DNA of 32,000 nt from Candidatus Heimdallarchaeota archaeon (lineage in GTDB: Archaea; Asgardarchaeota; Heimdallarchaeia; JABLTI01), in assembly GCA_030614005.1 (NCBI GenBank), contig JAUWKS010000037.1, positions 1 through 32,000 of the forward strand, written 5' to 3'. The stretch's first letter is position 1, and every line of letters begins with the position of its first letter. The position numbers and the translations under genes are program-made. Below are positions 1 through 32,000 of this stretch, piece by piece. A model generated the notes under the pieces. The model did not search any database and had not been told where the DNA came from. It worked only from the letters and a program-made list of their open reading frames with translations.

Positions 1-204
1 AGTCGGTATACGGCACGGGGCTGGAGCCTCGAAGGCTGTTGACTTTTTGGTAGTCAGTAAAGAACTATGCTTCTTCCTTGTTTAAAGTCCTTTTCTCTGG
101 AGATTGCTGAAAGTATTCCTCGTGCTACATAAAATTACTTGATCTTCAAGCGTTTATTCTTCTCCATGTCTTATTTGTCCATATTTCATGACAGCAGTTG
201 AAGC

Positions 205-762
205 CCTCGATTCAAAGAACTATCTGGGGAGATATTTGCAGATGTAGAATTTGATACTTTTCTTCGTGCTTTAAATAAAGTAAATCCATCCAAGATTCGT
301 GTTGAAGCGGATCCAGTAACCTACTCACTTCATATTATTTTGCGCTATGAAATCGAGAAGGAACTATTCGCTGGAAAACTTTCTTTAGATGACTTGCCAA
401 AGGTTTGGAATCAAAAAATGAAAGATTATCTGGGAATTGAAATTGAAAATGATGCAGAAGGTGTCTTACAAGATACTCATTGGGCTGGTGGTGGTTTTGG
501 CTACTTCCCTGATTATGCGTTGGGTAATATATATGATGGGCAGCTTCTCTGGAAGATGGAACAGGATATTCCTAATTGGAGAGCTCAAGTTAAAAAAGGT
601 GATAACTCAAAAATCGTAAAATGGATGATTGACCAAGTTCATCAAAAAGGCAATATTCTAGATGCACTCGATTTAATCAAAGAAATTACCGGTAAAGAAC
701 TGTCAACAAAATACTTCCTAGATTATTTACAAAACGAATACAAAAAATTGTATAATTTGTAG
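205..762 (+). pseudogene. Peptidase M32 (thermostable carboxypeptidase) C-terminal part, 5' truncated
   Basis: Frame 1 reads PRFKELSGEIFADVEFDTFLRALNKVNPSKIRVEADPVTYSLHIILRYE...QDTHWAGGGFGYFPDYALG, matching the M32 IR-x-EAD and QDxHW..G.FGYFP.YALG motifs. In-frame stops at 40, 58, 130 and 199; no HExxH region upstream. Confidence 0.85.
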
Positions 763-785
763 GAAAATTCTCTTCGGAGATTTTC
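763..785 (+). terminator. Stem-loop with UUCG tetraloop directly after the M32 stop
   Basis: GAAAAT-TCTC-TTCG-GAGA-TTTTC, one bulged base, followed by a pyrimidine run. Confidence 0.45.
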
Positions 786-808
786 TTCCAAAACTTCAAA
801 CATAAGGA

Positions 809-1407
809 TTGTCGATATATTTGTTATTCAAAGATATTGTTGATAAATTTGATTGGGCTTTAATAGAAAAAAGATTTTTTGAAATCTACCCTGATATGAA
901 TCATAATAGTGAAAAATTCACCAACGTTCTTAAGACACTGAAAGAACTACCAATAGATACAGCAGAGGAAGATATTGTTTTACTAATCGTTCATATTACT
1001 GAGGATTATACTAAGAAACCTGCTGATTATCATGAAGTAACCGGTTTCAATCTTGATAAGGAAGAAAATTTTGGAATAGCCTTTATGTCATGGGAAAAAT
1101 GGCTAGGTATGGATGTTCGTCACAAACACTAACTAACTATGATCTTGAGAGTATTTTGATTCACAGTATTTGGGAAATGACCTATTATGGTTTTACTCAG
1201 GATGAAATTCTAGAAGAAAGGTCTGGGACTAAAAATGAAGATGAGTTTAGAACAGTAACTCTTAGTAACGGTTTAGAAATACAAATTCCATTGGTGATGT
1301 TTGACGACGAAGAAGAAGCTTTAAACGCCTTCATTAAAAGGATTGAACAATTTTCTGGTACGAAAGAAGAATTAATGAAGAAAATTGAAGAAGGCAAAGC
1401 TTTCTAA
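809..1407 (+). pseudogene. Single ~199-aa hypothetical gene (DUF6557-like) split by one missing base; pseudogene or sequence error
   Basis: ORF 809-1132 (...IAFMSWEKWLGMDVRHK) continues in another frame as TLTNYDLESILIHSIWEMTYYGF. One extra A in the AAA run at 1124-1126 fuses them into the continuous F..W..WLGM....TL.......I.H...EMT..GF pattern. Confidence 0.65.
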
Positions 1408-1519
1408 AATAATTGTTTCTTTCAGCATTCTGCAATGAATTTTAGCCTTTTTTTGTCTTTTTAATCAGTATATTTCGAAATATATAATATTAGCTGAGTT
1501 CAATACTCACTAAAATCAT

Positions 1520-2308
1520 GTGGAATTACCATTTATGAAATCTCCATCTGGAATTGATGATATAGCCATTACGGATTCTGAGGATATAGCTGTCAGTCGG
1601 TCTCAAGAGTTATGTGACTTGATAATCCATTTTACCCCTCAACAGAAAACTGATGATTTTTACAAATGGTTAAAGGAATTTTCACAATACAATATTGAAT
1701 ACCCACGAAACAAAGAAATACATGATGTCTTAGCAAAATCTTTGAAAGAAGCAATTCGATTATTTGGTGAGCGAAAAACCTTTGCAGATATGTTGTATGT
1801 TCTTGATGAATTATACTCTCTTTACGCAAAGAGTTTTGAATCTGAATATATGAGTGAAATATTAGCGGAAGCATATGCTGTTGCGATTTTCTATCTACGA
1901 GGTTCGTGGGATATCGAAGGAACATCAACACTTCTAAAACGACTTCGAGATTTGCTTAAAAACCATCCCAAGAATAACAAAATCGCTGTGCAATATGCAA
2001 AAAGTTATTCCGATGCAATAAATCGTTTTTGTTCCGACAGGCATAATTTTACTTGCGATAAGCTCTTGTTTGAATTACGTATGTTTGCAAATAAAACCAA
2101 AGACAATGAATCGATTCAATATGAGTTTGCTCAAGCATTAACAAGTGTTATTGGCACATTTGCCCGAGAAGAACGTTTTGAAGAGCTTGAAAGAGTTTTG
2201 AATGAATTGCGTCAAATTGCTAGTAGATTCCCTAAAAGTGAGAAAATTCAATTACTCTTAACTCGTGGAACTATTCTCTCATCTCTTGCAGATAATAGCG
2301 CCGAGTAA
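1520..2308 (+). CDS. Alpha-solenoid (TPR/HEAT-like) repeat protein, 44-aa period
   Basis: Turn motifs YPRNKEI (P62), HPKNNKI (P150) and FPKSEKI (P238) are spaced 88 aa apart, with intermediate units near aa 106 and 194. Each is followed by a LAK/YAK/FAQ-type helix. Confidence 0.7.
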   Translation: MELPFMKSPSGIDDIAITDSEDIAVSRSQELCDLIIHFTPQQKTDDFYKWLKEFSQYNIEYPRNKEIHDVLAKSLKEAIRLFGERKTFADMLYVLDELYSLYAKSFESEYMSEILAEAYAVAIFYLRGSWDIEGTSTLLKRLRDLLKNHPKNNKIAVQYAKSYSDAINRFCSDRHNFTCDKLLFELRMFANKTKDNESIQYEFAQALTSVIGTFAREERFEELERVLNELRQIASRFPKSEKIQLLLTRGTILSSLADNSAE

Positions 2309-2341
2309 TTTTTAAAAAAAAGAGAAAAAAAGAAGAATGTT

Positions 2342-2801
2342 TTATTGATTTTTTCTTCTTTTCATTCTTATCAGACCAAAGGAAATTATTGCTAATGTAC
2401 TAATAAGAAATATTCCACTTAAAGTAAACAGTTCAAGACAATATTATTTGTTGGTTCTAAACCATTGATGATATTTGTTACACCAATTTTTGGGTCATGG
2501 ATAATGATCTCTCCATGTTGGTAATTCAAAAAGATCTTTTGTTCTTCATCGTCGATATCTTCAGGATTGGTTAAAACAGGCGTTTCTTCTCCATCTATGG
2601 TAGCATTTCCAACCCAAGAGAAAAAGCCAATATAATCATCCACATTGATTTCTATTTCTTCTTCATCTTCGTCATTTATATCAAATATCAGAAAATTATC
2701 ATTGGAACCATTTGCGAAAGAAATAGCTGTTGTAGATATAATTATTCAATTAGAAATAGTGAGAGGAGGACCTGTAAATCTTTTTTAAGTAATTGTTTCA
2801 T
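2342..2801 (-). pseudogene. Small secreted, C-terminally membrane-anchored protein (~153 aa if repaired) with two single-base frameshifts
   Basis: ATG at 2801 gives MKQLLKKDLQVLLSLFLI. Adding a G at 2747 continues G-IIISTTAISFANG (signal peptide) into ORF 2643-2419. Adding a G at 2439 continues GLELFTLSGIFLISTLAIISFGLIRMKRRKNQ* (TM helix plus basic tail, stop at 2344-2342). Confidence 0.65.
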
Positions 2802-2974
2802 TTAATTTTTCATCTTCAAAATAAATTCGACTAAGAATTTAGTCGATAGATACCATATGGAGGATTTTCCGTATATATGATTACGATTAGAAACTAATGA
2901 ATAAATGGAAAATTTATTTAGTATCTAAAAATGGGCTTATTTTATTGTGAATACTTTCGTCTTAATCTTGCCAT

Positions 2975-2989
2975 TGTCTTTAAAAGACA
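2975..2989. promoter_or_regulatory. 15-bp palindrome in the divergent intergenic region; possible operator
   Basis: TGTCTTT-A-AAAGACA: perfect 7-bp arms, about 90 bp upstream of ATG 3079. Confidence 0.25.
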
Positions 2990-3078
2990 TAATCTTTTTT
3001 TGTGTATAATAACCTTAATTCTAACTACCATTTAATTGTTAATTGTAGGAGAAAATAAATTCAGGGTTTGAGTCTTCG

Positions 3079-3951
3079 ATGTCTGAAAAACAAAAAGAAA
3101 TTTTGATTGCTGTAAAGGAAAATGTGGAAAAAATTGAATCTGAACGATATAATTCCGAAGATCCAGTTGTTACTATTGGTAAAAGTGATTCTCATCAAGA
3201 AGTAATAGTGAAATTACTAACATCAGAACGAACTGGTGCACCATTAATACTAGAAAAGGAAACGCTTAACCCAGCAGAAGATTTGGCTAAGGGGAATTTT
3301 TCTAAAGGTGTTCGAGCGTTGAATTCTTGGCAATTTAGAAAAAGTTCTGCTCATTTTACAGAAGCAGCAAACCTTGCCCGCGAACTAGTTTTACAACAAA
3401 GAATCAATCTCTATAAACAGCTACATCCATTATTGCAATCTGCTGTTTTGACATCACCTGATAAAATAGTAAAAAGTAAAGGAAAATTATTCACCGAAGT
3501 TCTTAATTCACTGAAAAAATATGATAAATTGTCTGAAGATGAGCAATATTATTATCAAAGGACTATAGATTCTCTTTTTGGTATTGCCGGTTTACTTGTT
3601 GCTGGTGATAAAAAAACACGCACTCAACAGCTATTTGCAAGATGCACTATTTCTTTAGGTAATCGTGAATATCTCGCAGCTAATATTTGGTTGTATAAAA
3701 TTTATTTACTGAACAAAAATGCATTTGATTCCATAGTTGATAGTGATAAAATTTTTCAAAAAGCACTCAAATCTCTCCAATTATTCGTTGAAGTAGAAAC
3801 AGGTCTTAAAGGATCTATTGAAGATTTGCCAACAATGGCAAGTGCTTTTGATTTACAAACTATTTTTGCTGATCATCTTAAAACTATTTTTGACGTTGAA
3901 TTCGTTGCTGAAACAAAGAAAGACTTTAGTTTTCAACAATTTCGTATGTAG
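3079..3951 (+). CDS. Hypothetical, mostly helical protein; weak resemblance to the middle of TIGR02710/Csm6-like proteins
   Basis: Segments LNPAEDLAKGNFSKGVRALNSWQFRKSSAHF and QQLFARCTISLGNREYLAANIWLYK recall the NP...A...FN...F..A and dLl.nA.RR..g.Y..A...LY patterns. No R-x4-6-H HEPN motif and no full CARF domain. Confidence 0.6.
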   Translation: MSEKQKEILIAVKENVEKIESERYNSEDPVVTIGKSDSHQEVIVKLLTSERTGAPLILEKETLNPAEDLAKGNFSKGVRALNSWQFRKSSAHFTEAANLARELVLQQRINLYKQLHPLLQSAVLTSPDKIVKSKGKLFTEVLNSLKKYDKLSEDEQYYYQRTIDSLFGIAGLLVAGDKKTRTQQLFARCTISLGNREYLAANIWLYKIYLLNKNAFDSIVDSDKIFQKALKSLQLFVEVETGLKGSIEDLPTMASAFDLQTIFADHLKTIFDVEFVAETKKDFSFQQFRM

Positions 3952-3968
3952 TATTTGGAGTCGATAGC

Positions 3969-6900
3969 ATGGAACACATCACAAAGAGTCTCGAGATACT
4001 CCAAAAAACACCGGGAGAACCACAGTTTGTTGATTTTCAAGTTCTTGCTGTTAGGCTGCGGGATGCAGAAAGAGGGTATCACTTAGCTCTACGTATACTT
4101 GAACCTGAAACTAGAAACCAAATATGCAAAGCAATTATTTATCCGATGGAATGGTACCCAGGACGGTATGACGATCCTTCATTTTCACATTATCACAGTG
4201 TTCTTAGATATTGTTATGCTGGACTCACCTCCGAAGGAAGACCTGCTGAACTGCTGCTACAAGTTATGAAAGCTGTTTGGAAACCTGAAAAACCAAAACC
4301 ATCTGAAAAATCTACTGGTACTCATCTAGGTCAATTAGTAATTCTCAAATTTATTATTTCACCTGATTACAATATAACAGGTGGTGAACTCGAGTTAGCT
4401 TTTAATTGCCCTGCTAAATATTTTTATGAATCATTCCTAGGGTTACAAAGAGCGATTCGTAATGCTCCTACGTCTATTGGATTTGTTAGAGGAAATGCTA
4501 TTCATAAAGGAATACAATATGCTTCAAATGAATGGGTGCAAAGTGCTGACCCTGTAGCTGCAATGAAATCGTACAATAGAGCAGTTATTGATGAGTGGAG
4601 AGATAATTTTGCTGTTTTACTTCGCAAAAATTATTTTAGAGGCCCAACAAAAGATTTGAAATTACCTGTTCAAGTAGATTCCATAGTAGTTGATCAAATA
4701 GCTGAAAAATTCACTGGTATAAAAGAAACGCAACTGTTGAACGAATGTCTATTATTTTCACCTGAAAGAGGTATTTCCGGGAGAGCAGATCAGATCATAC
4801 TAAAGGAAGATCAAGATGAACTTTGGGAGATAAAAACAGGGAGTAGATATTTCATTGAATCTGACTATGATCCCTTAACTGGAGTAACTCATCCTGGCGG
4901 GATACAAGCATTTGCCTATCATGACATCGTGAAAAAAGTGCTAGGACGAGCTCCAAAAGTTTTCATTGAATTTTTTGATGCTGATGCAGGAATGGAGGAG
5001 GGTAATCCAGAGATAATTCCATTGCAAGATCATGCTGTAATAAAGAGGAGAAAAATAGATCTTTCCAACACTCAAAGTGATGAATATCTTGACTTGCTTC
5101 TTCAAACAAGAAACATATCATTTGCAATTGAATCTGGTTTACTGTCTGGGTATGATCGCTATAAAATAAACAAATTCCTATCAAGAAGATTCATGCCTGC
5201 TTTAGGGACAGATTTTAACCTTCTTAGCAGCAATTGGAATCGTATTTGCAATTACTGTCCTTCAAATCAACAAGGTATTTGTTCTGATGGTCGAATTCGA
5301 TTAGATACAGACATCTGGTTACATTTCCCTCAAGATTTGTATGAATACTGGTCTTGGTATTTCAGACAATTAAGATTTGAATTAAATAATGTTAAAAGAC
5401 ATCTACATCGACTCGCAACAACACAAATTTCTGTCCTTGAAGAACAAGGAGTCACTATCTCAGATCTCGAGATGAAAAAATTTGACCCGTACAGATATAT
5501 TCTCACTTTATCTTCAAAAAAGAGGATTTTCACCCGAATTCGTGAAGGTGACAGTGTTTTTGTCACTCCTTCCACATTGAAACCGGGAGAAATTTTTAGT
5601 GTAGAGGGGAAAGTTGAATCTCTCACTACAGATGAAGTGGTCATTAAAACACGCTCTACTTTAAAGTCTCGAGGTAAACAGTCAAAAGAATTTAGGATAG
5701 ATCAAGTACAAAATGTAATTTTTTCCAAATGGCAAACTCGCTCTCTCACTGATTTCCTCTTTGAATCAATGAGGAGAACGAATATTCTAGGTAGAAAGTT
5801 ATCTAGTAAAGAATTGCCTAGAACAGTACAGCTTATTATTGGAACCACAAAACCGCGAAAAATTAAACCCGTTAGTAGAAAACGATTACTAAAGAATTTA
5901 GACAAATTTAAGGTTGAAGCGATCGAAAAAGCATTAGGTTTGGAACCAGGTGAATTTCTGTTAGTTCAAGGACCACCCGGAACTGGAAAAACAAGAATGA
6001 TCTCTCAACTTGCTCGAGAAATTTTCTCCGAAAAATATCTTCTTCATTCAAAAGATACTAATGAAACGGATTATACTCTTCCAAAACCAGTTCTCATTCT
6101 AGCAAATACTCACAGAGCTGCAGATGAAGTTATTATAAAATTGCGTTCATTTGAAGATTTGAAACCGTATATTGTCAGATTGGAATCTTATTCAAAAAAT
6201 CATCCTAAAGAAGTTCAAGAGTTTATTATTCCAAATAGAGTTGAATACTCAGAACACTTTAAAGAAAAAGCAGACCCTAATCTTTTGGTTTCTATTCTTA
6301 AGAAAGGCATAGCTATGTACAAACAAGCAGGAATCATTGTTGGTACTCTGGGAAGTGTTGGTAATAATCTCTTAAAGGGTTTAAATTTTAATTGGGTAAT
6401 TATTGATGAAGCTGGGCAAGCTACTGAGCCTGCTTCACTAGGTGCACTCCGCCATTTATGTCCACCTTCCGATTCAGAAGATGGTTATCCACGAATAGTT
6501 TTAGTTGGGGATCACAATCAATTACCTCCCGTAGTTTCGGAAGAAACAATTGAACACACTCCACCTGTTCCTAAAGTGCTTCTCAAATCCGGTTTAACGA
6601 AAACAGATACGCTCAAGACATCACTTTTTGAACGATTGTTCCGAATGTGGAAAGAGAAATCTAACAACGTTGTTATCTTAGCTGATCAATATCGAATGAA
6701 TGAGGCAATTTCAAGAATAATTAAAAATGCTTTTTATCCTAAAATAAACTACGTTCCTGCTAATGATTCTATTGGAAAGCATACTTTGAAGGATTTTTTG
6801 GGTGCTTTCACTCCTACACGAACGCTAGATCCAAAGAAATTATCAAACCAAATTTTCGATTATAAAATACCTATTGTTTTACTAAACTCGGAAAACGACC

Positions 6901-7448
6901 CAAATGGTCTGGAAGGAGTAGAGGATACTGAAATTCAAACCGAATCTCGTTTTAATATTCGAGAAGCAAAAATAATTGGCTCATTACTAGCTGAATTTCT
7001 AATGAATTATTCTGAAGAGGATCAAATTGTCATAGCAAAACAAATAGGAGTAATTTCTCCCTACCGTCATCAGAATAATTTGATTTATGGTGAATTGCGT
7101 ACGAAGAAATTCTCTGCTGCTGTTATTGAGCAGATAAGAGTTGATACCGTTGATAGATATCAGGGTGATGAGCGAGAAATTATCCTCTTGAGTTTAACAA
7201 ATAGTAACGAACTTAATGCTATCGGTCAGTTGCATCGCGAATGGCGACGAATGAATGTTTCAATCAGTAGAGCCAAAGCTAAGCTTGTAATCATAGGCAA
7301 TAAACAAACTTTCATTTCACCCAGTTCTGAAAGCAAAGATGCTGAAGCAAAAGAAAAATTCAAGAAAATGTTTGATACGATTGAGGTATTAAAGAACGAA
7401 AAATTAGCTTTAGAACTTCCTACAGCGAAACTATTCACTGATGAATGA
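3969..7448 (+). CDS. Dna2-like nuclease-helicase: Cas4/AddB-type Fe-S PD-(D/E)XK nuclease fused to a Upf1-like SF1 helicase
   Basis: Nuclease: IISPDYNITGGE..FNCPAK, RGNAIH, GRADQII, WEIKTG, QAFAY, CNYCPSNQQGIC. Helicase: QGPPGTGKT, ANTHRAAD, IDEAGQ, GDHNQLPP, QYRMN, ISPYRHQ, TVDRYQGDE, RRMNVSISRAK. Confidence 0.9.
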   Translation: MEHITKSLEILQKTPGEPQFVDFQVLAVRLRDAERGYHLALRILEPETRNQICKAIIYPMEWYPGRYDDPSFSHYHSVLRYCYAGLTSEGRPAELLLQVMKAVWKPEKPKPSEKSTGTHLGQLVILKFIISPDYNITGGELELAFNCPAKYFYESFLGLQRAIRNAPTSIGFVRGNAIHKGIQYASNEWVQSADPVAAMKSYNRAVIDEWRDNFAVLLRKNYFRGPTKDLKLPVQVDSIVVDQIAEKFTGIKETQLLNECLLFSPERGISGRADQIILKEDQDELWEIKTGSRYFIESDYDPLTGVTHPGGIQAFAYHDIVKKVLGRAPKVFIEFFDADAGMEEGNPEIIPLQDHAVIKRRKIDLSNTQSDEYLDLLLQTRNISFAIESGLLSGYDRYKINKFLSRRFMPALGTDFNLLSSNWNRICNYCPSNQQGICSDGRIRLDTDIWLHFPQDLYEYWSWYFRQLRFELNNVKRHLHRLATTQISVLEEQGVTISDLEMKKFDPYRYILTLSSKKRIFTRIREGDSVFVTPSTLKPGEIFSVEGKVESLTTDEVVIKTRSTLKSRGKQSKEFRIDQVQNVIFSKWQTRSLTDFLFESMRRTNILGRKLSSKELPRTVQLIIGTTKPRKIKPVSRKRLLKNLDKFKVEAIEKALGLEPGEFLLVQGPPGTGKTRMISQLAREIFSEKYLLHSKDTNETDYTLPKPVLILANTHRAADEVIIKLRSFEDLKPYIVRLESYSKNHPKEVQEFIIPNRVEYSEHFKEKADPNLLVSILKKGIAMYKQAGIIVGTLGSVGNNLLKGLNFNWVIIDEAGQATEPASLGALRHLCPPSDSEDGYPRIVLVGDHNQLPPVVSEETIEHTPPVPKVLLKSGLTKTDTLKTSLFERLFRMWKEKSNNVVILADQYRMNEAISRIIKNAFYPKINYVPANDSIGKHTLKDFLGAFTPTRTLDPKKLSNQIFDYKIPIVLLNSENDPNGLEGVEDTEIQTESRFNIREAKIIGSLLAEFLMNYSEEDQIVIAKQIGVISPYRHQNNLIYGELRTKKFSAAVIEQIRVDTVDRYQGDEREIILLSLTNSNELNAIGQLHREWRRMNVSISRAKAKLVIIGNKQTFISPSSESKDAEAKEKFKKMFDTIEVLKNEKLALELPTAKLFTDE

Positions 7449-7477
7449 ACTGAATTAACAAGAGGATATGATTGATT

Positions 7478-8008
7478 ATGTTAACGGCAGAAAAATTACC
7501 GGAAATAATAGCTGAGCTTTTGGCTTTAGAAGAAATTGGATGTACATATGATTTCAAAGAACGCTATGGTGTTGGGTTAAATAGTTTAGAGGTATTAGGC
7601 TTAACTAAGCTTATCAAAACGCGTATTCCAAAATGTGGTGATCATTGTACAAAATACCGTGATTGTCAATATATACCATTGTTTGAAAAAAGAAAGAGCA
7701 AAACAAAATATCGATTAACTAAAGAAGGAAAAATTCTAGCTGATTATCTTTCTTCTGATGCTGTCACTAGCGCGAATATCAAATCATTGCTTCAAAAAGA
7801 ATTCAGTAATTATTCCTTTGTAGATTTGATTCTGTCTCTTCTGATGGATAACCCCGAATTAGCAATTGAGAAATTAGTTTCAAGCATTTTAGAAACTACC
7901 AACTCAACACTATACAGTATTCGTACTTCTATTCGAGATATTTTGGATTTACTTGTATCATTAGAGTTACTGGTTATACACGAAGGGAAAATAACCATTT
8001 ATACTTGA
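7478..8008 (+). CDS. Putative tandem winged-helix protein with a Cys cluster
   Basis: LEVLGL...KYRLTKEGK wing-type motif with the insert KCGDHCTKYRDC; second wHTH-like unit ending ILDLLVSLELLVIHEGKI. ATG 7478 follows GAGGA. Confidence 0.6.
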   Translation: MLTAEKLPEIIAELLALEEIGCTYDFKERYGVGLNSLEVLGLTKLIKTRIPKCGDHCTKYRDCQYIPLFEKRKSKTKYRLTKEGKILADYLSSDAVTSANIKSLLQKEFSNYSFVDLILSLLMDNPELAIEKLVSSILETTNSTLYSIRTSIRDILDLLVSLELLVIHEGKITIYT

Positions 8009-8118
8009 AAGAATGATTTTTAAGTGGTATTTGAGTGATATATTAATTAATTTAGCTGTAAAGAGACAAAGATATTTTATAGTCATAAATCATTCAAATT
8101 TAGAGCTTAAATTGTGTT

Positions 8119-10416
8119 GTGCCGAAAATGTCATTGAAAAAAGTAAGTAGTTCATTACTAAGTCAAATTGGTTTCTCAGAACTGGAGCAGCAAGTGTATT
8201 TGACTATTCTGGGAATTGGGAATGCATCCTTGGGTGAAATGTACCTTCAAACAGGAATATCTTTAGAAGATTTGCAAACCGTCGTTGATGAATTATCTGA
8301 TAGAGGTTATCTTAAAAAAATAACCGGCAAAATCAACAGATATATTGCTGTCGAACCATTTCTCAAAGGGTTCTTATTTGTTGAAAAGGAATTTCAAAAC
8401 GACATCATTGGTATTGAAAATTCTTTAATTAATTCTTTTGATTCTAGTTATGATAAATTATCTCTTAGTATGGATAGTTTCGTAGGATCAATAAGTCCTA
8501 TTTACGATAAAATAGTAGAAGAGCTACGGCTTTCAAATGAGAAGCTAAAGATGGAGTTAACAAATTCTATTTATCGTCATTCAGATAAAATATCCAATCT
8601 TGCAGAAGATTTTGATGTCATACTTTCTGAAGGATTCTCTAAAACTTATTTGTCTATTAGTAATGAGCTTTCAAATCTTAGTAATGAAATTAGCGTTATT
8701 CTTCGTGAAGAATCCACCAATGCTTCATCTCGTTTACAGAATTTTGAACAAATTACAAACGAGACACTTTCAAGTCTCATCCAACCATTAAATGATGCAA
8801 TAATTGAATATAAAGCATCTGCACCTGATAAACAAAAAATAATTTTGGATGAAAATAGACACGAAATAGCTACTCTACAAAAGAATATCAAATCAATCAC
8901 TAAATTGAGTTTGAAAGATATTACTACATCGATTAAGGACTTCGAGAAGGAATTTTTAGAGGTGCTCTCTGTAGCTTCAAATGGATATGCTACTGTCATA
9001 AAAGATTACAAAACTGTTACTCGTACATTAATAGATGAAAAGAAGAAAAAATTAGATGGTGCAGTAGTAATACTAGTTCAATATGTTGGTAAAAATATTG
9101 ATCAACTTTCAGTGGAAGCTCATAACCTGAAAGAAAATATTGATGAATTAACCAAAACTGGTTTATTAAAACGACCTCCTCCCCATTTGGTCCAAGAAGC
9201 AAAAGAACGTGCTGATAAAATTGATCGTCTATCCCAAGATATCAAAGGCGCTTATGATGAAACACTTAATACGTATCAGAAGGGCATCATAGAAGGTTTG
9301 AACGATTTAATAAAAGCAAATGACACCTTGTTAACAAAACAACTTACAGATGGAAATAACCGGATTAAAAATCTCAAAATAAAAATTGCTAATAGCTGGA
9401 CTGCCATTACAAAGAAATATGATCAAGATTTAACGGCAGCTGTTAAAGAAGTGCTTAAGGAGTCCAATCCAAAACTCACAAGTACCTCTAAAGAGGTGTT
9501 TAATAATACTCTCAAACACATTGAGGATCTAAAGAACAGTATTTCCGCAGTTTTAGCCCCATTAAAGGATGTTATCTTTAAGGATCTTGAAGATTGCATG
9601 GAAAACCTCTTTTTGAATTCAGCAAAGAGATTGCGATATCACAATGATTCGAATAATAAATCATTAGAAACTATTCGCCATCTAACCGATGATATGAAAT
9701 TTGTTTTCAAGAATCAAGTACAAGAAGAATTAAGTAAACCTAAACAAATTGCTTCTGATATGATAGGCGATTATACAAGTACTCTCGACAACTATCTAAC
9801 CACTCTTAATAGAGACCAAGGTGCAACTCTCGATACCATTACAACAGCAGCAGAAACTTTTCTCAGTGTTCTGAAGGATTCCTATGCGACTTCGAGCAAT
9901 GAAATTTCCAATAGATTGGCTGCAATTATTTACAAGGTAAACGAAACTAAAACATACCTCCAAGAAATCACCAATGCAGTAGATCAAATTCTTCCTATTC
10001 CAAAACCACATTCAATTATTGTCTATGGCAATCAAAATTCAATGAACACTATTTATGATATGCTACTTCGTACACGATCAACTTGTACCATTGTAGTTCC
10101 AACAATAGATCAATATCTTGTAGAACTTCTTACTAAACAAGTCTCAAAGAGAGTCAGAGTAAGAATATTAGCTGATGTTGACGCATTCAGAGATGAAGCG
10201 TTGGTTGCAGCCTTGAAAGGACAAGGGAACATAACTATTTGGAATTACAATATGAGAGACTTCTTCGCAGTTACCCGTGATGGTGCAGAAGTATTGCTTG
10301 CTCCTGTCACTCGAGACGGAGAGCTAACAAGTTTCGTAACAGAACAAGATGCTTTGGTAAGAGCAATTCAACAAATTATTAATGCTTCTTTCATGGCTCG
10401 TTCAAAAGAAGTCTAA
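8119..10416 (+). CDS. TrmB-family HTH + ~550-aa amphipathic helical/coiled-coil region + C-terminal PLD-like (non-HKD) domain
   Basis: N-terminus GFSELEQQVYLTIL...L.DRGYL......RYIAVEP is TrmB-HTH-like. The middle is heptad-rich helix. The C-terminus (VRVRILADVD...DFFAVTRDGAEVLLAP) resembles the TrmB effector/PLD fold without HxKxxxxD. Confidence 0.75.
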   Translation: MPKMSLKKVSSSLLSQIGFSELEQQVYLTILGIGNASLGEMYLQTGISLEDLQTVVDELSDRGYLKKITGKINRYIAVEPFLKGFLFVEKEFQNDIIGIENSLINSFDSSYDKLSLSMDSFVGSISPIYDKIVEELRLSNEKLKMELTNSIYRHSDKISNLAEDFDVILSEGFSKTYLSISNELSNLSNEISVILREESTNASSRLQNFEQITNETLSSLIQPLNDAIIEYKASAPDKQKIILDENRHEIATLQKNIKSITKLSLKDITTSIKDFEKEFLEVLSVASNGYATVIKDYKTVTRTLIDEKKKKLDGAVVILVQYVGKNIDQLSVEAHNLKENIDELTKTGLLKRPPPHLVQEAKERADKIDRLSQDIKGAYDETLNTYQKGIIEGLNDLIKANDTLLTKQLTDGNNRIKNLKIKIANSWTAITKKYDQDLTAAVKEVLKESNPKLTSTSKEVFNNTLKHIEDLKNSISAVLAPLKDVIFKDLEDCMENLFLNSAKRLRYHNDSNNKSLETIRHLTDDMKFVFKNQVQEELSKPKQIASDMIGDYTSTLDNYLTTLNRDQGATLDTITTAAETFLSVLKDSYATSSNEISNRLAAIIYKVNETKTYLQEITNAVDQILPIPKPHSIIVYGNQNSMNTIYDMLLRTRSTCTIVVPTIDQYLVELLTKQVSKRVRVRILADVDAFRDEALVAALKGQGNITIWNYNMRDFFAVTRDGAEVLLAPVTRDGELTSFVTEQDALVRAIQQIINASFMARSKEV

Positions 10417-10444
10417 AATAGAACAACAGTTAATTGGTTGTTAA

Positions 10445-11137
10445 TCATTTGAAAATGGTTAACAATCTCTGAATTTCTTTTAACCAATTTGCAATGCTTC
10501 TTTGAATAACCTTCTTCGTCTTTTCAGGTACATGCCACAACTCTATAAGATCAAACTCTCTTTTAGACGTTTCAAACATATTTTTGAGAAGTGCTAGAAC
10601 AGTTTTGTTCTTTTTCATTAATTTACGTGAAATACCGGTTGGTGGAATTGGTTCTTCCTTACCGAAGGATTCCATTATACCCAAAATTCCTAAACAGCTG
10701 CTTTCAAGAAAAACATCAAAAGAATTTGTTAGGGGGATATAAACGCGATAGGTAGGCATAGTTAAGAGGATTAAGGGATTGCCATTTGGATCAAGATTTT
10801 TCATATCAAGTAAATAAAACGCTTCTTCTTCGTTAGTTGCAAATAAAATAAAACGATTGTCGGGGAGAAGATTAACTTTCTTTTTAGTAAGAATGAGGTT
10901 CTCACATGAATTTATTAGAAGATGTGATGGGTCATCTAAATCATCCAGAAAATACTCGGAATCAATCATTAATCCATTTGTTTGCTCGTAAAAAAGCTTC
11001 AAATGATCTGGTAATACCATGTCCTTAAAAAATAACAGTTCTTTGATATGAATACGGGTGAGTCCATTGTAAAAAATGACTTCTACTTTTGAATCATCTA
11101 AATAATTATCTAGTATCTGAATTTCTTTCACCAACAA
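10445..11137 (-). CDS. SMI1/KNR4 (SUKH) family-like protein
   Basis: LPDHLKLFYEQTNG helix-NG motif and FILFATNEEEAFYLLD strand motif. Confidence 0.65.
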   Translation of the reverse strand: MLVKEIQILDNYLDDSKVEVIFYNGLTRIHIKELLFFKDMVLPDHLKLFYEQTNGLMIDSEYFLDDLDDPSHLLINSCENLILTKKKVNLLPDNRFILFATNEEEAFYLLDMKNLDPNGNPLILLTMPTYRVYIPLTNSFDVFLESSCLGILGIMESFGKEEPIPPTGISRKLMKKNKTVLALLKNMFETSKREFDLIELWHVPEKTKKVIQRSIANWLKEIQRLLTIFK

Positions 11138-11212
11138 CTGCTCTTGAACAAATTAGTATAATATTGTTTTTTCAAGTTAAAAAAGAGATGGAATAGAAGG
11201 AGGCAAAGTTGC

Positions 11213-11836
11213 CTACTTCATTAGTTCTTTCATTGTGTTGTAACCTTTATCGAATGCTTCGATATTTGTTGCAACAACTTTTTCGTTTTTTCTAAAGCGT
11301 ATATTGAGCGCTTTGATAAGTGATTCTTTTGTAAGAGGAAAGTTTGGTATGGCAAAGAGAGCTCCAACTAAAACAACATTTTGAGTTCTCGTATCACCAA
11401 CTTCAGAAGCTAATTTGAAGGCATCAATTAAGAAAACATTATTAGTAAATTTCTTAATGATAGCAAGAATGTCTTCTGTTTCGGGGTATTTTCCTCCTTT
11501 TTTGGCACTCAGGCTAGGTGGGATGATTTTGTGACTATTCATAATAACGTAACCATCTTTAGGAATTATTTTGCGAATAGCTCGTGCTGTTTCTCCAAGT
11601 TCAAAACTTAAGAGAACATCTGCATCTCCATCTGCAATTAGAGGACCACTAACAGGTCCAAAGCGAATTTCAGTGTTAACAACACCACCTCTTTGAGCCA
11701 TACCATGGATTTCACTTTGCACAACAAAAATATCTTGGACTAGTGCTGAGTTACCTATAAGCATGGCTGCAGTGAGAACACCAGTTCCGCCTACTCCTGC
11801 AATTTCAATTTGATATGGTTTGTCTAATTTAGTCAT
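11213..11836 (-). CDS. iorB: Indolepyruvate:ferredoxin oxidoreductase beta subunit
   Basis: IEIAGVGGTGVLT, SEIHGMAQRGGVV, ADVLLSFELGE. ATG 11836 is preceded by GAGGTGA, which overlaps the iorA stop. Confidence 0.93.
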   Translation of the reverse strand: MTKLDKPYQIEIAGVGGTGVLTAAMLIGNSALVQDIFVVQSEIHGMAQRGGVVNTEIRFGPVSGPLIADGDADVLLSFELGETARAIRKIIPKDGYVIMNSHKIIPPSLSAKKGGKYPETEDILAIIKKFTNNVFLIDAFKLASEVGDTRTQNVVLVGALFAIPNFPLTKESLIKALNIRFRKNEKVVATNIEAFDKGYNTMKELMK

Positions 11837-11841
11837 TTTCT

Positions 11842-13704
11842 TCACCTCTTAGTAAAAGCATCGTAGGGGCAAATTATTCTGCAAACACCGCATCCAATGC
11901 AAGTTGATTCATCAACATGAGCTTTCTTTTTCTCATAATCGAATGTGATTGATGGACAAGCAAAAGTTCGCACACAAGTTCTACATCCTATGCAGATTTC
12001 TTCATCTACGAAATACTTTTCGATTTTCTCTTTTGCTCTTTTTGCTACTCTAGCGTATTCTAAAGCACAGTCTCTTCTTGAGATGACAACAGCTAGTTCT
12101 CCACTGTCAATTGCTTTTCCTATAACTTCTATAGTATGGTCGAGGTCATAGGGATCAACAATCGCCAAATTTTTGATTCCAATTCCTTCGCAAACTTGTT
12201 CAATAGTTACAATACCTGCTGGTTCACCAAACGCCGTTTTACCTAATTCAGGCGTTGGTTGACCACCGGTCATTGCAGTTAGATGATTATCAACTATTAC
12301 TAAGACAAATTTAGCATTGTTTACTATAGCATTTACTAAAGCTGGAATGCCTGAGTGGAAGAATGTACTATCTCCTATAACTGGGATAATCAATTGATCG
12401 GTTGATTGAGCAAGACCATTTGCTATACCAATTGATGAACCCATTGATACCGTTGTGTCAACAGAGCTCAGAGGGGCCATAAATCCGAGAGTATAACATC
12501 CGATATCTCCAGGCATTATTGGTTTGAGTTGTCGTTTCTTTGCTGCTTTCTTAATTGCAATGAACGTTGCTCTATGTGGACATCCTGGGCAAAGCTCGGG
12601 TGGCCTGATTGGTAATTGCGCGTTAATTTCATCTTGTGATGGTAGGTCTTCCTCATATTCTGCAAGTTTAATGCCCATTACTTTTGCGAAAGCACGTTTC
12701 AAAATCAACGGATTTAGTTCATTTGAAATTGGAATAGCTCCTTCCTTTCTTCCATATATTTTAACTTTGATGCCATTTTCTGCTGCTAAAGCTTTCACCA
12801 GTAATTCAAAGTACGGTTCAACTTCTTCTGCAATGAGGCATTTAGGATTTTCTTTTAATAACTCAATTATTTTTGCTTCCGGAAGAGGATTGCTAAAACC
12901 AATCTTGTAAATAGTGGGATCAATATCCATTTCTCTTATGGCGTCAATTACGTAAGTGTAAGAAACACCAGAAGTGATAACTAACAAAGGATCTTTTCCT
13001 TTGGTAACAACGTTCCATTTTGATTTGCATGAGTAGTCCTTCAACTCATCCAATTTTTGTAATAAGAGTGGTTTTGCTTTTCGAGCACTACTGGGTAAAC
13101 AAACGAATTTTTCAGGATTCTTCACGAATTCACCCTTTATTTCTCTCTTTGCAGGGATTTCACCTATTTCAACTGGTCCCCGAGAATGACTTAAACGTGT
13201 TGTTGATCGTAAGATAATCATTGATTCGTTTTTTTCAGAGAACTCATAGGCATATTTTACCATATCTAAAGCTTCCTGTGGAGTTGAGGGTTCCATACAA
13301 AGTGCGTGTGCAGCAAGTGCATACATTCTTGTATCTTGTTCATTTTGACTTGAATGGAAACTTGGATCATCTGCAATACACATAACAAATCCGCCTTTCA
13401 TCCCACCGAATAATGCTGCTGTGAAGAATGGATCTGCTGCAACATTTAGTCCTACATGTTTTGCTACAGTAAAGGATCGTAAACCGCTCCACGCAGCACC
13501 TAATGCCACTTCAAAGGCAATTTTTTCGTTGATTGACCATTCAGCATGCATTCCGGTATCTTTTCCAAATAAAGCAATGGTTTCCATTACTTCTGTTGAA
13601 GGAGTACCCGGATACGCAGCTGCGACATCAACACCAGCTTCTAAGACACCTCTAGCTATGGCTTCATTGCCGCTTAAAAGCATCATAGTTTTTTTATCTG
13701 ACAA
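11842..13704 (-). CDS. iorA: Indolepyruvate:ferredoxin oxidoreductase alpha subunit
   Basis: LSGNEAIARG, YPGTPSTE, KHVGLNVAADP, RPPELCPGCPHR, GDIGCY, IGDSTFFHSG and a C-terminal 2x[4Fe-4S] domain (CIGCRTC..CP, CIGCGVC...CP). Start set at TTG 13704. Confidence 0.95.
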   Translation of the reverse strand: MSDKKTMMLLSGNEAIARGVLEAGVDVAAAYPGTPSTEVMETIALFGKDTGMHAEWSINEKIAFEVALGAAWSGLRSFTVAKHVGLNVAADPFFTAALFGGMKGGFVMCIADDPSFHSSQNEQDTRMYALAAHALCMEPSTPQEALDMVKYAYEFSEKNESMIILRSTTRLSHSRGPVEIGEIPAKREIKGEFVKNPEKFVCLPSSARKAKPLLLQKLDELKDYSCKSKWNVVTKGKDPLLVITSGVSYTYVIDAIREMDIDPTIYKIGFSNPLPEAKIIELLKENPKCLIAEEVEPYFELLVKALAAENGIKVKIYGRKEGAIPISNELNPLILKRAFAKVMGIKLAEYEEDLPSQDEINAQLPIRPPELCPGCPHRATFIAIKKAAKKRQLKPIMPGDIGCYTLGFMAPLSSVDTTVSMGSSIGIANGLAQSTDQLIIPVIGDSTFFHSGIPALVNAIVNNAKFVLVIVDNHLTAMTGGQPTPELGKTAFGEPAGIVTIEQVCEGIGIKNLAIVDPYDLDHTIEVIGKAIDSGELAVVISRRDCALEYARVAKRAKEKIEKYFVDEEICIGCRTCVRTFACPSITFDYEKKKAHVDESTCIGCGVCRIICPYDAFTKR

Positions 13705-13978
13705 TTTTGTTAACCTTCTGTTTCTTTTTCTATACAAAATAAAAGTCCAACACTATATCTTCTGTTTGTCTTTTCATCAAATTTAGTTGTTGTGACTTTT
13801 TTAGTATCTGTTTAATTCTAAGTAAAACTTCAGTTATACCAAAAATATAAGGTCCGAAGACCCTTTTTAACTTCTTTCTTCTCTCTACTTTTGATAAAGG
13901 TTTCCTAGAAATCAAAAGTTTTTTAATCACTTAATATAAGGACACATTATAAATTTACTTTAGAACGTGTGATTGACT

Positions 13979-15034
13979 ATGGATACTATGCAATGGATTT
14001 GGTTAGCAATAATATTCGTTTTTGCTTTTGGAGCCACATTCTTTCTTACTTGGTTTCTAAGCAAGTACTTTTTGAAAAAAGGTATTTATGGTCATGATGT
14101 TCATAAAGCTGCTAAACCAAAAGTTGCAGAAATGGGTGGAGTCGGCTTCGTTATAGTTATGATAGTAGTAATTATTTGTTGCATTTTCATCTATCCTGAA
14201 TATTGGCAACATTTTACTGTATCTGCAATCGCAATCTTGCTTGTAGGATTGATCGGTATTTGGGATGATTTGAAATCTTTAGGTGCAATTACAAAACCTT
14301 TCTTATTATTAATACCAGGTTTACCAATCATAATTTGGCAATTAGTAGCCAACCCTTCCCTCGCAAATGATGAACTAATGCTCTTTTTCCCTAACCCCTA
14401 CTTGCCTTTAATTGGTCCAATAAGAATAACAGTCATTTATTGGCTCTTGGTTCCATTTGCTATTACCGTCCTTTCTAACTCAACAAATATGTTAGATGTT
14501 ATGAATGGTTCTACACCAGTTACAATGATGTTTGTATCTGGAACAGCAATAATTTCCACTATTGTACTCTATGTAAAAGGTGTAGTTAATGTTCCAGGTA
14601 TAGTTTTGTCTGTTCTCTTATTCAGTTGTTTATTCGCATTCTTTTGGTTTAATAAATATCCAGCAAAAATTTTCTGTGGAGATACTGGAAGTTTGACAAT
14701 CGGTGCCATGATTGCTTTAGTAGCGGTTTTCGGTCGTATTGAATTAATAATCATAATTGCAATGATGCCACAAATAATGAATTCATTCCAGATTATTTCA
14801 AGTGTTCGAGGCTTTAGAGAACGTAGAGAAATTAAAGAACGACCAACAAAAGTGCTCAAAGATGAATCAGTAGCAGCAAATCCACATAAGAAAGCACCAT
14901 TAACATTGACTCGATGGATCGTTGCAAGAGAGCCCTTGAAAGAGTTTGAAATTGTCTCGTCGATGGGTTTGATATCCTTCTTTTCGAGTTTGTTAGGGAT
15001 TGTGACTATGCTTTTAATCATAATTACAATATAA
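13979..15034 (+). CDS. Glycosyltransferase family 4 polyprenyl-phosphate GlcNAc-1-P transferase (AglH/GPT/MraY-like)
   Basis: Multi-TM protein with DVHK, EMGG, GIWDDL, NSTNMLDVMNG and KIFCGDTGSL motifs. Confidence 0.88.
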   Translation: MDTMQWIWLAIIFVFAFGATFFLTWFLSKYFLKKGIYGHDVHKAAKPKVAEMGGVGFVIVMIVVIICCIFIYPEYWQHFTVSAIAILLVGLIGIWDDLKSLGAITKPFLLLIPGLPIIIWQLVANPSLANDELMLFFPNPYLPLIGPIRITVIYWLLVPFAITVLSNSTNMLDVMNGSTPVTMMFVSGTAIISTIVLYVKGVVNVPGIVLSVLLFSCLFAFFWFNKYPAKIFCGDTGSLTIGAMIALVAVFGRIELIIIIAMMPQIMNSFQIISSVRGFRERREIKERPTKVLKDESVAANPHKKAPLTLTRWIVAREPLKEFEIVSSMGLISFFSSLLGIVTMLLIIITI

Positions 15035-15166
15035 AACACCCTTTTTCCCCTATTTCTGCCCAATGTATTCTCTAGGTACTATCACCATTGATATGAGAAA
15101 AATGTCTTGGTAGCACACGGGTTTTTAATATTTCAACGATATTTGTATCCATATAAGGTGAGGACA

Positions 15167-16306
15167 ATGGAATCTTTTATCAAAAATATCACTGAAAAAG
15201 AGCAAGTACCAAAGCTTTTTCCAACCGAAGAATCAAAGCATGACTCTCAAGATGTTGATCAAGATTTACGAAGGATTATCGAGGACATCCAGGCGAAAAT
15301 ATTGGTTATAGGTGTCGGTGGTGCGGGAAATAACGCAGTCACTCGATTAAATCAATCGGGTCTTGTTGGGGCAATTACTCTAACAGCAAATACAGATGCG
15401 CAACAATTGCTCTTCTCAAAGAGTCATAAGAAAATGCTCCTAGGCAGAGAGCTCTGCAGAGGGCTTGGTGCAGGTAATGATCCACAAATTGGCGCAGAAG
15501 CTGCAGATGAATCAAGTGAAACCTTGAAAGGCATTCTAACTCAAGTTGATATGGTCTTTATTGTTTGTGGACTTGGTGGGGGAACCGGAACTGGTGCTGC
15601 CCCTGTTATTGCCCGTTTAGCCAAAAATTTAGGTGTACTAACTGTATCAATATGCACTCTTCCATTTGATGTTGAAGGGAAGATGAAAGCTTTACATGCA
15701 AAAGAAGGTTTGAGACGTTTATATGAAAGTAGTGACACTACAATTGTAGTTCCAAATGAAAAATTAATAGAAATAGTCCCTGAACTTTCATTAAAAGAAG
15801 CTTTCTTGGTTGCTGATGAAATACTCATTCGTGCAGTCACAGGTTTAACAGAACTCATTAATCGTCCAGGAGATGTTAATGTTGATTTCGCAGATGTTCG
15901 TCGAGTTCTTGGTGAAGGCGGAGCAGCAATAATTGGCCTCGGGGAATCTAGCAGTGTAGATAATAGAGCTCAAGAAGCTGTTGAAGATGCTTTGAACAAT
16001 CCATTACTCGAAGTTGATATTCGCACAGCGAAAAGCGTTTTGCTAAATATTACTGGTGGTAAAGATCTCAATCTGAAGCAAACCGAAGAAGTAATTCGCG
16101 CGGTTACAGATCAGCTTAGTTCAGATATCATCGTTAAATTCGGTGTTTTGATTGATCCCGACCTTCAAGGAACAATTAGAGCAACAATTGTAGTTTCTGG
16201 AGTAAGAAGCCCCTATATTCTTTCAAATTTACAGGATTCGATTTCTTCAGATATGGATTATGATTTAGAAGACGATCTCGACTTAGGGCTCGAAACATTT
16301 GAATAG
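15167..16306 (+). CDS. ftsZ: Cell division GTPase FtsZ (FtsZ1-like)
   Basis: GVGGAGNN, GAGNDP, GLGGGTGTG, intact T7 loop NVDFADV, acidic DLGL tail. ATG 15167 follows AAGGTGAGGA. Confidence 0.97.
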   Translation: MESFIKNITEKEQVPKLFPTEESKHDSQDVDQDLRRIIEDIQAKILVIGVGGAGNNAVTRLNQSGLVGAITLTANTDAQQLLFSKSHKKMLLGRELCRGLGAGNDPQIGAEAADESSETLKGILTQVDMVFIVCGLGGGTGTGAAPVIARLAKNLGVLTVSICTLPFDVEGKMKALHAKEGLRRLYESSDTTIVVPNEKLIEIVPELSLKEAFLVADEILIRAVTGLTELINRPGDVNVDFADVRRVLGEGGAAIIGLGESSSVDNRAQEAVEDALNNPLLEVDIRTAKSVLLNITGGKDLNLKQTEEVIRAVTDQLSSDIIVKFGVLIDPDLQGTIRATIVVSGVRSPYILSNLQDSISSDMDYDLEDDLDLGLETFE

Positions 16307-16317
16307 ATACAAAAAGG

Positions 16318-16341
16318 AAAGGAGAATCTTCTTTCTCCTTT
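16318..16341. terminator. Hairpin between the convergent ftsZ and MFS genes
   Basis: AAAGGAGAA-TCTTCT-TTCTCCTTT: 9-bp stem flanked by A and T runs. Confidence 0.55.
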
Positions 16342-16374
16342 TCAACTAATTTCTTTTAATTACTATTTTGTTAT

Positions 16375-17874
16375 TTAATTTCCATCGCCATATTTTATAC
16401 TTGGTGATTTCACTCCATCAAAGGGTTCTTGCAAGCTTTCTAATTCAATGAACTTTTCACTACCTTCTATTGTTTCCTCTAATGGGTAATCTGAAGACAT
16501 CAAGTCTTTTTTGTTAGAATAAATTAGTCCACCAAAGATTACAACAGTGCATATTCCTGAAGCAGCTAATAGAACATACATAGGGAGAACAAAATTAGCG
16601 ATTATAGCAACAATACCCATTCCAGCTAATTGAGCAATTCCTTGTACAAGTTGTTGTGTTCCAAAAACTCTGCCTTGTTTTTCATATGGAATCGATTCTT
16701 GAATAAGTGTAGAAGATGGAATGTTAATTAAAACGATTATTATTCCAAAACTGAACATAATACCCATCATTGCCCACTTATTTCTTACTGTAGCAAAGAG
16801 ATACATTGCAACAGTAGCTAATAAAAAGGCTGCATTGAGTAGCAATATCTTCCGTTTAATTTTTCCTAGACTCATTAGAATGATAGCTGTAATAATACCT
16901 GAAGCGCCCATTAAAGCTTGCATAATGCCATACATTGTTTGGTCTAATCCCATTTCACCCTGTAATATAACTATGAATAGAACGTTTATTGCGCCAAAGG
17001 TAAAAGTGATCATTGAAAAAATCAAGAGCATATAGGTTATCTTTGGATGTTCTCGTATGGTTCGATAACCTATGATAAGGTCCTTTGAAATGCTTTTCAT
17101 TTCTTGTCTTACGTTTTGACTTTTTTCTCTATGAACCTTTGGTGGTTTCTTTCCTATGAAGAAAATAACCCCGATTAACAATCCTGAAATGAGAAAAGTG
17201 CTTGCATTAAAACTGAAGCTTAGTAAATAGCTTTTAGCTGCAAGTACTCCTGCTAATAGATACCCAACAATTGTTGCTATTTGGAATACAGTCGATCCAA
17301 TGGAGTTTGCTACTAAGAGATTTTTCTTTTCAACAATCAATCGCGTATAAGCATTTCTCGCAGGAAAGAAGAAGGCTGCAGCAGAGGAGTTAATGAAACA
17401 AAGGACAAACAAAGGCCATAAAACGTGTGTGTAATCTGTTAATTGAAGTACTTTTGAAATACCATATACTGCTGGTAATTGCGTGAATGTTATTATTGTT
17501 AAGGCATCCTTCAAAACATAGACAATAACGAAACCGATAGCAGCAATACAGCTAACTATATTTGAATAGAGCATTATTTTTCTCTGATCAAATCTATCTG
17601 TGTAGACTCCTGCAAATGGAGCAATGACAACAAATGGCAATAACCAAATGATAGCGAGAACACCCATTAGCAATGGGCTACCTGTTAATTCAAAGATAAG
17701 AAATTCAATAGCTAATCCTGATACTGCTCTGCCAATATTTTCGGTAAATTGTGCTCCAAAGAGAACCATAAATGGACTGTTCTTTAAAACGTCTTTGATA
17801 GATGGTTTGTCTGATGCGTTTATAGTTCCGTTGATTGTTTTTGCTTCCAAAGTGTTCACAACACAATACTTCAA
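16375..17874 (-). CDS. MFS transporter (DHA3/MFS_3-like)
   Basis: About 12 hydrophobic segments, motif A GVYTDRFDQRKIM, FFFPARNAY and IPYEKQGRVFG. Confidence 0.88.
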   Translation of the reverse strand: MKYCVVNTLEAKTINGTINASDKPSIKDVLKNSPFMVLFGAQFTENIGRAVSGLAIEFLIFELTGSPLLMGVLAIIWLLPFVVIAPFAGVYTDRFDQRKIMLYSNIVSCIAAIGFVIVYVLKDALTIITFTQLPAVYGISKVLQLTDYTHVLWPLFVLCFINSSAAAFFFPARNAYTRLIVEKKNLLVANSIGSTVFQIATIVGYLLAGVLAAKSYLLSFSFNASTFLISGLLIGVIFFIGKKPPKVHREKSQNVRQEMKSISKDLIIGYRTIREHPKITYMLLIFSMITFTFGAINVLFIVILQGEMGLDQTMYGIMQALMGASGIITAIILMSLGKIKRKILLLNAAFLLATVAMYLFATVRNKWAMMGIMFSFGIIIVLINIPSSTLIQESIPYEKQGRVFGTQQLVQGIAQLAGMGIVAIIANFVLPMYVLLAASGICTVVIFGGLIYSNKKDLMSSDYPLEETIEGSEKFIELESLQEPFDGVKSPSIKYGDGN

Positions 17875-18060
17875 TATGTTTTGAATGTTTAATTTTTATT
17901 AATGCTTTCGGTTGCTCTTAATTTGAAAGAAAGAATCTACGAATTAGTAGCAATAAAAATGATTACTCCAATACTCAAATGCTTACAAAAGATTTTAAAA
18001 TATAGGTTTGATTTTAGAATCAGAAATCAATCATAAAACAGTAACACGGAGTTATCCCAG

Positions 18061-18237
18061 ATGAACATTGGAGAATTCTTCACAAAAAGTAGACGACTAT
18101 TGACTCACAGCAAACGACCTGATCGGAAAGAAATTTGGTTAACTGTTAGAATTACTGCTATTGGTATCTTAGTTATTGGTTTAGTTGGATTTCTTATACA
18201 CATCCTCTTCACAGTAATTATCCCAACACCCACTTAA
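18061..18237 (+). CDS. secE: Protein translocase SecE/Sec61-gamma (58 aa, absent from the ORF track)
   Basis: MNIGEFFTKSRRLLTHSKRPDRKEIWLTVRITAIGILVIGLVGFLIHILF: amphipathic helix, K-x-P-x-x-x-E, one TM with G...IG..GF. Lies directly upstream of spt5. Confidence 0.93.
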   Translation: MNIGEFFTKSRRLLTHSKRPDRKEIWLTVRITAIGILVIGLVGFLIHILFTVIIPTPT

Positions 18238-18246
18238 GTTTACGAC

Positions 18247-18268
18247 TAGCTATCTTAATTTATAGCTA
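18247..18268 (+). terminator. Hairpin plus T-rich tract after secE
   Basis: TAGCTAT-8 nt-ATAGCTA followed by TTTTCTTCTTCTCTTTT. Confidence 0.35.
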
Positions 18269-18437
18269 TTTTCTTCTTCTCTTTTCTCTTTACACCAAAG
18301 GATGAATATTATAACATATCCTTTCTCCACCAAATCTCTTTGGAATAGTGTCTAGAAGGAATATGTTTTTATGGAGCTCTAAAAAAAGATTAATATACCA
18401 AAGAAACTCGGTTTGAACTGAACGGGATGGAATACCC

Positions 18438-18998
18438 ATGACTATCTGGACTTTACGTGCGACCATAGGTCAAGAAAAAGCAATTGCCAAACATATCCAC
18501 TCTAAAATAGTGAACAATAAAATAGATGTTTGGTCTCTCCTAATACCTGAAGCTTTAAGAGGTTATATTTTCATTGAATCAGATTCTATTCAAAGTATTG
18601 ATAGTGCTGTTCAAGGTATCCCTCATGTAAGAAATAAGGTTGTTGGTGAAGTAGAAATAATTGAGCTGGAAAGTTTCTTAGTTCCCAAGCCAACAATTGA
18701 AGGACTTCATATTAACGATCTCATTGAGATAATTAGTGGTCCATTCAAAGGTAGCCGTGCAAAGATAAACAGAATAGATGTAGGGCGAGAAGAAGTTACT
18801 GTTGAATTATTGGATTCGCAAATTCCGATTCCCATTAAATTACATTCTGATTTCTGCAAAGTAATTGAAAGTGCAGCTGGTGATGAAGCAGAAGAAGATC
18901 TTATGCCTGCTAAATCTGATGATGATTCTGATAGGAAAGGTGATGGAAAGAAAGGTGAAAAGGACGACGATGTTTTCACTGAACTCTTTAAATCTTAG
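18438..18998 (+). CDS. spt5: Transcription elongation factor Spt5 (NusG) with an acidic C-terminal extension
   Basis: NGN domain (TIGQEK, LRGYIFIE) and KOW domain (EIISGPFKGSRAKI), then about 40 aa of D/E/K-rich tail. Confidence 0.95.
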   Translation: MTIWTLRATIGQEKAIAKHIHSKIVNNKIDVWSLLIPEALRGYIFIESDSIQSIDSAVQGIPHVRNKVVGEVEIIELESFLVPKPTIEGLHINDLIEIISGPFKGSRAKINRIDVGREEVTVELLDSQIPIPIKLHSDFCKVIESAAGDEAEEDLMPAKSDDDSDRKGDGKKGEKDDDVFTELFKS

Positions 18999-19204
18999 AT
19001 TGTTTTTCGTACATTCTCGGAAAATACTCTAATTTTTCCCTCTTTTTTATTACTTTAATTTCATCTAACTGACAAAGCTTTTTTATGTAACCAATATTTG
19101 AAAAAGTACTGTTAGAGATATGTTTGTACGAGAACGAAAGTTCATAATTTCAAACTCACTAGCACAATATAGACAACAAGAAGAAGCGAAAGAGGCAAAT
19201 ACTA

Positions 19205-21016
19205 TTGTCAACCAAAAGAGTTGGAAAAATATTAAAGATTTCTGGACCTGTCATTGAAGCTGACGGCATGCTCGGTAGTTCTATGTATGAAGTCTGTAAA
19301 GTAGGTGAGGAAGGACTTATTGGTGAAATTATCAAGATTAAAGGCGATGTCTGTACTATCCAAGTATATGAAGAAACTGATGGTATTCGCCCCAATGAAA
19401 AAGTCATTGGTACTGGTGCAGGTTTAAGTGCAGAATTGGCTCCTGGATTAATCGGTCAAATTTACGACGGTATTCAAAGACCCTTGCCATTAATTCTTGA
19501 AAAAACTCAAGATGATTTCATCAGAAGAGGAGTAATTGCAATTCCCTTAGAATATGACAAAAAATGGCCTTTTGTCCCAACCATTGAAAAAGGAGCAAAA
19601 GTCACCGCTGGTGATATCATTGGTACCGTTCAAGAAGGACCAGTTGTAAATCACAAAGTTATGATTCCCCCAAAAGTAAGTGGTACAATTACCAGTATTG
19701 TTAAAGCAGATGATTATACTGTTCTTGATCCTATAGTTACAGTGAAATCTAATGGCACTGAACTAGAAATCCCTATGCTCCAAAAATGGCCTGTAAGATT
19801 TGGTCGCCCAATTAAAGAGAGGCTAGAACCAACAATACCCCTTATTACTGGTCAAAGAGTTTTTGATACATTCTTTCCAATCGCTAAAGGCGGAACAAGT
19901 GCAATTCCAGGTGGTTTTGGAACTGGAAAAACAGTTTCTCAGCATCAATTAGCCAAGTGGTCTGACGCTGAAATTGTCGTTTACATTGGTTGTGGAGAAC
20001 GCGGAAACGAAATGACAAATGTGCTTGAGGACTTTCCGAAACTGATCGATCCAAATACAGGCGAACCTTTGATGAACAGAACTATTCTCATAGCCAATAC
20101 AAGTAATATGCCTGTTGCTGCTCGAGAAGCAAGTGTGTATACTGGGATGACTCTTGCAGAATACTATCGTGATATGGGTTATAATGTTGCTTTAATGGCT
20201 GATAGCACTTCTCGATGGGCAGAAGCGATGAGAGAAATTTCCGGAAGACTGGAAGAAATGCCTGGTGAGGCTGGGTATCCTGCATATTTAGCAAGCAAAA
20301 TTGCTCAGTTTTATGAACGAGCTGGACGTGTAAGTACTTTATCAACTGCTGAACGACAAGGTTCAATTACAATTATTGGTGCAGTTAGTCCTCCTGGTGG
20401 AGACTTTTCCGAGCCTGTAACACAAAATACTCTAAGAATCACAAAGGTCTTTTGGGCTCTAAGTAAAGATTTAGCTGCAAGAAGACACTTTCCTGCAATC
20501 GATTACTTGAACTCATATACTCTGTATACAAATGAGCTTGCTCCCTGGTTTGCAGAGAATGTTAACCCTAGGTTCCAGGCTTATCGTTCTGAAGCTATGG
20601 TTCTCTTACAAAAGGACAAAGAATTAGAAGATATTGTGCAACTTGTAGGCCCTGAAGCTTTGCCTGAATCTGAGAAAATAATTCTTGAATCAGCACGAAT
20701 GATAAAGGAAGACTTTCTCCAACAAAATGCTTTCAACGAAGTAGATAGTTTCTCTTCACTTGAAAAGCAATGGTTGATGTTGAAAATAATTATTGACTTT
20801 TATCATAAAATGGGTGAGCTGTACAACCTCGGTGTGAAGCTCCCTGAAATGATGAATTTGCCTATCATTGATAAGATTACTCGAATGAAGTATATCCCTA
20901 ATGATAATGTGGGTAAAGAGCTTGGTGCAATTCTCGCAGAAATTGAAGCTCTACAAGTCGATGCAATTACAAATCGCATTGGTGGCAGAATGATGACTGA
21001 TTTAACAGATAAATAG
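19205..21016 (+). CDS. atpA: A/V-type ATP synthase subunit A
   Basis: [14 protein letters not shown] Walker [34 protein letters not shown]; no intein. Confidence 0.97.
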
Positions 21017-22488
21017 TGGAGCGAATGAAAATGACTGAAACACCAAAAATTAATCCAGAAACACTTGCAAAGAGAATATTTAAAACTGCTATAGAAGTTA
21101 CCGGTCCCTTGTTATTTGTGGACTTGAAAGGTAAAGCAGGAGTATCCTATGGTGAAATTGCTAAAATAAAGCTTCCAGATGGAGAAATACGCTCTGGTCA
21201 AATTCTTGAAGTATCAAGAGATATTGCTGTTGTGCAACTTTTCGAAGGCACTTCTGGAATGGATGTCGAAAAAACAACCATACAATTTCTTGGAGAAACA
21301 ATGAAACTCCCTGTATCTAGTGATCTTCTTGGTAGAATTTTCGATGGAAGAGGCGAACCCCTTGATAAACAACCTCCAATTGTTGCTGTAGATGAGTGGC
21401 CTATTAACGGTTCCCCAATTAACCCATATGCAAGACAATATCCTCGAGAGTTTATACAAACAGGTATTTCATCTATAGATGGTTTGTTTACACTTATTCG
21501 AGGACAAAAATTACCCATCTTCTCTGCAAATGGTTTACCACATAATGAAGTTGCAGCACAAATTGCTAGACAAGCTGCAGTATTAGGTGCTCAAGCTGAA
21601 TTCGCTGTAGTCTTTGCTGCTATGGGAATTACTGCAGAAGAAGCACAATACTTTAGAAAAGAATTCGAAAAAAGCGGCGCTCTCGATAGAGTTGTTCTTT
21701 TCTTGAATTTAGCAGATGACCCTGCTATTGAAAGAATTCTTACTCCAAGATTAGCTCTCACTGCTGCAGAATATCTCGCATACGAATGTGATATGCACTT
21801 ATTAGTTATCCTTACAGATATGACAAACTATGCAGAAAGTTTGCGTGAAATTGGTGCAGCAAGAGAAGAAGTTCCTGGTAGACGAGGTTTCCCCGGCTAT
21901 CTCTATTCTGACTTAGCATCTATCTATGAACGTGCAGGAAGAATTAAAGGACGCAAAGGAACAATTACCCAGATGCCCATTCTTTCTATGCCGAATGATG
22001 ACATAACGCACCCAGTACCTGATTTATCTGGATATATCACAGAAGGCCAAATTATTTTGGATCGAGGGTTACACAGAAGAGGCATCTATCCTCCAATAAA
22101 TGTAGGACCTTCTCTAAGCAGGTTACAAAAAGAAGGTATTGGCAAAGGTCTAACGCGTAGAGATCATAAAGAATTAGCTGATCAATTATATTATGCGAAT
22201 GCCCGCGGTAACGATTTACGTAATCTCGTTGCTGTAGTTGGAGAAGAATCTCTTACAGAAGAGGATCATCGTTTCTTGAAATTTGCTGATGATTTTGAAC
22301 AAAAATTCCTAAAACAAGGGCGAGATGAAAATAGAAACATCTTTGAATCTCTGGATATTGGTTGGGAATTACTTAAAATCTTCCCCAATCCAAAAAGAGA
22401 GCTAAAGCGCATTTCAGAAGAAACAATTAATTTCTTCCATTTGGAAAGACGTGATCCAAAAATAAATTATAATTCAAGAGACGTCTAA
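21016..22488 (+). CDS. atpB: A/V-type ATP synthase subunit B
   Basis: [54 protein letters not shown] overlaps the atpA stop (TAGTG); ATGs at 21025/21031 are alternative starts. Confidence 0.97.
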
Positions 22489-22602
22489 TTTTTTAGTACT
22501 CTCTTGTTCCTCCTTTCTTTTCTATTTTTTAGCTCTTTATAAGTTATTTTTGTCAGTAGTATATTGATACTATTTCCAATTTGGAAAATATCTCCGCCAA
22601 AA

Positions 22603-22617
22603 AGAAACGTATATAAG
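22603..22617 (+). promoter_or_regulatory. Archaeal BRE-TATA promoter candidate for galU
   Basis: Purine-rich AGAAACG followed by TATATAAG, about 40 nt before TTG 22654. Confidence 0.45.
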
Positions 22618-22653
22618 AGCATTTGGAATTAAATTAATTGGAGAATAGGTAAT

Positions 22654-23550
22654 TTGAAAGGTGTAATACCAGCAGCTGGTTTAGGAACCAGAATGTTACC
22701 AGCAACAAAATCTCAACCAAAGGAGATGTTACCTGTTGCTAGAAAACCTGTTATTCAATATATTGTTGAAGAACTTGAAAAAGCAGGCATTCGTGAAATT
22801 CTGATTGTAACTGGCAAAAATAAACGAGCAATTGACGAACATTTTGATCGAGATCCCATATTACTTGAGGATTTAAGACGAAGAAACAAGTATCATCAAA
22901 TACAATTTCTTGAGGAATTGGAGAATTTAAATATCGAAATATACTATACTCGACAAACCATTCCAACAGGTTTAGCTGATGCTGTCTATAAAGCAAAGAA
23001 TTTTGTTGGAGATGAAGAGTTTGTAGTCGCTCTAGGAGATACAATTATTGATTCTGCTAACAATCCAAATCATTTGCAACGATTGATTGATTTCCACAAA
23101 AATTCTGGCGCATTGTGCACGGTATCAACAGAAGAGATCCCAAGAGAACACTGCAATCGGTATGGTATACTAGATGTTCAACCTTTTACTAGTTCTACAC
23201 AAAGTAAACCTGAAAACAGTTTTGTAGTTAAGGATTTAGTTGAGAAACCTTCCATTAAGGAAGCACCAAGCAATTTGGCAATTTGTGGACGATATATCTT
23301 CAAACCAACTATTTTTGATTACATTGATAAAACAACTGTTGGAGTTGGCGGAGAAAAACAACTTACAGATGCCATGAAAGGAATGCTTGAAGCAGGACCA
23401 ATGACTGCTTTACAATTAGGACCAAATGAAATTAGATATGATACAGGCACTTTTCCGTTATACGCTAAAGCATTTATTGCCATGTGCTTACAAGATGAAG
23501 AAATTGGCCCAGAAATAAAAGAATATCTCACTAAATTGAATTTAAGTTAA
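22654..23550 (+). CDS. galU: UTP-glucose-1-phosphate uridylyltransferase
   Basis: PAAGLGTRMLPATKSQPKEMLP, LVEKP, GEKQLTDAM, RYDTG. Confidence 0.9.
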   Translation: MKGVIPAAGLGTRMLPATKSQPKEMLPVARKPVIQYIVEELEKAGIREILIVTGKNKRAIDEHFDRDPILLEDLRRRNKYHQIQFLEELENLNIEIYYTRQTIPTGLADAVYKAKNFVGDEEFVVALGDTIIDSANNPNHLQRLIDFHKNSGALCTVSTEEIPREHCNRYGILDVQPFTSSTQSKPENSFVVKDLVEKPSIKEAPSNLAICGRYIFKPTIFDYIDKTTVGVGGEKQLTDAMKGMLEAGPMTALQLGPNEIRYDTGTFPLYAKAFIAMCLQDEEIGPEIKEYLTKLNLS

Positions 23551-23571
23551 GGTTAGATTATTCTTTTCTTT

Positions 23572-24351
23572 TTACTTTTTTTCCTTTGATTCTGAAAGTT
23601 TTGCGGCATTACTTTTTCTTAGGTTATTAAGTGAATCGTCAACCAAATAGAAGTTGCTATCAACATTTATAATATAAACCATTTCACCAGGTAAGAACTC
23701 TTGTTGTTTGTGTACAGCTTTGGCTGGAACTTTCAGTGGCTCAATTTGACCGGGAATTTCTACTCTTATTAACCCGCCTTCAGAGTTGACTTTTATTGAA
23801 ACAATTGCTTCGCGTCCTATGAAATCTCGGTTGGAAGGTAACCGATATGTTACTGTTTTTGAAATCTTCTTCCAAATAACGTTAACAATTATTGAGAGAA
23901 TAATTGGTGAAAGTATGGTTAAAACTAATCTTAGATATGAATTCATACTTGGTTCTTGCCAAAAGAGTAACAACCCTAACCCACCAAATGAAATTGAGAA
24001 AACTGCAAGTGAAAGCATTAATGGAGTTGCGCCTCCTTTTTCTATTTGGAACGGACCCACATCATCCAATGCATCTAAACCGACTTCAAAATCTACATCA
24101 ATATCTTTGTCGACACTTACATCTTTGTCTACTGAAAAATCTTTGTCAATAGTTAGATCTTTATCAATCGAAATGTCTGCATCATGATCGATATCATGGC
24201 TAAGGCTCTGACCTGTGCTAATTCCAAAAGTGACTAACACAAGAATAATAACAATTGAACCGAAAATTAAAAATCCTATACAAAACCCTCGAAACCATTC
24301 TTCCCAAAGAAGCAAATCTGCTGCAATATTTAAATGAAGTAATCGTGCCAT
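23572..24351 (-). CDS. NfeD-like/YqiJ-like membrane protein with acidic repeat linker and C-terminal OB fold
   Basis: N-terminal TM, D/H-rich linker, two more TMs, then FIGREAIV...GLIRVEIPG OB-type segment; adjacent to the SPFH gene. Confidence 0.75.
   Translation of the reverse strand: MARLLHLNIAADLLLWEEWFRGFCIGFLIFGSIVIILVLVTFGISTGQSLSHDIDHDADISIDKDLTIDKDFSVDKDVSVDKDIDVDFEVGLDALDDVGPFQIEKGGATPLMLSLAVFSISFGGLGLLLFWQEPSMNSYLRLVLTILSPIILSIIVNVIWKKISKTVTYRLPSNRDFIGREAIVSIKVNSEGGLIRVEIPGQIEPLKVPAKAVHKQQEFLPGEMVYIINVDSNFYLVDDSLNNLRKSNAAKLSESKEKK
24097..24174. repeat. Degenerate 18-bp tandem repeat (about 4 copies) encoding x-[ST]-[IV]-DKD hexapeptides
   Basis: ATCTTT(G/A)TC core at 24103, 24121, 24139 and 24157; translates as ISIDKD LTIDKD FSVDKD VSVDKD. 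Confidence 0.85.
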
Positions 24352-24432
24352 AAAGTTTAGCATTTTTTTTAACCCTGCTTATATTTTTTCCTTTTGTTTG
24401 ATTCATATTTTACTATCTATAAAGAAGATCCT

Positions 24433-24449
24433 GGGAGAACCATTCTCCC
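24433..24449. terminator. Hairpin between the SPFH and NfeD-like genes
   Basis: GGGAGAA-CCA-TTCTCCC: 7-bp stem. Confidence 0.3.
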
Positions 24450-24476
24450 GTAACCATTCACTTAGGGAATACCTAA

Positions 24477-25712
24477 CTACTTGGTAGTGGTCGTTCTCCT
24501 ACCTTTTGGTAATTCTTTCTTTATAGATTTCTTTGGTATTATTTTCACATCTTCAGTGATATTCGCAGACATGATTTTAGAAAAGTCAAGACTTCTGCCA
24601 GTGATTTCTGGTAACACCGTTAGAAATGGTATTATGGATTCAGCAATACTTGAGAATGCCTGTTGTCCATCACCCATAACAAACATTTTATCGACATTCA
24701 GGTGTGAATAAATCTCTGGGAGCATTTCAACAATTTTTAGCTGGAAAAACTTAGGATCAGCTTGGGCCAAAGCTTTGACCTGCTCAAGAATACCATCAGC
24801 TTCAGCGATGAGCTTCTCCTTTACAGCTGCAGCTTCACCTTGAGCTTTAGCAATAAGCTGAGCTTTTTGTCCATCAGCTATTCTGATCATTTTTTCGTAT
24901 TCAGCATCAGCTTCGATGGTTACTTTCCTTCTAAGAGTATCAGCTGCGATTTCTGTTCTTTTCAATTCAAGCTTTTGAATTTCAATTTCTCTATTCTTAC
25001 TTACAGATTGAATTTCCAATTGAACATTTTGTTCTTGCTTGCCTGTCTTTCTTGAAACCTCAAGGTCTCTTAATTGAGTAACCTCTTCCATTGCTGCTCG
25101 GCGTAACCGTGCTATTTCTTCTTCATTTATTTGTTTTGATGCTTCCAAGTTTGTTTTCAGAACTCTATTCAATACTTCAACATCTCTAATTTCAACTGAA
25201 ATGACTACTATACCCATATCAGCTAATAAATCATGTAGCTCTTTAGATACAGCTGAAATAATCTCACCGCGTTCTCTGATGATAGCTTCTAAATGCATAT
25301 TCGCACAAGTGGTACGAATGATGCTTTCTGCGGCATTTTTTATTATTGTCTCTATGTAATCCGCATCTCTTTCATTCCAAGATACAGCAGTAAAGGCTAT
25401 TTCTGGTTTAATAACTTTCCAAAAAACGAAAGCGTTTACAGATACATCTTGAAACTCCCTTGATAACACTTTTTCTTTTGCTTCTAGAAATGTTTGTTGA
25501 GTGGTCGTAGGTATGACAATAATTTCATCAATTATTGGCATTAGAAGACATTTTCCACCTTTCCCTGCAGATTTAACTTTACCATTTCTGAATCTAATTA
25601 CATATTCATTTGTTTTGAACTTTCGATATCTGCTGATGAAAAAAATAACGACCAATAACCCTAATACACATATTCCAGCAACAATTAATCCAATTGTAGT
25701 TCCGATTGCCAT
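24477..25712 (-). CDS. SPFH/band-7 flotillin-like protein
   Basis: N-terminal TM, SPFH core (IIKNAAESIIRTTCANM...LADMGIVVISVEIRDV), AE-rich coiled coil (AEADG, AQGEAAA). Confidence 0.88.
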   Translation of the reverse strand: MAIGTTIGLIVAGICVLGLLVVIFFISRYRKFKTNEYVIRFRNGKVKSAGKGGKCLLMPIIDEIIVIPTTTQQTFLEAKEKVLSREFQDVSVNAFVFWKVIKPEIAFTAVSWNERDADYIETIIKNAAESIIRTTCANMHLEAIIRERGEIISAVSKELHDLLADMGIVVISVEIRDVEVLNRVLKTNLEASKQINEEEIARLRRAAMEEVTQLRDLEVSRKTGKQEQNVQLEIQSVSKNREIEIQKLELKRTEIAADTLRRKVTIEADAEYEKMIRIADGQKAQLIAKAQGEAAAVKEKLIAEADGILEQVKALAQADPKFFQLKIVEMLPEIYSHLNVDKMFVMGDGQQAFSSIAESIIPFLTVLPEITGRSLDFSKIMSANITEDVKIIPKKSIKKELPKGRRTTTTK

Positions 25713-25997
25713 CTTATTTCAAATATTCCTTCAAAATTTATTTAACATAATTTAATAATGTAAAAGTCTTTGTTTTTCAAATCTTTTGTTGCCTGGAAAA
25801 GACGAATCTTCATTTAGACCTTTTACTTGAGTAAATTATCTGGGTACAAGTATATAAACATTAACAATTCAATCACTAATTTGTAAAAATATTTTTTAAA
25901 TTAAATAACTTATCTTTTAATAAAATGCTTTCTTTAATGATACAAAAGAAGAAAAAATAAAGAAAAAAGAGAGATGAATATGTTTCGATCTCTGCTC

Positions 25998-26450
25998 TTA
26001 AAATGCTGGGGAAGTAATAGTTCCATCGGCAGCAGTAATAGTAATTTCGTAATTAGATGTTGCTGTAAGAATTCCTGATAATTGAATACTGAATTTTACT
26101 GTTGAACCTTGAGCTAATTCATAAGGGGTAGTAAAATCAATTTCAGTTGTGCCTACAAAAACATGAGTTGCAATATAGGTGTCGGTTGCGTTGGTTACTG
26201 TAAAAGCATCCAAACTAGTGAAGGTAGCGGGGGCACCACCGATGTTTTTTATTTCAAAATAAACACGATCTGAATACCCTGCTTCCTTTCCATATGATAA
26301 TGGAGTAAGCTCTGATTTTTGTGCAAATAGTGGCACAACAACGAAATAAACTATTGCAGCTGCGGTTACGGTTAAAGCAATTAATAGAATAGTTGCAATA
26401 ACTGGGGATACTGCTTTCTTTTTCTTTAGAATCATTTTTCCTAGTGACAT
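25998..26450 (-). CDS. Archaeal type IV pilin/archaellin-like protein
   Basis: Class III signal peptide KKKKA|VSPVIATILLIALTVTAAAIVY followed by a short beta-rich domain. Confidence 0.88.
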   Translation of the reverse strand: MSLGKMILKKKKAVSPVIATILLIALTVTAAAIVYFVVVPLFAQKSELTPLSYGKEAGYSDRVYFEIKNIGGAPATFTSLDAFTVTNATDTYIATHVFVGTTEIDFTTPYELAQGSTVKFSIQLSGILTATSNYEITITAADGTITSPAF

Positions 26451-26746
26451 ACTTAATCAACCATCCGTTTGATTTCAGCTTTATTATAATTTCTCTTTGT
26501 GCAAAAGAACTGAAATTTATTACTGAATATCAGTCAATTTTTGCGCGTTATCTACTAATTGTTCTACTAATTAAAGAATTTTTGTAGTGGCAAATCGAAA
26601 AACAGCCGTTATTTTTGCCTAGTAAAAAGATAACTTTTTTTATGGCACATTAAAAAGTAATATAAACTATATCCTCAAATTATGAGTAGGTATATTGTAC
26701 CGACTTTAAAAATAAATTAGATCTGATTTATTCGGAGTAAAATACA

Positions 26747-27547
26747 ATGGACATAAATGACCCTTACTCTCCAAAACTTGCTGGAATAATTGTTTCATCT
26801 TTTGCAGATAGAGGCCCCGATATCGTTTTTAATAATACTGAATTAGCTGAAGACGAAGCAATGATATTAGCTATAAAAGGTATGACAGTTATTGGTCTTG
26901 ATAGTCCATTAGATGTTATTGAAGATATAAATGATGATGAAGAGCGCAGGGCTACTATCCAACAATTTGGTCCATTTCCAATCAAAGGTCGAGATAACTT
27001 AAAAGCGTTAGCAATTTCATTTGTTGTGAAAGCTGAGGAATCAGCTGATCATAGAATTATGACCTTTGGTCGTTTTTGTGTAATCTTTTTGGTTTATCAT
27101 CAAGAGCATACAAGATTGATGTTAGATTCATATGGTTTAATTGAACCTTATTTTACCATTATATCTCGAGATCTCGTTATGGATAGCGATTTAAACCCCA
27201 CAAATCTCAGTAGCGTTTACCGTAGAATGAATATGCTTTTTCAAGGTGTTTTGCCTCGAGTATTTACAGTAACAGACAAAGGTGTAATCAAAGAATTAAT
27301 TGGCAAGGAAATTAGCCATAGAGATGTTTTTCTGATTGCTGATAAAAAGAAGAATTCCCTATATACAATGCTTGTTGATCCTGAAATGAATGTTTGGAGG
27401 AAACGGAAAATCTATCAAACAGCATCAAACCTCAACTCTCATCTGTACCGTCAAAAATTAACCATTAACACCGTAACAGAGCTTGAAGAAATTTCAATCT
27501 TACTAAAACGTTACAATCTCTCTGTTGAAGGCATTTCTCAAGGATAA
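26747..27547 (+). CDS. Hypothetical protein: uDENN/longin-like N-terminal domain + degenerate gelsolin-like C-terminal domain
   Basis: LAGIIVSSFADRGPDIVF resembles the uDENN start pattern. RDVFLIADKKKNSLY...VWRKRKIYQTASNL resembles single-domain gelsolin-like folds. Confidence 0.55.
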   Translation: MDINDPYSPKLAGIIVSSFADRGPDIVFNNTELAEDEAMILAIKGMTVIGLDSPLDVIEDINDDEERRATIQQFGPFPIKGRDNLKALAISFVVKAEESADHRIMTFGRFCVIFLVYHQEHTRLMLDSYGLIEPYFTIISRDLVMDSDLNPTNLSSVYRRMNMLFQGVLPRVFTVTDKGVIKELIGKEISHRDVFLIADKKKNSLYTMLVDPEMNVWRKRKIYQTASNLNSHLYRQKLTINTVTELEEISILLKRYNLSVEGISQG

Positions 27548-27599
27548 TCCATCTATCTAAAGAGATGCCTAAGTTTTAGGTATTTTATTTATTATCCAC

Positions 27600-28925
27600 C
27601 TAAAACCATTTTGTACTTGTGTATTGATTTCCAACCGTCATAGAATTGAAAATCCAATTTGAAATTGGATCACTTCTCTCCATATCAAAGCTCTGACTGA
27701 GAATAACAATAAGCTTTAGTCCGACAGTATGTCCGGACTCCAGTTCTATATTTTCTTTAATATCTGTATAAGTTGAATTTTGAAGAGTTTTTGTAGCTAA
27801 CACTCTTAATGTAATATTGACAGTATAACTAAAAATACCTCCACTAATTACTACATCTAAATCTTCTATTGACGATGCTGGATCAACTTGTGATAGAATA
27901 TTTGTTGAGACATCTGTTGAAATTCTCTGATATCGCCATTGACGACTAATTTGTACTGTGGTTTGAGTAATTGGTACTGCAACAACTAAGAGGACAAGTA
28001 CCCAAGCAATTACCTGTGTTTTCATTGATCGCTTTGCTTTGATCTTCTTAACAGCTTGCGGTGGTTCCACTTTTCGAATAATAAATACTAGCAAGCACCC
28101 TAGTAAAACACAAGCGACATTTGTTACAAATAGAATCAAACTTCCTAAAGCTGTATCCCACTGCAACATTCCAATTGCAATGCCGATATTTACCGTAACT
28201 GGGAGTAGAGCTGCAGCAGCTGCAACACCAATTAATATTAGAGACGTACCGCTTACAAAACAAATACCTGCTGTTAATCCTGAAGCAATTGCAATAATTA
28301 AATTGATAATATTTGGTTCACCTCGAGCAATAATAAATGCGCTTGGCTCGTTTTGTGTTAATTGATACGTTAGTCCGATAACAAATCCGATGAAAACAGA
28401 AATGAACACCCCAATTCCCTCTGAAAGTAACCCTTCACGTAAGATTTTTTGATTAGATGTAAGTGCACCAAAAGCAATTCCAACAATAGGCCCCATCAAA
28501 GGGGCAACTATCATTGAAGCAATTAATGTAACATAATCATCTCCAATAAGACCCATTGCTGCTAAGATAGAGGAGAGAACGGTCCAAGCAATAAAATTAA
28601 AATCAAGCTTTGAAATTGAGCGAACCTTCGTTTCTAATTCTTCGATAGAAATCCTTCTCAAAAATTTATCTTGTTTTCTCGTTCTGGTTCTAGGGATGGT
28701 TGCTTCAATTTCAGTAATAGTAATTCTCCCTTTTACTCTCCCAATACCCAAATCACTGAGGTGATCTAAAACAAATCCTGTTCTAGTAGGCATAACAGTT
28801 AGTAGAATTAAACTATGGTCAGATCCTTTGATGTGTTCTATTTGCGAAGGAGAAACAACTTCAATGAGACTGGTAACAATATCATCTCCTTCTGCGGCAG
28901 GAACAGTTACTTGGATTTGTTTCAT
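27600..28925 (-). CDS. TIGR00341/DUF389 family membrane protein
   Basis: IASMIVAPLMGPI, IAIASGLTAG, GVAAAAALLP, GSLILFVTNV; N-terminal PII-like segment (GIGRVKGRI). Confidence 0.88.
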   Translation of the reverse strand: MKQIQVTVPAAEGDDIVTSLIEVVSPSQIEHIKGSDHSLILLTVMPTRTGFVLDHLSDLGIGRVKGRITITEIEATIPRTRTRKQDKFLRRISIEELETKVRSISKLDFNFIAWTVLSSILAAMGLIGDDYVTLIASMIVAPLMGPIVGIAFGALTSNQKILREGLLSEGIGVFISVFIGFVIGLTYQLTQNEPSAFIIARGEPNIINLIIAIASGLTAGICFVSGTSLILIGVAAAAALLPVTVNIGIAIGMLQWDTALGSLILFVTNVACVLLGCLLVFIIRKVEPPQAVKKIKAKRSMKTQVIAWVLVLLVVAVPITQTTVQISRQWRYQRISTDVSTNILSQVDPASSIEDLDVVISGGIFSYTVNITLRVLATKTLQNSTYTDIKENIELESGHTVGLKLIVILSQSFDMERSDPISNWIFNSMTVGNQYTSTKWF

Positions 28926-29080
28926 TTTGAATCCTCAAGATACTAAACTAGTATTTGATGTTAGTTTTGCACTCTTTTATTTTTTGGGTAGCTCATTTTA
29001 AATCAAAAAGGTTTTTCTTAGAGAAACTATTTTATGTCTGCTTATCTAAATTATCTAAGAATAGCGAGGAACGATGTGCT

Positions 29081-29398
29081 GTGAACAATATTCGATTTCC
29101 CATGATAATTACTTGCTTTGTAAAGAATCCTAAAAAAATAGCCGATATTTTTGAGAAATTACTAAGAGATATGGGTTATGTAAAAATAGGTGAAAGAGCG
29201 TTTGTTCATCAAGGTGGGGAGCAGCTGACCGCAGCAATTACTTTTGGGAAAACCTATTTGCCTGAAATTGATTCAGTAAAAGACTGTTTAACGCTATATC
29301 TCTCCGATGCTGAACATGCTATTAATATTGAAATATGTCATGAATTGAATAAAATCCTTACTTCTGAGATTACCATTGGTACTTCCTTTTATCAATAG
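29081..29398 (+). CDS. Small hypothetical protein (~105 aa)
   Basis: Open frame with globular composition; GTG 29081 lies about 10 nt after GCGAGGA. The track's upstream extension looks non-coding. No family recognised. Confidence 0.5.
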   Translation: MNNIRFPMIITCFVKNPKKIADIFEKLLRDMGYVKIGERAFVHQGGEQLTAAITFGKTYLPEIDSVKDCLTLYLSDAEHAINIEICHELNKILTSEITIGTSFYQ

Positions 29399-29453
29399 AA
29401 TCAATAGAAAAAATTAAACAGATTCAATAAATAATCATTTTGTTCTGATAGAA

Positions 29454-30731
29454 ATGCCATATTACGAAAATTGTGACCAATGCAAAAAATGTTTTCCTTG
29501 CCCTGTTACAAGTGGTGCCAAAAATCAGGGGGCATATCCAATTACTCAAGGATATGGTGATATTTGGTATTGTGCAAATTGCTTCTACTGCGAAGATGTT
29601 TGTCCTGATTATTCTCCAAGGCAATATGCAGTTGATCTACGAAGAACAACTCAACAGTTTTCTGACAGAACAATTGAACCAATCAAACAATTGAGAAAAC
29701 ACGGTTTGTTGTTTGATATCACTAAAACTTTGGATGAATATAGGCTTGACATAGGCTTGCCTTCCATATTAAAACCAAATGTTGCTGAAGTTGATTTTCT
29801 TTATCAAACCATTTTGGATGAAAAAACTTCATCTTTAACAAAGTCAGGAGAGAAAGTAGACTCGAGCAAATTTGAGGGGGACACTAAAAAAGGCAAGATT
29901 GCACTGTTTTTAGGTTGTCTAATTCCATATCGAGTCCATGATTATGAATTATCTGCAAGAAATTTGTTGAAAAAATTTGATATAGAATATATTGATTTAC
30001 CTTTTTCATGTTGTGGTTCCGTTATGACTGAATCTCAATCAGAAGAACTATGGTTGACTATTAGTGCGTATAATCTAGCTTTAGCAGAGCAATCTGGTGT
30101 TGAAACAATTATTACTTTGTGTGGAGGTTGTACAGGAAATCTTAGAAGAACAAATAATATCTTACTTGAAAATAGTGATAAATTGAAAAAAACAAATGAA
30201 CATTTAAGTAAGATTTCAAAAAACTATTCTGGAAAAATAACTATTAAACATTTCTCAGAATTTTTATTGGACAACAAAGTAACCAAGATAATACCTCGTT
30301 TGTTGAATTCTTCAAAAGTCGAAAATCTTATGCAAATTTCCGCTTCCGTACAAATTCCCTGTCAAGTAATACGTCCTGAAAAACATTCTCCGAATTCTCA
30401 TCTTGAAACGAAATTATTAACTGATTTGATGGAATTAACTCAAATCAAACTTATCAAGTATCCATATGAATTATTATGTTGTGGCTCGTCAATTTTAGTC
30501 TATGATGAACTGTTGGCTTATAAAATTGCTAAGAAAAGAATCGATTCTCTTTTAAAAAGAAATGTTGACGCGTTAATTCTTGGATGTGGAAATTGTAGCA
30601 TGAATTTTAGTGTTCATCTTTCGGAATATTCTGATATACGATTAGCAACACTTTTTTTTACAGAAGTTCTTGACTATGCACTGGGTTCAGAAAATGAAAA
30701 ATTAGATGAACTACTTAAAGATAATAAATAA
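29454..30731 (+). CDS. Heterodisulfide reductase-like HdrC-HdrB fusion (ferredoxin motifs + two CCG domains)
   Basis: CDQCKKCFPCP and CANCFYCEDVCP at the N-terminus; FLGCLIP...FSCCG...LCGGC and IPCQVIRP...LCCG...GCGNC. Confidence 0.85.
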   Translation: MPYYENCDQCKKCFPCPVTSGAKNQGAYPITQGYGDIWYCANCFYCEDVCPDYSPRQYAVDLRRTTQQFSDRTIEPIKQLRKHGLLFDITKTLDEYRLDIGLPSILKPNVAEVDFLYQTILDEKTSSLTKSGEKVDSSKFEGDTKKGKIALFLGCLIPYRVHDYELSARNLLKKFDIEYIDLPFSCCGSVMTESQSEELWLTISAYNLALAEQSGVETIITLCGGCTGNLRRTNNILLENSDKLKKTNEHLSKISKNYSGKITIKHFSEFLLDNKVTKIIPRLLNSSKVENLMQISASVQIPCQVIRPEKHSPNSHLETKLLTDLMELTQIKLIKYPYELLCCGSSILVYDELLAYKIAKKRIDSLLKRNVDALILGCGNCSMNFSVHLSEYSDIRLATLFFTEVLDYALGSENEKLDELLKDNK

Positions 30732-30743
30732 AAAGAAGCGCAA

Positions 30744-31709
30744 TTATACAATTGCAACTTCGTCTTCAACGATTGTTTGTTCTTTCTTGTGAGTAAAGAA
30801 TTTTATTTTCTTAAATAAGACGGGCATTAACAATCCAATTACGGAATACACAATTGTATATCGGATGAAATCGTAGAGGTAATCTAAAGCATAATTCGTT
30901 GTTGCAAAAAGATCGAATAAAGCACTCAATCCAAAGTAAACGCCACTTAAAAATGCTAATCCCGTAATTATTCTAAGTAGTTTTGAATACCACTTCAGAT
31001 TATTATTATCCATTTTAATGTAACGGGCTTCGAACCAAAAGAACACTGGGAATATCATTAGAGCAGCTACTATTTTTGCAGAATTTTCTGCATCACCTGG
31101 TGGCCATTCCACAAATAATCCAGTAAAGAATGTAATAAAGAACACGGCTAGCCCGTAACCTTCTCCAACAATTATCTTTACCCAATTAGGCCATTTATCC
31201 ATCCAGTTAATTAGAAGTGGGATACTAAAGTATAATGCCGCTAAAACTGCAACACCAATAAGGAATCCAATTATTACATCACCAATAAAATGTACCCCTA
31301 AGAATACTCGAGAGATACAAATGAGAAGAATAAGAATTGGAATAACAATATATAACCAGATTTTTTTGAAATGAAACATTATCCAACCGTACATTGTTGT
31401 AGACGATTGAGCATGTCCTGAAGGAGTGCTAAAACCTTCTACTTTAATCATATTATCGCTAATCGCTGGTCTGGGTTTCTTAATTAATACTTTTAAGAAA
31501 AAATTCAGAAAACTTGTTGTTAACAAAACATAGATTGCAATTATTGCATCTTTTTTCTTGTATGTCCAAAATGCCATCGCTAGAAGAACGATATAAATAA
31601 TGGGGTCACCAAAAAATGTTATAATTTTAAAAGGCCATTCCGACCAAGGAATAGCATTTTGTAACCATTCATTTATTGTTTCATCAAAGAACCAACCCAT
31701 TGATTTCAC
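30744..31709 (-). CDS. PAP2 family membrane phosphatase
   Basis: KKPRP, TPSGHAQ and SRVFLGVHFIGD catalytic motifs; multiple TMs. Confidence 0.92.
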   Translation of the reverse strand: MKSMGWFFDETINEWLQNAIPWSEWPFKIITFFGDPIIYIVLLAMAFWTYKKKDAIIAIYVLLTTSFLNFFLKVLIKKPRPAISDNMIKVEGFSTPSGHAQSSTTMYGWIMFHFKKIWLYIVIPILILLICISRVFLGVHFIGDVIIGFLIGVAVLAALYFSIPLLINWMDKWPNWVKIIVGEGYGLAVFFITFFTGLFVEWPPGDAENSAKIVAALMIFPVFFWFEARYIKMDNNNLKWYSKLLRIITGLAFLSGVYFGLSALFDLFATTNYALDYLYDFIRYTIVYSVIGLLMPVLFKKIKFFTHKKEQTIVEDEVAIV

Positions 31710-31900
31710 CTTAGCTTAATTATGGTCTATCTTGGTTAACGCACTCTTAAAGAGTTGGTGTTAACTTTTGATTCTCTGCGAGTCCGCCCAACTCCAGAAT
31801 CATTCTGAAGGAACTTTCGTTTGACGTTTGGCTGTATGTCGCTAAAAAACTTCTCTCGAAAGACTCGAATATCTTTCAAGAGTCGTTGCCTGACCACAAG
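31710..31900 (-). ncRNA. Candidate TnpB omega-RNA (scaffold plus flank-derived guide)
   Basis: Stems at 31862-31884 (GACTC/GAGTC), 31795-31807 (CAGAAT/ATTCTG) and 31735-31765. The position matches known omega-RNAs; boundaries are guesses. Confidence 0.35.
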
Positions 31901-32000
31901 GCGTTTCTGTGATAGTGCTAGTAAGGCGAGGAAGCGCTGCATTTGTGTTCCTGAACTGCTTGTATCTCGATCTATTACTAACCCACAATCACAACTAATA
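31730..32000 (-). mobile_element. Right end of an IS200/IS605- or IS607-type element
   Basis: tnpB 3' end, visibly higher GC than the flank, and an imperfect subterminal hairpin at 31735-31765. The exact end cannot be fixed. Confidence 0.55.
31736..31999 (-). CDS. tnpB: TnpB-like RNA-guided nuclease, C-terminal fragment (runs off the window)
   Basis: The frame stays open from 31999: ISCDCGLVIDRDTSSSGTQMQRFL..., i.e. Zn-ribbon C-x-CG plus the DRD RuvC-III motif, then a basic tail to TAA at 31738-31736. Confidence 0.7.
   Translation of the reverse strand: MSCDCGLVIDRDTSSSGTQMQRFLALLALSQKRLVVRQRLLKDIRVFREKFFSDIQPNVKRKFLQNDSGVGRTRRESKVNTNSLRVR

Follow-up and report, generated by a model that had tools for sequence, protein, structure and literature searches.

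The window, the whole 32,000-nucleotide stretch of DNA that was analysed, carries a gene in which a GP-motif longin domain is fused to a gelsolin-fold domain closest to the ProGel of Thorarchaeota. The fusion is real. Relatives of the gene adjoin genes for Arf- or Rag-type switches, and the encoded protein is therefore a candidate archaeal regulator of such switches. We think, with moderate confidence, that it serves Arf-longin GTPases as a GAP-type or platform regulator. Both domains are already known singly, as are the GP-motif longins of Asgard archaea. No published description of a longin-gelsolin fusion or of the operons described here was found, though a listing in a figure or supplementary table is possible (e.g., Liu et al. 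2021, PMC11914678). According to PMC11914678, which GAPs and GEFs natively serve the Asgard Arf proteins is unknown, and regulators have been called hard to match to their GTPases from genome layout (PMC10933270).

The Gene and Its Two Domains

The open reading frame is preceded by GGAG at 26734-26737 (Table 1). An archaeal pilin gene in divergent orientation lies on one side of it and a convergent DUF389 gene on the other; it has no operon partner and keeps these flanks in 12 of the 12 genomes of the source family. It is a real gene because it has 27 close homologues (34-92% identity, mostly annotated as hypothetical proteins of Heimdallarchaeota) and 68 matches at E<=1e-3 in a search among 50%-cluster representatives. 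A Pfam scan of the protein and 28 homologues gave nothing meaningful, a DDE_Tnp_1_3 match at E 0.1 being noise. The full-length profile of the close homologues had zero matches among PDB sequences, and an Atlas feature search returned only sub-0.9 leads (NPR2, 19% of one cluster), with none for the C-terminal half. A scan for bacterial promoters and terminators stayed at chance level.

The AF2 model of the protein (50 homologues, pLDDT 83.6) splits into two domains. In the structure search, longin matches span residues 6-168 and gelsolin matches span residues 169-257/264. The fusion is regarded as real because each half has separate structure matches and because a sequence profile of the C-terminal half, which is independent of the model, finds ProGel. 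An earlier note on this DNA had proposed a fusion of a uDENN/longin-like domain with a gelsolin-like domain. The two-domain claim was borne out by structure search of both halves (longin, aa 6-168; gelsolin, aa 169-262). Because both fold assignments hold, neither half is left lacking a fold match, the outcome that the note had named as counting against its proposal. The motifs it quoted are all present: GIIVSSFADRGPDIVF (aa 13-28), FGPFP (aa 74-78) and D101-x-R103...R109-FCVIFLV in the N-terminal half, and RVFTVTDKGVIKEL (aa 171-184), DVFLIAD (aa 193-199), V216-x-R218-K219, A226 and L229 in the C-terminal half. Their residues were right, and two of the quoted spacers were each one residue too short.

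Table 1. Positions of the longin-gelsolin gene, of its domains and motifs, and of the duplicated GTPase genes. Conservation was counted over 58 family members, non-redundant at <70% identity.
Feature	Position	Strand	Basis or remarks
Longin-gelsolin gene, whole	26747..27547	+	266 aa, ATG start
GP-motif longin fused to ProGel-like gelsolin domain	26747..27547	+	AF2 model, structure search, homologues
Longin domain, FLCN/SMCR8/C9orf72/Lst4/NPRL2 class	aa 6-168, 26762..27250	+	Structure search, hhalign
GP motif F19-x-D21-x-G23-P24 of GAP-type longins	26801..26818	+	G23 98%, P24 97%, D21 88% (n=58)
Acidic insertion after helix 1, lineage-variable	aa 52-72, 26900..26962	+	Alignments; pLDDT lower at aa 51-60
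G75-P76-x-P78, family signature, strand 3	26969..26980	+	G75 100%, P76 91%, P78 98% (n=58)
D101-x-R103-I-x-x-x-G108-R109, β4-β5 loop	27047..27073	+	D101 97%, R103 91%, G108 91%, R109 83% (n=58)
Gelsolin-fold domain, closest to Thorarchaeota ProGel	aa 169-262, 27251..27532	+	Profile, separate model, structure search
Long basic helix of gelsolin domain	aa 216-232, 27392..27442	+	Model, alignment to ProGel
Stand-alone Arf-longin GTPase duplicate, intact (DLGGQ)	L159:6277-7227 = G000:C35:59279-60229	- at L159	Found in 11 genomes
Switch-degenerate Arf-longin GTPase duplicate (DLKDH)	L171:1447-2370 = G000:C4:90447-91370	- at L171	Found in 11 of 12 family genomes

Several other genes of the window were noted. 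A gene at 3969-7448 (+) fuses a PD-(D/E)XK nuclease to an SF1 (AAA_11/AAA_12) helicase in a Dna2-like layout, and one at 8119-10416 (+) encodes 765 residues with a TrmB winged helix, a long apolipoprotein-like helical region and, by eye, a PLD-like C-terminus. Also by eye, we recognise FtsZ (15107-16306, +), Spt5/NusG (18438-18998, +), the A and B subunit genes of an A/V-type ATPase with the remaining operon not nearby (19205-22488, +), and a contig-end fragment resembling the C-terminal zinc-ribbon part of IS200/IS605 TnpB (31736-31999, -). At 23572-25712 (-), an SPFH/band-7 gene precedes one for a membrane protein that has an acidic stretch of D-x-D repeats (an NfeD/YqiJ-like partner, by eye).

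The Longin Domain

The N-terminal half belongs with the GP-motif GAP-type longins. Its structure matches, given as VIA Z, are the Loki roadblock-longin (8yqg, 12.7), C9orf72-SMCR8 (7o2w, 11.4), Lst4 (4zy8, 11.3), the folliculin complex (6nzd, 10.5) and GATOR1 (8fw5, 8.8), and Foldseek concurs. Superpositions of the longin fold on these matches (Z 8.8-12.7) have an rmsd of 2.8-3.5 Å over 126-139 residues. An hhalign comparison of the family longin with 28 Heimdall FLCN-type longins gave Prob 93 and E 3e-7; it also aligns the GP motif, which precedes strand 2, with the GP of these Asgard longins. The motif occurs in FLCN, SMCR8, C9orf72, NPRL2 and some Asgard longins, and longins of the DENND, TRAPP and adaptin kinds lack it (PMC12290439). 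Conserved sites of the family lie almost entirely in this half (D21, G23, P24, N29, T47, G75, P76, P78, D101, R103, G108 and R109; n=58), and in the protein as a whole conservation peaks at the GP motif and in the arginine-bearing loop (n=58).

In the AF2 model, D101-R109 belongs to the loop from strand 4 to strand 5, where GAP longins have their arginine finger. The hhalign register pairs D101 with the D, and R109 with the second R, of Asgard FLCN-type longins. In this register, which comes from sequence alignment rather than atomic superposition, the variable M105/T106 occupy the place of the canonical A-R-G finger, and R103 stands two positions earlier in a loop with a 5-residue insert. R103 is a candidate displaced arginine finger. 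Because of the M105/T106 at the finger position, the five-residue insert and a near-invariant R103 of its own, the family longin is on sequence comparison a sister class of FLCN-type longins, not a member.

The Asgard FLCN/SMCR8-type GP longins described earlier (PMC12290439; 10.1101/2020.10.19.343400), of which the source genome has two or three, are homologous to the family longin. The two differ in their signatures, which are F-D-x-x-x-G-P and A-R-G-G in the Asgard FLCN type and F-x-D-x-G-P, G-P-x-P-x-P and D-x-R-I-x-x-x-G-R in the longin-gelsolin family, and PF11704 gave no score against the family. Elsewhere in the source genome, two FLCN-type longin genes and two Arf-type GTPase genes (G000:C74:24565-39330) share a contig with a divergent actin-like gene (12729-13892).

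FLCN-FNIP2 (6nzd, 6ulg), C9orf72-SMCR8 (7o2w, 6lt0), GATOR1 NPRL2-NPRL3 (8fw5) and yeast Lst4-Lst7 (4zy8) share with the family the longin fold (Z 8.8-11.4), the GP motif, a conserved arginine in the β4-β5 loop and an association with Arf- or Rag-type GTPases. These eukaryotic longin GAPs carry a DENN/NPRL C-terminal module, whereas the family has the gelsolin domain in its place and ends at residue 266. Its finger loop is also 5 residues longer, with the arginine at D+2 and not D+4, and unlike the eukaryotic complexes its operon has no dedicated second longin subunit besides the GTPase-fused longins.

The Gelsolin Domain and the Question of Actin

A gelsolin-like C-terminus had been predicted from sequence, and ProGel proved to be its best match by both profile and structure. 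The C-half profile has ProGel (7c2f) as its top match among PDB sequences (E 1.2e-6, full length). A separate AF2 model of aa 166-262 reached pLDDT 90.7 and superposes on ProGel with Z 10.9 and rmsd 2.5 Å over 86 aligned residues (Foldseek TM 0.70/0.76). Gelsolin, adseverin and 2DGels match more weakly (Z 8.4-9.4), as do Sec23/24 (Z 5.8-8.1) and cofilins (Z about 6). Calcium sites occur in 2DGel and gelsolin and are absent from ProGel, whose lack of the type I calcium-site residues the family may share. Unlike ProGel and 1DGelX (PMC7444086), to which it is homologous, the domain stands C-terminal to a longin, and its hydrophobic helix positions are basic in the window clade; longin-gelsolin is not among the three published Asgard gelsolin architectures (PMC7444086). 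W-x-G (DWG) is the signature of Asgard gelsolins (PMC7444086, PMC9433394). The earlier note had remarked that W-x-G is missing here, and this is correct: ProGel IYLWRG aligns with LYTMLVD, and neither W nor G is conserved there among the 58 non-redundant members. In sequence terms, W217-R218 takes the place of the helix-start acidic pair of 2DGel, E245 is an acidic position (D/E in 38/58), and the glycine of W-x-G is lost. A second gelsolin-like domain without W-x-G (C-half profile E 4e-5) forms the N-terminus of a 254-aa frame at G000:C110:62814-63575 (-), which continues with lysine-rich stretches and a short winged-helix-like segment.

It is conceivable, though unlikely, that the gelsolin domain still binds actin by weak side-binding or bundling of the ProGel kind; with a GTPase bound to the longin half, one chain would then couple the switch to the cytoskeleton. 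ProGel, the top match in sequence and structure, was crystallised on actin, and the C-half profile also finds the 1DGelX of the source genome (E 8e-5). V216-W217-R218-K219 correspond to L-F-K-K of ProGel, and the copies in the Rag operon of Hodarchaeales have a more ProGel-like helix (M-F-[LF]-A-[GS]-R-A-A). In the window clade both halves are equally conserved (71-82% among orthologues) and more so than most neighbouring genes (48-67% for the pilin, DUF389 and HdrB-like genes), which suggests that the C-terminal half has kept a binding partner. Eight of 10 congeners have canonical actin (about E 1e-133); in the source assembly, which is 90% complete, it was not found (best PF00022 match E 6e-28), probably through an assembly gap. 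The link from small GTPases to actin that the earlier note had drawn therefore stands on its GTPase side, through the operons and the gene fusion described below, and on its actin side does not extend beyond homology to ProGel. The actin side is the weaker because no actin or gelsolin gene adjoins the family gene in any locus examined, because W-x-G is lost, and because L53/M54/G55 of ProGel are replaced by R220-K221-I222. Against actin binding there is also the lack of any C-half residue invariant across the family, and the source genome already has one 2DGel and one 1DGelX.

Operons With Arf-Longin and Rag GTPases

The source genome (G000) has paralogues of the window gene on contigs C49, C87, C2 and C119. 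The C49 paralogue, 44% identical to the window protein over its full length, comes third in a run of same-strand genes. The first gene of the run encodes an Arf-family GTPase (Arf E 1e-42) that ends in a longin/roadblock domain and has an invariant DLGGH, and the second a pseudo-GTPase-longin without DxxG. The same family has this three-gene core of Arf-longin GTPase, pseudo-GTPase-longin and longin-gelsolin protein at 7 loci, and Heimdallarchaeaceae, among them H. aukensis and H. endolithica, have it at about 25. The core was retained although its GTPases diverged to 38% and 29% identity. A Rab-like gene comes fourth in the source genus; it was considered as a core operon partner and rejected, being missing from the Heimdallarchaeaceae loci. 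The operon GTPase resembles Arf1 more than Sar1. A predicted complex of the window protein, the operon GTPase, the pseudo-GTPase and GTP scored 0.51, against 0.41 for a control in which the pseudo-GTPase was replaced, a difference that counts neither for nor against binding.

Rag-type GTPases adjoin other members. In a Hodarchaeales clade the run consists of a Rag GTPase, a degenerate GTPase, the longin-gelsolin gene and a Rag GTPase, and in a third clade the longin-gelsolin gene adjoins a Rag-type gene. The association can also be found within one chain: P0077 (L005:6001-7794, 597 aa) has four domains, namely a GP-longin, a gelsolin-like domain, a Rag-type GTPase (Gtr1_RagA E 5e-34) and a roadblock-like C-terminus. 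GTPase-regulator operons are rare in MK-D1 (PMC10933270). The operonic Rag-like GTPase-roadblock pair of MK-D1, for which a heterodimer was predicted, is likewise a tandem of GTPase-roadblock/longin genes (PMC10933270), whereas here an Arf-type GTPase and a pseudo-GTPase are joined by a candidate regulator gene.

Family Spread and the Duplicate in the Window

The family profile matches 79 of 81 other Heimdallarchaeia genomes and a few genomes outside the class; the profile was built with sequences of the lineages counted, and weak matches in other classes may be to the longin half only. About three in ten clades have a GTPase gene as neighbour, against a background of 7.3% of genes in the source genome, and about seven in ten are stand-alone. 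Some neighbourhoods and domain partners are of other kinds. At L079 and L080 (G041 and G042, of one family) the gene is flanked on the same strand by genes for a CheR-like methyltransferase and a stand-alone longin. The family longin is joined to V4R in P0073, to a second N-terminal longin-like domain and a coiled coil in P0074 and P0084, to a helical-repeat-like tail in P0046 and, by eye, to winged-helix-like tails in P0059 and L003:283-1035.

The window gene is a family-specific, stand-alone duplicate that has probably departed from the ancestral operon; all 12 genomes of one family have it. Its clade (support 100) joins both operon groups in one clade (support 99). The trees were made by a quick method and long branches meet in their deep parts; the branching order of the window, own-family operon and Heimdallarchaeaceae copies was not separated by a clade test. 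Arf-longin GTPases were duplicated in the same lineage. A second, stand-alone copy (G000:C35:59285-60202) with an intact DLGGQ is 44% identical to the operon copy and was found in 11 genomes; such a second intact copy occurs only in the family with the window duplicate and not in Heimdallarchaeaceae. A degenerate copy on contig C4 was found in 11 of 12 family genomes and, with the query used, in 0 of 70 others. It is plausible that the stand-alone regulator and GTPase duplicates form a dispersed second module, and the likeliest client of the window protein is the C35 duplicate, possibly with the degenerate C4 copy. The lineage restriction that the three duplicates have in common is weak evidence in itself, as any lineage-specific genes would show such co-occurrence.

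The lack of a GTPase neighbour at the window copy and the stand-alone state of most clades speak against a GTPase regulator. They would suit a sensor or scaffold longin without a GTPase client, the duplicate having taken another partner or ligand, as would the fusions of the same longin to V4R and other domains and the NPRL2-like longins fused to two-component domains that have been described (10.1101/2020.10.19.343400). We consider this very unlikely, as the window copy keeps all motifs of the operon copies as well as full-length similarity to one of them, and matching GTPase duplicates are found in its lineage.

Proposed Mechanism

From the folds, motifs, gene neighbourhoods and phylogeny we infer binding to a client GTPase and GAP activity. 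The protein would regulate GTPase-longin switches in the manner of the longin GAP subunits FLCN, SMCR8 and NPRL2. Its longin half would form a platform by pairing with a second longin, either one from a paralogue or the longin at the C-terminus of the GTPase or pseudo-GTPase, and would present its GP motif and D-x-R loop to the G domain, most likely speeding GTP hydrolysis. The gelsolin-fold domain may be a non-catalytic, calcium-independent module for docking a partner, drifted from the actin-binding type. This regulator reading is favoured because of the GAP-class longin fold, the conserved GP motif and arginine loop, the operons and the P0077 fusion, and because of the matching duplicates and the orthologue conservation above that of neighbouring genes. 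GAP activity of Asgard GP-longins is itself a proposal (PMC12290439). The residues M105/T106 at the canonical finger position, in place of an arginine, speak against a GAP; that R103 acts in GTP hydrolysis as the displaced finger is a tentative suggestion from the alignment, and one we doubt somewhat.

The finger out of register speaks for an exchange factor (GEF) of the DENN or TRAPP kind, as does the finding that longin dimers are mostly GEFs (PMC10933270). Longins of TRAPP, adaptin, MON1-CCZ1 and DENND1A do match the N-terminal half, more weakly than those of the GAP class (Z 6.4-8.7; 6.4-7.7 for DENND1A, MON1-CCZ1 and TRAPP). In DENND1A (6ekk) only the longin lobe matches, over model range 5-168, and by structure search and by the end of the chain the cDENN and dDENN lobes are absent from the 266-aa protein. 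The uDENN/longin assignment of the earlier note therefore holds for the longin (Z up to 12.7) and fails for a DENN GEF module (DENND1A Z 6.4 vs 10.5-12.7). With the GP motif near-invariant here and reported missing from DENND, TRAPP and adaptin longins, a GEF is very improbable indeed.

The gelsolin-like domain of Sec23/Sec24 is likewise a gelsolin fold in a GTPase setting, with no actin binding shown; the family, unlike it, has no trunk, zinc-finger, barrel or helical domain. Sar1 has His in place of Gln at the DLGGH position. We take the arginine finger of Sec23 to sit in the last helix of its gelsolin domain, and a possible W-R-K likeness of the domain to Sec23 is not counted as support. 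That the gelsolin domain gives such a finger to a Sar1-like GTPase, and is the module missing from Asgard Sec23-like proteins (PMC11914678), is extremely unlikely in spite of the DLGGH of the operon GTPase and the fold match (2nup Z 8.1), because positions 245-250 of the last helix vary with no conserved arginine (n=58), ProGel is the better match, the operon GTPase is nearer Arf1, and the motif is DLGGQ in the GTPase proposed as client of the window copy.

The regulator of Arf-longin GTPases thus remains the reading that we prefer. Its fullest form, a single-chain, Heimdallarchaeia-wide regulator that would shut off an Arf- or Rag-type GTPase pair by a displaced finger, touch actin through its ProGel-like domain and be duplicated with its GTPase, is decidedly improbable.

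Significance

For the class nearest to eukaryotes, the family supplies named candidate pairs of GTPase and regulator; G23, P24, D101, R103 and R109 are single residues to mutate. The window gene is a natural duplication experiment, in which a second regulator is accompanied by a second GTPase with Gln for His. The family shows that outside eukaryotes, too, a GTPase module has taken up a gelsolin domain, in parallel to Sec23. It also bears on an early coupling of GTPase signalling with actin: if the regulator also touches actin, it would be a pre-eukaryotic link from small-GTPase signalling to the actin cytoskeleton.
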